A DNA stretch of 64,000 nucleotides, taken from NCBI GenBank assembly GCA_030065855.1, contig JASJCT010000002.1, positions 5,414-69,413 of the forward strand. The letters are read 5' to 3'. Shown here piece after piece: positions 1-64,000 of this stretch. Made by a program: the position numbers and the translations under genes. The notes beneath the pieces are model-generated. The model saw nothing but the letters and a program-made list of their open reading frames with translations, was not told the DNA's origin and made no database searches. Numbering within the stretch: the stretch's first letter is position 1; each line of letters begins with the position of its first letter. The DNA comes from Myxococcota bacterium. GTDB taxonomy: Bacteria; Myxococcota_A; Polyangia; JAAYKL01.

Positions 1-2
1 CC

Positions 3-902
3 TATGTCAGGGATCTACAATGGAAGGTGTTTACCGCCGCTCTGATGTCTATGTCAGGATGGGCGGACTACGATAAACAACCCTGGCGGTACGGCGAACC
101 CTACACATCTTATAACCGGGATGCCCTGAAGCTCAAAATGCGACTGACACCTTATCTCTACACCTATTGTCATCGCGCCTACACCAATGGCGTACCGCTC
201 GTACGCGGAATGGTGCTTGAATACCCAGACGACCCGGTGACATGGGGCACGGACACACAATATCAGTTCATGTCGGGCGAATGGTTCTTGGTAGCGCCCA
301 TCTACTATGACGGCACCAGCCGCGATGACATCTATCTTCCCCAAGGTCAGTGGATTGACTACTGGGACGGCACCCGCTACGAGGGACCCCAAACCTTAGA
401 CAACTATGATGCACCCCTTGAAAAACTCCCAGTATTTGTCAAGGCCGGCGCCATTGTTCCGATGTGGCCTGAGATGCTGCACCACCGGGAAAAGGAAAAA
501 AATCCGCTAACCCTGGACATTTATCCGACCGAAACAAAAACCAGCTTCGAGCTCTACGAAGACGACGGCGTAACCCGAGCATTTGCGGACGGCCACTTTG
601 CAAAACAGAAGATCACGAGCCAGCTGGATTCGGATAAGGTAGCAGTCGTTATCAAGCCGAGCGTGGGCAACTTTGACGGCAAGCTGGAAAATCGAAATTA
701 CTTGCTCGAAGTCCACATCTCGGACAAGCCAGGCAATGTGACCTTGGACGGCAATGAACTAGAAGAAAAGGCCTCTCTCGCTGCTCTTGAAAGCGCTGTG
801 GATGGTTGGTTCTTTGATCCGAGCGACCGTAAAGGCGTGCTACACGTTAAGACCGACGCCCTGAGCACTGACGAAACGATTGAAATCGTAGCGAATTTAT
901 AG
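3..902 (+). CDS. Glycoside hydrolase family 31 protein, C-terminal part (5'-truncated by window edge)
   Basis: Frame is open from base 3. It shows the GH31 C-terminal signatures LxPYLYT, GVPLVRGM, QFMxGxxFLVAP, IYLPQGQWIDYW, LPVFVKAGAIVP and LYEDDG (DUF5110-type tail). Confidence 0.9.
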   Translation, partial: YVRDLQWKVFTAALMSMSGWADYDKQPWRYGEPYTSYNRDALKLKMRLTPYLYTYCHRAYTNGVPLVRGMVLEYPDDPVTWGTDTQYQFMSGEWFLVAPIYYDGTSRDDIYLPQGQWIDYWDGTRYEGPQTLDNYDAPLEKLPVFVKAGAIVPMWPEMLHHREKEKNPLTLDIYPTETKTSFELYEDDGVTRAFADGHFAKQKITSQLDSDKVAVVIKPSVGNFDGKLENRNYLLEVHISDKPGNVTLDGNELEEKASLAALESAVDGWFFDPSDRKGVLHVKTDALSTDETIEIVANL

Positions 903-919
903 CAGCCTGCCCCCGGTCC

Positions 920-2242
920 CTACTCCTCCAAAAATGCATCTATGGCGTCTTGGTCGGTTTCTATCTTCCTTCTTTTTTTCTTCTCTTTCTTCTTCTCTGG
1001 TGCTGGCGCTGAGGCCTCTTCGAAATCTTCTGTCGCCGTCTGGATCGGTGCATTGGTCTTGGTAGGTACGTAGGTCTCTTGCTTTTGTTTGCTGCGGGAA
1101 ATACCTGACATGGGTATTGGATTTAACACCAAACTGTTAACTCTTAATAAAAGACCTTCCTCAATCTTTTTGGGCTTAAGCCACAAGATAATGCGATCGT
1201 TGACCTGTGCCATGGCCGTGTGCTTGTATTCGGCAGTTACAGAAAGGGCGTCATTATCTGTCTTTATCTGAATGTCAATACTCCCGTCCTTGCCCTGGCT
1301 CGCCACAAAACCAACTTCAGAGAATTCATCGCATTCCGGATACCGGGGCGTGACATCGCCCCAGACGAGGTAGACATTGCACTTTTTCTTTTTTGTCTCC
1401 CTGCGAATCGCCTCTTCTGACGCCTCTTGAACGCCAAAATATATTGGAGCGTCAGCCGTCAGTGTCCACTCCCTCATGACCCGCTGCTCTGGAGGCGGCA
1501 CCTGCGTCTCTGGCACAAATTTCCCCTCCGGTGACTTGAACAGAATCTCGCCATGCTCGTTTACAATCGGGTTCCCAGTGGTGTCCCGCATCGGTTCCCA
1601 AACAAAAATATCTGGAGACTCCAACACAATATTCGACATCCCCACCGCGCGAATCATCTCCTCCTGACGGTCCAGCCCAATCGGTAGGGAACTCTTAAAC
1701 CGCAGCTTTCGAGACCCGATAAGGGCTGTGATAGGGCGCAAATCATCGTGAAATGCTCCGCTGTCCTCATCTACACAGCGCTGGTTTTCATCGAACCGGA
1801 GTTTTTTCGATGGGACAGAGACCATCTCCACATCCTCTATTTCTATCTGCCACCGGGATGCCTCTGAACTGCTGATATCTCCTTCCATCACGTCTTCTAC
1901 AAACCAATTCCGAATGGCGTCGCTCACTGCCCGGGCGTTTTGCCGCACCTGATCAAGCACTTCCATGCCACTGGCCTGCGGCGACAGATCCCCGACCATT
2001 TGAAAGCAGGGGATGTACGAGATGCCTTCCTCGTTGAGCAGGAGCGGTAGCTCCGCTACGGCTTGTGCTTTATTGAGCGGCCCAAAGAGTTGGTAGTCCG
2101 GGCCCGAAGGCCCGGCAGATGTTTTGGGGGGTTGTTTTGGCGCTTCTGTTTTGGCAGGCTGACCGCCCCCACATCCTGCAAAACACGACATAACTGCGGC
2201 GATAACAAGCGTACATGCGAATCCACGGGGTTGCTCGAACAT
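920..2242 (-). CDS. Hypothetical lipoprotein
   Basis: 440 aa ORF with AGGAG RBS, a hydrophobic N-terminus ending in FAGC (lipobox-like), a Pro-rich linker and a Lys-rich tail. Confidence 0.7.
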   Translation of the reverse strand: MFEQPRGFACTLVIAAVMSCFAGCGGGQPAKTEAPKQPPKTSAGPSGPDYQLFGPLNKAQAVAELPLLLNEEGISYIPCFQMVGDLSPQASGMEVLDQVRQNARAVSDAIRNWFVEDVMEGDISSSEASRWQIEIEDVEMVSVPSKKLRFDENQRCVDEDSGAFHDDLRPITALIGSRKLRFKSSLPIGLDRQEEMIRAVGMSNIVLESPDIFVWEPMRDTTGNPIVNEHGEILFKSPEGKFVPETQVPPPEQRVMREWTLTADAPIYFGVQEASEEAIRRETKKKKCNVYLVWGDVTPRYPECDEFSEVGFVASQGKDGSIDIQIKTDNDALSVTAEYKHTAMAQVNDRIILWLKPKKIEEGLLLRVNSLVLNPIPMSGISRSKQKQETYVPTKTNAPIQTATEDFEEASAPAPEKKKEKKKRRKIETDQDAIDAFLEE

Positions 2243-2403
2243 GGGCTCCTCCTAGTAAAAGTCTATTCTTATCTGCATCATTAGTACATCATATTAACAT
2301 CTAGGGAGTTCCAGCCAACCCCAAATAGTGAAGCATTTTTTAACGACATGTATCTCATTGCCGTTCACCCCTGTTTTACGGGTGATAAAACCGGAAATCA
2401 CTG

Positions 2404-2862
2404 CTATGGCTGGGGAGATGGCGTTCCAGATGGGCCCGGGGTTCCAACAACGACCCTGAGCTCATCGCGTCGAATCGGCTTGGATAAAAACCCCTGAACA
2501 AGACCAGAACGGATGTGGGGCACTATATCGGTTGTATTTCCGCCTGACACCAGGATCCGCCTGGCGTGTGGATAATGCGTGCTGACAAACGCAAGCAGCC
2601 AGATACCGTCCTTTCCCGGCATGTCATAATCCGTAATAACAGAGTGAAACCCCCGGGTCACCAGCATCTGAGCAGCCTGTTCCGCGTCACTGGCAATTTC
2701 CACATCCCATTGCTTGGCGAGAATGCGATGCATGAGGCGTAGATTTGTGGGATCGTCGTCCACGATAAGGATAGCTGGCGGGCACTTGACCCCGATATGG
2801 GGTATTGCCTCAGATTGATCCAGTGGACGCAACACCTGATCGCCACCCCCCTTTTGCTTCAT
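2404..2862 (-). CDS. Single-domain response regulator (receiver)
   Basis: ILIVDDD, phosphoacceptor ITDYDMPGKDG, SG and FLSKP motifs; no output domain. Confidence 0.9.
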   Translation of the reverse strand: MKQKGGGDQVLRPLDQSEAIPHIGVKCPPAILIVDDDPTNLRLMHRILAKQWDVEIASDAEQAAQMLVTRGFHSVITDYDMPGKDGIWLLAFVSTHYPHARRILVSGGNTTDIVPHIRSGLVQGFLSKPIRRDELRVVVGTPGPSGTPSPQP

Positions 2863-3043
2863 ACCGAGCTCCCCCGTGTATTTGTCCTAGCCGACCGAAC
2901 CCAACCCTTGGGCGAATGAGCATCTCTCTCGCCCCAGTATCCTATCGACTGGAAAATATCCCAACTCTGGGTTCCTGTCCAGCCACCATTTCGACCCGTT
3001 GCTTTTCGATTCCCGCGCCCAACCGCGACCGCGGGAAAAATAG

Positions 3044-3238
3044 CTATCGAGTGCGCTTTTCTATTTTGCCTGAACGCAAACAGCGGGTGCACACGCGGAC
3101 ACGCCTGGGCGTGCCGTCAACCATGGCCTTAACCCGCTGAATATTTGGTTTGGTCGTCCGTTTGGTCTTTATGTTTGAGTGACTCACAAGGTTGCCCGTC
3201 ATGGCTTCTTTTCCGCATATTTCACACCTGTTTGCCAT
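3044..3238 (-). CDS. rpmB: 50S ribosomal protein L28
   Basis: MANRCEICGK...GNLVSHSN.KTKR...PNIQ...VRVCTRCLRSG; AGGAGG RBS upstream of ATG 3238; retains two CxxC zinc pairs. Confidence 0.97.
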   Translation of the reverse strand: MANRCEICGKEAMTGNLVSHSNIKTKRTTKPNIQRVKAMVDGTPRRVRVCTRCLRSGKIEKRTR

Positions 3239-3323
3239 TGCCAACCTCCTCTGATCATTCCGCATAGGCTCGGGCGATGGGGTCGTACCACCAACGCGGC
3301 GAAATCGCAAGATCTTTTGACTA

Positions 3324-3773
3324 TCAATCGCCCCCTGGTCTGCGTTCCAACCATCGCAGGCCAGCGGCTAAGATGTGGTCGTGATCAAATGCCAGGTCTG
3401 AGCATTGGGTTACTGGCATCCAGTAGGCTGCGGCCGCATCGTCGCCACTCTGGATGTTAGCACAGGAAGATCCCACCACGCCGACATAGGCAATAGCGAT
3501 ATTCCTCCCCCGTGGATCCCTACCTGGTGTGCCAAAAGCAGCCAGTTGTTCCAGCATCACGTCGTTTAAGCCGGTCTCCTCGTAGAGTTCTCGGCACGCA
3601 GCATCCCTTAGGTCTTCATGCATATCCACGAAACCGCCCGGAAGGGCCAACGATCCCTGGTATGGTGGGTTCTTTCGACGGATTACCAGCAGTTCCAAGT
3701 CGTCTTTTACCCGTCGAAACACGACAGCATCTACCGTCACCATCGGCCTGGGATACTTGTAGGTATAGCCCAT
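3324..3773 (-). CDS. NUDIX hydrolase (ADP-ribose pyrophosphatase-like)
   Basis: YPRPMVTVDAVV, Nudix box GGFVDMHEDLRDAACRELYEETGL, RDPRG and LAFDH motifs. Confidence 0.92.
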   Translation of the reverse strand: MGYTYKYPRPMVTVDAVVFRRVKDDLELLVIRRKNPPYQGSLALPGGFVDMHEDLRDAACRELYEETGLNDVMLEQLAAFGTPGRDPRGRNIAIAYVGVVGSSCANIQSGDDAAAAYWMPVTQCSDLAFDHDHILAAGLRWLERRPGGD

Positions 3774-3859
3774 GAGATATTGCCTTTCCAAAGGCACAGT
3801 GTAACCGCCGGGCATAGCTCTCGGCAATGCTGAATCGTCCAACCCTGTACACTTGGGAT

Positions 3860-4933
3860 CTATTCCGAGGGCACACACATCAAGCAAGTATTGGCCTCAG
3901 AATTTTCTTGTGGCAGTTCGGCGATGAGTCCTTGCCAGGCGTAATCGGAAATCTCAGAGAGCAAAATGCCCATTCCCGGGGGTGCGGTCACGGTTGACAC
4001 CATTGGATTGTATCTGCGAACCCACCGCACCGTACCAGTGCCGCTCGCGCGGTGCCCGCTTTGCGAGCGTATGCTGAGCGCGAGGTGTGTGCCGATGGGA
4101 TGGGGCGAAGGGGTCGAGACAAATACCCGCGCGCCCATATCCTCACTGCTGAAGCCGCCTTGAAACTGCCGATCGCTGGACTGACTCGGGATGACATCCA
4201 CACGAAGGGCAGGTCTGCTAAGTCTCTCTTTGGTTTGGAGGGGCTGTACAGATACTGCTGGCGCCTGCTGGTCAGATAGGGGTCCAGGGGATGCCTGAGG
4301 AGGCGCCGGTACAGGCGTTGATGGGGCCTCCTCTGGGTATTGGGTCTTGGCAAGGGCCAGGGCATCCCGGGCGAGCCCCTCAAAAAAAGCCCGATCCTCA
4401 CAGTCCTCGGGCAGCGGCGCAGGGTCAGGTGCCAATGTTGGAAACGCAGCTGCGAGCAATTCCCCAATCGAACACATCCAATCCGGCGTCGACACTGCCT
4501 CGGGTTCACGGACAGTGCCACACGCCTCGGGTTCGGCGCGATTATCGAAGAGCATGGGTGGGTTGTTTTTGATATAGGCCTGGATTTTCCCTATCTGAAA
4601 TTGATTGAGGGACTGTATCTTCACGCCCATCCCAGGCACGGTTTCTGGTGTGAGAGGGTTATACTCGCGCACCCACTCGACGCGGCCGTCAACCGTCACC
4701 CTATCCCCGTCGGGGAAGCGAATTCTGACGGACATCGGGGTGTGAACAGGCTTTGTATCGTATGTCGAAATAAAGACACCCCCATTTTCAATTGAGTCTG
4801 AAAAATCTGCGTAAAACCCATTTTCAGACATGGGGTCGAGTCTGACGTCGCACACATAGGGCATGGCCCAGGTGGGCGATTGAACAACATTGCACGCAGC
4901 CTGAAAAGGAGATGGATCCGCATTGCTCAGCAT
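3860..4933 (-). CDS. Tandem TIGR02266 (PilZ-like, myxobacterial) domain protein
   Basis: Two repeats of F(Y)xxFSxxIxxGGVFIST...P...GxVxWVRxYNP...PGMG separated by a Pro-rich linker. The start is uncertain (ORF open to 4999). Confidence 0.8.
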   Translation of the reverse strand: MLSNADPSPFQAACNVVQSPTWAMPYVCDVRLDPMSENGFYADFSDSIENGGVFISTYDTKPVHTPMSVRIRFPDGDRVTVDGRVEWVREYNPLTPETVPGMGVKIQSLNQFQIGKIQAYIKNNPPMLFDNRAEPEACGTVREPEAVSTPDWMCSIGELLAAAFPTLAPDPAPLPEDCEDRAFFEGLARDALALAKTQYPEEAPSTPVPAPPQASPGPLSDQQAPAVSVQPLQTKERLSRPALRVDVIPSQSSDRQFQGGFSSEDMGARVFVSTPSPHPIGTHLALSIRSQSGHRASGTGTVRWVRRYNPMVSTVTAPPGMGILLSEISDYAWQGLIAELPQENSEANTCLMCVPSE

Positions 4934-5228
4934 TTCGGCACCCTCTTGTTTATCGACGCGAGCCGGTCGCCTCTCCTGGCGATAGAGCAACGTATCCAAG
5001 CTTTCTCACAGCAAACGACATTCCTGTCGTCCCGCCACGCGAGTGTCCTATAGATTCAAATCGGCGGGTCACACCGAAGGTTGAATTTTTTTTTGAAAGT
5101 GTATTGGAAATTGTTCGGTCCTGGTTGCAAAATTAGAAGAAGCCGATTAATGGAGCCTGTAAAAGGCCATCCAAGAGGGCAAGACTGATGTTAGTATTTA
5201 AAGCGTTTGCAAGTAAGGCAGGGGGTTA

Positions 5229-6017
5229 ATGAAAGACGAAGCAATACACGGGATTCGATTTGAATCTGGGTCTCTGCTCCCTAAAGTGGTTGAGGACTAC
5301 GCATCTCAGCAGTCGCTTTTATTTTGCGATGTCACCGGGTTTGGCGCCCTGGAGTGGGCAGAGCTGGCTGGGTCCGAGGATGCACAGATCATGCGCTTTT
5401 CAGGACCGCTCCACCTGATTGATTTAAAAGGGCGGCTCCGTACGGCTGGAGATATTCAGATCTGCGATTTTGTGTGCACGCTGTCCAGACATACCGATAA
5501 CGGCATTCAGTTGATCGGCGGCATCTTAAAAGGGGCTGAGGCGCGATTTTTGGAGCTGGCAGTTATCCCCCTCGAGGGGCCCACCCAAGAGCCAGTCATC
5601 AGCACCACTGCCCCAGAAGCCCACAAGAGAGATATTCCAAAATTGGTTTCCGACTCCTCTTTGCCCTATCCCGCAGGCGTTGGACTGGCAAACAAGCCAG
5701 AGGCCCCCCCTGCCATGCCCTCACAGGGGGATGATCGGTGGGCCAGAGCGATTGAAGCGTCTAACGACGTCATGCGCCGGGCAAAAGACGGGGGGTACGA
5801 ACCAGACGCTGTTGAAATACGCCCCAACCGGGGGGATATCGCAATCCACCGCCAATTTGGCAGGTGCAAAGTGATCCGAGTGGGGGACGATCATATCACC
5901 CTGCGCAAGCCAGACGGGCGGAACGTACAACTGGGGCTGGCCATCTTGAAATTCGTAAAAGAGGGAACAGAGGACAATCACACCATATTTCGGGTAGAAG
6001 TCCGGTCCAAGCGATAG
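5229..6017 (+). CDS. PPC/DUF296-like domain fused to a C-terminal Tudor-like (UvrD-CTD-like) domain
   Basis: N-terminal half resembles PPC (G.GAL..AEL, LxGxL, QLIGGIL); the C-terminus has GDIAIHRQFGRCKV. Confidence 0.6.
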   Translation: MKDEAIHGIRFESGSLLPKVVEDYASQQSLLFCDVTGFGALEWAELAGSEDAQIMRFSGPLHLIDLKGRLRTAGDIQICDFVCTLSRHTDNGIQLIGGILKGAEARFLELAVIPLEGPTQEPVISTTAPEAHKRDIPKLVSDSSLPYPAGVGLANKPEAPPAMPSQGDDRWARAIEASNDVMRRAKDGGYEPDAVEIRPNRGDIAIHRQFGRCKVIRVGDDHITLRKPDGRNVQLGLAILKFVKEGTEDNHTIFRVEVRSKR

Positions 6018-6024
6018 CGCGCCA

Positions 6025-7062
6025 TTGTCACAGGGGACAGGCAGGCGTACACTGTCGGCCATGATACGTGCGCTAACATTGGGTTTCTTGGCGGTGGCGA
6101 TCTCTGGGTGTGGCCCTGCAGACGCACCCGATACTGGCAGCCAACGCGGGCAATCGTTCTTGCGCTGCGCCGAGCCGCTAGATGATGGCCGAGAAGAGAC
6201 ATTCAGCCTCCCGCCCCTCGTCATTCAGCGCAGCGGATACGACGTGGCCATCCGTGAGATCAAGCGAAGCCTGGTGGTACTGGGATTGCTCGCCGGTATT
6301 TCTCAGCCCATCAAGGCCACACTTGAGAATCTAGACTTTTTTTTAGAGCAGTTTAAGGGTGCCGGTGTCCAGGCCATCTTAGTGGCCGGTGGTGTGGGTA
6401 CGCTGTCGACCGAAGTTGTGCCCATCCTAGATCGACTGGCAACAGCACCAGTGCCGATTCTGCTGGTACCTGGGGCAAGCGAGAACTTCGATGTGTTTCG
6501 CCGGGCGATCCGGCAAAAACGCAAAACCAGCCCCCAACTACTCGATATGACGCGCGTGCGACGCGTGCGTATCGGTAACCATACCATCGTGAGTCTGCCC
6601 GGGTATTATCGGCCCTATTACCTGACCGCTGGGGAGCGGGGATGCGCTTACGACATCGATGATATCGAAAAAACAGCTTCTCTATTTGAAAAGGGGCGCA
6701 TCAACGTCGTGCTGTCACCGACACCGCCTCGGGGTCAGGGGGAACGCGCTGTGGATCGGAGCCGGGTGGGCGTAAATATCGGTTGCCCGGACTTGCCTCA
6801 CATGCTCAAGGCATCTGGCGTGCGGTTCGGCCTGTTTGGATACGCAGTCGAATCCGGTGGCCACGCAACCCTCGACGACGGAGAGACAGCAGTGGCCCCA
6901 GGTGTATGGCGAGACGGGCTTTTTGTTCAGGCCGGTGCGTCTGAGGCAGTGCCCATCACCCTGGTGGGACAGGGGCGTTCGGTCGGCATGGCCCAAATTG
7001 TGGAGCTCTCTGGTGCCCGGGCCCGCTATCGAACCATCTTAGCCCAAGCTGGCAAGCACTGA
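6025..7062 (+). CDS. Metallophosphoesterase-fold lipoprotein with degenerate metal sites
   Basis: Lipobox ISGC. The Icc-like layout (GVQAILVAGG, PILLVPGASE, VLSPTPP, NIG, FG...ESGG) is present, but the Asp/His/Asn ligands are replaced. An alternative start lies at 6061. Confidence 0.55.
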   Translation: MSQGTGRRTLSAMIRALTLGFLAVAISGCGPADAPDTGSQRGQSFLRCAEPLDDGREETFSLPPLVIQRSGYDVAIREIKRSLVVLGLLAGISQPIKATLENLDFFLEQFKGAGVQAILVAGGVGTLSTEVVPILDRLATAPVPILLVPGASENFDVFRRAIRQKRKTSPQLLDMTRVRRVRIGNHTIVSLPGYYRPYYLTAGERGCAYDIDDIEKTASLFEKGRINVVLSPTPPRGQGERAVDRSRVGVNIGCPDLPHMLKASGVRFGLFGYAVESGGHATLDDGETAVAPGVWRDGLFVQAGASEAVPITLVGQGRSVGMAQIVELSGARARYRTILAQAGKH

Positions 7063-7201
7063 GACCGCAAATCCGACCTATCGGCGATTAAAGCATTTTG
7101 CGCAATACTAAAAATTACTATTATTATAGAACATTATATAGGACACTTGGTAATTCCAAGGACCTTCAATCGGTGGCTGAAGAAAACGGGAGGTCGTCAA
7201 A

Positions 7202-9088
7202 GTGGCAAAGATCTGCCAAATGTGTGGGACATCAAACAAGGCTGACCTCGACTTTTGCACTGCCTGCGGTAGCCCCATGACAAAAGACGCCGATGAGGCC
7301 CAACCGACTGAAATCCAAGGCACTGGCAAAGCAACGACCGCTGCCACGACCCCTGGTATCGAGGCCGTGAGCGAGGAAACCTTACCCCCTAAAAAAACAT
7401 CCACGCCGCCCATGGCCAAGCCAATGGATGCCTCCCGTGGGCCATTGACCGATAATCGCACCATGCTCGGCCTATCGCCCATTCAACCCGAACAGCTGGC
7501 AACCCCAAAAACCAGCAAGCCCCCGATGGCCAAACCCTCAAAGCCACCTCCAGCTTCACCGCAATCAGAGCCCCCAGTGCCGATGAACGTCTATCAGGAA
7601 AAGCGCACCGTGCTCGGAGTACATGCGCGCGATACTGAGCGCGATACTGAGCGCGATACTGAGCGCGATACTGAGCGCGATGCTGCGCGCGATGCCGATC
7701 CCCCTTTAGATGAAAGCCAGATACCCCGCCAGCCTGAGGGGGAGGCAATCCCCGAGTCCAACATCGAAGCAGCACCAGCCCCCGCATCAAAAGCAGATAT
7801 CGAGCCTCAGACTGAGTCCGATAGATGGCCCGATGAAGACCCGGTACCGAAGCGCCGCGCTTACGGCCTGCTCGTCGGCCTGGTCATCGCGAGTGCTGCC
7901 GTGGTCCTCGGCTTGGTCGTGTATCTCTTTATTTTCCTGCCAGAGGACGCCCCCTTAAAACCACAGGTTTTTCTATCAGCAGACGGCAACAGTGCCACTA
8001 TTGTATTTTCTCTTCCAGAGGCACTGCCTGGCACAACCCTTCAGATTGGGGATACGCGCGCCCCCGTGCGAGAGGGCAAAGCCCGTATTGACCTGCCACT
8101 CAGCACCCTCTCTCTGGGTGTGAACACCCTCGAGGTGGCGGTCATAGAACCTGAAAGCCCACCTCAGAACCAGCGCTTTCAAATCGCGCTTTGGCACACC
8201 ATTTCTACGAATTTCAATGGCTTGATGACTGAAAATCCATTTGTTTTGGCTGAGTTCACTGTAGCGCCACAAATAGAACTGGCAGTCGAAGGAACCCCTG
8301 TAACCTTGAGTAACGGCACCTATGCCCACACCATTTTTCTGCGCCAGATAGCCGCTTCGGGTCAGCAATCCGGGGAAAATCTGGTCTATCGGCTACCGTT
8401 TCGCCTGGTAGACGCGGCCGGCACGACCGAACAGGGACATCACCTCATCACCATACCGCTCACAAAGCTGCAGATAGATCGTCCTGCGGAAAAAGCCGTG
8501 GTCGATGCTGACGTTGTGACGTGCGCTGGCGTCACCGAACCCGGCGCGCAGGTGGTGGTAGATGGCCGACCCGTGGGAGTGACCGCCGTTGGCTTTAACA
8601 CGTCTGTACGCCTTCCCACGCTTGGAGAGCACAAGATAAAAATAACGGCCAGGGCGCCGGGCAAGGCCCCCCATACAGTCACTGTTGCGGTCGCGCGCAT
8701 CGAGAGTCTCAGCAGTGCCATAGAAGATTGGTCCAAGGACATCGAACCTCGGCTGGACTACCCTCTCCTCGGCCGCGATCCCAACGCGCACGTGGGTAAA
8801 AAGCTCAAGCTGACAGGTCGGATCGTCAATATCAACACCGAAAAGGGGGTCACAGCTTTTTTGCTCTACGTTGCCAAGGGCTGCCCCAGGGGCGCGAGAT
8901 GTGCCGTTTACGTCGTTTATAGAGGGGAAACCAACGCTGGCCTACAATCGTGGGTCGACGTATACGGATATGCAAGGGGCACCCGTGCTGTGGATTTGCC
9001 CACCGGCAATAGGCTCGACGTCCCAGCAATGGATGCGACATTTGTCGTTAAAATAGCGCCTCAGAAGAAGTGGCGCACACAGCGCTAA
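7202..9088 (+). CDS. Zinc-ribbon, Pro-rich, single-TM protein with periplasmic Ig-like and OB-like domains
   Basis: CQMCGTSN...FCTACG zinc ribbon, low-complexity linker, TM segment (GLLVGLVIASAAVVLGLVVYLFIF) and GVTEPGAQVVVDG Ig-like motif. Confidence 0.75.
   Translation: MAKICQMCGTSNKADLDFCTACGSPMTKDADEAQPTEIQGTGKATTAATTPGIEAVSEETLPPKKTSTPPMAKPMDASRGPLTDNRTMLGLSPIQPEQLATPKTSKPPMAKPSKPPPASPQSEPPVPMNVYQEKRTVLGVHARDTERDTERDTERDTERDAARDADPPLDESQIPRQPEGEAIPESNIEAAPAPASKADIEPQTESDRWPDEDPVPKRRAYGLLVGLVIASAAVVLGLVVYLFIFLPEDAPLKPQVFLSADGNSATIVFSLPEALPGTTLQIGDTRAPVREGKARIDLPLSTLSLGVNTLEVAVIEPESPPQNQRFQIALWHTISTNFNGLMTENPFVLAEFTVAPQIELAVEGTPVTLSNGTYAHTIFLRQIAASGQQSGENLVYRLPFRLVDAAGTTEQGHHLITIPLTKLQIDRPAEKAVVDADVVTCAGVTEPGAQVVVDGRPVGVTAVGFNTSVRLPTLGEHKIKITARAPGKAPHTVTVAVARIESLSSAIEDWSKDIEPRLDYPLLGRDPNAHVGKKLKLTGRIVNINTEKGVTAFLLYVAKGCPRGARCAVYVVYRGETNAGLQSWVDVYGYARGTRAVDLPTGNRLDVPAMDATFVVKIAPQKKWRTQR
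7627..7698 (+). repeat. In-frame 12-bp tandem repeat GCGCGATACTGA (encodes RDTE)
   Basis: Four perfect copies (7627-7674) plus two degenerate copies. Confidence 0.95.
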
Positions 9089-9103
9089 TCAGGGGACTCT
9101 CAC

Positions 9104-11212
9104 GTGTTTGAATGCCCAAGATGCAACACCGCATATGACAGTCCACCCGCTTTCTGCGGTGTCTGTGGAACGCAAATACCCGGTCAGGATACGCTGATAT
9201 CACCACCGGCCGATCCCCTCATCGGCATGATCGTCGATAACCGGTACCGCATCATCGACTTGGTCGGTCGGGGCGGTATGGGGGCTGTGTATCGGGTCGA
9301 GCACGTCAAAATGGGCAAGATCATGGCCATGAAATTGCTCCACGGAGAGCTCTCCCAAGACACTGACCTCAACCGGCGCTTTAAGCGGGAAGCAGAAACC
9401 GTGAGCTGCTTGTCCCACATCAACACGGTATCGGTGTTTGATTTTGGCACACATCAAGGGATGATGTATCTCGTCATGGAGTATATCGATGGCCGGGATT
9501 TGGCAGAACTGGTTCGCGCCAAGCGCCAGCTCAATTTTTCACGGGTGGCGCGCATCCTGATCCAAGTATGCTCTGCCCTGCATGAAGCCCATACGAAGGG
9601 TATCATCCACCGGGATCTCAAGCCCGAGAATATCATCGTTGCCAATCGCGATGACCAGAAGGACTTTGTAAAAGTATTGGATTTCGGTCTCGCCAAACTC
9701 GGGGATATGCGGGGAAAGACCAAAATCACGGCCAAGGGCAGCCTTGTGGGCACGCCCTACTACATGGCGCCGGAACATATCCGCGGCGAACCTGTGGATC
9801 CCCGATCAGATGTGTATGCACTGGGCGCCGTGATGTACAAATTGCTGACCGGGGAAACCCCGTTTACCGCAAACACGCCCATGGGGATCATCACCAAGCA
9901 CCTTACCGAGGCACCAGAGCCGCCCTCTGAGCGCTATCCCAGCCTGGCCATCCCATCAGTTGCCGATGCCATCGTTCTCAAGGCAATGAACAAGCACGCT
10001 GAAGATCGGTTTGCATCTGCCGAAGAGATGCGAAAAGCACTCTTAGACGGCCTGGAGAAGCACGCGTCCAGGGCAGACCAACATCGGCTTTCCGCTGATG
10101 GAAATCCAAGCTGGCACATGGGTCCGGCATTGGTCAAGCCCACAAAAGACTGGGACATCGGGCCCCTCGAAGAGACAGCGGACCCGGATATGTCCGAGGC
10201 ATTTACCCCGCACGTAGAAGGTCCCAAGGGTCCTGAGCGCACGAGTGCCCTTTCCAAGTCGGTCATCATCGGTACGCGCGAAGTGGAGATAAGTACAAAG
10301 TCAGATTTTATGGCATTTGAGCACGGACTGCGGCGCAAGCGCATCGCCATCGTCACGTTGAGCTCGGCCCTGGTTGTTGCCGCCACAGCCACGGCACTGT
10401 ACCTGATGCTGCGGCATCATCGGGACATCTCTGATCCGACCCAGGAGACCGAACCCAACGACGTTCCATCTGACTGCGACAGCCTCGTGGCAGGCACCTC
10501 CCTTGCCGGCTATATCTCAGGAAAGGACCGAGGCGGAGATATCGACTGGTACAAGCTACCCGGGCCTGGCACCACACCATGGGCGGTTGAGATCAGCGCA
10601 ACCGGTGTTCCCGGTCTAGACCTCGCTCTTCAACTTATCGACCTCGACGCCAACGCCAACATCATCACCGCCAATCAAAGCGGGGCAGGCGGTCCTGAGC
10701 GCATTCCACCGACGATCATTACCCAAAAAAGCGCGCATCTCATGGTGCAGGAAGTGCGTGCACGAGGCACCCCACCGGGGCGTTTTGACGGTGCCCCTTA
10801 CTACCTGACCTATCGCATGGTCGATCCATCTCTAGTAGAGGCAGAGCCCAACAACGCTGTTTCAACAGCGACCCTCATACGCCCGGGTATAACCACGAGC
10901 GGTCGTATCGGGGCAGCTGATCCGAATGATACCTTCTGCACAGCTGCTGGCGCTCAGGTGACGTCTGTCCAGGTCTCTGGCATCCCCAATATGGACATCG
11001 CGCTCACTGTTCACCGGGGTTCCCAAACGTCAGACATCCGGGTCAATAAAGGACCTACAGGCAGTGCAGAGAACGCTACCTTTCCAGTCAACCCAGATAC
11101 GTCAACACCGACATGCGTTCGGGTCGAGCGCATCACTGCAGATGCATCTTTACCCAAGGATGCTATTGCCCCAGCCAGCGACTGGGGTGAATACCGCATA
11201 CTGGTTCGTTAA
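9104..11212 (+). CDS. Hanks-type Ser/Thr protein kinase with N-terminal zinc ribbon, TM and extracytoplasmic PPC-like (ExEPN) repeats
   Basis: GRGGMGAVY, AMK, HRDLKPEN, DFG and GTPYYMAPE motifs; CPRC...CGVC; TM; ETEPND and EAEPNN. Confidence 0.95.
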   Translation: MFECPRCNTAYDSPPAFCGVCGTQIPGQDTLISPPADPLIGMIVDNRYRIIDLVGRGGMGAVYRVEHVKMGKIMAMKLLHGELSQDTDLNRRFKREAETVSCLSHINTVSVFDFGTHQGMMYLVMEYIDGRDLAELVRAKRQLNFSRVARILIQVCSALHEAHTKGIIHRDLKPENIIVANRDDQKDFVKVLDFGLAKLGDMRGKTKITAKGSLVGTPYYMAPEHIRGEPVDPRSDVYALGAVMYKLLTGETPFTANTPMGIITKHLTEAPEPPSERYPSLAIPSVADAIVLKAMNKHAEDRFASAEEMRKALLDGLEKHASRADQHRLSADGNPSWHMGPALVKPTKDWDIGPLEETADPDMSEAFTPHVEGPKGPERTSALSKSVIIGTREVEISTKSDFMAFEHGLRRKRIAIVTLSSALVVAATATALYLMLRHHRDISDPTQETEPNDVPSDCDSLVAGTSLAGYISGKDRGGDIDWYKLPGPGTTPWAVEISATGVPGLDLALQLIDLDANANIITANQSGAGGPERIPPTIITQKSAHLMVQEVRARGTPPGRFDGAPYYLTYRMVDPSLVEAEPNNAVSTATLIRPGITTSGRIGAADPNDTFCTAAGAQVTSVQVSGIPNMDIALTVHRGSQTSDIRVNKGPTGSAENATFPVNPDTSTPTCVRVERITADASLPKDAIAPASDWGEYRILVR

Positions 11213-11360
11213 GCGTAAACCCCTGCGATATCCGCGGGTCTAACGCCATAGCTAAAATTTTTTTTTCAATTTAGGCCTAATTTTTTTCTTTTTTGCGTCG
11301 TTATCCTAAAATTGAGCAAGTAAAAAAGAGCGTGACAGGTGGGCAAAAGGGATCGAGAGC

Positions 11361-12155
11361 ATGCTTTCGATAAAGGGCGTTCCCGATGAATTGGAAAACA
11401 TCTACACCCAATACAAAGACCTTTCCGAAGCGATTTATCGCTCTGTCAAAAGGCACGCGAAGCCTCAAAGGCTACCAGCGAACACCGATCTCTTTAAATG
11501 CACAGCGCCTGGTGCTGTCGTTTTTATCTTGGAAGGCTACTTCAAGCTAAACCACAATCAAAAAACGGTTAGAATGTATTCTGGGTCTGATTTTGTAACC
11601 CTGGCGAACAATGCCTGTGGCTTTTCTCTATCCAGTGAATTCAGGGCTGAAATCGTTGTTTTTGAGGGCCGCGCGCTCATGAACCAGCTCAGAAAAGACG
11701 CCCGCCTGCTCGAAAGTTGGCACCTACTTACCGATTTAGACAGCAAAATCAATCTGGCCTTAGGCGCTTCCTATTTAAGTGACGACGTTAAAGCCACCTT
11801 TCACCTGCGCGAAGTAGCTGATGGCGAAACGATCATTAAGCAAGGAGATCCGCCAGATGAGGTCTTTGAGCTACTCCAGGGAAAAGCAGCAGTGTTTTCG
11901 GCAGATCGGCATGTCGGCACTGTACTGAGCGGGGAGATATTTGGCGAAATCGGCTTTCTGAACGACACCGCCCGAACCGCGACCGTGATCGCCAACGGCC
12001 GCTGTCTAGTCCGAGTGGTAAAAAAGGAAGACTTCTTTGCATTGATAAAAAGTAATCCCGAGCTGGGCATCCACATTTCAAAGACCCTTGCCTCAAGAGT
12101 TGCGGCGCTCAACGATCGGTTAATTTCCCACGCAGACAATCATCAACAGATCTGA
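11361..12155 (+). CDS. Cyclic-nucleotide-binding domain protein (tandem cNMP folds, no HTH)
   Basis: IIKQGD, GEIFGEIGF and RTATV motifs in the C-terminal domain; the N-terminal copy is degenerate. Confidence 0.85.
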   Translation: MLSIKGVPDELENIYTQYKDLSEAIYRSVKRHAKPQRLPANTDLFKCTAPGAVVFILEGYFKLNHNQKTVRMYSGSDFVTLANNACGFSLSSEFRAEIVVFEGRALMNQLRKDARLLESWHLLTDLDSKINLALGASYLSDDVKATFHLREVADGETIIKQGDPPDEVFELLQGKAAVFSADRHVGTVLSGEIFGEIGFLNDTARTATVIANGRCLVRVVKKEDFFALIKSNPELGIHISKTLASRVAALNDRLISHADNHQQI

Positions 12156-12201
12156 CTGACCATCGTGCGATCGCCAAAATCCAGTCACAAGGAGGTCAAC
12201 A

Positions 12202-15200
12202 TTACATTCTCTTTAGTACAACCATGGTAACGTCATCAACGCATTCATAGTTGTTCAATTCTTTTAAAATATGATTTTTTATATCGTGCGGAGGCTTTGT
12301 GCTGGACTGGGCAAAGAGCTGCTTTAGTTTTTCCTCCCCAAACATCTGCTCCGCCCCACCCTTTGTATTCTGTGGAGCGCCCTTTTTCCATGCTTCGGTG
12401 ATGCCGTCAGTGTACAATAACATGGCATCCCCACGATCCAACTCAAAGCTGTTATCTGACATCATGTTTTGTACGTCATCCAAGATACCTAACCAAAGCC
12501 CGTCGGTTTCAACCATTTCAATGGTGTCTGTCTTTTTTCGATACACGATAATATCCTGGTGCAGGCCAGCAAAGCTGATCTTGCCATTTTCTTGAACAGT
12601 TAATACAGTGATGGTCATATACTTTCCTAAGTTCATCAATTTGATATTGGCGGCGATAGTTTTATTAACAATGGTTAACAATTCTGATGGCTGAATGGCG
12701 GGATTGATGTTGAGGGTATGGTGGATGCAGGTTTGCACCATCATCATGACAAGACCAGCCGGGACGCCGTGACCAGACGCATCTGCAATAACAACCCAAT
12801 CCTGTTGGCCCACATTTAGGATATCGTAATAGTCACCACCCACCTCGTCAGCCGGTGCCATATGGGCTGCTATTTGATAACCATTGATTGATGGTTGCTT
12901 GGGAAGTAAACAGGTTTGGATATTGGCAGCAATCTCCATCTCTTTACTCAATTTGGCCGCATTCTCACGGTGCGTCACCAGACGGGCATTTTCAATGGAA
13001 ATCGCTGCTTGGGCAGATAAAACCCGCAATAGTTCTATCCGTTCGTCCGTGAAGGCATCTGTAACCAGGTTGTTTTCAAGATACAATATCCCGGACGTTT
13101 TTCCCTTATGGATAATAGGCGAACAGAGAAGCGATTTTATCTTGTTTTTCTTAATATAGGGATCGCGGGTAAAGTTTCCCTTTTGATGAGCATTGTGCAG
13201 GATTACATTTTCATCGGTTCTATGCACGTAGTTTATAATTTGGGACGAAAGCGAGGGGTTATTTTCGACGGATATCGATTGCAGTAACAATATTTCCTTT
13301 TCCGGCTCACCTTCTGCTTCAATATAGAGTTTCTGATCCCTTTCATTCTCAATGAGCAAGAATCCTCTCTGTGCACCAGCGCTCTGAAGTGAAAAATCCA
13401 TAATGCCTTTTAATAGCCTGCCCAGATTAATTTCACTGGATAAGGCTTGTGATGCTTTCATTACCGTCGACAGATCAATGGCATCGGAGTAACTTGCGGT
13501 GTGGGAATAGGCAGTAATTGTAGATTTTTGTGACTCAGCTGATGTGGGCAAAAGGAGATATCCGTATTTTTCTTTGATCTGCTCAGCTTTGGCTATAGAC
13601 CCCCACATGCGGCAACGGTGGTATGCTTCGGTAAGATAGACAGTGGCGACTCTTTCCTCCTTTAGATCTAGCCAGAATTCTCCTGCCCGTTCGAGAGATA
13701 GGGCTTCTTCGTGAAGATATCGGTTCTCATGCGCCAGTTTGATAGACGTTGCGTAGTGTTGTCTGGCAAGGTATTCTTTTCCATTGACGCGAGCGATTTC
13801 AGCTTCCACAAGATGGAATTTATGCTTGTAACTCTTGGGTGAGTGCAAAGCCCAATTTTTCATTTTTTTCTGGCTTTTCGCAATGATCTTTGCGAATTTT
13901 TTCTGCACTGATTTTTGTTGTGTAGGAAATAGCGCCAACCGGGTCAATGCATCATAGAAATAAACCAGCGCCTGATAAGGCGAGGCCATGGTGGTATCCA
14001 TGGTTGATCTGGATAAATCAGCATATTTAAGTGCTTCATCATAATGGCCAAAAAGATAGTTCAGATTTAACAAATAGAAGTAAACATTAAAAATAGCGTT
14101 GATGTCGTTGGCCTTTTCATGTATCGGCATCATCTTGTTTATGTCATAGGAAGGGCCGATTAATGCACACGGATTTTCAGATTCGCCGAGCAAGTTTAAC
14201 ACGAATTGGCGATCCAAAAGTTCATAATTGTAGGGTGTTTCCTGGTTGATCTTTTTAATCATTTCCGCCCATTTTGTCATCTCTTCTGCCGTATATGGTA
14301 AATCTACGCCTGCGAAATAGAGGGAGATGCAATAGGTATTGGCCGAATGTGCTGAAAATTCAAGATCACCGGTTTCGAGTCCTATCTTATAGGTTTCCAA
14401 CAGGGGGTCTAACGACTCGTGTATGGAATTTTTCCAAGGATTGATCATGAACCAGAAAACCAGCAGAACCCGCGCCTTGGTCTCTTTAATCTGTAATTTT
14501 TCAACCAGATCTACAGCAAGCTTGCCCCACTTATATCCGTTTTCAATATCGAAGAAAATGCCGCAGTGAATCATGCCATATCCAGAATAAAAGAAGGGGG
14601 TGTAAACACTATTGCCGTATTTCACGGATATTCTGACGCCGTAGAATATTAAAAGGGGAATGAGATTAGGCGTAGCATACATTGCGGATGAACAGATGCC
14701 TGCCATAATTTGCATTGCCGCTAATTTATAGGGGTCTTTTAATTCCGGAAGGTTAATTAATTGATCAATGGATTTGCCCAAGAGGGATATTTTTAACCGT
14801 ATAAGCTCATATACAATCCTCGTATTTCCGGGTTTATCCGGTAGATTGATCCCGAGCTGACGCAAGACAAGCAGTCCGATTCGGATTCCTTCCAGAAGTT
14901 GATTTTGCGCAAAACAGGCAAAAATTTTGGTCTCATAGACCTTAATCGAATCCAGAATTGACGCTGCATGTTGAAATACCGTCTCGGCCAGTTGCTCCAT
15001 AACGTCATACTCGGCACTGAGTTGCGCGGCAACAACCGCTTCCTGGTATAACGCATGCGTTAACCCGTAGTTCTCCTCCCAAGAATTTTTTTCAAGTAGC
15101 TGTATGCCTGTTTGAAAGTAATTTAGTGCAGACACATAGGCACTGGAAGCCAAGGCTTTTTTACCGGCCATATTGTTCAGCTCGGCTAGCCTGCCTTTTT

Positions 15201-17376
15201 CTGACTTTTCCTTAACCAGCGCCGTTCCGGCATTTAATTGATTGACGATGTAGAATATTTTTTCTTGTAATGTACCCTCGTCAGTGGCGTTCAGCTCCAG
15301 TTTTCCGATGCAGTAATGCTGTTGTGACTTTTCCGCATCCGGGATTAGCGAATATGCTGCTTCCAATACGCGGTCGTGACTGAATTGATATATCTCGTCA
15401 ATTTTGTGCAATATGCCTTCACACAAAACTTCTTCTAAGGCGAGCAGAATGTCGTCTACTGGTTTTTTACATATGATTTTCAGTGTAGCAAGCGTAAAAG
15501 TACTGCCGATGCATGCCCCCAACTTTAGGATTTCTTGTGAAGGTTCTGAAAGGCCGGTAATTTTTTCTGTCATGAGGTCCACGACATTGTCAGTGGCTTT
15601 GATATTTTCGATGTCCTGCATACGCCAAGTCCAGCCATGTTCAAAGGAGAACGCAATCAGCTTCTGGCTATAGAGTGATTTTAAAAATTCATTGATGAAA
15701 AATGGATTTCCCTGGGTTTTTCTGACCAGAAGCGCTGCCAAAGGTTCTGTTTTTGCCGGCGAGCAGTGCAGGGTATCGGCGAGCAAATGATTGACATGGT
15801 CTGCTAAGAGCGGCTGTAAAAAAACGCTATTCACGATGGCCTTGGTTTTTTGAATTTCACCCAGGGTCAACATCAGCGGATGTGATTCAGGTGTTTCATT
15901 GTCTCGGTAGGCACCGATCACGAACAGGTGTTTGATATCCGTATCGGTAATGAATAGTTTGATTAGGTGCAAACTGGCCAGGTCGGCCCACTGCAAATCA
16001 TCCAGAAAGAGAACCAGGGGATGTTCACTACCGGCAAGTGCTTTGATGAATTCCTGAAACACAAAGTTAAACCGGTTTTGCGATTCAACCGGTCCCAAGG
16101 CCGGAAGTTCAGGCTGCGGACCTATAATACGTTCAAACAGGGGGATGATGTTGGTGATGATTTTGCCATTGGGCCCCAGTACAGATCTGATCTTTTCCTT
16201 CCATAAGGCAATTTGCGCGGCATCGCCTGCCAAGATCTGCTTGGCCAATTCATTGAAGGCCTGAATAAAGGCACTGTAGGGAACATTCTTTTCAAGACTT
16301 TCAAACTTTCCAGATACAAAATAGCCGTTATGGGCAACAATAGGTGTGATGATCTCATTTACCAGCATGGACTTGCCAATACCAGGGAAGCCGGAAACCA
16401 GCATCAATTCAGCATTATCTTCACAAACCCGTTCAAAGGCGTTCATTAAGGTATCGATCTCATGCTGCCGACCGTATAATTTTTGGGGTATCTGAAATTT
16501 GTCTGAGAGGTCCTGGCAACCCAAAGAAAATAGGGTCAGTGTGTTGCCTTGTTCCAGTTCCTTTCTGCAGTGCGCCAGATCGGCTTTCAGGCCGTGCGCA
16601 CTTTGGTACCGGCCTTCGGGATTTTTATCCATCAGTTTGAGAATGATGTCCGATAGCAGTTTGGGTATAGTTTCATCCAGATCGTTGGGAGCGTTTGGCT
16701 GCACGGCGATGTGGCTGTGAATTAACTGTAAGGGATCTCTTGCATCAAAAGGTAACTGACCGGTTATCATCTGGTAGAAGGTTACGCCCAGGGAATAGAA
16801 ATCCGTGCGATAATCCAGTGAACGGTTCATCCGTCCGGTCTGTTCCGGCGAGATATAAGCAAGTGTTCCCTCCAGTACATTCGGATTTTTGATCGAAGTG
16901 CTTTCTCGGGGAAGTGTAGTAGAAATGCCGAAATCGATAATTCGAACCATCTGTTGGGGGATGGTCAAAATAATATTGGCAGGATTTATATCTTTATGGA
17001 TGATATTGCGCTTGTGTATATTTTCAATAATCTCCACAATCTGCATGGCTAGATGGAGAAAATCTTTGGCATCGAGTTTGGTTGATGCCAGGAAATCAGC
17101 TAGAGACTGACCACCGATATCTGCCATGCTGATGGCAGGTGCATCCTTGATTTGGGTCAAGGCATATACCTGAACAACACCTTCGTCGGCAAGTAAGCTG
17201 GTCAGCGTGTGGTATTCCTGTTTGAATTTTGAGACTTCTTCTGGTGTGGGGTAGGGTTTGTTGAGGATTTTCAGAACAACCGACCGGTTTTCCTTTTCCT
17301 CCCATGCACGGTAGATGAGGGTGTTGATGCTTTCATATATTGTTTCTCGGATTGAATAGTCGTTGGTTGGTTGCAT
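12202..17376 (-). CDS. Multidomain Ser/Thr kinase - STAND-type AAA ATPase - TPR - GAF - SpoIIE (PP2C) phosphatase
   Basis: Kinase motifs HKDINPAN, DFG, GTLAYISPEQTGR; Walker A GFPGIGKS and Walker B LFLDDLQW; GAF (ILYLEN, QAAISIENA); PP2C motifs GGDYYD, DASGHG, YTDGITE, DDVT. AT-richer than its flanks. Confidence 0.95.
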   Translation of the reverse strand: MQPTNDYSIRETIYESINTLIYRAWEEKENRSVVLKILNKPYPTPEEVSKFKQEYHTLTSLLADEGVVQVYALTQIKDAPAISMADIGGQSLADFLASTKLDAKDFLHLAMQIVEIIENIHKRNIIHKDINPANIILTIPQQMVRIIDFGISTTLPRESTSIKNPNVLEGTLAYISPEQTGRMNRSLDYRTDFYSLGVTFYQMITGQLPFDARDPLQLIHSHIAVQPNAPNDLDETIPKLLSDIILKLMDKNPEGRYQSAHGLKADLAHCRKELEQGNTLTLFSLGCQDLSDKFQIPQKLYGRQHEIDTLMNAFERVCEDNAELMLVSGFPGIGKSMLVNEIITPIVAHNGYFVSGKFESLEKNVPYSAFIQAFNELAKQILAGDAAQIALWKEKIRSVLGPNGKIITNIIPLFERIIGPQPELPALGPVESQNRFNFVFQEFIKALAGSEHPLVLFLDDLQWADLASLHLIKLFITDTDIKHLFVIGAYRDNETPESHPLMLTLGEIQKTKAIVNSVFLQPLLADHVNHLLADTLHCSPAKTEPLAALLVRKTQGNPFFINEFLKSLYSQKLIAFSFEHGWTWRMQDIENIKATDNVVDLMTEKITGLSEPSQEILKLGACIGSTFTLATLKIICKKPVDDILLALEEVLCEGILHKIDEIYQFSHDRVLEAAYSLIPDAEKSQQHYCIGKLELNATDEGTLQEKIFYIVNQLNAGTALVKEKSEKGRLAELNNMAGKKALASSAYVSALNYFQTGIQLLEKNSWEENYGLTHALYQEAVVAAQLSAEYDVMEQLAETVFQHAASILDSIKVYETKIFACFAQNQLLEGIRIGLLVLRQLGINLPDKPGNTRIVYELIRLKISLLGKSIDQLINLPELKDPYKLAAMQIMAGICSSAMYATPNLIPLLIFYGVRISVKYGNSVYTPFFYSGYGMIHCGIFFDIENGYKWGKLAVDLVEKLQIKETKARVLLVFWFMINPWKNSIHESLDPLLETYKIGLETGDLEFSAHSANTYCISLYFAGVDLPYTAEEMTKWAEMIKKINQETPYNYELLDRQFVLNLLGESENPCALIGPSYDINKMMPIHEKANDINAIFNVYFYLLNLNYLFGHYDEALKYADLSRSTMDTTMASPYQALVYFYDALTRLALFPTQQKSVQKKFAKIIAKSQKKMKNWALHSPKSYKHKFHLVEAEIARVNGKEYLARQHYATSIKLAHENRYLHEEALSLERAGEFWLDLKEERVATVYLTEAYHRCRMWGSIAKAEQIKEKYGYLLLPTSAESQKSTITAYSHTASYSDAIDLSTVMKASQALSSEINLGRLLKGIMDFSLQSAGAQRGFLLIENERDQKLYIEAEGEPEKEILLLQSISVENNPSLSSQIINYVHRTDENVILHNAHQKGNFTRDPYIKKNKIKSLLCSPIIHKGKTSGILYLENNLVTDAFTDERIELLRVLSAQAAISIENARLVTHRENAAKLSKEMEIAANIQTCLLPKQPSINGYQIAAHMAPADEVGGDYYDILNVGQQDWVVIADASGHGVPAGLVMMMVQTCIHHTLNINPAIQPSELLTIVNKTIAANIKLMNLGKYMTITVLTVQENGKISFAGLHQDIIVYRKKTDTIEMVETDGLWLGILDDVQNMMSDNSFELDRGDAMLLYTDGITEAWKKGAPQNTKGGAEQMFGEEKLKQLFAQSSTKPPHDIKNHILKELNNYECVDDVTMVVLKRM

Positions 17377-17573
17377 TTGATGATCTCATGCATTGTGTTT
17401 CAGCACCAACATGGTAATGGTACCACCTCTATCACTGCCGGCCAGTCCAATCTGTATATACACATTGATCGGCGATGAAACCTTCACACTGTTGTGTGTT
17501 TTATACAGCAGCCCAACCGTCATTTCGGTATCCCGGGCTTTGGCCATCTTCGTAACGAACTTAATTTTGCTTC

Positions 17574-17588
17574 TGGCATTATTCTTGT
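17574..17588 (+). promoter_or_regulatory. Putative sigma54 promoter
   Basis: TGGCAT-N5-TTGT about 50 bp upstream of the 17636 ATG; the -12 element deviates from TTGC. Confidence 0.4.
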
Positions 17589-17635
17589 AGGAAGCAATCT
17601 CGATATCAAGTTCCTGACGAACAAAGGAAATCAAT

Positions 17636-18235
17636 ATGAAAAACATCAACCCGCTCACTGTATCTATTGTCATGTCGGCAACCCTCTTCTTCGCTGCATC
17701 GCCAGCACTTTCTGCGGAACCAGATACCACCCCGATCGATATATATATGGGCACGGGTGCCGCCATGTTCACACGCGTATCCTGGGGATTTATTCCAGCA
17801 CCGGTCGCTGTCGCTATCAACGCGGATGTGGGCAAATGGCTGCGGGTGCGCACCGACGTGAATTACCACTTGGCCGCTAAAGCGCTGTATGCCACCTTTG
17901 GTGCGGGGATCGTCTTCAGGCCAGTAGGTGCGAACGCTCGAAAAGACGGTGGATTTCAGCTTAAACTACCGATACTCGGAGAGTTGGGGTTTCTGTCCGG
18001 TGAGGTCGAGGCTGGAGACGGATACAACGACACGCTCAGATGGTTTCTTTATGGGGCATCCCTCGGCGTGGATTTCGTCTGGTGGAAGGCCAAAAAAGCC
18101 GGTTTCTGTCTTTCGGTCAAGGGTGGATACCTATTTAAGAAGGACACTGGCTCACAATACGCGGGCATCTATTCATCCCATGACGACGTGCTGGGAAGCT
18201 CTGAAGCATCTATTCTCCTGGGCATTGTCATTTAA
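17636..18235 (+). CDS. Hypothetical secreted protein, probable small outer-membrane beta-barrel
   Basis: AAGGA RBS, signal peptide (ALSA) and alternating hydrophobic/Gly strands. Confidence 0.6.
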   Translation: MKNINPLTVSIVMSATLFFAASPALSAEPDTTPIDIYMGTGAAMFTRVSWGFIPAPVAVAINADVGKWLRVRTDVNYHLAAKALYATFGAGIVFRPVGANARKDGGFQLKLPILGELGFLSGEVEAGDGYNDTLRWFLYGASLGVDFVWWKAKKAGFCLSVKGGYLFKKDTGSQYAGIYSSHDDVLGSSEASILLGIVI

Positions 18236-18647
18236 AACAAAGCCCACACCTTGGTTCATCGCCATGATCATACCAACGTCTTGCAACGGGAACATTTCAG
18301 CAGCCTGATACAATCCCTTTAGGAAGTAACGGACGAACTTAGTGTTGCAGTATGATGTTCAACCAAGGGGCGCATTGGGTGCCAAAACAGGAGCGCCTCC
18401 CACGGTTTCGAGCAAATCGTCTCTGACACGTCTGGGCAAGGATGGAGAAGATGCTCCTTAATCATAATTTCGAACGCGTTTCGCATACGGAATCGCGATC
18501 CCAGGCGAAAAAAAGCGCTATTATCTCCACCCTATTATAGGGTTTGTGGTTTTTCTCGAACTACAGGAGGATGCAGATTTCAACGGGCTGAATTTCTATG
18601 TCGATGAAGCAGTCATTCCATATGTAACCCGATTAAGGAGGACTTTG

Positions 18648-19319
18648 ATGAAAACTAAACTTGGCGTTATTGTTGTATTATTCACCGCAGCAATATCAGC
18701 ACATGCACATGCAGACGAAGGCTGGAAACTAGAAAAAGACAAGAAAGGTGTAAAGGTTCATTCCAGAGCGATACCCGGCTCTGAATATCGCGAATTTAGA
18801 GCTGCTGGCACGAAAGCGGTTCCCTTGGAAGTGGGCGTGGAGGTGATGAAAGACTACAACCACTATGTGGAATGGTTCGGCATGTGCAACGAGCTTAGGG
18901 TTATCAAAAAGAGAAGTGAAAATGATTATGATATGTATTTTATTCTAGATATGCCGTTTCCACTTACCAATCGAGATGTGGTCGTTAATGTAAAGACCGG
19001 CTGGGATTTCGAGAAAAGAACGGCTTGGGTCAAGATTAAAGGTATTAAAAGTAATTATAAAAAGGATTCGGGGCTTGTAAGAATCACCAAATACGATGGA
19101 GAATTCGAAGTAGTGGAACTTGAACCTGGGAAAACGCGGGTGTCTTACACCTTGCACGCTGAGATTGCCGGCTCACTCTCTCCCAAAGCCTATAATCTAG
19201 CAGCATATAAACACCCGTATAAAACTGGTACTGGCTTAAGAGAACAGCTAGATAAGGAAAAATACTGGAAGCGGGCCAGCCAAGTCCATAACAAACAATT
19301 CAGATATGCCCAAAAATAA
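18648..19319 (+). CDS. Secreted START (SRPBCC) domain lipid-binding protein
   Basis: AAGGAGG RBS, signal peptide AHA, WKLEKDKKGVKV, PFPLTNRDVV and EIAGSL motifs. Confidence 0.88.
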   Translation: MKTKLGVIVVLFTAAISAHAHADEGWKLEKDKKGVKVHSRAIPGSEYREFRAAGTKAVPLEVGVEVMKDYNHYVEWFGMCNELRVIKKRSENDYDMYFILDMPFPLTNRDVVVNVKTGWDFEKRTAWVKIKGIKSNYKKDSGLVRITKYDGEFEVVELEPGKTRVSYTLHAEIAGSLSPKAYNLAAYKHPYKTGTGLREQLDKEKYWKRASQVHNKQFRYAQK

Positions 19320-19321
19320 AC

Positions 19322-19939
19322 CTAGTCTATTTTATCCGTAATTTCTACATCGATACCGCTCCCTTGGAGCAACCGCTCGAAGGTTTGGGCATCTTCAATC
19401 GAGCCCACCACACCGCCGTCGTAGTGCATTGGGATGGCTGTTTTAGGTCGGATGATGGTTGCGGCTTCTACTGCTTCCTCAGCTGTCATGACATAGGTCC
19501 CTGAAACCGGTAATAGAGCAACATCACATTTAATACCAGACATCTCTGGGATCACATCCGTATCACCAGCGTGGTAAATGCGCTGGCCATCCACAGTGAC
19601 GATGTACCCCACGTGCCCCTCTGCTTTTGGATGAAATTTTTTGTTCACGTTGTACGCTGGTACAGCTTCGATTTGGATACCCTTCACTGTCTTGGTCTCG
19701 CCTGCAGAAATGGTTTCAAAGGGTGCAGGGGGCTCACAACCCGGCGGGCAGAGGATTGCAGTGTCGGATTTCAATATTTTCTTGATGTCGTCTGGGCTCA
19801 GGTGATCGAAGTGGCCGTGGGTAATGAGAATAATGTCTGCTTTTGCGGTGCTCGAAATTTGATAAGGGTCGATGTAGATGGATAGATCTCCAGACTGAAT
19901 ACGGGTGCCATCGTGTCCCAATCTGTCAATGTTCATCAT
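19322..19939 (-). CDS. MBL-fold metallo-hydrolase (UlaG-like)
   Basis: YIDPY, ITHGHFDH, AYN...FH, YHAGDT and IPMHY motifs. Confidence 0.93.
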   Translation of the reverse strand: MMNIDRLGHDGTRIQSGDLSIYIDPYQISSTAKADIILITHGHFDHLSPDDIKKILKSDTAILCPPGCEPPAPFETISAGETKTVKGIQIEAVPAYNVNKKFHPKAEGHVGYIVTVDGQRIYHAGDTDVIPEMSGIKCDVALLPVSGTYVMTAEEAVEAATIIRPKTAIPMHYDGGVVGSIEDAQTFERLLQGSGIDVEITDKID

Positions 19940-19998
19940 GTCGATATACCTCCTTTGACCCTGTTATACTGCCAAATCTTAATTAAGCAAAAGGCGCC

Positions 19999-22900
19999 CT
20001 AAAGATCGCAGTTGGTTGCGTGGACCACGAGCTTGGAGATGCTGTCCAGTTGGCGCGCAAAGGAGAGAAATGCGGGGTATGTTTGAGGTGAGATGCGATC
20101 TGCATTGAGGTGTGTCGTATAGCTGATCCGCAGGGTCTGCCCCTGACGTTGCTGGGTTCTTTTGATGTGTCCCCAAGGGCTTTGGGTGGTTTCAGTGCCT
20201 GGTTCAAACTGCGCGGGTTGACAAGGACGCTCTATTTCAATCACTGCGTCAACAGTTCTGTCTAACCACGCAGCGACCACCAAGGGCGTGGTTCGGGTTC
20301 GCAAGCCACCGATTTGCCGGGACAGCGTCATGGGAAACGGCATTGTGATCCGGTCTGCGTTCCCGTCAGCCACTGTAAAGCGGGCCATCTCCACGCGATA
20401 AGAAAGCACGAGGGGCTGGTCTGGGTCGGCTAGATGCTCAATGTCGAACTGGGTGAGATGGGCGCCATTGAGCTCAGATGAGAGTTGGTGTTCCATGAAA
20501 AATTGTGCCCTATCGGAGGAGCTGATTGCTTCAAATCCATCACGCCATTCGATAGCTTGGCTGCCGCTCAGGGTCTCTTGAATCTCGCCTGTGGCACGTC
20601 CGTCTGACGAAATGATCCACTTCATTTTAATGTGTTGGGTATCTCGCGGTAGGCGGCCCCCATTGGTGCTGTCTGCTTTTCCAGTGTCGATAAATCGAAC
20701 CGGTCGGTAGCGCAGGTCAGGCGGTAAATACCCCAATGGTGCCCGGTCAATATCCAGGGTGATCCAACCGTGATCCGACACGTGAACCAAGAGGTCACTG
20801 TAGTCTCTATACTCAGGGGTCTTGGGGATTGCGTCGTCAGCGCCGTGTGGCTTGACGATTGCCAGTCGGGATCGGTATCCAGCGGCATCTGACATGGCGG
20901 CAAACGCCCGGGCCCTATTGCCGGATCGCCTGGCAATGATGTGGCTGGCCGATTCAAATCTATCATCCCCAGGTTCGATGTTTTCCATAACCCAGTTGTA
21001 AATGGCGCGCATCCGATCGTGCTGGTGTTTCACGGAAATACCGCCCGTGGCCAGGTCAACTGCGTCTGCAATATGACGAGATAAAGCAATTTTGTCGGCC
21101 AGCAGATCCCGCATTCGCTCGAAAATCATATCCCACGTGGCATTGGCAGTGACACGGATCGAGGGGAGAAACTCAACTGGCGCTGGAGACAGGGGTTCAT
21201 CAGCAGCTGGCAGGCTTGACCGGGTCCGCCAGATGAGAATTTTGCGATCCCCCATGGAGCGCTCTATCATCCGGGGACATGGCCCTCGAGGATCGGCCAC
21301 AACGGCCATTTCCTTAGGTGCTGAAACGATCATTTCAGAACGGTGAAATGCGGTGTCGAAGTCGCGAAAGTAGAAGCGGTCAGTATCAAATCCACCTGGG
21401 TAGATGCGATTCGGATGGATAAACAGGGCGTATTCGGTTTCGATGAAGTCTCCTGGCTCCAGATCTGGTAGGGAAAACGATGGCTTGCCTTGAACAGCCG
21501 TCGGCTCCAAAATGCGGCCGTCTGACTTGAGCGTACGGGCGTTAAGCAACAGTGCATTGCTCGGTAATGTGAACTCGCCGTTGGCCTCAATGGCTTCGTC
21601 GGTTTTCAGATGGGTAATGGCATGGATGATCGCAATCCCTGATCCGTTTTCCCGTATGGCGTACACAGCCCTATCGAGCACATAGACCGCAGCCGTATCG
21701 TAGGCTGGTGCAGCGGCGTTATACATCTCAATTGCTTCGAGTCCGTGGACGCGATGTTCAGAGAAGAGCCCCTGGCCATCAATGGCAAAGAGCGCCTTTA
21801 TCAATTCGGGCTCAGGTGCATAGGACATGTGATGCCCCTGTTCGAGCAGATCTGCGGCAGTGCGTTTCTTACCGCTTGCCCATAGCGCATCTGCCAACAT
21901 CAAGCGAACAGACGGATCTGCCGGAGATATCTCCAGCGCAGCGGCCAAGGCAGATCGGGCCGTATCCAGATTGCTCATGGCCATCGCTGCGTAAAAGACA
22001 TCCAGGGTCGGGCTTGCGAGCAGGGGTTCCAGGCGGGCCAGGCGGTTGCGTTCTTTAAGTGCATCGTTCCAGCTTTCAGATAAGTCGAGCTGCGCTGCAA
22101 CCTCTGGTGATGCAGCATTGCACGCACCGAGCTGCTGGGCCAGGCGGGCAGATTCTGCCAGCCGATTGGATTGCCGTGCGAGTATTAGGTGCCATCCAAT
22201 GGTATGGCACGTGTCTGGAACCAAACGGGTCAGTGCGGCAAGTGCTGCCCTGGCCTCGGCGATCCAGCCCTGGGCTGCAAAAGCCGCCACCAGGGCTTGG
22301 TGGATTTCGGGTTCGTCCGGGGTAAGGGCAATACCTGCAGTCAATAGGTCGATGGCCTGCTCGGTTTTTTCATCCCCCAGGGCCCTGTCCGAGAGGTGAA
22401 TACGGGACCGCCACAACCGGGGCGCCAGCGCCAGGCTTGCGGCCTCAATGGCCCGGGCCCGCTCATATGCCACGTCCCCTGGTAGAGAAGGATCCACACT
22501 GGTCGCCTCTGCCAGTGCTGCGAGTAGAACAGGTGTCCGAACGCCAGCTAACCGCTCGATATCGCCAGCAATGGCGATTGCACCTTCAATATCATCCCAC
22601 CACAGGGCCACCTTGAGCGCGGCGTATTTGGAACTGAGCCCACCGGACGCCGATAGGGCTGCCTGTTCCGGCGGAAGTAGCGGCGTTCCCGGGGCAAGGG
22701 CAGCAGGATCTGTTGCATGCAATAGAGCAGTGCCCGCTGAGGTGAAGGCTGCCAGGCTAAAGCCAGGGGTGGTTGCTGTTGCAGCGATGACTGTGGTGAT
22801 GGCCGTGGCACCGGCTGGCAGCATTACATTGATCCACGCCACGCGGGATGGCCATCCCTTGCGGGGATCCCGTCGAAAGATCTCCTCGCCTCCGACAAAG

Positions 22901-23709
22901 ACAGCAGCACCGTTGACAGTTTGTAGGCGAAAGTGAACGGTTTGGGGCCGCTCTAGGGCGAGTACTGTTTGACTTATGGTCACGCCGTCCACGGGAATGG
23001 CGGGATGTTGAGGCGCAATTACGCACGTATTTGCGCGCACGTTTCTCACCTCTGACAGGCCGCGGCCTGGTCCCAGATCTGGACCCATACCTGACGCACC
23101 GAAGAGATCAGCCGGGGTGGCTGTATCAAACGCAGCCCACGTCCAAGGACCAAACGGGCCTGCGACTTGCCAATTGACCAGGCATCCAGTGTGCTTGAGC
23201 GCGTGCGCGGCTTTTTCCCGGTCATGCCCGCGCCGTGCCAAACCAAAGTTGAGCAGTTGAAGCTGATACCAGGCTTCTAGCGGCAGTCCCCCAGGTGTTC
23301 CCTTTAGCGCGGTCAACAGCCCCTTAAACGCTGCCTTAAAGCCCGCGACCCGATCCCGAATGGCGACAATGCCCATAGCAGCGGCCACGGCTTCGTTCCT
23401 CGCGTGGCCGTGTGCGTGACACAGCTGGATCACGCGGAAGTAGTATTCGAGCGCCTGCTTGGGTGCTCCCATGAGGTCGAGGTGATCGGCCAGTAAAAAG
23501 GCGACCTCAGGCGACTCAGGTGCGTTGGCCGCGGCGGTCTCCAGGAGCTGACCCGCGTTCTCAGTGTCTGTCGCTGCAAAATATGTCGTCTCGATCGCTT
23601 TGAATTCAGGCGTCGCGTGGCCGAGCTCGTGGCGATGCGCAGCGCACCCCATGCCAGTGATAACGAGGAATGGGAGAAACAGAAACAAAAACAAAAACAA
23701 CAATCTCAT
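19999..23709 (-). CDS. TPR / DUF3857 / transglutaminase-fold lipoprotein, catalytically degenerate
   Basis: Lipobox GMGC, WQVAGPF, TPR region and PDLEPGDFIETEY (DUF3857). The GxCxD site is replaced by SGNRA. Overlaps the upstream stop (ATGA). Confidence 0.8.
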   Translation of the reverse strand: MRLLFLFLFLFLPFLVITGMGCAAHRHELGHATPEFKAIETTYFAATDTENAGQLLETAAANAPESPEVAFLLADHLDLMGAPKQALEYYFRVIQLCHAHGHARNEAVAAAMGIVAIRDRVAGFKAAFKGLLTALKGTPGGLPLEAWYQLQLLNFGLARRGHDREKAAHALKHTGCLVNWQVAGPFGPWTWAAFDTATPADLFGASGMGPDLGPGRGLSEVRNVRANTCVIAPQHPAIPVDGVTISQTVLALERPQTVHFRLQTVNGAAVFVGGEEIFRRDPRKGWPSRVAWINVMLPAGATAITTVIAATATTPGFSLAAFTSAGTALLHATDPAALAPGTPLLPPEQAALSASGGLSSKYAALKVALWWDDIEGAIAIAGDIERLAGVRTPVLLAALAEATSVDPSLPGDVAYERARAIEAASLALAPRLWRSRIHLSDRALGDEKTEQAIDLLTAGIALTPDEPEIHQALVAAFAAQGWIAEARAALAALTRLVPDTCHTIGWHLILARQSNRLAESARLAQQLGACNAASPEVAAQLDLSESWNDALKERNRLARLEPLLASPTLDVFYAAMAMSNLDTARSALAAALEISPADPSVRLMLADALWASGKKRTAADLLEQGHHMSYAPEPELIKALFAIDGQGLFSEHRVHGLEAIEMYNAAAPAYDTAAVYVLDRAVYAIRENGSGIAIIHAITHLKTDEAIEANGEFTLPSNALLLNARTLKSDGRILEPTAVQGKPSFSLPDLEPGDFIETEYALFIHPNRIYPGGFDTDRFYFRDFDTAFHRSEMIVSAPKEMAVVADPRGPCPRMIERSMGDRKILIWRTRSSLPAADEPLSPAPVEFLPSIRVTANATWDMIFERMRDLLADKIALSRHIADAVDLATGGISVKHQHDRMRAIYNWVMENIEPGDDRFESASHIIARRSGNRARAFAAMSDAAGYRSRLAIVKPHGADDAIPKTPEYRDYSDLLVHVSDHGWITLDIDRAPLGYLPPDLRYRPVRFIDTGKADSTNGGRLPRDTQHIKMKWIISSDGRATGEIQETLSGSQAIEWRDGFEAISSSDRAQFFMEHQLSSELNGAHLTQFDIEHLADPDQPLVLSYRVEMARFTVADGNADRITMPFPMTLSRQIGGLRTRTTPLVVAAWLDRTVDAVIEIERPCQPAQFEPGTETTQSPWGHIKRTQQRQGQTLRISYTTHLNADRISPQTYPAFLSFARQLDSISKLVVHATNCDL

Positions 23710-26700
23710 TTGTTCCTCTTAAGTCGAACGCGGCTGGCCAGGGTTTGGTCCACGCGTTGTATGAAATCGACAAAACGCGGATAATCATCCCGCAAGACGC
23801 GGTGTACTGAAAGTTCAAACGTGCGGTCCAAGTGGATAGCATTCTGTTGTTGCGAGATGCCAACAGAGAGACGGCCGAATTGAGTCTGCATATTGACCGC
23901 TGTCGGCAGTGTCCCAACACTGTACCCAGGGGGCAGGTGGATGATGGCCCGTCGCTTTGCAATCCGAGTAGGTCCCACAATTAAGTCGTGGATACGCGAT
24001 CCCAGGCGGCCATAGTCGTCGGTTAGGCCGAGGGGGGTATCGATCGGGATTTCCAGCTGCTCCTTGATTTTTTGGGCATAGGACGGCACGTGGGCCGTGT
24101 ATTGATACGATACCTTCTTACTCAGATCCAGCAGCGAGCCAATGTCAAGGGCTTCTACGCTAGATCCTGGGAACCGTCGCGCCAATGCAGATTCGAAGCG
24201 ATCCTTCCGGGTTTGCGGCACTTCGAGTTGTTGTCGAAACGCCGCGGCACTGGGTCCTGAAATTAGGGCCCGGGCTCGCATGGTTGCTTCTCCATTGGGG
24301 TGTAGGGTGATAACGACATCTGACTCGGTGCTATTTTTTGACGGTGGCATTACCGGCGTCAGCCCAAAGATCGCCTGGTCATCCCGAATTCTGAGTGCAG
24401 GCGTGTCCTGGTCGGCAAAGGGGACCGCGTCGATACCAAAATGCTCTGCTGTTCCGTCTAGCCATAGGTCGAGTCCGGGTAGGTAGACAATGGCGTGGTT
24501 GAATACGGCTAACGAGGCCAGCTGGTCGTCAATTGGCCCTAAGTCTCGGGTCCGAACCAGGGCGAATTCAGCTTCAATATCCACTTCTCTGAGCATGGAG
24601 ACCAGTAACGCGGCCTTGTCCTTGCAATCTCCAAACCCCCGTGAAACCACCAGGGGAACCCGGTAGGGTTTGTATCCGTGGATGCCGAATTCCAGTCCAA
24701 CGTACCGCGTGGTCGTCACCACCCATTGATAGATGGCGTGGACCTTTTGGATATCTGTCTTTAGCCCACGGGTAAGTGCGCCTGCCTTCTCTTTAATGCG
24801 GGCATCCGGGATCAATGAATGGCGAATAAGGCCCTGGTACCATTTGCCCAGTGCCTCAAAAGATGGGTAGGTGGAGGCGTGAAAATAGGTCGCCGAAGCA
24901 GTGATGCCGGGCATTCGGTGTTCCCGCCTTAGGGCTGGTGTGGATGTGGTCTCAAAGATCCATCTTTTGGTCTTACCCGTTCGTTTGAGGTTCCTTTTGA
25001 CATTGTTGTTGCTGAGCATGTCGTCATTAAAGTAAAGGTCACGGGTTGGCGGCGCGATAAGAACATACCGCCATAGGGTTTTGGGGATATCTTCTTGGAT
25101 AAAGGCGAAATCGCCAAAGTAGTCGCTAAATAAGTTGCGCTTTGCGGTGTCATCCAATCGGTAGCGCACCTCAATCACATCCCCTGGCGTGAGCAATGGA
25201 AACTCAATCACCTCGGCCACTACATCGTAGTACAATCGATACCAGGGCTCTGAAATGGGCACGATGCCCCGGGCGACGGAGTTCTCCACGGATCCGTCTG
25301 CATGAAAGACCCGGGCTTCATACAATTTGAACCGTTGGCGATCCGGGGAGAGACTCACCGAGTATTGGCGCCATTCCTTCGCAGCCTCGCGGGACGTAAT
25401 TTCGACCGCGATCTGGCGGGCACGATGGGCGAGACCAGATTCAAACACGCGCGTTACGGTCTGATCCACCAGGTACCGCGCCCCATTCCCGCGTGACGAT
25501 GTACTGCGCTGAGCCAAAAAATCATCAGGGGAAACCCAATAAGGGGATGCAAACCCAGGTTCAGTGCGATGAAAGCCGAGGTAGTCGCTGAGCCACGTGT
25601 CCTGGGGACGGAGATCAAGGGCGCGGCTGAGTTCAGTGATGCCCGCGTTCCCTGTTCCTTGACGTCTGAGAAAGAGACCAAAATCCTGCCATGCATCTGG
25701 ATCAGATGGGATCAGTTTGGTGCGCGCTTTAAGGGCGCGTACAGCGCCTTGGGGATCCCCTGCACGTTCGCGCATCTCGCTCTCAAAAAGTAGCCCGTCT
25801 GTATTGATGGGCGTTAATTGAGAGAGGGCCTGCAAGTGATATTCCATTGATTTTCGATCTGACCGGGCAAGGGCAGAGCGGGCCAGGAGTTCGTGACTCG
25901 AACGATCGTCGAATCGGGTACCGAGGATGCGCTTGGCAAAAATGCGTTCATCTTCGCGACGGCCTCCCATGGCTGCGAGAGACATGGCGAGTTTCAACAC
26001 CTTGGGGCAGCCTGGAAATTTTTTGACCAACGCTTGAACCCTTTGGTTGGCTGTTTGTACAAACCCCTGGGCAGCGAGGACCTCGACCTCCAAACAAGCT
26101 GCAGTGATGTCGTCTGGATCCAATGCCAGTGCGCGCTGTATATAGGGACGGGCCTTTATCGGGTCATGGCCGTCTTTTTCAAATGCAGCCCAGGCCAACA
26201 GCACGGGCCGTGTCTTGGATGCCTGGGCATCTATGCTGGATAGTGCTGTGCGGCGTTCGTTTCTATCCAATGCCAAGGAGGCCCACAGCAGGCAGTTTTG
26301 GGATGCCCCATTCAAGTGACATGCGGCCCGGGCATCGTCCCGTGCCAGCACAGCGTTGGGATTGCTGGACTTGGTTTTTGAGATATATCGCGCTGCAGCA
26401 TACAGGGCAGCTGGATTATTTTTGCTGCGGCTTGCCCATTTGGTAAGGCGCTCTAAGGGAGATGGTAGGGCCTTGCCAGCGGGGCCCATGGCAATCTGGG
26501 TTTTGAAGTGACCACTGGGGTCTGATTGCAATGTCAGCGGCCAGGGTTGCATACGGTGGTCTGTGAGGCGGACGAAAAAACCCAGATTCGCACCTGCTTC
26601 TGTACAGACCTTAATCAGGATCCGGTTAGCCCCCTGGCGAACGCGAACACTGGCGCTTAACCTGTCCGGATCTGGGTGGTTGTATGCTGCTGCTGTATCG

Positions 26701-27389
26701 GCGAGGGCCAACGCCCCGTTCCAATAGGCGCGCACAGCACCGCCTGCACCGATTCTCAATACAGCGTTGCCTTTCTTTGGGCTCATCACCGATGTCGCTG
26801 CATAGACACAGGTGTTGAGAACGGATTCGAACATGGTATTGAGATGGGTATATCCCATATGAAAAATCTGTTTGGGTGCGATGCGCCAGAATACTGGCCC
26901 ATCCTTGCCTGTCATTGGCATGGTCGCGTCTAAGGCTGCTGTGGGCTTGGACTCTGGGGAAAAAGCGACGTCAACCCCGGTCCCGCCTTCGTTATCAAAG
27001 GGCCCGGCGACCCACCACCCGGAGAGTGAATCTGAATCTGCATCTGAAAATGAATCAAACCCACGCTCCTCATAGCTTTTTCTGGCCACATCCCGGTTTC
27101 CCATCCTGAGATGGCCCTGGGCCTGGAGGTGCTGTGCGCGCTCCTTGACCCGGATCGGCAACTTGGGATGATCGATCACCTGGCCCAGAGTTGCCATGAT
27201 CGGCTCTGGGCCCAAGAGGTCCCATAATTCAAATATCTCGATGACCTCGATCTCAGCATCCAGGCGGTGGGGATGTTGGATCAGGGCCTCTAAGTGGGCG
27301 TTTAACTTTTCAGGCAGGGGCACTGCATCCGCGCGTGCGCCAGCGATATAGATGGACGCGATAATGGCGATCAAGCGTAGTTTGTTCAT
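23706..27389 (-). CDS. TPR / DUF3857 / transglutaminase-like protein with intact catalytic triad
   Basis: Signal peptide, WWVAGPFDN, PLLTPGDVIEVRY, RYVGLEFG, GDCKDKA (Cys), FNHAI (His), WLDGT (Asp). Confidence 0.9.
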   Translation of the reverse strand: MNKLRLIAIIASIYIAGARADAVPLPEKLNAHLEALIQHPHRLDAEIEVIEIFELWDLLGPEPIMATLGQVIDHPKLPIRVKERAQHLQAQGHLRMGNRDVARKSYEERGFDSFSDADSDSLSGWWVAGPFDNEGGTGVDVAFSPESKPTAALDATMPMTGKDGPVFWRIAPKQIFHMGYTHLNTMFESVLNTCVYAATSVMSPKKGNAVLRIGAGGAVRAYWNGALALADTAAAYNHPDPDRLSASVRVRQGANRILIKVCTEAGANLGFFVRLTDHRMQPWPLTLQSDPSGHFKTQIAMGPAGKALPSPLERLTKWASRSKNNPAALYAAARYISKTKSSNPNAVLARDDARAACHLNGASQNCLLWASLALDRNERRTALSSIDAQASKTRPVLLAWAAFEKDGHDPIKARPYIQRALALDPDDITAACLEVEVLAAQGFVQTANQRVQALVKKFPGCPKVLKLAMSLAAMGGRREDERIFAKRILGTRFDDRSSHELLARSALARSDRKSMEYHLQALSQLTPINTDGLLFESEMRERAGDPQGAVRALKARTKLIPSDPDAWQDFGLFLRRQGTGNAGITELSRALDLRPQDTWLSDYLGFHRTEPGFASPYWVSPDDFLAQRSTSSRGNGARYLVDQTVTRVFESGLAHRARQIAVEITSREAAKEWRQYSVSLSPDRQRFKLYEARVFHADGSVENSVARGIVPISEPWYRLYYDVVAEVIEFPLLTPGDVIEVRYRLDDTAKRNLFSDYFGDFAFIQEDIPKTLWRYVLIAPPTRDLYFNDDMLSNNNVKRNLKRTGKTKRWIFETTSTPALRREHRMPGITASATYFHASTYPSFEALGKWYQGLIRHSLIPDARIKEKAGALTRGLKTDIQKVHAIYQWVVTTTRYVGLEFGIHGYKPYRVPLVVSRGFGDCKDKAALLVSMLREVDIEAEFALVRTRDLGPIDDQLASLAVFNHAIVYLPGLDLWLDGTAEHFGIDAVPFADQDTPALRIRDDQAIFGLTPVMPPSKNSTESDVVITLHPNGEATMRARALISGPSAAAFRQQLEVPQTRKDRFESALARRFPGSSVEALDIGSLLDLSKKVSYQYTAHVPSYAQKIKEQLEIPIDTPLGLTDDYGRLGSRIHDLIVGPTRIAKRRAIIHLPPGYSVGTLPTAVNMQTQFGRLSVGISQQQNAIHLDRTFELSVHRVLRDDYPRFVDFIQRVDQTLASRVRLKRNK

Positions 27390-27533
27390 TCGTTGGACGG
27401 TAGAGGACAGGAAGCCGGGGGTCAAGCAGGCCTAGGCGCTTCTTTTCTATTGCTTTTGCAATTTTCTAAGAATTTCGGTATTTATCCCTTTCTAGCGTTA
27501 ACTGTGCGGACAACATCATTAAGGAGGCAAAGA

Positions 27534-28262
27534 ATGAAATTTTATTTAATGGTAATCGGACTATTAGGCGCCTTGCTCATTGTCTCATGTGGCGGTGAGA
27601 CCAATGATAACGATACGGGCGGTGATACAGATACGGATACAGATACGGACTCTGATACTGGCACGGACACTAGCACTGACACTGGCACGGACGCGGACAC
27701 GGATACCAACACGGATACTGGGACGGACACGGATACAGATACGGATACGGACACGGATACGGATACGGATACGGACACGGATACGGATACGGATACGGAT
27801 ACGGACACGAACACTGACACGGATCCTGATACGGACACTGGCACCGATACGGACACTGGCACCGATACGGACACCGGCACCGATACGGACACCGGCACCG
27901 ATACGGACACTGGCACCGATACAGACACCGGCACCGATACAGACACCGACACCGATACGGAGACGGATACCAACACGGAATTCGCGGGAAGTTGTACTTC
28001 AGAGGTACAGGGGATGCATTTCTGCGTCGATTACGTAGGGGCGGCACATACCCAAACCAGTGCCCAGTTGCAATGTGATAGCTTGCCTATGGGAGAGAAT
28101 GAATACTCAACAGACCATTGTTCCACCGAGGATTGTATTGGCAAATGCGATCTAAACTTCGTGCCCACTGGCACGATTCAATACTGGTATGACGCAGGAA
28201 GTGTAGACCCTGAAGAGAGATGCACCCAGCTCTTGGGCACTTGGTCAGACACCTGCGAATAA
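27534..28262 (+). CDS. Lipoprotein with long Asp-Thr repeat stalk and Cys-rich C-terminal domain
   Basis: AAGGAGG RBS, lipobox IVSC, about 120 residues of DT/GT dipeptides, then an 8-Cys domain ending GTWSDTCE. Confidence 0.85.
   Translation: MKFYLMVIGLLGALLIVSCGGETNDNDTGGDTDTDTDTDSDTGTDTSTDTGTDADTDTNTDTGTDTDTDTDTDTDTDTDTDTDTDTDTDTDTNTDTDPDTDTGTDTDTGTDTDTGTDTDTGTDTDTGTDTDTGTDTDTDTDTETDTNTEFAGSCTSEVQGMHFCVDYVGAAHTQTSAQLQCDSLPMGENEYSTDHCSTEDCIGKCDLNFVPTGTIQYWYDAGSVDPEERCTQLLGTWSDTCE
27612..27977 (+). repeat. Coding 6-bp/18-bp tandem repeat (GAYACN) encoding (Asp-Thr)n
   Basis: GATACG/GACACG hexamers, followed by 18-bp GACACCGGCACCGATACG-type units. Confidence 0.95.
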
Positions 28263-28299
28263 GGACTGGGGATATCCCAGGGATACCCCCCAGCCCTAC
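28263..28299. terminator. GC-rich hairpin between convergent genes (terminator or GTAG-REP-like)
   Basis: GGACTGGGGATATCCC-A-GGGATACCCCCCAGCCC followed by TAC (GTAG on the minus strand). Confidence 0.55.
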
Positions 28300-28345
28300 A
28301 GAAGAATGCGTGGAATAGGTTGGCTATTGAAGGTGGGGCTTTCGA

Positions 28346-28921
28346 TTACATCAGTGTTTGGCACTGCATTACAAAGCTTATATCGCCTCCCACCTTCATC
28401 TTGCCGGTCATGACGAGCATCGGGCCTTTTTTCTTTCCCTGCTGCAGCCCTAGCCAGTCTGAGATTTTGAGCCTAAGCGTGGCTGACGGCTTATCAGACC
28501 CATTAAAGCAGATCGTAGGGACAATCGTTTCCCCATCGTCCTTCAGTATCTTGATGATCAGCATGCCTTTGAATTCTTGCAGCGCACTGAACCGCTTGGG
28601 ATCGGTGAGCTGGATCGGATCGATGAACCTATCCAAGCCAGCATCCACCTGGCCCGAGATGTAATCTCGCCAGTCAGACTCTGACATGTGCAGGGACAGC
28701 ATGGGGGTATCGATGCCCCCCTTGATGATCTCGAGCTTATTCCCATCTGAAATGTTGAGGCAGTACTTTTTATCATCACCAATGTTGTATTGCAGGGTGA
28801 ACGACTTGCCCACCATGGCAGAAGTATCTGCCCCTGCCACGCTCTTTTCGAAGTGCGCAGTCACGTGATTATCAATGAATTCATCTATATCCATGTCGCG
28901 TGGAACGCCAAAATCCACCAT
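28346..28921 (-). CDS. SCP2 sterol/lipid-binding domain protein
   Basis: Duplicated SCP2-like halves; C-terminal MLVMTGKMKVGGD signature. Confidence 0.8.
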   Translation of the reverse strand: MVDFGVPRDMDIDEFIDNHVTAHFEKSVAGADTSAMVGKSFTLQYNIGDDKKYCLNISDGNKLEIIKGGIDTPMLSLHMSESDWRDYISGQVDAGLDRFIDPIQLTDPKRFSALQEFKGMLIIKILKDDGETIVPTICFNGSDKPSATLRLKISDWLGLQQGKKKGPMLVMTGKMKVGGDISFVMQCQTLM

Positions 28922-28955
28922 TTTTCAATTCCTTTCTCTCAGGGGTTGCCTGGGA

Positions 28956-30263
28956 TTACACTGCCTCTAGCACCGCGCCAGCTGAGACACCGCCAGCACC
29001 GCAGATGCCGAGCAGCGCCGTGGCCTTGCCTGTGAGTTTTAGTTCGTTCGCCATGGTGGTGACCATCCGCGCGCCGGTTGCGGCAAATGGATGACCAATG
29101 GAGATGGACCCGCCGTGCAGGTTGATGCTTTCTGGATTTATCTCGCCAAATGCTTTGTCCATGCCGAGTTGGGTCTTTGCAAATGCTTCGCTCGCGAGCA
29201 TGCGGAGCACGCTGAGTACTTGCGCGGCAAAGGCTTCGTGGATGTCAATGATGTCGATGTCCGCCAGGGTCATACCAGCGCGTTGCAACGCTCTGGGCAT
29301 GGATATGGCAGGTCCCATCAGCATCTGATCAGTTGGATCGACGGCGTCAAAGGACCAGCTTCGAATCGCTGCTAACGGAGCGATCCCAAGGGACTTGGCC
29401 TTTTCCTCGCTCATCAACAGGCTGGCTGCAGCGCCGTCGGTAAGTGGGCTCGAGTTGCCAGCGGTCAGGTTGCCGCACTTTGCAAACGCCGGCCTTAGCT
29501 TGGCCAGCTTAGCCACGCTCGTATCGCCTCGGATGAGACCGTCGGCAAAGATCCGTTTTCCTCCCCCGGGCACATCCACTGGGACGATCTCGTCCTTGAA
29601 TCGGCCCGAAGCCACAGCTTCGGCCGCCCGTTTGTGGGACTGCACGGCAAAGGCGTCCTGGGCCTCGCGGGTGATCGCATTGCGCGCACCCATTTTTTCA
29701 GCGGATTCCCCCATCAACTCACCTGTGGATCGCTCCTTGACCGCTGGCTGCCGAGGAACCAAGTCCTGGCGTGGGTTGAGGGTCATCATCATCTTGAGGT
29801 AATCCATGGGTTTGGATTTTGGGCTCATGACCACTGGTGCAGCTTTGTGCACGAACGTCGGGGGCATGCTTACCTCGGCATTGCTGACCGAGTCACTGCC
29901 GCCTGCTATGACCGCATCTGCCTCACCCCGCTCAATAGCAGCTGCCGCAAGGCAGATCGACTTGAGACTCGACGTGCAGGCGCGGGTAATGGTCGTTGCT
30001 TCGAGCGTGGGTGGCAGCCCTGCGTCGAACACGATCTCGCGTCCGATGTTAACCGAATTACCCGGCAGAACCACACCGCTCCAGACCATGCTGTCAAGCT
30101 CTTCTGTGTTAATATCTGTTTGCGCGAGCAGTCCGCGGACTGCTGCAACGCCCAAGCCGATGGTGTCGATGCGCGTAAAGTCAGAAAAAGATTTTAGGAA
30201 GGGCGTACGCACGCCGCCTACGACGACCGCTCGTCGTTTTGATGCTTTATTGTTAGATGCCAC
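28956..30263 (-). CDS. Acetyl-CoA C-acyltransferase (thiolase, FadI/FadA2-like)
   Basis: GVRTPF, RACTSS (catalytic Cys), NSSPLTDGA, HEAFAAQ, GHPFAATG and GICGAGG motifs. Confidence 0.95.
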   Translation of the reverse strand: MASNNKASKRRAVVVGGVRTPFLKSFSDFTRIDTIGLGVAAVRGLLAQTDINTEELDSMVWSGVVLPGNSVNIGREIVFDAGLPPTLEATTITRACTSSLKSICLAAAAIERGEADAVIAGGSDSVSNAEVSMPPTFVHKAAPVVMSPKSKPMDYLKMMMTLNPRQDLVPRQPAVKERSTGELMGESAEKMGARNAITREAQDAFAVQSHKRAAEAVASGRFKDEIVPVDVPGGGKRIFADGLIRGDTSVAKLAKLRPAFAKCGNLTAGNSSPLTDGAAASLLMSEEKAKSLGIAPLAAIRSWSFDAVDPTDQMLMGPAISMPRALQRAGMTLADIDIIDIHEAFAAQVLSVLRMLASEAFAKTQLGMDKAFGEINPESINLHGGSISIGHPFAATGARMVTTMANELKLTGKATALLGICGAGGVSAGAVLEAV

Positions 30264-30290
30264 GTTTTTTTCCTTTCGTCTCACAGGGGG

Positions 30291-31715
30291 TTACGCCCCG
30301 AGATAACTACCGCCACAGATTCTTAAGACTTCGCCGGTGATCCCGCTGGCGCCTTCACTCGATAGAAAGGTCACCGCTTCGGCTACGTCCTCAGGCAGGC
30401 CGCCCTGGAAGAGGTTGCTCAACCGGCGTCCGGCCTCGCGGATACCTTTGGGCATTGCCCCGGTCATTTTGGTCTCGATGAATCCAGGTGCTACCGCGTT
30501 GACCGTGATACCCCGCTTTGCCAGGGATGGCGCCAGCGCCTTGACATAGCCGATGATGCCGGCCTTGGACGCCGCATAATTGCTCTGTCCCATATTGCCA
30601 CCTAGGCCGGTCACTGAAGATAGGCAAATGATGCGGCCGTTCTCATTTATTGCGGGGAGAAGCGCCTCATTGACCGACATCAGGGAGATGAGATTTACAT
30701 CGAGGACCTGGTTCCAGTACCCTTCTTTCATATTGGCGAGGGTCTTATCGCGGGTGATGCCGGCATTGTGCACGAGGATGTCCAGCCCGCCGTTAAATCG
30801 CCCGTCGAGCAGCTTCTTGATTTCGTCTGCGGCTGCCGGATCTGTCAGGTCCAGGAGCAGCGGGGTACCGCCGAGTTCACTCGCCAGGACACTGACGGCC
30901 TCTTCTTCAGCTGGCCGGTCCATGCAAATGACGTGTGCGCCTTCCCGGGCCAGGACCTTGGCGATCGAAGCGCCAATGCCTCTTGCTGCACCCGTGACCA
31001 GAGCACTCTTTCTCTGCAGGGGCATTCTAAAGCGAGGAGTAGTCGAGGCTTTTGCGACAGCCGTTAGGTTGAGTGTTTGGGCAGAGACATAAACCGAGCT
31101 ATCAGAGAGCAAAAATCTCAATGCCGCACCGACCCGATCTTCAGCGCCTGGCGCCACGACGATGCGGTTGGCAGTGGATCCTTTCCTGCCGATTTCCCGG
31201 GCCACGCTGCGCACAAAACCGTCCATGGCTCTGGTCAACGCTGCCTGGGTAGGGGACTGGGTCTGCTCAGGTGGATAGCTGATGACGACGACCCGGCCGC
31301 ACGTATCGAGCTTGCGTATCCACTTGTGAAAGAATTCATAGAGCGGATTCAGGTCTTCTGGCTTGTTGATGTTGGTGCCATCAAATACCAAGCCGTGGGG
31401 GGAAAGCTTGTCTGATAGATCTGTCGATGGCAGACGGCTGCAGGCCTCGCCGAGTTCGCTGTAAGGCGTGATCTGAGCCTCATCGCCTTCAAAGAAAATG
31501 TTCGCGCCGGCCGGTCCGAGATGCTCTGCGAAATTGCGGGCCAGCTTGGTTCCTGAACCGTGATGCACAATCACCTTCAGATCTGCAATGGGGTGATCTC
31601 CCCATGGTCCTTTGTTCCTCCTCAATTTCTGTGGAAATGGAATTGGCAGGCCGAGTTTTTTTATCGTCTGCCGCGCCCGTTTGTTTGCTCCAATATTCAC
31701 TAGATAGTCACTCAT
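30291..31715 (-). CDS. fabG: High-molecular-weight 3-oxoacyl reductase (FabG4-like)
   Basis: Degenerate N-terminal SDR domain plus TGAARGIG, HNAGITRD, YAASK and PGFIET motifs. Confidence 0.9.
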   Translation of the reverse strand: MSDYLVNIGANKRARQTIKKLGLPIPFPQKLRRNKGPWGDHPIADLKVIVHHGSGTKLARNFAEHLGPAGANIFFEGDEAQITPYSELGEACSRLPSTDLSDKLSPHGLVFDGTNINKPEDLNPLYEFFHKWIRKLDTCGRVVVISYPPEQTQSPTQAALTRAMDGFVRSVAREIGRKGSTANRIVVAPGAEDRVGAALRFLLSDSSVYVSAQTLNLTAVAKASTTPRFRMPLQRKSALVTGAARGIGASIAKVLAREGAHVICMDRPAEEEAVSVLASELGGTPLLLDLTDPAAADEIKKLLDGRFNGGLDILVHNAGITRDKTLANMKEGYWNQVLDVNLISLMSVNEALLPAINENGRIICLSSVTGLGGNMGQSNYAASKAGIIGYVKALAPSLAKRGITVNAVAPGFIETKMTGAMPKGIREAGRRLSNLFQGGLPEDVAEAVTFLSSEGASGITGEVLRICGGSYLGA

Positions 31716-31728
31716 AGATCGTTCTCCT

Positions 31729-32628
31729 TTATTTAGTGGTGTAACTGCCGGTGAAACTCGCGGGGGCTCCCGGTGCCTTGCCCAAGAAGACGCCGCCCTG
31801 TTCATCGATAAACACGCCAATTGTAGCAGGTAGCACGAGAGGTCTTACAAAGCGCATTTCAAACGTTTTGAGATTGCTCACGCTGCCCGACCACAGGGAA
31901 CGATTGAGGCATTCCACTGTGCGGGCCATACCCGAGAAGCCGTGTAAAATGGTGTTCTTGAACCCGGACATGCGCGCGTAGGGGGCGAGCCAATGGACGG
32001 GGTTCACATCGCCAGTTACATATCCAAACTCGATGCCGCACTTGGTATCGAGGTTCATCTGCGCAATTTCCCGCGCATCGATAGGCACGCGGGGCCGTTC
32101 TTTCTTTTCCCGCTTCTCGCCGGGTTCGCCGTTCGATAGCGGGACGATAGCGGTAACATGGGATACGAGGCATTTGGGATGCTCAGGGGTTCCGGTCTCC
32201 AGCCGCTGGGTGAGGATGGCCTTCTTGCCATCGTCCTTAACCGATTCGAGTCGGGCCTTGAGCAGTAATGGCTCGTTTAATGGCAGCGGCTGTAACACCT
32301 CGAATCGGCACCCGCCGTTGAGGATGCGCATGAGTTTGTACGGTAGGCTATGCAGGGTGGTTGCCATGATGGGAAATCCCCACTGGGGAAACATGTGGGG
32401 GGGCAATATGCCCTTATACCACGAGGGATCCCCGCCTACTGTTTTTATGTACGCCTGCACCAGATCCAGTTGGCGCGGCGGCAAGGTCTCTTTGCGGATA
32501 GCGCGCACGGAGGCACCGTTTTTCAAGGCCGCGTTGATCGGTCCGAGCGGCATGGAGAGTGTGATTGTCTTCAGCAGGGATTTGAGGACCGGTCCCTGCT
32601 GTAATAAAAATTTTGGCGATGCTTTCAT
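31729..32628 (-). CDS. MaoC-family (double hot-dog) (R)-hydratase/dehydratase, HtdX-like
   Basis: Hydratase-2 motif TGDVNPVHW...A...GF...ILHG and FVRPLVLP. Confidence 0.9.
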   Translation of the reverse strand: MKASPKFLLQQGPVLKSLLKTITLSMPLGPINAALKNGASVRAIRKETLPPRQLDLVQAYIKTVGGDPSWYKGILPPHMFPQWGFPIMATTLHSLPYKLMRILNGGCRFEVLQPLPLNEPLLLKARLESVKDDGKKAILTQRLETGTPEHPKCLVSHVTAIVPLSNGEPGEKREKKERPRVPIDAREIAQMNLDTKCGIEFGYVTGDVNPVHWLAPYARMSGFKNTILHGFSGMARTVECLNRSLWSGSVSNLKTFEMRFVRPLVLPATIGVFIDEQGGVFLGKAPGAPASFTGSYTTK

Positions 32629-34571
32629 TAGGATGCCTTTTGTTCGGTTGCTTCTTCTTCTTCTTCTTCTTCCAGCGTTTCGAGCAGCCGCCCACCGGTC
32701 TTCGTGATCTCGGAAATGAGAAACTTGGACCTCGGCTCTGCCCTTTCCAAATATCTTTCGAGCACCTCTGCCCGCTCTGGAAATTGCTCAGACTGGCGAA
32801 GCAGCTCTTCGCAGATCGCCGCATCTGCCAACATTCGGGTCAGGCGTTCTGCGTGGAGCATGGCCAGTGCAAAGTCGCGCTTGGGGTTCCAGTTTTGAAA
32901 GATCGTGCTCCACTTGCTAAAGGGCTGGCCGCGCAGTTCCTTTGCCTTCTTTCCGGCCAATCGCGTCATCAGAAACTGCAGGGCTCGGCCGCACCGGACG
33001 CGGAGCGTGGCCACGCGGCGTTCGTTGCGGGACTTGGAAGATCGGGACAGCCACAGGGCCCGGGCATTGCTCGCCACAAAGTCCTTGGGATTTTTCAGAA
33101 TGCCCATCAGGTTGTCCTTCATGGCCATCAGGGATTGAATCTGGCTCGTGCCCTCGTAAATCGGCAGCACCATGGCGTCGCGCAAGAGTTTTTCAGCGCC
33201 GAATTCGGTCGAGTATCCATAGCCACCGTGGATTTGAATACTGCGCCGACTTATTTCAATCGCCTTTTCAGCGCCCTGGTATTTGAGCAAAGGCGTGAGC
33301 ATGCGCGATGTCATCTGGTGCTGTTTCATCTCCCTTTCCATTGCTTTTCGCTCTTTCTCATCTGCAGGGGGCATGAACATGAGCATCAGGTTGAGCTTTT
33401 GTGTCATCTCTTCGTGATACGAAGACTTGACGGCCAGGGCGCGCAGTCCCTGAATATCTGTTTGCATTTCATCCAGGTAATCCGCGATCATTTCGTGTTT
33501 GTCAATGGTCTTGCCCATGCTGAAACGCTCAGCTGCGTACTCTTTGGCCAGACGCAGGGCGTTTTCAGCAATGCCGATGGATTCAAACCCGACGCCCACG
33601 CGCGCATTATTCATCAACATGAGCATGTACTTGAAGCCTTCGCCCCGCTTTCCAATGAGCTCGGCCGGGGATTCGTCATAACCAATGGACACTGTGGCAG
33701 AGCCGTGATGGCCGAGTTTGTCTTCTAGGGAATCAAAAGTCGCGTAGTGGGTGCGGTTGCCGTTTTCGTCATCTTCAAATGCCTTGACAAGAAACATGGA
33801 TAGGCCTTTGAGACCGGCAAAGGCGTCGGCGGTGTCTTCCTGTTTTTCTGTGCGCGCGATAACAAAATGATACTTGGCGTGGCCAGAGGTGATAAAGATT
33901 TTCTGACCGGAAACCCGCCAGATCCCGTCCTTATCTTTTACGGCCTTGGTCGACATGGCGGCCATATCGCTGCCCGCGCCCGGCTCGGTGATGTCCATAC
34001 TGCCCCAGGCTTTGCCAGCGATGATCTCCTGGATGGCATCTTCAAAGCGGGTTTTTTTGATTTCTAAATTATCGAGGTCGAACTCAGTCGATCCCTCCAT
34101 GATAGAGAAGAGGAGCATGGCCATTGCCATGCCGCCGTGGAATCCATTGTGTGCAGTTATGGACACATCAGCCCTCGCCATGATTTCGTTTAAGAGCATG
34201 AAGAGGACAAAGGGGCAGTTCATCCCACCCAGCCCGCGCGGCAGACACAACCCATGAAGTTCTAAGTCGTTGATTTTCTCAAAAATAGTATCTGTCACAT
34301 CGGGAAAGTGAACGATGCCGTCCTTCAGGTGAGGGTGTTCCTCATCCAGCTTTTTGGCATGGGGTGCGATTTCATTTGCCGTGAACTCCCCTACCATTTC
34401 CAGGATGCTGCGGTAGACATCCAGGGCTTCGTCCAGGTCTTTGAATCCGTCCGGTGCCTTGTAATCGAACTCGGTGAGCTCCACGAGGGGTTCCCAGTCA
34501 ATGTACTTATCGACATAAAATTTGAGATCCTCGTTATCGGTATAAAAATTACCTGATCTAAAATTTGCCAT
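32628..34571 (-). CDS. Acyl-CoA dehydrogenase
   Basis: MDITEPGAGSD, GQKIFIT, EDKLGHHGS, MNNARV, QIHGGYGY and PIYEGT motifs; GGAGG RBS. Confidence 0.95.
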   Translation of the reverse strand: MANFRSGNFYTDNEDLKFYVDKYIDWEPLVELTEFDYKAPDGFKDLDEALDVYRSILEMVGEFTANEIAPHAKKLDEEHPHLKDGIVHFPDVTDTIFEKINDLELHGLCLPRGLGGMNCPFVLFMLLNEIMARADVSITAHNGFHGGMAMAMLLFSIMEGSTEFDLDNLEIKKTRFEDAIQEIIAGKAWGSMDITEPGAGSDMAAMSTKAVKDKDGIWRVSGQKIFITSGHAKYHFVIARTEKQEDTADAFAGLKGLSMFLVKAFEDDENGNRTHYATFDSLEDKLGHHGSATVSIGYDESPAELIGKRGEGFKYMLMLMNNARVGVGFESIGIAENALRLAKEYAAERFSMGKTIDKHEMIADYLDEMQTDIQGLRALAVKSSYHEEMTQKLNLMLMFMPPADEKERKAMEREMKQHQMTSRMLTPLLKYQGAEKAIEISRRSIQIHGGYGYSTEFGAEKLLRDAMVLPIYEGTSQIQSLMAMKDNLMGILKNPKDFVASNARALWLSRSSKSRNERRVATLRVRCGRALQFLMTRLAGKKAKELRGQPFSKWSTIFQNWNPKRDFALAMLHAERLTRMLADAAICEELLRQSEQFPERAEVLERYLERAEPRSKFLISEITKTGGRLLETLEEEEEEEATEQKAS

Positions 34572-34669
34572 TTTTTCCTCCAAAACGGTCCGTGCGTTGT
34601 TTTTTTCGATGACAAAAATCGAATTTTCTTATCACCATAACTGTTAGAGTTTTGACCATAGAAATAAAA

Positions 34670-34681
34670 CCAGTCGACTGG
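34670..34681. promoter_or_regulatory. Palindromic operator candidate upstream of the fatty-acyl-CoA operon
   Basis: Perfect 12-bp palindrome CCAGTCGACTGG in AT-rich DNA about 100 bp upstream of the ACAD start. Confidence 0.5.
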
Positions 34682-34863
34682 AATTTAAATTCCGGATGCC
34701 AAATCGCCGACGGGATTATGATTTAAAACGATATATCTGACAAGACCTCTATTCAACTTGATGAATGAGCGTGGCCGTGGGCCATATTGAAGATTGGACT
34801 ACCGAACGCCTAATTAGGCTATGATTGAGCTATGATAGTATGGGTAAGAGGGCTATATGAGGG

Positions 34864-35460
34864 CTATTTTGCGCCTGCAGCGACCAGGGATTGAATCACC
34901 TTCTGGGCCATAGCAGCTGCCTCTGCTCGTGTGGATATTCTCTTTAAATACTTGAGTTTCTTATCTTTTCCAACCACCATGACCACATCCACATCGTCGC
35001 AGTTACCCAGTTGCCACTTGCTCTTTAAGGCGTGTTCCTGATCCACATAAATCGGCGAGTACTTGAATGGAATGCCCTTTTTTTCCCGCTCTTCTATCGA
35101 GCTTTTAATGGCTGCTCTGATGACGAAATTGGGAATCCAGGTGTCCTTGGTGTTCACGATGCCCATACCGAGGAATTTTTTCCTATCCAGTATCCCATCG
35201 TCTGTGGCCTTTTTCAACGCGTCGGTGATGACATTTTCAGGCTTGTTTTTCACATCCGGGTCTACGTAGATGATGTAAAGTGCTTTTTTGCCAAACTGGG
35301 GGATAACCGCGGGCTTTTTGCGCGTCGTGAGAATATCTACATTGCTTAGGGCTTCTCCAATGTCTGCAGCCTCGGCCACGTGGCTTGGCAAAGACCAACT
35401 TACGCCAAGGGTTACCACGAGAGCGACGATGTACAAGCCAGTATCTTTTTTCACTTTCAC
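34864..35460 (-). CDS. YtfJ-family (thioredoxin-like) secreted protein
   Basis: GGAGG RBS before GTG; IIYVDPD, GIVNTKDTWIP, YVDQ...KWQLG and VMVVGKD resemble YtfJ/HI0045. Confidence 0.7.
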   Translation of the reverse strand: MKVKKDTGLYIVALVVTLGVSWSLPSHVAEAADIGEALSNVDILTTRKKPAVIPQFGKKALYIIYVDPDVKNKPENVITDALKKATDDGILDRKKFLGMGIVNTKDTWIPNFVIRAAIKSSIEEREKKGIPFKYSPIYVDQEHALKSKWQLGNCDDVDVVMVVGKDKKLKYLKRISTRAEAAAMAQKVIQSLVAAGAK

Positions 35461-35592
35461 TGCAACTCCTCCCTTTTTCGCCTCCGCGCTTGCGGTGCTT
35501 TTAGTAGTGACGATAAATTCTGACAATATCTTCACTCACTTTAGATAGCAGGGTTGGGGATATTTAACGAAATCGTCTTTGGCGGAAGAAAA

Positions 35593-36624
35593 TTAATCCT
35601 GTTCAGAGGGTTCTTTGGGCGGCGGAGGAACATCGAATTCCGGCCTTAACTGGGATGGTTCCCGCCAGTCCGGGGTGTAGGTCATGCTGACCATGATGCC
35701 GATATTGTCGGTCGATGCGGCTTTGGCCGCTGAGATGTCTGCATTGGGACCGTTGGCAGCAGCGATGGGGAGCCAGGCCCTTAATCCGATTGCAAACCTG
35801 CGACTGCTGACGAAAAAATCAAACCCAGGCTCCAGGGCCAAGGTAAAGTGACGTGTTCGAAATCCGTTATTATATACCGGTCCGACCACGGTGGGCTCTG
35901 TATCATCGTGAAAGTGTCCCCCCTCGTAGTAGTGAGCCTCGTAATGATCAATTTCATGCCATGTGTTCTGGCCGTCGTAGACATGCCACCGATGCTGCAT
36001 AAAGCTATACCCCATGGCCACTTCAACGAATGGGACAAACCGGCAATACGGCCACTGCAGCCGCACAGCGCCGCCCAAGTGCCCGCCGAGTTTGGCGCCG
36101 ATGTATTTATAATCGCTCGGGTCATCGCGATCGTAAACAAACGGCCTGCGGTTTGTGGCCCCGGTGATGGTCACTGAAAAATTTGCCACCAACCCGAGCC
36201 ATTTCAAAAAGAGGTACCCGGTCTTTACGCCGAAGATGCCGCCGATATCCGGGTCAAAGGGAATTCTGTTGGCTTGCAACCCGGGTGCGCTGGTGGTTGC
36301 ATTGGACATTCGAAAGTTGGGCAGGGCAATACCAAAACCGAAATTGATGAAATATCCCGGTGGCTTATCAGGTGGCTCAGGCGTGATGTACATGCGCCGT
36401 TTGCAATACTGGTACCGATGGCAGGACGGCTCAAAGCAGTCGATATATCCATTACCATTGTTGTCCAAGCCATCGCGACATTCCAGTCCATGCTCGGGTC
36501 TTCTGGGGCCGACAGTGGTGGCTGTTTCATCAGAAGATTTTGGTGCGTCCTCACCGGCTGTGGCCAAAAGCGCCAGTAACGTAGATATGCATCCAGCCAT
36601 CATCCCTACAAGTAAACATTTCAT
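35593..36624 (-). CDS. Secreted protein with a Cys/Asp Ca-binding-type motif and a probable outer-membrane beta-barrel
   Basis: Signal peptide, CRDGLDNNGNGYIDCFEPSC, then amphipathic beta-strands. The ORF-track extension to 36846 is repeat read-through. Confidence 0.65.
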   Translation of the reverse strand: MKCLLVGMMAGCISTLLALLATAGEDAPKSSDETATTVGPRRPEHGLECRDGLDNNGNGYIDCFEPSCHRYQYCKRRMYITPEPPDKPPGYFINFGFGIALPNFRMSNATTSAPGLQANRIPFDPDIGGIFGVKTGYLFLKWLGLVANFSVTITGATNRRPFVYDRDDPSDYKYIGAKLGGHLGGAVRLQWPYCRFVPFVEVAMGYSFMQHRWHVYDGQNTWHEIDHYEAHYYEGGHFHDDTEPTVVGPVYNNGFRTRHFTLALEPGFDFFVSSRRFAIGLRAWLPIAAANGPNADISAAKAASTDNIGIMVSMTYTPDWREPSQLRPEFDVPPPPKEPSEQD

Positions 36625-36704
36625 TTTATTCTCCATTCTCGCGGATCGGCGAACAAGTAAATTCTCGTGCAAAACGAAGCATAGGGCAAGAGATCTATTT
36701 CCAC

Positions 36705-36947
36705 CCTCGTCGTAGGGGCGCATCGGGATGCGCCCGTTGTCATGCGATGCGCCCTGTCCCAGGGACCAATCGGGGGACGGACCAATCGGGGGACGGACCA
36801 TCGGGGGACGGACCATCGGGGGACGGACCATCGGGGGACGGACCAATCGGGGGACGGACCAATCGGGGGACGGACCATCGGGGGACGGACCATCGGGGGA
36901 CGGACCATCGGGGGACGGGCGGTTCGCGAACCGCCCCTACGACGAGG
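36705..36947. repeat. REPIN-like element: inverted pair of GTAG-family REPs
   Basis: GTAGGGGCGCATCGGGATGCGCCC (36712-36735) and, on the minus strand, GTAGGGGCGGTTCGCGAACCGCCC (36917-36940). The outer 16 bp CCTCGTCGTAGGGGCG form a perfect inverted repeat. Confidence 0.85.
36765..36918 (+). repeat. Tandem array of ACCA(A)TCGGGGGACGG, 10 units
   Basis: 16-bp (A) and 15-bp (B) units in the order AABBBAABBB. Confidence 0.97.
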
Positions 36948-37028
36948 TCGCTGTGACAAAACCATTATCAAACCGTGATTGATCGAAAAAAGAGGGTGCT
37001 TATTCATTAAAAGGTTAGGAGGTGCAGG

Positions 37029-37346
37029 ATGAAACGAATAGCATTGATTCTAGTCTTGGTGGCGCTGTTTGGAGCAGGAAATGTTATGGCCGAAGATGCG
37101 CCAAAGGCCTCGGATAACGAACAGTCCATGCAGTCTGCCCTTGATGAGGCCCGGGAGATGAGAGACAAGCGCCTGAAGCAGCTTAAGGCGGAGCGGGTCC
37201 TGTTTGAGTCTACTTGGAAGGCAGCCGGACTGTATCTGCCAAGCAGTAACAACGGCAGCTTCTGGACCTTTGATTTAGAAAAATCTTCCAGTGCTGAAGG
37301 TACGTCCGCCGAAACGAATACCTGCACAGAGAACGCAGTTTGCTAG
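37029..37346 (+). CDS. Small secreted hypothetical protein
   Basis: AGGAGGT RBS, signal peptide ending VMA, and a coiled-coil segment. Confidence 0.75.
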   Translation: MKRIALILVLVALFGAGNVMAEDAPKASDNEQSMQSALDEAREMRDKRLKQLKAERVLFESTWKAAGLYLPSSNNGSFWTFDLEKSSSAEGTSAETNTCTENAVC

Positions 37347-37347
37347 G

Positions 37348-39345
37348 TTACTGATCCGTTTTTCTGGCAGCACCGAGCAACAACACGCAGATAATGGTGA
37401 AAATTGCCACGGCTGCGATATTTCCGCCAGTCTCTCGCGTTTCCCACCACTTGCCAAAGAACCCGTCCCACTGTGTCAGATCTAGCTTGATGACGAGAAA
37501 TGCATACACGGCGATGAGCACGCCCATGACCCCTTCTCCGGCTATCAATCCGGATCCAAAGAGGATGCCCTTTTCCTTGCGCGCCTTTTTCAAGTCTTGG
37601 TTGCCTGTGATGCGCTCTTCGACGAAGTACCTGATTACCCCCCCAGCGTATACCGGCACCATGGTGGCCAGCGGCAAATAGAGGCCCACGGCAAAGGGCA
37701 GTGCGGGCAGTCCCATAACAGCAGCAGCCCCTGCGATAGCTGCGCCGGCCAGGATGAGCTCCCACGGCAGATTTCCAGATAACACGCCGTCTATCATCGT
37801 TTTCATCAGGGTGCCCTGGGGTGCTGGAACAGCTTCGGAGCCAAAAATGCTGGCCCCAGTTGCCGGATCTGTACCGAGGAGTTTTACGACGTAGCAGATG
37901 ACCCCTGCTGATACGATAGCGCCGATGATTTCAGATATCTGCTGTTTCCACGGGGTTGCACCGAGTAGGTATCCAGTTTTGAGATCCTGGGAGATATCGC
38001 CGGAGATCGACGCGGCCACACACACCACCGTGCCCACGGTGAGGGCCGCTGTCTTGTGTACGTCGCTCGTCCATCCAAGGGCGTAAAAAATGCCTGCCGT
38101 GAACAGCAGCGTGACAATGGTCATGCCGGATGTCGGATTGGACGAGACGCCGATCATACCCACGATTCTGGATGCAACCGCCACAAAGAGATAGGCAAAC
38201 AAGACCACGGCCAGGGCGACGACGAATCGCATGCCGCCACTTGAATCCTCGCCAGCGACAAATGGAAGCGCTACGATTGAAATGATCACCAGGCCAATGC
38301 CCAAGCCAAGTGCCCAGCCTGGCAAATCCCGGTCTGTTCGCTGGTCCGCGGCCAATTGCGCAGCTGCTTGGCGACCTTTTTGCGTTACGCCGCGAAGGGT
38401 GCCCTTTAGTGCCTCGATCATCATCGGCAGGGATCGAATGACCGTGATGATCCCAGCGCACGCCACAGCACCTGCACCGATAGGACGCACGAAGTTGTAC
38501 CAGACCTGCCTGGCCGACATGGCGCCGATGGTCATCTCTATCGACTGTCCGTTGACGACGATAGACGTGGCAAACATCGGGCCAAAATGGGCGATGAGGG
38601 GCGTAAGGACCAGGGCAGAAATGACGCCGCCGGCCACCATAATGGCGGAAATGCGATATCCCAAAATATATCCCACACCCACAAGTGCGGGCGCCACTTC
38701 TGCTGCGAATACGGCCTTTTTGAGCTTGGGCAGAGCAAAGGCGAACTTAGCCGGCCAGAGGGACGCAAGCTCGCAGAGCGCCTTGAACACCGCCCCCCAC
38801 AGCATGCCGATAAACACCGGCCGCGCCCGGGTGCCCCCTTTTTCCGCTGCAATGAGCACCTGTGCGCTCGCCGTGCCCTCTGGATAGGGCAGGGTATGGT
38901 GTTCCCTAACAATCAGGAACCGGCGCAGGGGAATCATGAGCAAAATGCCGAGAACCGCACCGGTCATCCCAAGGGCGACCATCTTCAGCAGGCTCGGTAT
39001 TTCACCCACCCCTTCAGCGCTCCACATAAACAGCGCGGGCAGGGTAAAAATGACCCCAGCCGCAACAGATGAGGACGCGCTCCCCGCGGTCTGGGAAATA
39101 TTAAATTCGAGGATTGTCGCCTTTCCCCACAGCGGGCTGAGCAACCTGAAAACCACGACCGAAATGACCGCAAGGGGAACGGCCGTGCTCACGGTGAGCC
39201 CCACCTTGAGACCCAAGTACGCGTTCGCAGAACCAAATAGACAGCCGAACAACACGCCGATAATGACCGTCTTTGCATTGAAGTCCCGCATCACTTGGGT
39301 CGCCGGGACAAACGGCGTAAATTTAGTGTTTGTAGTATCGGCCAT
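37348..39345 (-). CDS. OPT-family oligopeptide transporter
   Basis: NAYLGLKVG, GVIFTLPA, LPYPEGTA, SSNPTSG, QDLKTGYLLGATP, APQGTLM and SGLIAGE motifs. Confidence 0.95.
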   Translation of the reverse strand: MADTTNTKFTPFVPATQVMRDFNAKTVIIGVLFGCLFGSANAYLGLKVGLTVSTAVPLAVISVVVFRLLSPLWGKATILEFNISQTAGSASSSVAAGVIFTLPALFMWSAEGVGEIPSLLKMVALGMTGAVLGILLMIPLRRFLIVREHHTLPYPEGTASAQVLIAAEKGGTRARPVFIGMLWGAVFKALCELASLWPAKFAFALPKLKKAVFAAEVAPALVGVGYILGYRISAIMVAGGVISALVLTPLIAHFGPMFATSIVVNGQSIEMTIGAMSARQVWYNFVRPIGAGAVACAGIITVIRSLPMMIEALKGTLRGVTQKGRQAAAQLAADQRTDRDLPGWALGLGIGLVIISIVALPFVAGEDSSGGMRFVVALAVVLFAYLFVAVASRIVGMIGVSSNPTSGMTIVTLLFTAGIFYALGWTSDVHKTAALTVGTVVCVAASISGDISQDLKTGYLLGATPWKQQISEIIGAIVSAGVICYVVKLLGTDPATGASIFGSEAVPAPQGTLMKTMIDGVLSGNLPWELILAGAAIAGAAAVMGLPALPFAVGLYLPLATMVPVYAGGVIRYFVEERITGNQDLKKARKEKGILFGSGLIAGEGVMGVLIAVYAFLVIKLDLTQWDGFFGKWWETRETGGNIAAVAIFTIICVLLLGAARKTDQ

Positions 39346-39524
39346 AACCCTGGGTTTCTCCTCGTTCAGAAGTTGCCGACGGACCGTAGCACGGACCCAT
39401 TCGAAGACCAAGTACCCAAGCGAAGAACTTCGACAACTGGGGAGGGTTGAGAAGCTTTAATACAATATGTCTGAGTAGTGTTAAAAGAAAGTTGGCAAGC
39501 GTCGATACTGCTTTGTGCAATCAT

Positions 39525-41759
39525 TCACTCCCAATGCATTTCAACGGAGATGCGCTCTGAATGACCGAATTCATGGCTTATTGCCTCTATCTCGATGGGA
39601 GTTGATGTCTCATTGCCCACTTTTTTACAGGACGGCACAAAATATGTGGTACCAACTGCGCTTCCCAAAAAGGTCGAGCTTTGGTCTGGGTTTCTGCGAT
39701 AGATGTTATAGCCCCTGACGTCTGACAGAGAGGCAGTCCATTTGAGGCGAATGGAAGCGATCCCAGGTGTGTCTTCCACCTTATCTTCGATTATCAAATC
39801 CGAGGGTGGGTCGGGTATATCGACCTGGCCCTCGATTATGCCCATACGCCCAATATGCATTTTGTACGCTTCATCGTCGGCCGAGCCGTCAAAGAATAGC
39901 CCAATGGCCCCGACAACTTTCCCCTGATAGTCGCTCAAATCCAGACGTTTTAAATTCCAGCCGGCATTTACAGTATGCCCCACGTCCAGGTATTGCCAAA
40001 CCTGGGAATCGTCTTCAAACGATAGGGCCACGCGCATGTGGGTAGGCGCATCTGCGCTGCCGGTTTTGACGGCGATGGTGAATTGGCTTTGCTCACTTAC
40101 CATTAGACGCGTCAGGTAGAGCTTGATCAGATTGTCCGCAACCAGACTTCCGGTTACTTTTAAACTGCTACCGCCATAAAATGCATTTTTCCAGTCAAAT
40201 TCGGGTTTAAGTTTTTCACCAACGCTTTCCACCACCCAGCGCCAATGGGGCAAGATGTCCTGCAAGGTCCGATTATACCACTTCCGATCTCTTAAGACCT
40301 GCGCGTCAATTGAATAGATATGTCCCTGCCCAGTGTTGAAGTGGGTGACAAACGGGGGCGCATCAATCACTGATTTTACCGGGTAGTAGTTTGCAATGCC
40401 GGGCCACTCGTAACTCGTGTTGGTATTGGCCGGGTTGTGGTTGTACCCCGAATAAAACTGTTCCTCCTGCAGGTAGTAATCTGCATTATCCCTTGCCACG
40501 TCCCGGGCACCGTTCATTTGAAAGCAAGCCAAGGAGAGGCGATGGGCATCGCCCTGGGGAAAGATCTCCCATACCGGGTACTCCAGGTTGCCGCCAGTGT
40601 TCCAATAATGCATCCAGGTCTCAAACCCGGCAAACACGTCATACGGGCTGCGTCCGAGCTGTATTGCGAGATCTCGGGAGTTGATCAGTTTTTGCCGATT
40701 GTACCAGTAGTTGAGGAAATATTCATGGGCACCGGGGTGATCGCCATATTGAAAATACCAGTCGTTTGCAGCGTTGAGCTCATTTTGATATTTGACCGCA
40801 CCACTTTCATTCCAGGCATCGTACATCATGGCGGATATCCCCTTGGGGGTGCCTTGCTGGTTGAAGTAGATGAAGAAATCCCTCAGCTTTTGGGCCAGCC
40901 CACTGTTGCCCGGCTTTTCCAGATTAAAAAACCATCCGTCAAACCCGTAGTACACGGCCATATCAATCAGCACATCTGCGCCAGGAAAATTGCCTGCCCC
41001 GTCATCTTGGAGAAATTCGGCGAGGTCTGATGCGGTCGGGTTCATGATGAGGTTGTATACCTTGACGCCGTTGCGGTGGGCCACGTCGAACAGCTCCGCA
41101 GATAGGGTGTTGTGCCAATTATTGAAAATCATAAAGATATCGATGTATTGCCAAAAGGGATAGGTGTAGATGGTAAAGTAATCCGCGCCGCCTGAGACAT
41201 AACTGTTGGGTTGCTCACTCAGATACCAGGGCGTGGTCACAGCCACCTGGCCATCGTTTCTGGCATTGGTGTTGACCCAGTAATCCTGGTTGGTAAAGCG
41301 GGTCTTCAACGGCACTTGGGAGCGGTTGTAATCCGCGTCCTTGTCGGCAGCAGGTGTCCACGTCAGCAATTTGGTCAGACTGCCATCCCAGCTCCAGGGC
41401 CGGGTTTGATTGGAGGGATACATCCTCTCGATGCCCCAATCTTCGGCCTCGCTATCAGTGTCGTCGTCACCGGGATCCGTATCGATGATGGCGTCGCTGT
41501 CTGAATCACTGCTAGTGTCACTGTCTGTATCGGTTTCAGTATCGATGTCGGTTTCGGTTTCACTGTCACTGTCAGTATCGCTGTCGCTGTCACTGTCAGT
41601 ATCACTGTCAGTATCAATATCGCTGTCGGCCCCATTCTCTGAATCTTCCTCAACTTGCTGATCGTCCTGCCCTGAACACCCGGCCTGTCCGAGTGCACTT
41701 AGCAGTATGGCGTTCGTCAGCAGGTTCAGTCGCGCCCCGTTCAAAGACATCAAGCTCAT
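39525..41759 (-). CDS. GH85 endo-beta-N-acetylglucosaminidase lipoprotein with Asp-Ser/Thr linker and FN3 tail
   Basis: Lipobox-like QAGC; FWQYID, AHRNGV, YYGFDGWFFNLE (catalytic N-x-E), FLNYW, THFNTGQG, QDILP and GGSSL motifs. Confidence 0.9.
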   Translation of the reverse strand: MSLMSLNGARLNLLTNAILLSALGQAGCSGQDDQQVEEDSENGADSDIDTDSDTDSDSDSDTDSDSETETDIDTETDTDSDTSSDSDSDAIIDTDPGDDDTDSEAEDWGIERMYPSNQTRPWSWDGSLTKLLTWTPAADKDADYNRSQVPLKTRFTNQDYWVNTNARNDGQVAVTTPWYLSEQPNSYVSGGADYFTIYTYPFWQYIDIFMIFNNWHNTLSAELFDVAHRNGVKVYNLIMNPTASDLAEFLQDDGAGNFPGADVLIDMAVYYGFDGWFFNLEKPGNSGLAQKLRDFFIYFNQQGTPKGISAMMYDAWNESGAVKYQNELNAANDWYFQYGDHPGAHEYFLNYWYNRQKLINSRDLAIQLGRSPYDVFAGFETWMHYWNTGGNLEYPVWEIFPQGDAHRLSLACFQMNGARDVARDNADYYLQEEQFYSGYNHNPANTNTSYEWPGIANYYPVKSVIDAPPFVTHFNTGQGHIYSIDAQVLRDRKWYNRTLQDILPHWRWVVESVGEKLKPEFDWKNAFYGGSSLKVTGSLVADNLIKLYLTRLMVSEQSQFTIAVKTGSADAPTHMRVALSFEDDSQVWQYLDVGHTVNAGWNLKRLDLSDYQGKVVGAIGLFFDGSADDEAYKMHIGRMGIIEGQVDIPDPPSDLIIEDKVEDTPGIASIRLKWTASLSDVRGYNIYRRNPDQSSTFLGSAVGTTYFVPSCKKVGNETSTPIEIEAISHEFGHSERISVEMHWE
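41448..41627 (-). repeat. Coding Asp-Ser/Asp-Thr low-complexity repeat
   Basis: DSDIDTDSDTDSDSDSDTDSDSETETDIDTETDTDSD... Confidence 0.9.
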
Positions 41760-41848
41760 TTGCATCTCTCCTTGGGTCAACAGAGATCGTCTATTCCTAA
41801 CAGCTTATCTTACTTTACTGTGTACGAACAGGCGTGCAGCCGTTCTTG

Positions 41849-42334
41849 TTACCTGGGCTTACCAATTTCTCTGACGTCTAAGATCCTGAACTTGAGCAAA
41901 CGAGAAAGGTTCTTTTCACAAAATTTCCGAAACAAGCCGCGAAAGAGCACCGGCGCCCGGTAGAGGATTTCACCCCGCTCCTTTGCGACCGCCTCCTTTG
42001 TTTCGTCCCCCCCAACATACTCGCAGTAGAGCTGGTAACCCAGGACATCTTTGGGTGCACTCTTGAACATGGATACAGTATCGGACAATTTGGGGCGCAG
42101 GCAGACAGAGAACGTGGCCTTGGGATTCTGCTTGAGATTGTTGCACGTCTTATACAAAAAGCCCTGGAGCACATGCACAGTGTGTTCATCGACAATCCGC
42201 ATCGAACCGACAGGGGCCACGTTGGGTGTGCCCTCGTTATCGCAGGTGGCGATACTGACGGTTTGTCCCTTGAGAATCTTCGCTTCGTTAAATGCCTTAG
42301 TTGCGGTCTGAATTTTTTCGGTTTGACTCGTCAT
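41849..42334 (-). CDS. Pyridoxamine 5'-phosphate oxidase-family (split barrel) protein
   Basis: IATCDNEGTPNVAP and KTCNNLKQNP motifs. Confidence 0.8.
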   Translation of the reverse strand: MTSQTEKIQTATKAFNEAKILKGQTVSIATCDNEGTPNVAPVGSMRIVDEHTVHVLQGFLYKTCNNLKQNPKATFSVCLRPKLSDTVSMFKSAPKDVLGYQLYCEYVGGDETKEAVAKERGEILYRAPVLFRGLFRKFCEKNLSRLLKFRILDVREIGKPR

Positions 42335-42433
42335 TATCTCACCATTCCTTTGTTAATGCCGTGTTTTCACAGCGTTCTGACAACCTCAGGGGTTGAATGC
42401 GACGAGATGTCGCATCACTTAATATAAAAATGA

Positions 42434-42470
42434 TATACAAAAAAATGTTTGACAAGCATTTTTTTGTATA
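42434..42470. promoter_or_regulatory. Long palindrome centred on TTGACA; probable TetR operator in a divergent promoter
   Basis: TATACAAAAAAATG-TTTGACAAG-CATTTTTTTGTATA (14-bp perfect arms). Confidence 0.7.
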
Positions 42471-42506
42471 GTTAATTCTTTTTAAGACTGATGGAGGAAA
42501 AACCAG

Positions 42507-43259
42507 ATGAAGGTTTCACAGGAGCAGAAAGTAGAAATCCGACGGAAATTGCTGTCGGCAGCTGTTGCATTATTCACGGAGAAAGGCTTTTCCGGCGCCA
42601 CCATGCGTGCCGTTTCCACTCGGGCCGGATTCTCGCCAGGAACCATCTATCGCTACTTTCCAACCAAGGAGAAGATCTTCTATGCGTATTTCGAACAAAA
42701 ACAGGACGAACTCGAGGCAGCATTGAACGAAATTGAGGATTTTAACGATTACACATTGAAAGAAAAGCTGCAGATGATGATGGAAACCCAACTAGAGGTC
42801 TATACGCCGGATCGTGAATTCGTCGAGGTTACCTTTCGCGCATTGCTGGACTCCCCCATGAAGAGTTTCACAGAGCTGCAGCCTACAAAAGGCAAGTTCA
42901 CAAAGACCGTTCAGGGGTACTTTGCCCAAGGTGTTGAACGCAAAGATATCCCTGAGCAGCCTTTTGAAAATTTCCTCGTTCATTTGTTTTGGGATTACAA
43001 GAACCTAATGGTGATGTATTGGCTGAGAGACGAGACACCTGCGTTTACAAATACGAGCCGTCTGATCGATTTAAGTCTCGATATTTATGTCGACCTGCTC
43101 AAAAGTGGCATCATTACCAAGACTGCAGACACCATATCTTTTCTCGTAAAGAGCCATCTATATGGAAATATCGAGAGACTTTACGATTTTGTGGGCCTGA
43201 TCACACGTACGGCCGGCTTTATGAGCCGATCCAGCACAGAGGAATGCCCCCATGAGTGA
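42507..43259 (+). CDS. TetR/AcrR family transcriptional regulator
   Basis: HTH LFTEKGF...TMRAVSTRAGFSPGTIYRYFPTKE. Confidence 0.93.
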   Translation: MKVSQEQKVEIRRKLLSAAVALFTEKGFSGATMRAVSTRAGFSPGTIYRYFPTKEKIFYAYFEQKQDELEAALNEIEDFNDYTLKEKLQMMMETQLEVYTPDREFVEVTFRALLDSPMKSFTELQPTKGKFTKTVQGYFAQGVERKDIPEQPFENFLVHLFWDYKNLMVMYWLRDETPAFTNTSRLIDLSLDIYVDLLKSGIITKTADTISFLVKSHLYGNIERLYDFVGLITRTAGFMSRSSTEECPHE

Positions 43260-44544
43260 GCAGTCGAGTATTCCCAAAGGGCGACTCAAGCGCGGAAGTG
43301 TCGTGGGTATTGCCGCGGCCAAGGCTGGTTTAAAAAAAGCCGGTAACATCAGCAAGCGGCCGTTCCTGCCAAAGGCCAAACGCAAATTCGCTGACGATCG
43401 GACCGACGAAGAAATCGCACGGATTATTTTTAACGCACTCTGCGTCCTTCGGGGAACAGCACTGAAGGCGGCACAGCTTATCGCCATGGAAATGGAATTC
43501 ATCCCAGAGGCTTATCGCCTTGAACTGCAAAAAGCTTCGAGTCAAGTGCCTCCGATGAACCGGGCCCTCGTTCGAAAAGTCGTAAAATCCCAATTGGGTG
43601 CCCCGGAAAAAGTATTCAAGACGTTTTCCCCTATCCCCTTTGCAGCTGCCAGTCTCGGCCAAGTGCACGCAGCGACGTCCCAAGAAGGGCAACAGCTGGC
43701 CGTCAAAGTACAGTATCCAGATATCGCAGCCGGTGTTACCTCGGACATTGATTTACTCAAACGGGTATTGTCACCGACTCGGTACCGCAAGGTCTTCAGC
43801 GACTGTATCGAAGAGATACAAAAAAAAATCAGCGAGGAGCTCGATTATCAAAAAGAGGCCAGCCATACAAAGGCGTTTCAGCGCGCCTTGGATGCCAATC
43901 GGTATGTCGTTCCCAGTGTTGAAGACAAATATTCGACAACGTCCATACTCACGATGTCCCGCATTGACGGGCTGCATCTGCACCAATGGCTTGCCACTGG
44001 CCCACCCCAGTCTCTCCGGAATCACTATGGGCAGTTGCTGGTCGACCTGTTTAACGAATGTATGTACCGCGAGCGATTGATCCATGCAGATCCCAATCCA
44101 GGCAATTTCTTGTTTCGTCCTGACGGTCGATTGGGAGTCATCGATTTTGGCTGTGTTTCCAGATTGTCGCCTGAATTTTCAAGGACTGTGTTCCATTTGG
44201 TGTCGTCTAAAGACATCACCACTTCAGAGGTGTTAGAAAAGCTACACAACAAGATTGGCATCCATTATCGAAACTCAGCCGATCCCAAAGCCCTGTCCCG
44301 TTTTCTGAAAAAATGGTTCAACTGGCTCAAAGAACCCTATCGCGGCGAGATCTACGATTTTTCGAAAGCCAGTGACTACTTTAGACGGGGCACTGGATTT
44401 GCAAAGGAATTTTATGCGCTTATTGAACGCTACGAAGGTTCGTTTGTCTACTTTGGGCGCACCTCCCATGGCCTGATGCGAATGCTCGAACAACTCGGTG
44501 CAAAAGTAAGGATGTCCCCCGAAGGCGGGCGATTGTCGGTATAA
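43252..44544 (+). CDS. ABC1/UbiB (AarF) atypical kinase
   Basis: LRGTALKAAQ, AAASLGQVH, AVKVQYP, EELDY, HADPNPGNF and DFG motifs. Confidence 0.93.
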   Translation: MSEQSSIPKGRLKRGSVVGIAAAKAGLKKAGNISKRPFLPKAKRKFADDRTDEEIARIIFNALCVLRGTALKAAQLIAMEMEFIPEAYRLELQKASSQVPPMNRALVRKVVKSQLGAPEKVFKTFSPIPFAAASLGQVHAATSQEGQQLAVKVQYPDIAAGVTSDIDLLKRVLSPTRYRKVFSDCIEEIQKKISEELDYQKEASHTKAFQRALDANRYVVPSVEDKYSTTSILTMSRIDGLHLHQWLATGPPQSLRNHYGQLLVDLFNECMYRERLIHADPNPGNFLFRPDGRLGVIDFGCVSRLSPEFSRTVFHLVSSKDITTSEVLEKLHNKIGIHYRNSADPKALSRFLKKWFNWLKEPYRGEIYDFSKASDYFRRGTGFAKEFYALIERYEGSFVYFGRTSHGLMRMLEQLGAKVRMSPEGGRLSV

Positions 44545-44555
44545 TACGTTCGTCC

Positions 44556-45794
44556 CTACGACGCCCCTTCATCTAAAATCAAATGGGCCGCACTTAAAGC
44601 TAATATATCATTTGATCCATCTTCAATCAGCCCTGCGCGTGCATCTCTGAAGAGTTTTTCTATGGGGTATTCCTTTGATAGACCGTACCCACCGAATATC
44701 TGCACGGCCTCGTGCGCTATTTCGTAAGCCACTTGGGTACAGTATACCTTGGACGCAATGGAATATTGCGTATGCGGTGGATTATTGTTCATGTTATATA
44801 TCAACGCCGCTCTGGAATACGCGCGGGCTGTCTCGACCTTTACGAACATGTCAAAGAGCTTCTTTTGGACATTTTGGTGTTCACAGAGATAGACGCCTCC
44901 CTGTACCCTCTCCTTTGAATACTGCAACGCCAGGTCATAAGCTGCCTGCGCCAGGCCGGTAAACCAGGCGCCCATATACCCATTGGTGATGGCCAGGGTG
45001 ACATCAGTGATCATCTCATAGCTTTCCGGATCGATTAACATGTCTTCTTTTGGGCAGACCACATTGTCAAAGTAGATTTCAGATTGGGAGAGCTCCCGTT
45101 GGCCGAGTTTATCAAGTGGTTTACCTTTAGAAACACCGGGTTGGTCAAAGTCGACGATAGCAATGCCGCCGCCAGCCATGCCCATCGATTTATCCAGACC
45201 TAAGTAAAGCACGCAATTGGATGCCACTGGCGTATTGTTGATCCACGCAGATTTCTGGCCATTGATGATCCAGTTATCCCCATCTTTTTCTGCGCGAACC
45301 TGGTGGGTTATCTTAGGATTTCTATAAAATGGCGTAAAGGGCATCAATGTGTCGGATCCGTGGTCTGGTTCGGTTATCCCCCAGCACGAAAGGATGCTCG
45401 CATCTTTGCAGCTGGCATATGGTGCGACGTACCTCTCTATGAGGTGATCTTCGGCAATCAAGGATGAGATAAGGGCCGCAAAGGAAGAGGTGCCAAGGGA
45501 TACAGCAAAACCAACACTGCCATATGCAATTTCCTCATACACAATGTGAATGCCCAATGGGTCCAGGCCTAATCCACCGTATTCATTGGGAATGGCAATG
45601 CTGTGATAGCCGAGGTCATACATCTGTTTCATGCAATCCCAATACAGGGAACCCTGCTTAACGACCTCTTCAGGCGCCATCTTATCGATTTTAAGCGACG
45701 CTGGTCTGAGCACTTCAACTGCAAATTTATGGACCTCTTGCTTTAGCTGCTCCTGTTCATCGCTTAACGCAACATTGAGTTCTTGATAAGCCAT
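44556..45794 (-). CDS. Acyl-CoA dehydrogenase
   Basis: ITEPDHGSD, NGQKSAWI, DKLGQR, QIFGGYG and EKLFRDA motifs. Confidence 0.95.
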   Translation of the reverse strand: MAYQELNVALSDEQEQLKQEVHKFAVEVLRPASLKIDKMAPEEVVKQGSLYWDCMKQMYDLGYHSIAIPNEYGGLGLDPLGIHIVYEEIAYGSVGFAVSLGTSSFAALISSLIAEDHLIERYVAPYASCKDASILSCWGITEPDHGSDTLMPFTPFYRNPKITHQVRAEKDGDNWIINGQKSAWINNTPVASNCVLYLGLDKSMGMAGGGIAIVDFDQPGVSKGKPLDKLGQRELSQSEIYFDNVVCPKEDMLIDPESYEMITDVTLAITNGYMGAWFTGLAQAAYDLALQYSKERVQGGVYLCEHQNVQKKLFDMFVKVETARAYSRAALIYNMNNNPPHTQYSIASKVYCTQVAYEIAHEAVQIFGGYGLSKEYPIEKLFRDARAGLIEDGSNDILALSAAHLILDEGAS

Positions 45795-45843
45795 CCTTGC
45801 CTCCTACTCTTTGTCCCCCCAGCACTTAAAATAAAAAATTTAC

Positions 45844-46248
45844 CTAGATCTCAATGCCGTGCTCCCTGGCAATTGCTGGATATGCCTTATAGGCGTGCTT
45901 GAGAATGGGTATGAACGTCAATATTTTATTCATCGGCCCTTTGGCTTTGATCTGCCGCTTTGCCAGTGCTACCGGCAGTGTTACTTGCTTCATCCAAAAT
46001 TTGTGACACGTATCACCACTAAGCCTCATTTCAATTGTTGCTGTGGCATCAAAACCACCGCAGATAACATACCCTTTCTTGTCATCCCCTGGCGTTAACC
46101 AGATCTCGCCGTCGGGATCGGATATAACAAACCTAACAGTCATGCCTGAAGCAATGACTTTGGGGCCAACCTTGGGATGATCTTTCAAGTTCCTAAACAG
46201 GGTACCCAGCACTTCGTACATCTTTGCGGTATCTTCAAAAACTGCCAT
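45844..46248 (-). CDS. SCP2 sterol-binding domain protein
   Basis: HKFW...LPVALAKRQIKAKGP signature; located in an operon with an ACAD. Confidence 0.75.
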   Translation of the reverse strand: MAVFEDTAKMYEVLGTLFRNLKDHPKVGPKVIASGMTVRFVISDPDGEIWLTPGDDKKGYVICGGFDATATIEMRLSGDTCHKFWMKQVTLPVALAKRQIKAKGPMNKILTFIPILKHAYKAYPAIAREHGIEI

Positions 46249-46270
46249 TTAGCGTCTCCTTGCCGCTGCG

Positions 46271-46870
46271 TTATTCGCTGATCCCAACAATCAAATCGAC
46301 TGTCTCCTTGACCTTCTTTTGAGCCCATTGGCTGGTGTGCCTGGATCGATCCAGGTACCAGCGAGAAGCCACCCCCTGGTAGATGGCGGATATGGCCATC
46401 GCGCTCTCGACCGGATCTATATTTTTGAACGTTCCCTTAGCGGTGCCCTCCTGGATGATCTCCTCGAGCATCGTGATCCAGTTACTGATCCAGTCCCGAT
46501 ACAGATCCCGAAAAATCTCGTCATTGACTGCCCTGTACATACATTCAAAATAGAGCGGATAACCAAGGGCAATATCTGGGTCATCTTCGTCGTAAAGAAA
46601 ATCGGCAAACCCCTTGAGTTTCTCCAACGGTTCGGTCACCTTGGCCAATTCCACTTGGCATCTCAAAAAAATCCGCTCAAAAAATCGCTTAAAGACCGCT
46701 TCAAACAGATCTTTTTTTGAAGGGAAATAGTGGAGGACCGCACCCTTAGATATTTTAGCAGTCCTGGCAACATCATCGATACTGACCAGAAACCCGCCGT
46801 TCTTTGCAATGGCCTCATGTGCGGCAGATATGATGTGGTCCTCTTTCAGGGCTCGGGCACGTTCTTTCAT
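46271..46870 (-). CDS. TetR/AcrR family regulator (BetI-like C-terminus)
   Basis: SIDDVARTAKISKGAVLHYFPSKKDL. Confidence 0.93.
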   Translation of the reverse strand: MKERARALKEDHIISAAHEAIAKNGGFLVSIDDVARTAKISKGAVLHYFPSKKDLFEAVFKRFFERIFLRCQVELAKVTEPLEKLKGFADFLYDEDDPDIALGYPLYFECMYRAVNDEIFRDLYRDWISNWITMLEEIIQEGTAKGTFKNIDPVESAMAISAIYQGVASRWYLDRSRHTSQWAQKKVKETVDLIVGISE

Positions 46871-46959
46871 TGGTCACCTCCAGCGATTTTCAATGACAGT
46901 CGTCTAACAGAGCCCATGTTGGTCCATAAAAAGAGTAAAAATTCAACCAATCATTATAT

Positions 46960-46995
46960 AACCGTCTAGATGGTTTTTAAACCGTCTGGACGGTT
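46960..46995. promoter_or_regulatory. Tandem palindromic operators upstream of tetR
   Basis: ACCGTCTAGATGGT (46961-46974) and ACCGTCTGGACGGT (46981-46994), with a 20-bp period. Confidence 0.75.
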
Positions 46996-47184
46996 TTTAC
47001 TTCTTTGAAGGATACCTGTCAAGGTCTTTTTTTCGTCTTGAGAATAAATGTAAGCGTACCAATATCATCAGAGGATCCTCCAGAGATGTAGAACTGTTTG
47101 ACGCCCCAAATGCACATCAAACAGCATCCCCTTACCCGCCATTCAAAAAATTTGAAATATGAGCCATGTATACCACAAATTGGT

Positions 47185-47199
47185 TGGTATTGGTCTTGC
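47185..47199 (+). promoter_or_regulatory. Sigma54 -24/-12 promoter of flgE
   Basis: TGGTAT-TGGTC-TTGC, 65 bp upstream of the ATG. Confidence 0.7.
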
Positions 47200-47264
47200 A
47201 TCGCACTACGACTCGGAAGCGAAAAAAGTAGCCTAACGGCTGCACATCGTTAAGGAGCGAACGC

Positions 47265-48569
47265 ATGAGCATTACTAAAACCCTTTACACTGGCGTATCC
47301 GGTCTCACTGCTCACGGCAATGCCTTGGGTGTTGTTGGCGATAACATCGCCAATGTGAATACAACGGGATACAAAGCCGAAAGGGCACTTTTTTCCGACA
47401 TTTTGGGACGCTCTATGATGGCGGTAAACTCGCCCGGATCAGGGGTAAAACTAGCCGGTATTACTAGGAATTTTGCTCAAGGCGCCCTGATCACAACCGA
47501 CTCGCCAACCGATTTGGCCATCAACGGGAAGGGGTTCTTTATCGTTCGCGGTCAGGTCGGCGGCCAGTCTGGCAATTTCTACACCCGGGCCGGAGAATTC
47601 AACCTAGATAAGGATGGAAACCTGGTCGATCCCCAAGGGTTTATCGTGCAGGGCTACCTCGTCAATAGTTCGGGGGAGATCGACAATCAGTTGACGGATC
47701 TCAGCATCGCCACTTCGTCACTGCCACCCCTGGCCACCACCGATGTAGAGATATTCGCCAACCTCAACTCAAACGAAACCACACCGGCCGCTGCTTTTGA
47801 TGAAGACGATCCAGGTACCACGTCTAATTTCTCCACTGCGATGACCGTGTACGATTCTCTTGGGAATGCACATCGCATCGACGTCTATTTCCGCAAGAGC
47901 GCTTCGCCCCCAGACAATACATGGACATGGCACGCAATTGTCGACGGTGGGGAAATCGGTGGCACCGCTGGCGACTTAACCGAAGTTGCGAGCGGCACCC
48001 TGACGTTCACTTCTGACGGCCAACTCGATACAGAAGTCACTACAACAGCTTGGTCCTCGACGTTTAATGGCGCATCTGCCCAGACCATTACCTTTGATTT
48101 TGGAGATAGTCTTACAACAGACAGTGGTGAAGGCACCGGATCCACCCAATACGCATCCGAGCCTGGCGGCTCCAGCGCTATCATCAGCCAGGAGCAAAAC
48201 GGATATACAACGGGCGAGCTCGCTACCGTGGGCATCCTGAACAACGGCGATGTCATGGCGATCTACTCCAACGGGGAGCAACAGCTGGTAGGTCGGGTCG
48301 CCCTGGCCACGTTCGAAGCAGAGGGCGAGCTCGCCCGCGCTGGGGACAGGCTTTGGGGCGAGACCGAGTCGTCTGGAGAGGCGCGTATTGGAGGCGCGAG
48401 CAGCGGCGCTGCCGGATCCATCACTGCAAGCGCACTAGAGATGTCGACAGTGGACCTCGGTAAGGAATTCGTAGATCTCATCTCGTATCAGCGGGGATTC
48501 CAAGCCAACAGCCGAACCATCACCACCGCGGATCAACTCTACCAAGAAGTCGTCAGTTTGAAGCGGTAG
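47265..48569 (+). CDS. flgE: Flagellar hook protein FlgE
   Basis: NIANVNTTGYK, DLAINGKGFF, YTRAGEF, YDSLG (FlaE D2) and LEMSTVDL...YQRGFQANSRTITTAD motifs. Confidence 0.96.
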   Translation: MSITKTLYTGVSGLTAHGNALGVVGDNIANVNTTGYKAERALFSDILGRSMMAVNSPGSGVKLAGITRNFAQGALITTDSPTDLAINGKGFFIVRGQVGGQSGNFYTRAGEFNLDKDGNLVDPQGFIVQGYLVNSSGEIDNQLTDLSIATSSLPPLATTDVEIFANLNSNETTPAAAFDEDDPGTTSNFSTAMTVYDSLGNAHRIDVYFRKSASPPDNTWTWHAIVDGGEIGGTAGDLTEVASGTLTFTSDGQLDTEVTTTAWSSTFNGASAQTITFDFGDSLTTDSGEGTGSTQYASEPGGSSAIISQEQNGYTTGELATVGILNNGDVMAIYSNGEQQLVGRVALATFEAEGELARAGDRLWGETESSGEARIGGASSGAAGSITASALEMSTVDLGKEFVDLISYQRGFQANSRTITTADQLYQEVVSLKR

Positions 48570-48610
48570 GCTAATTTCCGTCCCGAACTGGCCATTTCCA
48601 CCACCCTGTT

Positions 48611-48635
48611 GTAGCCGTGGGGTTTATCCCCAAGG
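48611..48635 (+). repeat. Degenerate GTAG-type REP
   Basis: GTAG-CCGTGGGG-TTTAT-CCCCAAGG hairpin in the convergent intergenic region. Confidence 0.5.
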
Positions 48636-48763
48636 TGAAAAGCGATGTAATTCTAGGCTCCCCCTTATCGGACAAGGAGAAAAAAAGTTTCCAACTTAAC
48701 CGGCCAAATGAAGGAAAAAATTATCTCCCAGGTTCATATTGGAGTTCATATTGAACAGCACGA

Positions 48764-50527
48764 CTATTTGATTTTGTATCTAAAATGATAAAGCAAGAAA
48801 GCCGCGGAAGACAATGTTGTAGCTGCGTCTTGGACAAATAGTGCCTGGTCATTGGTGACGTCACCATATATAATTGCTCTTTGTTGAACGTTACCACTTG
48901 TTGATATGGCTTCGCCAATAAGATCATAAGCTGCGATCAAATTGGATGGTATTGGCAAACCAATCCTGATTTTGCTAGTCATACCAGAACTTATTGATCC
49001 TCTTGAAATCTGACCAAAAACTTCAACGGTAGTACTGTTCTTGCGATACTGCGCAATTGTAGCTGTTGGAGAGCCTCCGTTTGACACATCGACCAAGGAT
49101 GGTGTGTAGGAACTTTCCTCTTCAATGGTGTCCCCACTCGGATCGTCCATGGCAATATATGAATTTCTGTTCCCCCTGGTGTTTAAGGTCGGATCAGCAA
49201 ACGTTGTGTAGTCTGTTGCGTCAAACCTCGTCGGTCTATTAGCTGTAATGATGCTATTCGCTTCCGCTTTCATAACTGTTGAGTATTTACTTGATTTCAA
49301 CTCATGATCGTCGATGGTCACGAAAGATATTTGACTTCCATATTGTGCAAAGTAAGCAGGGTAATTTGTTTTTTGTGTTGTCCCACCATCAGCTTCACAT
49401 GTATTCAATGTAAGGGACGATGAATATTCAGCGTGATAGCCACGGTCACATTCAAATGTGTTGCAAGAATTGCACGATACTATGCTGGCACCACTAATCA
49501 GGAAGCCTGCAACCACGCCATAATTAGCCTGGACATTTTGAAAATATGCTGTACTGGCACCGGACACATAAACACATTCTTGTGCTCCATTAACATTACC
49601 CTCTTTAGCATAGCAACCACATTGGTAGTTAATGTATATACCCTTGTCTCCATTATTATTTGCTTCGAATCCTCTCAATCTGACACGACTATTTTGTGAT
49701 ACAAACACTCCGTGCTGTGTGTTTCCAGCAAATGTGCAGTTGGTCAGATCCAAGTCCGAATTGATATTGCAATCAACACCCATGGTCTTGTTGTTTGAAA
49801 ACGAACAATTATCTGCTGTTAATTTAGAATCACAATCAACTCTCATGCCTGCGTATGTCGCTCCAGTGATGGTAATATTTTCAAGCGATACTTTGGACCG
49901 ATAGAGGCGGAATCCATGAATGTTATAGGGGGTTGCTGAAAAATCAAAAATTGCTTTATCTCTTGGGTTTGGACCCCGGATTTTTAACTCACGACCATCA
50001 AAAGCAAACATATGCGTGTGGTTGTAAGTACCTGCAGCCAGTTCAATTATCCAGCCCTTATCCGATCCGACGTAATTATCTATAATATCTATGGCTACGA
50101 ACAGATCGCTAACAGGATTGTATGGTGTCAGTCCGTCGTCAGATGGACTTCCCATTGTACTTACATAGATCTTGTTTTCTTGGCTCTTTTTCTTGTTGAT
50201 GTAAAACGTATCGCTTCCATTGACAATTCGGGCCTGCCCCACATGCGTAACATCGTGCAAATAGGGTAGATTAGCATCGACAAGATATTCGCGCCCTGGC
50301 CAAAAAACAGCAAGGCCCTGAGTATATGCATGGGAAATGGCTTCTTGTAGCGCGGTGGTATCAACTGTTGTGCCATCACCAACAGCACCAAAATCTCCCA
50401 CGAAGACTACCTCTTCATCAAGAGTTGCTGCGCTCGCCTTTCTGGTAGCTGCAACGCTACCAAGCAGAACCGCACCCGCCCCACTCATTAGCATTTTTCT
50501 TCGGTCGAGAAGGTCACTTCCTTTCAT
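48764..50527 (-). CDS. Tat-exported right-handed beta-helix protein resembling a phage tailspike/tail fibre
   Basis: Twin-Arg signal DRRKML...ASA; DFGAVGDGTTVDTTALQEAI; IYVSTMGSPSDDG; beta-helix repeats; C-terminal YTPSL...YRK...VEVFG...GLPI module. AT-rich. Confidence 0.7.
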   Translation of the reverse strand: MKGSDLLDRRKMLMSGAGAVLLGSVAATRKASAATLDEEVVFVGDFGAVGDGTTVDTTALQEAISHAYTQGLAVFWPGREYLVDANLPYLHDVTHVGQARIVNGSDTFYINKKKSQENKIYVSTMGSPSDDGLTPYNPVSDLFVAIDIIDNYVGSDKGWIIELAAGTYNHTHMFAFDGRELKIRGPNPRDKAIFDFSATPYNIHGFRLYRSKVSLENITITGATYAGMRVDCDSKLTADNCSFSNNKTMGVDCNINSDLDLTNCTFAGNTQHGVFVSQNSRVRLRGFEANNNGDKGIYINYQCGCYAKEGNVNGAQECVYVSGASTAYFQNVQANYGVVAGFLISGASIVSCNSCNTFECDRGYHAEYSSSLTLNTCEADGGTTQKTNYPAYFAQYGSQISFVTIDDHELKSSKYSTVMKAEANSIITANRPTRFDATDYTTFADPTLNTRGNRNSYIAMDDPSGDTIEEESSYTPSLVDVSNGGSPTATIAQYRKNSTTVEVFGQISRGSISSGMTSKIRIGLPIPSNLIAAYDLIGEAISTSGNVQQRAIIYGDVTNDQALFVQDAATTLSSAAFLLYHFRYKIK

Positions 50528-50765
50528 TTTTTTCTCCTGTTTAGCTGTTATTGAATTTATACAGCCATTTTATTTCAGTTATCTATACCTTCATAGCTTA
50601 ATTTGTCAAAAGTGTCAATCCCTTTTTTATTTAAAATATAATAGTGACCTTCGACCCATTATCATGCGAAATCAGAAATCCCTGCGCATGGAAATTCTAT
50701 GGGAAAGATTGCTGGATAGCTGTGTCTCGAAGAGGTGCTTTATTCGGGCTATGTCTACTGTGCAA

Positions 50766-52382
50766 CTACTGACTAAAAATAAATTCTCTTCTGGTATCTA
50801 CAAAATCTCGGATCTCTTGAACCCGATCCATGTATTCGTCAAGTGATGCGCGCATGCGCGGATCGACCAGGATTTCCGGTGTTGCCAGACAGATCGCATT
50901 GTCAATACGCCCGTCAATGAATTCAGGCGTGAATGTATGCTCGAGAATATGATCGATGAGGTCATGGTAGCGCTCTCGATACCCGGCAATTCTGTAGATT
51001 CGGTCCATAAGCTTATTGCAAAACCCCGGGCAAATACCAAAGTCTAGGGATCCGTTGGTAATAATGGCTTCGTCGAGCACGTCGTTCTCTGCGGTCCACA
51101 GGTGTCCGAAACTCAAGTCTAAATCCCAGGGAAACACCACCCACAAATCCTCTACTGACTCTGGATCGTGGTAAATGTAATAATTCTTTTTGATGTGATC
51201 CTGATTCTGAATGATCGCCATGGTGGCCATGTAGGTAAGGTATTCGTTGACATCGACCACATATTCGATCTCATCGATAAACGCTTCATCTGAGAGCTGC
51301 AAGGTATCCTCGATCAGGGAGATGAGATCGTCGTAAAAAATTTCACCCTTTTTAAGATCGTAAATACACTGGTAGGTTTCCAGGCTGCTGACCGGCGTTA
51401 AATTCCCCCCTGGATCCCAGCAGTCCGAGCTGGGGTCTGCTTCGTACATATTTCCGTTTCGGTTCAGTCCCCGGGTTCTCAAAAAGTCCCCCCCGATGCG
51501 CTCCGCTCGGTTCATCAGGCCGTAATATCGATTGTTGACCCGGAAGTGCACCATTTCTGTTTTTGGTGTGGGAATCCACGTGGCATTTCTAAAGACCTGG
51601 TAGCCCAGGTAAGTGCGCAGCATTGTCTTGTCGTTCCACTCGGCGCGCAGGATCAAATGATCGTGGGTATCCGGCAGCATGAGATCAGGCATAAAATCAA
51701 ACCGAAACGACTTTTTTAAAAAATCGCGACTGGTGCCGCCGTGGAGCCGCACTTTGGTCTCATACCCGATGCTGTCAACCGTTAAGATCGCCGGGACTCT
51801 TATTTTTTCAAATGGATGGTCAAGGATGAGATCCAAATCTTCCTGGTCGATCCCCATTTCCCACACGGAAAGCTGGGTGTCATAGGCCTTGACGCCCACC
51901 TCCCCGGTGCGACTGTCCGCACTATCGACAAACACGGCGGTCAGCCGATACTCCCCTGGCACGTCAAACCGAACCTGGGCCTCGGCCTTACCATTCACAA
52001 CCGGTGTTACCTCAAGGACTTGGGCCCCTTGTCCCACGTCGATCGCGATCGCCCCCTGTGCGTCTGTGTCGCAATCATCCGAGGCTGCTGTGCGAACTTC
52101 TATCTCAATCCGTTCGATCACGCCCACTGGCTGCAGCGCAGCAGATAGGTCGAGGAAAATAGCACCTGACGGCGCAGATACATGCGGCAGGTTAAAGCCA
52201 TCCTCATATGGCGAGCAATCGGGCAGTGACTCGATTTCAGTGGGCCACGGCAGGTCAGTTGCGATGTCGATGTCATTCACATCACCGATGTCATCTTCAC
52301 AGGCAGACAGGACGGCAAATCCAGTAAACATCCAACATAAAAAGAAATGTCGGGCCAAACGGTTCTTGTTGGGGCAGGTCAG
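50766..52382 (-). CDS. CotH-family kinase, lipoprotein
   Basis: HGGTSR...KKSFR, DKTMLR, YYGL...E, KNYYIY and PWDLDLSFG motifs; lipobox LSAC. Start inferred at CTG 52382 after AAGGAGGT. Confidence 0.88.
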   Translation of the reverse strand: MTCPNKNRLARHFFLCWMFTGFAVLSACEDDIGDVNDIDIATDLPWPTEIESLPDCSPYEDGFNLPHVSAPSGAIFLDLSAALQPVGVIERIEIEVRTAASDDCDTDAQGAIAIDVGQGAQVLEVTPVVNGKAEAQVRFDVPGEYRLTAVFVDSADSRTGEVGVKAYDTQLSVWEMGIDQEDLDLILDHPFEKIRVPAILTVDSIGYETKVRLHGGTSRDFLKKSFRFDFMPDLMLPDTHDHLILRAEWNDKTMLRTYLGYQVFRNATWIPTPKTEMVHFRVNNRYYGLMNRAERIGGDFLRTRGLNRNGNMYEADPSSDCWDPGGNLTPVSSLETYQCIYDLKKGEIFYDDLISLIEDTLQLSDEAFIDEIEYVVDVNEYLTYMATMAIIQNQDHIKKNYYIYHDPESVEDLWVVFPWDLDLSFGHLWTAENDVLDEAIITNGSLDFGICPGFCNKLMDRIYRIAGYRERYHDLIDHILEHTFTPEFIDGRIDNAICLATPEILVDPRMRASLDEYMDRVQEIRDFVDTRREFIFSQ

Positions 52383-52511
52383 CGGATACCTCCTTGAGTT
52401 GTGTTTCAATCCCTCCCCCCACCCGGATTGAGGTGGAAACCGAACATAAAAAGTCTGACCCAGTTTGTGGATTTTTCCATCAAAAACCACCTGCGGACAC
52501 TATAATTGGGG

Positions 52512-52991
52512 TTATCTTTTGCTCCCGTCCCGGCCGAGTTGGGCGCCGACTGCGCCTGTGATAGCGATGCGCAGCTCCTCGTTCGAAATGGCTTCTATCG
52601 CCCGCGCGATATCGTGGGGGATTTGGGCCATGGGCACGGCTACCTCCTGGGGATCCGGTCGCCCTGTTGGCGATACGGCAACGGACGGATCTAACCGAAG
52701 ATGGATGTCTCGCACGATTGACGGGCCGATCTCCTGATGGATTTTCTTGAGGATAGTGGGCTTGAGATAGGTCAACTCCTGCATCCAGGCCGAGGTGCCC
52801 ACTGCGACGAGGAGGGTTCGGCCGCGCAAGCGGATTGGGATGGCCCGTGTTGCCAAGTCTGGGCCCACGATGTCGATCCACCGTGCCCAAAGCTCTGGAT
52901 GGGTCTCTCTTTGGGAGGCCGCGACCTGCCTTAAAATAGGCTTGATAGTCGAGGAGACCTGGGAAAGTTGTCCCTTGCGCCTGCGCATCAT
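52512..52991 (-). CDS. dciA: DUF721 / DciA family protein
   Basis: WIDIVGPDLA...P..L....LLV.V..SAWMQEL.Y....I..KI pattern. Confidence 0.85.
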   Translation of the reverse strand: MMRRRKGQLSQVSSTIKPILRQVAASQRETHPELWARWIDIVGPDLATRAIPIRLRGRTLLVAVGTSAWMQELTYLKPTILKKIHQEIGPSIVRDIHLRLDPSVAVSPTGRPDPQEVAVPMAQIPHDIARAIEAISNEELRIAITGAVGAQLGRDGSKR

Positions 52992-53107
52992 GCCACCAGT
53001 CTACGCTCTTCAGACCTCTTGGGCAACGCGCACTGTGATGTTGGCAAATGCGCATTTTTTGCTACAGCAGTGGCCTCAGAGGGGCGGCAGCGGTATGCTG
53101 CCCGCAA

Positions 53108-54238
53108 ATGGCACTGGACCGCAAACCACAACTGCTCATCGTTGCAGGCGAACCCTCTGGGGATCGGGCTGCTGCGAATGTAGCAACCCAGCTCAAGCAG
53201 CAGGGTTGCACTGACCTGATAGGTGTGGGCGGAGACCAAATGGCCGAGGCTGGCGTCCAGCTGGTCTGTCACATCCACAACCAAGCCAGTGTTGGCGTGG
53301 CTGAAAGTGTCCGGCGGCTCAGCTTTTGGATGGATATGTGGCACAACCTCCGACACAGCGCTAACCGCCTGAAACCAGCCGTTGCTCTGCTCGTGGATGC
53401 GCCTGAATTCAACCTGCCCCTGGCGCGCGTTCTTTCTGAGGCAGGGACAACAGTCGTCTACTACGTCGGCCCCCAGGTGTGGGCATGGCGACGACACAGG
53501 CTCGGCTTGTTGAAAGAGCGAACAGATGTGGTCGCGTTGATATTGCCGTTTGAAAAGCCACTGTATGACCGGGCCGGGGTGAACGCTGTTTATGTGGGCC
53601 ATCCGCTCCTGGACGAACCGCGTCCGCGCAATCCGCGACACATTCGCCGGCAGCTCGGTATGGGGCCCATGGATCGCCTGGTGGCGTTCCTACCCGGCTC
53701 TCGCCCCGGAGAGGTCGCCCGGCATGCTGGTCCGATGATCGAATCTGCTGAGATGCTCACACAGCAGGGCATATCATGCGTTTTCGCGCCTGGGCCGCAT
53801 AGTGCAGCTCCTAAAATTATCGAGCGGGCAAAAGCAGTTGGCATGCAGTTGCCGCCTCCTCATGTCTCAGGTCGGAATGTACTCGGCGCAGCACGCGCAG
53901 CTATTGTCGCCTCTGGGACAGCCACACTCGAAGCTGCCACACTGGGCACGCCTTTGGCCATTGTCTACCGGGTCGACGGGATCAGCTGGCAGCTCGGTCA
54001 GTTCCTGGTTAAGGTACCGTACGTCGGCCTTCCCAACCTGATTGCAGGACGCGGTGGTATCCCGGAATTGCTGCAGGACCAAGTCACCGGCCCTGCTCTA
54101 TTTCAGCAAGCATTAAAACTCTTGGAGCCAGAGGAAAATCGCCGTCAAAAGGCCATTTTTGCTTTCATCGCCGACCAACTGGGCACTGCTGGCGCAGCCC
54201 GGCAGGTGGCATCCCTGGTCTTGGATCGATTGCCTTGA
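53108..54238 (+). CDS. lpxB: Lipid-A-disaccharide synthase
   Basis: IVAGEPSGD, GVGG, DAPEFN, YVGPQVWAWR, ILPFE, VGHP, LPGSR and SGTATLE motifs. Confidence 0.96.
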   Translation: MALDRKPQLLIVAGEPSGDRAAANVATQLKQQGCTDLIGVGGDQMAEAGVQLVCHIHNQASVGVAESVRRLSFWMDMWHNLRHSANRLKPAVALLVDAPEFNLPLARVLSEAGTTVVYYVGPQVWAWRRHRLGLLKERTDVVALILPFEKPLYDRAGVNAVYVGHPLLDEPRPRNPRHIRRQLGMGPMDRLVAFLPGSRPGEVARHAGPMIESAEMLTQQGISCVFAPGPHSAAPKIIERAKAVGMQLPPPHVSGRNVLGAARAAIVASGTATLEAATLGTPLAIVYRVDGISWQLGQFLVKVPYVGLPNLIAGRGGIPELLQDQVTGPALFQQALKLLEPEENRRQKAIFAFIADQLGTAGAARQVASLVLDRLP

Positions 54239-54286
54239 GTTGTTATAACATCAGCCGTTCATCGCAATTGCATATTTGGAGGTGAC

Positions 54287-55132
54287 ATGTACCAAGACCT
54301 TGAGGAAATCAACCGCCGTCCCACTCCATTTTCCTGCTACACAGCAGCAGATCTGTGGACCGACAGGCATACCTCTTCCAAAATGTTGGCCTATCATCTC
54401 GACGGTACAATCGACATCTCGTCGAGAAAAACGGCGTTCATCGACAGATCTGCGGCCTGGATTGCATCTCGCTTTGAGCTCGGTAAGGGAAAAATCGCAG
54501 CTGACTTTGGCTGTGGACCTGGGTTGTACACGACGCGCCTTGCTACGTCTGGAGCTACGGTCACTGGTATCGACTTCTCCGAACGTTCGCTTCAGTACGC
54601 GCGCGAGATGTCGAGGCGCAAGGGGCTATCGATTGAATACATCCAGACCAACTATTTGGACTTTAAATCGGACCAGCGATTCGACCTAATCACAATGATC
54701 ATGTGCGACTACTGCGCCCTCAGTCCAGACCAACGACATATGATGCTCGATACGTTCCTAACACATCTCCGGCCCGGAGGCGCGGTGCTGCTGGACGTCT
54801 ACTCACTGCGTGCCTTTAATGCAAGGGAGGAGACGGCCGCCTACGCCCACAACCTCCTGGATGGGTTCTGGTCTCCAAACCCTTATTTCGGATTTTTGAA
54901 TATATTCAAATATGAAGACGAAAAGGTAATACTAGACAAGTTCACCATTGTGGAGGAGAAACAAAAGCAGGTTTTTTACAACTGGCTGCAATACTTCGAC
55001 CGGGAAGCACTGAAGAAGGAAGTCGAAAAACAAGGTCTGCGGATCGATGCCTTCCTCGGCAATGTTGCGGGTGACGCCTTTGACCCAGCACTGAACGAAT
55101 TCGCCATCATTGCAAGGAAGCCGACCCATTAA
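54287..55132 (+). CDS. Class I SAM-dependent methyltransferase
   Basis: DFGCGPG, TGIDFS and LRPGG motifs; GGAGGT RBS. Confidence 0.92.
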   Translation: MYQDLEEINRRPTPFSCYTAADLWTDRHTSSKMLAYHLDGTIDISSRKTAFIDRSAAWIASRFELGKGKIAADFGCGPGLYTTRLATSGATVTGIDFSERSLQYAREMSRRKGLSIEYIQTNYLDFKSDQRFDLITMIMCDYCALSPDQRHMMLDTFLTHLRPGGAVLLDVYSLRAFNAREETAAYAHNLLDGFWSPNPYFGFLNIFKYEDEKVILDKFTIVEEKQKQVFYNWLQYFDREALKKEVEKQGLRIDAFLGNVAGDAFDPALNEFAIIARKPTH

Positions 55133-55494
55133 TAAAGTCGGCTGCTTACAATTTTCGCAACCCTGCCAATCCATTGGTATTTCACACAACATCTCTCGGT
55201 AAACTGCACCAGACTTGGGGTTCATATACTCTGGCACTACAGCTACTTGGATTGGCGGCGTAACTGCAATAATTTTTCACTTAGTGCGCAGAGCAAGAGA
55301 AAAGCAGCTGTCATTTTTTAATTTATTTTATATCACATCAAGTTATAAACTTTTAAGTGTCGCCCCAATCTAATTCTGAACCATTTGCAGATTGTCATTT
55401 TCTTGGTTGCTAATATGTACTCATATGTGCTAATTGTGAAAAGAAGAAAACAACCTTATGGAACTCCCCCGGAAGCAATAAAGGAGGTTACCCA

Positions 55495-57291
55495 ATGACG
55501 AAGCAGGCTAAAAGAAAAAAGCTGCGCACCTGGGTCTGGACCCGTTATATCCCCGCGGCCGCGGTGGCAGCGCTCCTGCTAGGGGCTGAATGTGAATCCG
55601 AACTGGAACGGTTGCCTGAGCTGCAGGAAGGTTCTCAACTGAGCGCCCTGACCCACAAATACTCCCAGCTGATGCAGCCCTGGGGTAGCTACTGGCGCTG
55701 GTCCCAAAATGGCGGCCAGCCGCTGGTAGCGAGCGGTGCCGAGTTGCCCGACTTTTCCTATGCCGGAGCCATCAATGGCACCTACAGTATACCGCAGCGC
55801 ATCGTGACCGTCACCCACGACAGCGACGACTGCAGCTCATACAACGATCAGTCGCCCTGCATCAACGCCTGGCTGCAAGAGGCCTCCGATTACTCAGCAC
55901 TGCTGCTAAAGGCCGGCGTCTACAAGATTCGTAATCCCATCGTGATACCGCCGACCAAGGTGCTTCGGGGCGAGGTAGACGGCAATGGTGTGCCCACCAC
56001 CAAGATCTGGGTTGATCTCGATGGAAGCGCCAGCGAGCCTACGGTGGGACAAGCCTACATCGTGGGATATCGAGGCCCCACCGAGGTTCAATCCTGGGGC
56101 AACGCCCCGTGGGTCAACAGCGTCCAGGGGGACGTGGCGGCAGGGTCAGTGGTGATTCCGGTGAAGTACGATCCGGGCCTAACGGGCATCACAACCGGCG
56201 ATTTCGTGTCCATTTCTCAGACGTTCAGCGACTGGAATGACCGCTGCAACGATTTTGTCAAGCTGTACAACACGGTGGACAGCAGCTGCCAGATCGATGG
56301 CCAGGATATCTGGAATAGCGGCAGCTCCACAATCGCCTATCTGCGACAGGTTCAGTCCATCAATCGCACCCCGCCCTACTCTATCACCATCAGCCACCCT
56401 ATCCGCCATCTACTTCGTTGGCAGGATCACTCCCACGTACGCAAAATCACCTTCATGGCCCAGAAGGTCGGCCTAGAGAACATCAAGATCGGTTTTACCC
56501 CCACCCATAACTGGGACACTGACGATTGTGAGAGCAACATCAACGGGTGCGGAACCGAGCAGACCTATGCCGCAGCACGGGCAGTGTTTTTCGGCAACGT
56601 AATCAACGGTTGGATCAAAAACGTCCACAGCTACGACCTGTCGTACAATCCCCCTGACCTTCACCTACACAGCCGTGGCATCGAACTACACACCTCCCAA
56701 TGGGTCACCGTGGAAAACACCTCCATGCAGCAGCCCGCCCACGTGGGCGGAGGTGGCAACGGGTATCTCTACACGCTCACAAACAGCGGTGACTGCCTGG
56801 TGAACAATGCCACCGCCGTCGACGGACGTCACAATTTCCTGTTCTATGGCGCCGGGAGTACGGGCAACGTGATCACCAGCGGCACATCCACCAACGGCAA
56901 ACTCACCAACGACTCGCACTTCGCCATGGCCCATGCCAACCTAGTGGAGAGGTTCACCCACACGGGCAACGTGTCCACCGAGAACGCGGCCTTCACCATT
57001 GCCAATCGTTATGCTGTCAGCAATGGCGCGGGACAGACCGGAGCTGATTTTACGTTCTGGAATGTCTCCGCCACCAAGCCAGTTAAATCCCGTCAGGCCA
57101 CGGCCAATGCCTGGGGCTACGTGATCGGAGCCTCCAGCGCCGACAGCTCCACCAGCACTGAGTGGCGCGAGCACATCGGTATCAACCTTTCTGAGCTACA
57201 GCCGCAATCCCTTTGGTGGGCCCAGTACACCAGCCGCAGGTACGATAAGTCGAACTATCAGGCCAACACGGGCATCGTGCCTTGGTGGTAA
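55495..57291 (+). CDS. Secreted pectin-lyase-like (right-handed beta-helix) protein
   Basis: AAGGAGG RBS, N-terminal signal, LPDFSYAG, AGVYKI, VLRGE, VGLEN, GGGNGY, GRH and NLVE motifs; strongly GC3-biased codons unlike its AT-rich flanks. Confidence 0.75.
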   Translation: MTKQAKRKKLRTWVWTRYIPAAAVAALLLGAECESELERLPELQEGSQLSALTHKYSQLMQPWGSYWRWSQNGGQPLVASGAELPDFSYAGAINGTYSIPQRIVTVTHDSDDCSSYNDQSPCINAWLQEASDYSALLLKAGVYKIRNPIVIPPTKVLRGEVDGNGVPTTKIWVDLDGSASEPTVGQAYIVGYRGPTEVQSWGNAPWVNSVQGDVAAGSVVIPVKYDPGLTGITTGDFVSISQTFSDWNDRCNDFVKLYNTVDSSCQIDGQDIWNSGSSTIAYLRQVQSINRTPPYSITISHPIRHLLRWQDHSHVRKITFMAQKVGLENIKIGFTPTHNWDTDDCESNINGCGTEQTYAAARAVFFGNVINGWIKNVHSYDLSYNPPDLHLHSRGIELHTSQWVTVENTSMQQPAHVGGGGNGYLYTLTNSGDCLVNNATAVDGRHNFLFYGAGSTGNVITSGTSTNGKLTNDSHFAMAHANLVERFTHTGNVSTENAAFTIANRYAVSNGAGQTGADFTFWNVSATKPVKSRQATANAWGYVIGASSADSSTSTEWREHIGINLSELQPQSLWWAQYTSRRYDKSNYQANTGIVPWW

Positions 57292-57445
57292 GCTTTCTTT
57301 TTTTGCAATGCTTCCTTGTAATCTCGAACAAATGACCATATCCGTTGTAACGCTTCAATTCGTTACCATTTGCTCTTGGCAGCCACCCTAGGACTGAGAG
57401 CTCTTCTCAGCCCCTTGCTCTTGGGCCAGTCATCTGGCAAAATCC

Positions 57446-58096
57446 TTACTTCGCTGACCTCAAGACCATGTCCATCAGTGTTCTATTGTCTGAATAGTCC
57501 AGGATCCAGAGATCACACTTTCCTCTCAACTCTTGCCCAACACCTACAAACTGCCATCCAACCGTCCGTGTACACTCAAGGTCCCACTGTGCATCCCCAA
57601 AATATATGATGCTGTCGAAGTTACCCCCGAGCCTCGACAAGCACTGCAGCATTATCTCGATTCGTTTAACACAATCATCACTTGAAACCAGCGGCTCATC
57701 TAGAAGCTGGAAACCGCCATGAACAAGTTTCATCCTCGCAGTATGCCCCCAATCTCCGGTCGCAATGCCCACCTTCACAGCGGTTTGTTCCTGAAGTGCC
57801 TCGAAAAACGCAACCGCCCCTGGCACTGATATGCTCCCCTCAGTGCTTTCTAAGTGCTGATAGATCGCGTATCCAAAACGTTCTCTTACCCTTTCTACGT
57901 TCTGGCGATCACATATATCGTTGTCCGCCATGATTTGTAGTAAAATCCCCACATCAGTGGCGGTCTTGTACTCACTCCAGTCAGTGCGGATCGAAACGTC
58001 TCCAAGGACCTCTTTAACAGCGCTGATATAACATCTATCATCGAAGCCCTGGCTGTTTACAAGTGTGCCGTCAACATCAAAAATAACCGCAATCAT
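57446..58096 (-). CDS. HAD-family hydrolase
   Basis: [11 protein letters not shown] and FGDAQWD motifs; true start at ATG 58096. Confidence 0.9.
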
Positions 58097-58277
58097 CGTG
58101 GGTTCCTCTCCATCCCCTCTCCATCTCGATATCCACCTGAATGCGCGTGGCCCCTGCATCGAGTGCATTTTCGAGCAGCTCCTGTACCACCGAGCCCGGC
58201 TGCTCCACAACCTCTCCAGCTGCTATTTGATCTGCCACCTGTTCACTCAGGCGCACGATCCGAGCCTCACCCATCAT
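58077..58277 (-). pseudogene. mutL: 5' fragment (~50 codons) of DNA mismatch repair gene mutL
   Basis: [45 protein letters not shown] matches the MutL N-terminus. The GGAGGT RBS is intact and homology stops at about 58125. Confidence 0.9.
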
Positions 58278-58385
58278 CCTACCTCCAACCCTGATTTTGC
58301 CCTGGGCACAAGGTCAGTGCAACCCCGAGTGTTACTTAACATGGATTCCCAACTTTGCTGAATAACGCAGCTATCCGCGAATTCC

Positions 58386-58450
58386 CGTCATCCCCGCAAA
58401 AGCGGGCGCTGCAAAAGGGGTAATGCACGTCACTCCTGCAAGGGAATGAC
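58386..58450. repeat. Degenerate CGTC-type REP pair
   Basis: CGTCATCCCCGCAAAAGCGGG ... GGGAATGAC. Confidence 0.55.
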
Positions 58451-58512
58451 TGTTTTCTTCAATGATTTCAAAATTTGCAAATCGAGTTCGAGTTACTTTG
58501 GACACCAGTAAT

Positions 58513-59280
58513 CTAAAATGTAACTCCCAACAGCAAGGAGAGATCGGGTTTAATCTTGAGGAAAAGAACCTCATTGATAGGCGTTTCGTCAAAATTGGCG
58601 CTGCCATCTGCATAGTAGTAGTCAATTTGCTTTGCGTCCAAAGCAATGGTGGGAATATTCAAACGTAAGGTGAGCATAAGTGCAAGTACAGACGGAGACT
58701 TATAATGGTACGAAAATTCGGGAAGAATGAATGGTCCATAGGATCTGTATTCGTGGTGAGTGATCTGTGTGTTTTCTCCTGGAGGCGGAGACCAATCAAT
58801 CTCGTTTTGATCCCACCAAGGCGTGCCGTTGAAGCGGCCAAATTTCAGGTGTCCAATTGACAAACCAAGACCGAGGCGCACCTCGTGTCGCCCAGTATAC
58901 CCCAGAAGGAACGGCACTCCGATTCCCGTTCCAATGTGCCAACCTCTTGCCGCGTCAAGATCTGTTCCTAAATCCCCATAAATAGATCCGCGGATAGCCT
59001 GCCAGTAGAAACGGTCCCACCGCAGATTTACAGCAGCCCAAGACAAGGAGAACCCCCAGAAGCCAAAACCGGCCTGCAGTCGTACCCACTCGGTTCTGTT
59101 TTGCATAGCGCTCTCTGGTGAGTGTGAGTCAGCCACCTCAGTAAGATCTGACTCAGGAAGATGATGATCTTGGCAAGGATGCGCCGCATCAGTGTTTGGA
59201 TGATAATCTTTAGTGGTGTTAGCCCACACCGATGTCGCTATGAGATAGGTGACGATTCCGATGGTTACCTTGAGTTTCAT
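58513..59280 (-). CDS. Hypothetical secreted protein, probable outer-membrane beta-barrel
   Basis: GGAGG RBS, signal peptide VWA, amphipathic strands and C-terminal Phe (LGVTF). Confidence 0.7.
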   Translation of the reverse strand: MKLKVTIGIVTYLIATSVWANTTKDYHPNTDAAHPCQDHHLPESDLTEVADSHSPESAMQNRTEWVRLQAGFGFWGFSLSWAAVNLRWDRFYWQAIRGSIYGDLGTDLDAARGWHIGTGIGVPFLLGYTGRHEVRLGLGLSIGHLKFGRFNGTPWWDQNEIDWSPPPGENTQITHHEYRSYGPFILPEFSYHYKSPSVLALMLTLRLNIPTIALDAKQIDYYYADGSANFDETPINEVLFLKIKPDLSLLLGVTF

Positions 59281-59323
59281 TCTTGCCTCCTCAGAATAGT
59301 TTTATCTTTTGACTATTAATTAA

Positions 59324-59338
59324 GCAAAATTCGATCCA
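59324..59338 (-). promoter_or_regulatory. Putative sigma54 promoter
   Basis: TGGATC-GAATT-TTGC on the minus strand, 44 bp upstream of the 59280 ATG. Confidence 0.5.
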
Positions 59339-59562
59339 AATTGGAGAATTTCATAATCACGAAAAATCCATGCAGTTGGCGCTACTCTGTCCGCCTACCC
59401 TGGCGTCCGAATGTCTACCAAAGTGGACACCTTCTAAGCGACACAACTACCTATCGGTGAAGTTTGTAATAATGGCTTCGTCAGGGAGAGGGGTCACCCA
59501 TTAGAAGTGGATTCCTGCGAAGTAAATATTCCACATAAGAGGCAAATATGGTATAGTGGTTT

Positions 59563-60075
59563 ATGTTCAAAAAGACCAATCCACAGCGCGAGTTGTTTAG
59601 AGTCGAAACGAAAATACCGCAAGGGCTCCGGGCTCGGCTCAAAGGGTCATGGGCGGAGGTATTTCGCAACGAGGTGCTCTCCACCCTCATGGACTGCGAA
59701 GAGGATTTCTCGATTCTCTACGGCATCACGGGACGTCCGAATTTCAGCGTCGGTCGCATGTTGGGTTTGTGCTTGTTGCAGGAGCTCAATCGGCTGACGG
59801 ACAAAGAGGCACTCGATGCCTTCGGTTTCGACATCCGATGGCAATATGCTCTCGACGTTACTGGAGACGAAACATACCTTTCGAGACGATCGTTGGTGGA
59901 GTTTCGGAGTCGGTTGGTCAAAGCGGATCCGGAGATGAAATTGATGCGCGGCGTGTTCAATCGTATCAGTCACGCAGCAATCGAAAAGCTCGGGGTGTCA
60001 GTAGCCGAGCAACGACTGGATTCTACGCACATTCAATCAAATATTCATTCCCGTGGCCGACTTTCGTTGTTTCAA
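59563..60075 (+). pseudogene. Truncated DDE transposase (IS5/IS1182-like, DUF772/InsH N-terminal domain)
   Basis: LY..TGRPN, LQEL..LTD.EA, FDIRWQYAL, SLVEFR.R and QRLDSTHI.SN (first catalytic D). Homology ends where the repeat array starts. Confidence 0.85.
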
Positions 60076-60176
60076 GGACAAACTGGGGACGGAGGACAGG
60101 ACAAACTGGGGACCAAACTGGGGACGGAGGACAAACTGGGGACCAAACTGGGGACGACCAAACTGGGGACGGAGGT
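60076..60176 (+). repeat. Irregular tandem array of CAAACTGGGGAC (6 copies)
   Basis: Copies start at 60079, 60102, 60114, 60132, 60144 and 60159, separated by GGAGGA/GAC fragments. Confidence 0.95.
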
Positions 60177-60438
60177 CTTTATTCAACTAGATTGGGCAGT
60201 TGGCATATCAGACTCAAGGCGCTTTAATCAGTTGGCTGACTTCATCGCTGATTTTGTAATGACTCGATATTCATGGGTGTTCTTTGCGCTTGGTTCAGCG
60301 CACTTCGAGACATAGCAGAGTGCTTTGAGCACCGTGAAGCGAGAATCCCTATCATTTCTGATAGATCAATGCCTTCCCGCTTCCCTTTGCAGCAAGATCT
60401 TTAACGCCCCTGATCTGTTTTTTACTCCACGATGTTTA

Positions 60439-61158
60439 TCACGAGCGCAGAGGTCTACCCCGTATCCTGATCGCATATAGCAAGCCCTCGAAGTCTGATG
60501 TGCATCGCGGTGTGTCCACTGTTTCATCTGGACAGTCGTCAATCAGACTCTGTTGTCGCAAATATAAGTCACACAGTCGCCGGTACTTCTTCCGTCGCGC
60601 TGCTGCCGTCTTTCCACACCCTAGATATGCCTGCGGCGGCGTTAGGTGCGCCGTGTACTTATTTCTCTCACCAAATGCATAGAACCGATAGGAGGAGTGC
60701 TTGTAGTTGGAGGGGTGATAGACTATCCCGGCCCTTACCGGATTGGCGTCGCAGTAGAACATGGTTTTGAGCACTTCATATTCATTCTTTATTTCAGTCG
60801 TTCTCGGACGGTCATAGGCCACTTTACCCTGGCGACCGTGTCTTCGATTATAGCCCATGCCAAATCTGGAATGGGCGTTTCTCATCCAATTTCCAAGCAA
60901 CTTAACAGCTTGTTTAAGACCCCTTTTCTTGTTGATTTTAGGGAGCACGCGTCCCACTTCGTGGGTGTGGGTTCCCATGAGGCAGTAGCCATGGACCTGA
61001 ATGTTCTTTCTGAAATTTTCGGTATAAGTATCGAACAGTGCATTGAGATAGTTGTATTTTTCGGCATCCTGGGCAAAGACGCACTCTCGATTATGGGCGC
61101 GCCACATTTTGTGGAAAACACCAGTAACGGACAGGGAAAGGGATCTTGGGGTGCGCAT
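60439..61158 (-). CDS. REP-associated-type tyrosine (HUH, Y1) transposase
   Basis: MRTPR, FHKMWRAHNRE, YCLMGTHTH (HUH), YNRRHGRQG, FYCDANPVRAG (catalytic Tyr) and YKHSSY motifs. Confidence 0.92.
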   Translation of the reverse strand: MRTPRSLSLSVTGVFHKMWRAHNRECVFAQDAEKYNYLNALFDTYTENFRKNIQVHGYCLMGTHTHEVGRVLPKINKKRGLKQAVKLLGNWMRNAHSRFGMGYNRRHGRQGKVAYDRPRTTEIKNEYEVLKTMFYCDANPVRAGIVYHPSNYKHSSYRFYAFGERNKYTAHLTPPQAYLGCGKTAAARRKKYRRLCDLYLRQQSLIDDCPDETVDTPRCTSDFEGLLYAIRIRGRPLRS

Positions 61159-61281
61159 GATTCAGATACCTGTCAATCTCTGTGCCAAAAACAGAACCTA
61201 AGCAAATACGGACTGATAGGAAAGGAACCCAGCACTTAGAGCGGCGACATGAGGTGGCGACCGGCGGGTTCGCCGCTCATA

Positions 61282-61454
61282 TTGCCGATGTGGATTGGCC
61301 GATCATTCCACCTCCGTCCCCGTGACTGTTGCCGATGTGGATTGGCCGATCATTCCACCTCCGTCCCCGTGACTTTCCACCTCCGTCCCCGTGACTGTCC
61401 CCGTGACTGTCCCCGTGACTGTCCCCGTGACTCCGTGACTTTGTCCCCGTGACT
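61282..61454 (-). repeat. Nested tandem array: 47-bp unit x2, then a shorter unit, then GTCCCCGTGACT repeats (7 full copies in total)
   Basis: TTGCCGATGTGGATTGGCCGATCATTCCACCTCCGTCCCCGTGACT(G) at 61282 and 61329; a 22-bp version at 61375; 12-mers at 61397, 61409, 61421 and 61443. Confidence 0.95.
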
Positions 61455-61645
61455 TGTAGAGGAGAAACAAAAGCGGGTTTTTTACAACTGGCTGCAATAC
61501 TTCGACCGCGAAACACGAAACACTGAAAAAGGAAATCGAAAATAAAGGCCCGCGGATCGATGCCTTCCTCGGCAATGTTGCGGGTGACGCCTTTGACCCA
61601 GCACTGAACGAATTCGCCATCATCGCGAGGAAGCCATTCAACTGA
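61454..61645 (+). pseudogene. Diverged duplicate of the 3' end of the methyltransferase gene (54948-55132)
   Basis: Long identical stretches (e.g. GCGGATCGATGCCTTCCTCGGCAATGTTGCGGGTGACGCCTTTGACCCAGCACTGAACGAATTCGCCATCAT); a 7-bp duplication CGAAACA causes a frameshift. Confidence 0.92.
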
Positions 61646-61694
61646 AAATGACATCCCAATCTAGAAAAAAGTTGGAACGAGAAGATCCCAAGAC

Positions 61695-61775
61695 CCTTAC
61701 GTCGCTGGCCTCAGGACCATGTCCATCAGTGTTCTATTGTCTGAATAGTCCAGGATCCAGAGATCACACTTTCCT
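61695..61775 (-). pseudogene. Duplicate of the 3' end of the HAD gene (57444-57524)
   Basis: 81 bp with three mismatches by eye. Confidence 0.92.
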
Positions 61776-61942
61776 ACTTTCCTAACCCTTGATTATGACA
61801 CTCCCCCTTGAAGATTACTCAAATTTAATAGAATATCTTCGGCAGACAGAATTGTTTTGCGTTACCTCGCTCGCTTCTGTCTGATACGTTAAAGGTCTGA
61901 GCCAGCTGTCTGTTCGGAGGCGCTTTGCGAAAGGCCAGGGGC

Positions 61943-62350
61943 ATGGCCGAGACGAATGTGTTGTTGGTCGACGACGAAGCGGATTTTCTGTCGCGCCTAT
62001 CAGAACGCCTACAGGCATTTGGCCTAAATACTTTGAACGCCACCTCTGGAGAAGAGGCCCTGCTCATCATGAAGCAGCTGCCCATCGATGTGGTTATCTT
62101 GGATGTCTTGATGCCTAACGAGAACGGCATTGACATCCTCGCAGACATCAAGCAGGACCATCCGCATACAGCGGTCATGCTGCTGAGCGGCGTGGCGGAT
62201 TTATCTACAACTATCGAGGGGATGCGGCGGCGCGCGTTCGACTATCTCATCAAACCGGTAAATATAGATGAGCTGATTGCCCGCATACGGGATGCCGCGA
62301 AAAGAAAATCACTCCAATCAGAACTCGCATACAATCAGGGCGGGGGGTAA
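61943..62350 (+). CDS. Single-domain response regulator
   Basis: VLLVDDE, ILDVLMP, LSG and FDYLIKP motifs. Confidence 0.92.
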   Translation: MAETNVLLVDDEADFLSRLSERLQAFGLNTLNATSGEEALLIMKQLPIDVVILDVLMPNENGIDILADIKQDHPHTAVMLLSGVADLSTTIEGMRRRAFDYLIKPVNIDELIARIRDAAKRKSLQSELAYNQGGG

Positions 62351-62354
62351 TCAT

Positions 62355-64000
62355 ATGAAACTGCCCCAATGGCTTTTGAGATTCCTCGGCCTGAAAAAAG
62401 ATGCACAAAATATCGAAGCGCTGAGGGCTGAATTCAAGGTCCACTCCCACGATTTTAAACTGTTGTTAATCGCCAACAACCAGGCATTAGAGCTGATGAA
62501 CGAGGTCGAAGCCGCGCTCAAGGGCAACAGGCCCTTTGAGATGAATTTCGTGCATACAAAATGCTGCCGGATCGCTGCCAATGTCTATCGCATGATTCAC
62601 TATCTCAACGAGCTTGCACCAGGTAAATACGACCTTCTTTTTGATCGCTACCTCGACATTCAAGAGAAAATAGGGGCTTGTATCACCTATACCTTCGAAC
62701 CAAAAGACAGCCCCATGGTCATGAACCTCTGTGATTTGGACAGATCCTTTGTGGACTGGGCCGGCGGGAAAATGTCCAACCTGGGAGAGCTCAAGCAGGA
62801 GGTCGGGATCAATATACCAGACGGGTTTGTCGTGACCTTAGCAGGATTCCAGCTTTTTATGAATCACGACAACCTACAACTGAAGATCGGAAAAACCACC
62901 CAATCGTTGGCAACTGACGAGTATGATTACTTCTTTGATCTCAGTGAGTTACTAACCGATATGATCTTAGCAGCACCCTTTCCTCCGGCCCTAGAGGCCG
63001 AAATCCTCAGCGCGTATAATACACTCTGCGCTGCCCATGGACGGGATATGCCAGTGGCAGTCCGCAGCAGCTCGCCACTGGAAGACCTGCCTGGAAAATC
63101 CATGGCCGGCCAATATTACACAGAGCTGGGTGTGATGCGCACCGGCCTGCTCGATGCTTATAAGAAAGTCGTTGCGAGCAAATACAGTTATCAGTCAATG
63201 GCCTATCGCCGCCAATTGGGCGTACGAGACGAAGACATGGCCATGTGTGTCGGCTTCATGCCAATGGTAGAGGCTGTTAGTGGTGGCGTGCTCTATACAT
63301 CCGATCCCCTGGATCCCACCGAGGACTGCGCAACGATCTTCTCGGTCTTTGGACTGCCCAAGGCAGTAGTGGATGGCACGGCACCTGTGGATAGATTTTC
63401 AGTCTGCAATGAATCAGACAGGCAAATCATAAAGAAAGAAATCGCATCCAAACCCACAATGCTCACAGCCGTGGATGCCGGTGGCTACCAGGAGACAAAC
63501 ACGGAAAGCCAGGCATTTGACCCCTCTTTGAGCGACGACCAAGCCTGTGAATTGGCGACAATCGCTAAGACTATCGAGACCTATTACGACGCTCCCCAGG
63601 ATATCGAGTGGGCCCTGGACAAGAATGGGCAGTTCGTCATTCTTCAGAGCCGCCCGCTGGCAAAGGGCAAGCAGGAAAGCCGCCTATCTGGCATAAAAAG
63701 TCCGCGAGATCTGGGGGTTGCTCCCCTGCTCGAAGGCGGTGTTGCAGCAGGGTCAGGGATTGCTAGTGGTGCGGTTTTCATCGTTCGCAGCGAAAGGGAC
63801 ATGCTTCGATTTCCCCCAAACGCGGTGCTCGTCTCTACCGATGCCCTCCCGATTTGGGCCGTGCTAATGGATCGGGCCGCAGCAGTGATTACCGAGGGAG
63901 GCAGCGTGGCCGGGCATTTGGCCTGTGTGGCCAGGGAATCAGGCATTCCAGCCCTGTTCGGCACACCCGGCGCAACAGCTGTTCTGAAAGACGGCCAACT
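62355..64000 (+). CDS. PEP/pyruvate-binding (PEP synthase/PPDK-like) protein, 3'-truncated by window edge
   Basis: Absent from the ORF track because it has no stop. Manual translation gives MKLPQWLLRF..., GGKMSNLGEL, AVRSSSPLED, AGQY, PQDIEWA, LQSRPL and the phospho-His motif TEGGSVAGHLACVARE, all in frame. Confidence 0.9.
   Translation, partial: MKLPQWLLRFLGLKKDAQNIEALRAEFKVHSHDFKLLLIANNQALELMNEVEAALKGNRPFEMNFVHTKCCRIAANVYRMIHYLNELAPGKYDLLFDRYLDIQEKIGACITYTFEPKDSPMVMNLCDLDRSFVDWAGGKMSNLGELKQEVGINIPDGFVVTLAGFQLFMNHDNLQLKIGKTTQSLATDEYDYFFDLSELLTDMILAAPFPPALEAEILSAYNTLCAAHGRDMPVAVRSSSPLEDLPGKSMAGQYYTELGVMRTGLLDAYKKVVASKYSYQSMAYRRQLGVRDEDMAMCVGFMPMVEAVSGGVLYTSDPLDPTEDCATIFSVFGLPKAVVDGTAPVDRFSVCNESDRQIIKKEIASKPTMLTAVDAGGYQETNTESQAFDPSLSDDQACELATIAKTIETYYDAPQDIEWALDKNGQFVILQSRPLAKGKQESRLSGIKSPRDLGVAPLLEGGVAAGSGIASGAVFIVRSERDMLRFPPNAVLVSTDALPIWAVLMDRAAAVITEGGSVAGHLACVARESGIPALFGTPGATAVLKDGQ

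Follow-up and report, generated by a model that had tools for sequence, protein, structure and literature searches.

Elements of the IS200/IS605 family, such as IS608 and ISDra2, carry unlike subterminal hairpins at their two ends and no terminal inverted repeats, and both ends are cut on one strand. The element described here shares with them the Y1/HUH fold and the lack of a target-site duplication, but it has a perfect terminal inverted repeat, and its ends and the scars beside them are mirror images. Closer to it are TIRtrons, in which the gene for a RAYT-like Y1/HUH enzyme (TIRYT) lies between terminal inverted repeats; according to the text of the original description, these repeats follow the motif GGGGWSAS, start with GGGG(A/T)(C/G) and are scattered through the genome as well, singly, as dimers or in clusters (Di Nocera, De Gregorio and Rocco, 2013; PMC3733652). 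Most TIRYTs have been assigned, in the published classification as far as its text covers them, to TnpA-Y1 subclass 2.1, which has a C-terminal HTH/DnaA_C domain (Quentin et al., 2018; PMC6006769). The enzyme of REPtrons is described in the main texts on that system as acting on hairpin repeats, cutting the single-stranded flanks 5′ and 3′ and serving non-autonomous copies in trans (PMC8266576; PMC3116915). The same texts contain the nearest literature case to the arrays reported below, the ordered REPIN clusters of SBW25, which consist of tandem REPINs plus flanking sequence and for which no mechanism is given there (PMC8266576; PMC3116915). Nested duplications spanning the junction at TIRYT ends are undescribed in the text of PMC3733652 and in the literature searched on TIRYT, RAYT/REPIN and HUH duplication, figures and supplements aside.

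The locus resembles a TIRtron in that terminal inverted repeats instead of REP hairpins bracket the gene and in that the repeat family is found elsewhere in the genome. An earlier note on this DNA had mentioned RAYT-like genes with short GGGG(A/T)C-type terminal inverted repeats, and this is indeed the published TIRtron/TIRYT arrangement. The differences lie in the repeat, where GGGGACGG agrees with GGGGWSAS at 7 of 8 positions (G, not A, at position 7), in the protein, which has neither a Pfam match nor the C-terminal HTH/DnaA_C of subclass 2.1, and in the several diverged copies of the element that this genome carries. REPtrons are approached in structure, as TnpAREP is the nearest structure to the enzyme. 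However, no GTAG-tagged hairpin flanks the gene, the NCBIfam model REP_Tyr_transpos (NF047646) gives 32.5 bits, under its cut-off of 80, and a RAYT typically occurs in one copy per genome, whereas three full-length copies are present here. Where REPIN clusters repeat whole REPINs, our arrays repeat part of an end together with 5-11 nt of flank. We conclude that the locus is a TIRtron inserted in an IS1182-type transposase gene, with the repeat core RGGGACGGAG(G/C), and that the element belongs to a Myxococcota clade of TIRtron/TIRYT without Pfam match.

The element, its enzyme and its neighbours

The following features are referred to by their positions in the window, that is, the whole stretch of 64,000 nt that was analysed; the basis of each is given in brackets.

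59563..60078, plus strand: IS1182-family (DDE) transposase gene, N-terminal fragment (Pfam, NCBIfam, tblastn)
60076..60164, no strand: left stutter array, outer partial end copies (repeat and unit analysis)
60165..61321, minus strand: element proper, innermost repeat to innermost repeat, 1157 bp (inverted repeat and DNA homology)
60439..61158, minus strand: intact gene for a 239-aa RAYT-like Y1/HUH enzyme, TIRYT (ORF, motifs, predicted fold)
61173..61187, minus strand: sigma-54-like −24/−12 motif TGGCAC-N5-TTGA, about 14 nt ahead of the start codon (read from the sequence)
61232..61285, between gene and right repeat: subterminal inverted repeat with 16-nt arms, 81% complementary, containing GGCGA/TCGCC words
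61322..61454, no strand: right stutter array, nested partial right-end copies (repeat and unit analysis)
61454..61775, plus strand: displaced fragment to the right of the array (blastn)

The perfect 12-bp inverted repeat around the intact Y1/HUH gene, reported in the earlier note, was confirmed: GGGGACGGAGGT at 60165-60176 is 100% complementary to 61310-61321, 1133 nt away, and also to 61357-61368 and 61379-61390, two additional complete copies held by the right array. A paralogous copy on contig C46 shows 79% DNA homology, the extent of which is exactly 60165..61321. No target-site duplication is present, again as noted before: the left end is bordered by CAAACT and the right one by GTGACT. 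When 6 kb of the locus was compared with 31 related genomes, none was close enough to offer an empty site, and besides paralogous element copies only short matches of 65-87% identity were obtained.

H64 and H66 (H-T-H-E), Y135, N139 and P140 of the enzyme are invariant among 36 homologues; H64 and H66 constitute the HUH motif, and Y135 is presumed to be the catalytic tyrosine. The AlphaFold model of the protein (pLDDT 89.5) has its top Foldseek match in the PDB in 4er8, the complex of E. coli TnpAREP with a REP hairpin (E 2e-5); the ISDra2, IS200 and IS608 transposases come next, and the best 25 listed PDB matches (ranks 1-29) are all Y1 transposases with a probability of 1.00 (4er8, 2xma, 2xm3, 2f4f, 2vjv, 2a6m and others). 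The protein has no Pfam match even at E ≤ 10, and searching the PDB with a profile of the 36 homologues gave no sequence at E ≤ 1; the protein is placed in the HUH/Y1 superfamily by its motifs and fold. In the model the last 80 residues are helical, and no Pfam match was found there to the C-terminal HTH (Bac_DnaA_C, HTH_23, HTH_28) that marks TnpA-Y1 subclass 2.1.

The motif upstream of the gene is one that we take to resemble the sigma-54 consensus. In 40 of 77 related loci its stricter form, TGGC-N8-TGC, precedes the gene by 26-67 nt (by 26-41 nt in 39 of the 40); none of the 77 has it on the reverse strand, and among control windows it occurs in 14 of 1607. The window's own motif falls outside the 40 because GA replaces GC at −12. 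As for the subterminal inverted repeat, similar GGCGA/TCGCC words were seen by eye in the corresponding position of close homologues.

The transposase fragment to the left matches Pfam DUF772 (E 4.8e-11) and positions 34-151 of 488 in the NCBIfam profile transpos_IS1182. Using a 619-aa homologue encoded on contig C1 as tblastn query, we found only residues 22-197 covered, at window 59563-60087, and no further piece of the truncated gene anywhere in the assembly. Since this alignment continues through the flank part of the left array, the flank part comes from the IS1182 gene. A second N-terminal IS1182 fragment (contig C43) was considered as a related case and set aside, as no repeat adjoins it. 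On the right, the displaced fragment begins with a copy of the 3′-terminal ~180 nt of the methyltransferase gene at 54287-55132 (89.6% over 182 nt); behind it stands a second copied piece, from 57438-57524 in the 3′-terminal part of a HAD hydrolase gene (94.3% over 87 nt). The source genes encode a Methyltransf_25 and a HAD_2 protein. The methyltransferase homology starts directly after ...GTGAC, and the alignment places the joint at most 1 nt from an array unit boundary. The earlier proposal that the arrays mark truncated neighbours, and that the element remodels its genomic surroundings, is only partly supported: of the two breakpoints, the right one alone coincides with a unit boundary, and on the left the transposase gene simply runs into the element and has the appearance of an ordinary insertion.

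Arrays in the window and at homologous ends

The left array comprises five outer partial copies, in which a flank part, CAAACT or GACAAACT, is followed by GGGGAC and some of which reach GGAGG, together with short irregular pieces and a 30-nt super-period. It is present as reported earlier but less regular than stated there, its units starting with either of the two flank parts. Cutting it after every GAC explained some pieces by eye and not others, and this division was dropped. In the right array, successive unit ends (...GTGACT) are spaced by 47, 22, 12, 12, 12, 8 and 14 nt, and the 47-nt pair is 100% identical. From this measured spacing the nesting and the common outer end are real, and the earlier unit list needs only slight correction (a last unit of 14 nt, not 12). 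The six copies of CAAACTGGGGAC and seven of AGTCACGGGGAC counted before are the only ones in the 7.08-Mb assembly, all inside the two arrays, where ~0.8 copies of each would be expected by chance in the whole assembly. The units are perfect copies, whereas the three gene copies of this genome share only 70-85% identity. Each array has a single repeat orientation, with GGGG runs every 12 nt on one strand, and no Watson-Crick fold was detected in either (z 0.30 and −1.74); the label telomere-like, used in the earlier note, has no basis. In five nested arrays (right and left in the window, left of the copy on C46, upstream at L007 and L033), the flank lead is constant in length while the inner extension takes 2-4 values; parsed automatically as inner extension plus flank lead, only 19 of 64 inter-unit segments were clean.

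We compared element ends across the family by scoring exact tandem duplications with a period of 8-70 nt and at least two copies. They were present in 35 of 104 element-end windows; among 1037 control windows taken from the same loci, 24 had one (odds ratio 21, p 5e-24), and 15 of these 24 contain GGGAC or GTCCC. The upstream (22/63) and the downstream (13/41) ends are similarly affected; the remaining 69 of the 104, about two thirds, lack an exact duplication. Duplications cover 27-28% at −20..−1, 5% at +10..+19 and 0 beyond +90. Conservation of the repeat core, part of which had served to locate the ends, holds for 61 upstream and 41 downstream ends and extends to proteins of only 28% identity; no conservation was found beyond position −2 of these ends. 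The arrays of homologues have the repeat core as their common part, and unit length and flank vary at every end; the test suggested earlier thus returned GGGAC-core arrays whose short flank part differs from end to end. On short homologue contigs, 7 of 16 upstream and 4 of 8 downstream ends are no more than 120 nt away from where the contig stops, a mixed result in a collection whose contigs are short anyway.

At the 29 events that span the junction, its position is ambiguous by 0-3 nt (mean 1.1, against ~0.67 expected for random sequence), and 10 of them end before GGAC and duplicate the flank alone. The fixed outer position proposed earlier is constant within nested arrays, but neither boundary is fixed when loci are compared: the outer one ranges from −6 to −11, and the inner one belongs to one of three classes, before GGAC, after GGA or after GGGAC. 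With the CT/CA sites of RAYTs as the model, a cleavage dinucleotide was sought at the unit boundaries; none survives correction for 64 tests (best p at the outer boundary 0.012-0.04 uncorrected). L067 and L068 are two metagenome records of a single locus, and one of them has exactly one 12-nt junction unit more than the other. The repeats of an array tend to one orientation (7 vs 0 at L006, 5 vs 0 at L007, 6 vs 0 at L023 and 6 vs 0 at L033), and whole miniature hairpins lie beside the gene at L002, L008 and L010.

The genome of the window contains three full-length copies of the gene (100, 85 and 70% identity), fragments on contigs C140 and C21, solo ends and a gene-less miniature copy of ~80 bp. 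The intact copy on C73 has no array duplications. The gene-less copy, on contig C155, bears arrays on both sides, and each of its strands folds into a hairpin with the repeats as its stem (z −5.6 and −5.75). The element flanks differ at every copy, with a weak A-rich tendency only. Exact unit repeats of the form N + GGGGAC occur at 12 places, against 0-4 for permuted hexamers free of overlap with the motif, and the repeat 11-mer occurs 36 times, against 6 for its reversed control. In a sister family where no homologue was found at E ≤ 1e-10, 5 of 6 genomes are likewise rich in the 11-mer, and across 151 genomes of the class the 11-mer shows no clean association with the presence of the gene.

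These results show that the duplications are real, end-specific and family-wide, that they occur at both ends and at a gene-less copy, that their junction microhomology is near chance, and that they vary between near-identical loci. The arrays are recurrent local tandem duplications across the flank-repeat junction and do not belong to the original element.

The genome also contains GTAG-REP hairpins, which are perfect palindromes with strong folds. Arrays adjoin their untagged 3′ side in 7 cases (9 by automatic count) and their tagged side in 1 of 38. Judged by eye, the inner boundary of these arrays is near the hairpin apex and the outer boundary is variable, the opposite of the element arrays. 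Read as products of nicking, copying and resealing, these one-sided partial arrays would have the same build.

Origin of the arrays

Nick-primed synthesis with resealing is familiar from rolling-circle termination by HUH Reps and from tandem duplications at genome-editing nicks; by analogy, a nick, a 3′ extension and a retained old 5′ strand would together yield a tandem duplication starting from the nick. On balance, we lean towards a TIRtron whose arrays stem from repeated nicking by the enzyme near the repeat, short copying and resealing. The enzyme, at the repeat or at a single-stranded stem of both repeats, would nick one strand a few nt outside the repeat, in the window 6-8 nt outside GGGGAC, and would remain covalently joined to the 5′ side of the nick. 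A host polymerase would extend the free 3′-OH of the flank into the repeat over a short, variable distance, often halting right after GGGGAC or at the repeat edge, and the enzyme would then join the 5′ end it has retained to the newly made 3′ end. Following replication, one daughter would have an extra copy of the stretch from nick to stop; repeated cycles would give nested units with a common outer boundary, and the same break may now and then lead to a rearrangement, as at the right end in the window. We infer the enzyme to be the maker, along with the nicked strand, its position and the role of the polymerase; the data are equally compatible with nicking at the inner boundary and synthesis directed outwards. 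The arrays at the gene-less copy on C155 point to action in trans, and the perfect units, together with the one-unit difference between L067 and L068, mark the process as recent and variable. HUH enzymes are described in the main text of one source as leaving a 3′-OH able to prime synthesis or to resolve the 5′-phosphotyrosine link (PMC8266576).

Replication errors without enzyme catalysis would also yield tandem copies, if a stem or bound protein stalls the fork and a template switch or slip-back recopies the junction. The strong folding of the miniature copy and the REP hairpins and the position of duplications next to the foot of the stem suit this explanation, and once two units exist slippage suffices for growth, with which the uniform 12-nt runs and the left 30-nt super-period agree. 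However, slippage normally needs pre-existing short repeats, and the near-chance microhomology of the first events (mean 1.1 nt) counts against it; nor does it account for nested units that have a common boundary without homology there, and a symmetric hairpin stall does not predict the one-sided GTAG-REP arrays (7 or 9 versus 1/38). We therefore consider replication errors unlikely as the source. Still less probable is an origin of the arrays in many rounds of insertion and excision, or in ends and miniature copies that inserted beside an end and were then trimmed by deletions. The whole miniature hairpins at L002, L008 and L010 count in favour of this, but most arrays have one repeat orientation, whereas excision footprints should retain pieces of both ends; every unit repeats the local flank, which an inserting element does not bring, and flank-only events are many (10/29 ending before GGAC).

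Selection might instead keep the arrays as functional sites, for instance as serial binding sites of the enzyme or of a regulator, or as G-quadruplex tracts. GGGG recurs every 12 nt on one strand and the repeat core is likely a protein-binding site, but about two thirds of the ends have no array, the repeat core alone is common, unit length and flank differ at every end, one unit is present or absent between the near-identical L067 and L068, and the arrays have no Watson-Crick structure; we regard selection as very improbable. An origin in assembly comes to mind as the genome is a metagenome-assembled draft in 228 contigs, yet it is hardly credible. Independently built Logan contigs from one run reproduce the left array within a single 3184-nt contig and cover the right array by an overlapping chain at the depth of the flanks, so that a second assembler gives the identical path with zero differences; this run is probably the source sample, hence not independent DNA, and consists of assembled contigs, in which rare variants are invisible. 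Moreover, periods of 8-22 nt cannot be created by graph cycles because they are shorter than the assembly words, and loci that come from many assemblies and pipelines share the anatomy. The earlier note had named an artefact as a possible refutation, and these assembled contigs give no sign of one.

Returning to nicking, copying and resealing by the enzyme, the piled-up partial copies are a family-wide scar that probably marks its cut-and-reseal site. As a tentative extension, which we hold to be possible but doubtful, TIRYTs in general might be machines for site-specific nicking, copying of a few bases and resealing; the units would then record catalytic cycles and the cut site, the ends would sometimes join foreign DNA and reshape their surroundings, and the clusters of REPs, BIMEs and REPINs might grow by this route.

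Stuttered ends are hard to assemble, and it is easy to confuse them with iterons, with telomere-like repeats or with CRISPR-like arrays. Should the stutter be a scar left by the enzyme itself, ordinary genome sequences would already reveal its cut sites, and precise oligonucleotide substrates for a first assay would follow. Both ends would then be processed in mirror fashion, unlike those of IS200/IS605, and gene-less copies in trans. The elements would make fast-changing, flank-specific micro-duplications, and occasional rearrangements, beside host genes.

The element and its enzyme

The element of the window (60165-61321, minus strand) is a gene between terminal inverted repeats, outside each of which lie nested partial copies of the element end with a short piece of flank, hereafter called stutter.

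Features of the element
60165-60176: left copy of the perfect 12-nt inverted repeat, GGGGACGGAGGT, with its complement at 61310-61321 (right)
61357-61368 and 61379-61390: the right repeat in two additional complete copies
60439-61158, minus strand: intact enzyme ORF of 239 aa
61173-61187, minus strand: sigma-54-like -24/-12 motif just ahead of the enzyme start codon
61232-61285: 16-nt inverted repeat with GGCGA/TCGCC words between the gene and the upstream repeat, at the same place in homologues

The 239-aa protein had no Pfam match, even at E ≤ 10, and scored 32.5 bits with the NCBIfam model of REP-associated tyrosine transposases, under the cut-off of 80. Among 230 candidates we found 102 homologues, none with a precomputed Pfam domain, which their sources annotate as hypothetical protein, putative transposase or, for the distant ones, RayT. 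H64 and H66 (H-x-H), Y135, N139 and P140 are invariant in an alignment of 36 homologues, from which AlphaFold produced a confident model (pLDDT 89.5). The top match of this model among solved structures was E. coli TnpAREP with a REP hairpin (4er8, E = 2e-5), followed by the ISDra2, IS200 and IS608 transposases. The invariant HUH/Tyr residues and the match to TnpAREP indicate that the protein is a divergent RAYT-like Y1/HUH enzyme. The arrangement is that of the TIRtron and its TIRYT gene as named in the consulted text of Di Nocera et al., 2013 (PMC3733652), where the repeats have GGGGWSAS in common. Most TIRYTs are equated with subclass 2.1 in the consulted part of Quentin et al., 2018 (PMC6006769), but the C-terminal HTH domain ascribed there to this subclass was not detected in our enzyme.

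Left of the element CAAACTGGGGAC occurs six times, and right of it the complement of AGTCACGGGGAC seven times; neither 12-mer has a copy elsewhere in the 7.08-Mb assembly, against a chance expectation of ~0.8. The right array consists of nested partial end copies with ...GTGACT ends spaced by 47, 22, 12, 12, 12, 8 and 14 nt, whereas the left array is less regular, its units starting with CAAACT or GACAAACT. The window sequence confirmed the absence of a target-site duplication reported in the earlier note. The array units are perfect copies and the gene copies have diverged to 70-85% identity, indicating that the arrays are young.

Stutter at related ends and at REP hairpins

The genome harbors three full gene copies (100, 85 and 70% protein identity), homologous from repeat to repeat, as well as fragments on contigs C140 and C21. 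The 11-mer GGGGACGGAGG occurs 36 times in this genome versus 6 times for the reversed control, and the occurrences include solo ends and a gene-less copy of ~80 bp on contig C155, which folds into a hairpin with the repeats as its stem, whichever strand is taken (z = -5.6 and -5.75). When public genomes and metagenomes were scanned, 100 related loci were obtained (20 and 80, respectively); the 20 genome records are all MAGs, with the labels Myxococcota, Polyangia, Myxococcales, Deltaproteobacteria or proteobacterium. Leaving out 23 loci whose match was incomplete or interrupted by the end of a contig, we analyzed 77 (13 genome loci out of 20 and 64 metagenome loci out of 80), which the three copies from the genome itself brought to 80. 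The repeat core, RGGGACGGAG(G/C), lies on the coding strand upstream of the gene and as its complement downstream, and persists at 28-35% protein identity. Conservation outside the repeat reaches no position past -2; positions 0-7 are partly conserved by construction because the core was partly used to locate the ends.

The earlier note had proposed a test of whether the flanks of homologues carry arrays with an end-specific flank part, and the related loci do carry them. Exact tandem duplications (period 8-70 nt, at least 2 copies, 150-nt end windows) were present in 35 of 104 end windows but only 24 of 1037 control windows from the same loci (odds ratio 21, Fisher p = 5e-24; the relatedness of the loci makes these statistics overstate independence). 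GGGAC or GTCCC is present in 15 of these 24 control windows; these 15 may be additional ends. Upstream (22/63) and downstream (13/41) ends are affected alike. Duplications cover 27-28% of ends at -20 to -1 of the innermost repeat, decaying outwards, and inwards 5% at +10 to +19 and 0 beyond +90; arrays run outwards by construction, as zero was set at the innermost copy, flank-only duplications being exempt. Exact (N + GGGGAC) unit repeats are found at 12 places in the genome versus 0-4 for permuted hexamers without motif overlap; seven are followed by GGAGG, and three are 18-nt repeats of another kind. Two metagenome records of the same locus (L067 and L068, ~96% identical) differ by exactly one junction-spanning 12-nt unit and are a natural before-and-after pair.

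Twenty-nine duplications end within -2 to +25 of the repeat start, with boundaries called from exact repeats only. Their periods are mostly 8-15 nt. The outer boundary lies 6-11 nt outside GGGAC, and no dinucleotide was found to mark it among the called duplications; the inner boundary falls just before GGAC (10, flank-only), after GGA (3-5) or after GGGAC (7, including the window element). The junction ambiguity of 0-3 nt (mean 1.1 versus ~0.67 expected for random sequence) is near chance, indicating that pre-existing repeats were not used in these events. Of 64 array segments, only 19 could be parsed cleanly. Where nested arrays did parse in this way, the flank lead is constant in length and the inner extension ranges between 0 and 34 nt (both window arrays, the left array of the paralogous copy on C46, and the upstream arrays of loci L007 and L033), with L038 and L006 as exceptions.

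A canonical GTAG-REP family is present in the genome as well, with 38 hairpins (e.g. on contigs C7, C94, C104, C117 and C183), seven of which carry tandem arrays on the untagged 3′ side (automatic counts, 9 there versus 1 on the GTAG side). These arrays consist of 3-4 copies of the 3′ hairpin half together with 3-27 nt of flank, with the inner boundary near the hairpin apex, or abut the hairpin foot. One doublet lies in the window and has the same build as the stutter at the element ends.

36712-36940: GTAG-REP doublet, GTAG + GGGGCGCATCGGGATGCGCCC facing GGGCGGTTCGCGAACCGCCC + CTAC

Its linker comprises about ten 15/16-nt units, GGACCA(A)TCGGGGGAC, and its first REP has a partial copy of its own 3′ arm.

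Further flank + GGGGAC ends are located at C227:27875-27910, C140:28486 and 31152, and C130:24148. On C227, three copies of AAAAAGGGGGAC precede a GGACC-type repeat, and on C140 the two ends share an orientation and accompany a 5′ gene fragment; these ends point to several repeat sub-families and decayed copies. Two copies of a distant member of the family, at separate sites on one metagenome contig (L086 and L087), are 100% identical over 1136 nt, indicating that this sub-family moved recently; the identity stops exactly at the repeat downstream and runs ~33 nt past the gene-proximal GGGAC upstream. Among 151 genomes of the class, GGGGACGGAGG is 4-8 times commoner than the reversed control in five of six genomes of one sister family (29-52 copies), where no enzyme homologue was found at E ≤ 1e-10; a more divergent enzyme or a different repeat may account for this.

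The sigma-54-like motif, with TTGA at -12 in the window, was also seen in related loci (L002-L087). In 40 of the 77 loci, TGGC-N8-TGC precedes the gene by a fixed distance, compared with none of the 77 on the reverse strand and 14 of 1607 control windows. Given its closeness to the ATG, the sigma-54-like motif would give an mRNA with hardly any leader. Distant homologues carry a GTGTCCGGAATCCGGACAC-type palindrome right after the repeat in place of the GGCGA/TCGCC words, and both are possible binding sites.

Neighbours of the element

55495-57291: 598-aa ORF without Pfam match, separating the methyltransferase and HAD genes at the original site (54287-57524)
61454-61775: displaced patch made up of two copies, first of the methyltransferase gene end (54287-55132; 90%) and then of the convergent HAD gene end (94%)

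The earlier note had both arrays abutting amputated neighbours. Left of the element, only residues 22-197 of a 619-aa homologue are represented in the IS1182-type gene, and the rest was not found anywhere in the assembly. The alignment continues through the first CAAACT into the first GGGG; thus, the six nucleotides preceding GGGGAC are target DNA and the left junction resembles a plain insertion. Where the remainder of this gene would be expected on the right lies the 320-nt patch, in which the methyltransferase and HAD ends join directly, so that either the original site gained the 598-aa ORF by insertion or the copy lost it by deletion. The methyltransferase homology begins directly after ...GTGAC, at most 1 nt from the common outer boundary of the right units. 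On this one side, therefore, a rearrangement breakpoint falls at the unit boundary; it may reflect an adjacent deletion, a recombination or joining by the enzyme. An 8-nt tandem duplication is also found in the patch (ACTTTCCT x2.1 at 61768-61784).

Origin of the stutter

The scars are end-specific, mirror-symmetric, present at a gene-less copy, at chance level in microhomology and anchored at one boundary. All five properties would be explained if the enzyme nicked DNA and stayed linked to the 5′ end, a few nucleotides were synthesised from the free 3′-OH, and the enzyme then resealed the held 5′ end. For TnpAREP, the consulted text of PMC8266576 states both uses of the 3′-OH, to prime synthesis or to resolve the 5′-phosphotyrosine link, and shows that the enzyme cuts the sequences flanking the hairpin on its 5′ and 3′ sides. 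We favour a nick whose strand and position we infer to be the G-rich strand at the outer boundary, followed by inward synthesis that would stall at the bound repeat; this would account for an outer boundary that stays constant, for inner boundaries concentrated at the edge of the repeat and behind GGGGAC, and for the right-side breakpoint. Two-copy events are equally compatible with nicking at the inner boundary and synthesis running outwards.

Template switching induced by a hairpin or roadblock could also produce duplications, but the events show low microhomology and the arrays at palindromic REPs are one-sided. Footprints of insertion and excision are hard to reconcile with the single orientation of the repeat within arrays and with a flank repeated in units, and selection of arrays as binding or quadruplex sites with their variability and their absence from two thirds of ends. 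As for an assembly artefact, the left array was recovered whole in one independently built contig of 3184 nt from the sole public run holding this DNA, and other such contigs of the same run covered the right array in overlapping pieces, at a depth equal to that of the flanks and with zero differences. This run is probably the source sample, so the agreement rules out an assembler quirk rather than a library artefact.

We found no description of stutter at TIRYT ends in the consulted passages of the RAYT, REPIN, TIRYT and HUH-transposase literature. The nearest precedent there is the ordered REPIN clusters of P. fluorescens SBW25, tandem repeats 'including the flanking sequences', for which a second mechanism is given as unknown (PMC3116915). 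The element is a further TIRtron, and the stutter is its new part.
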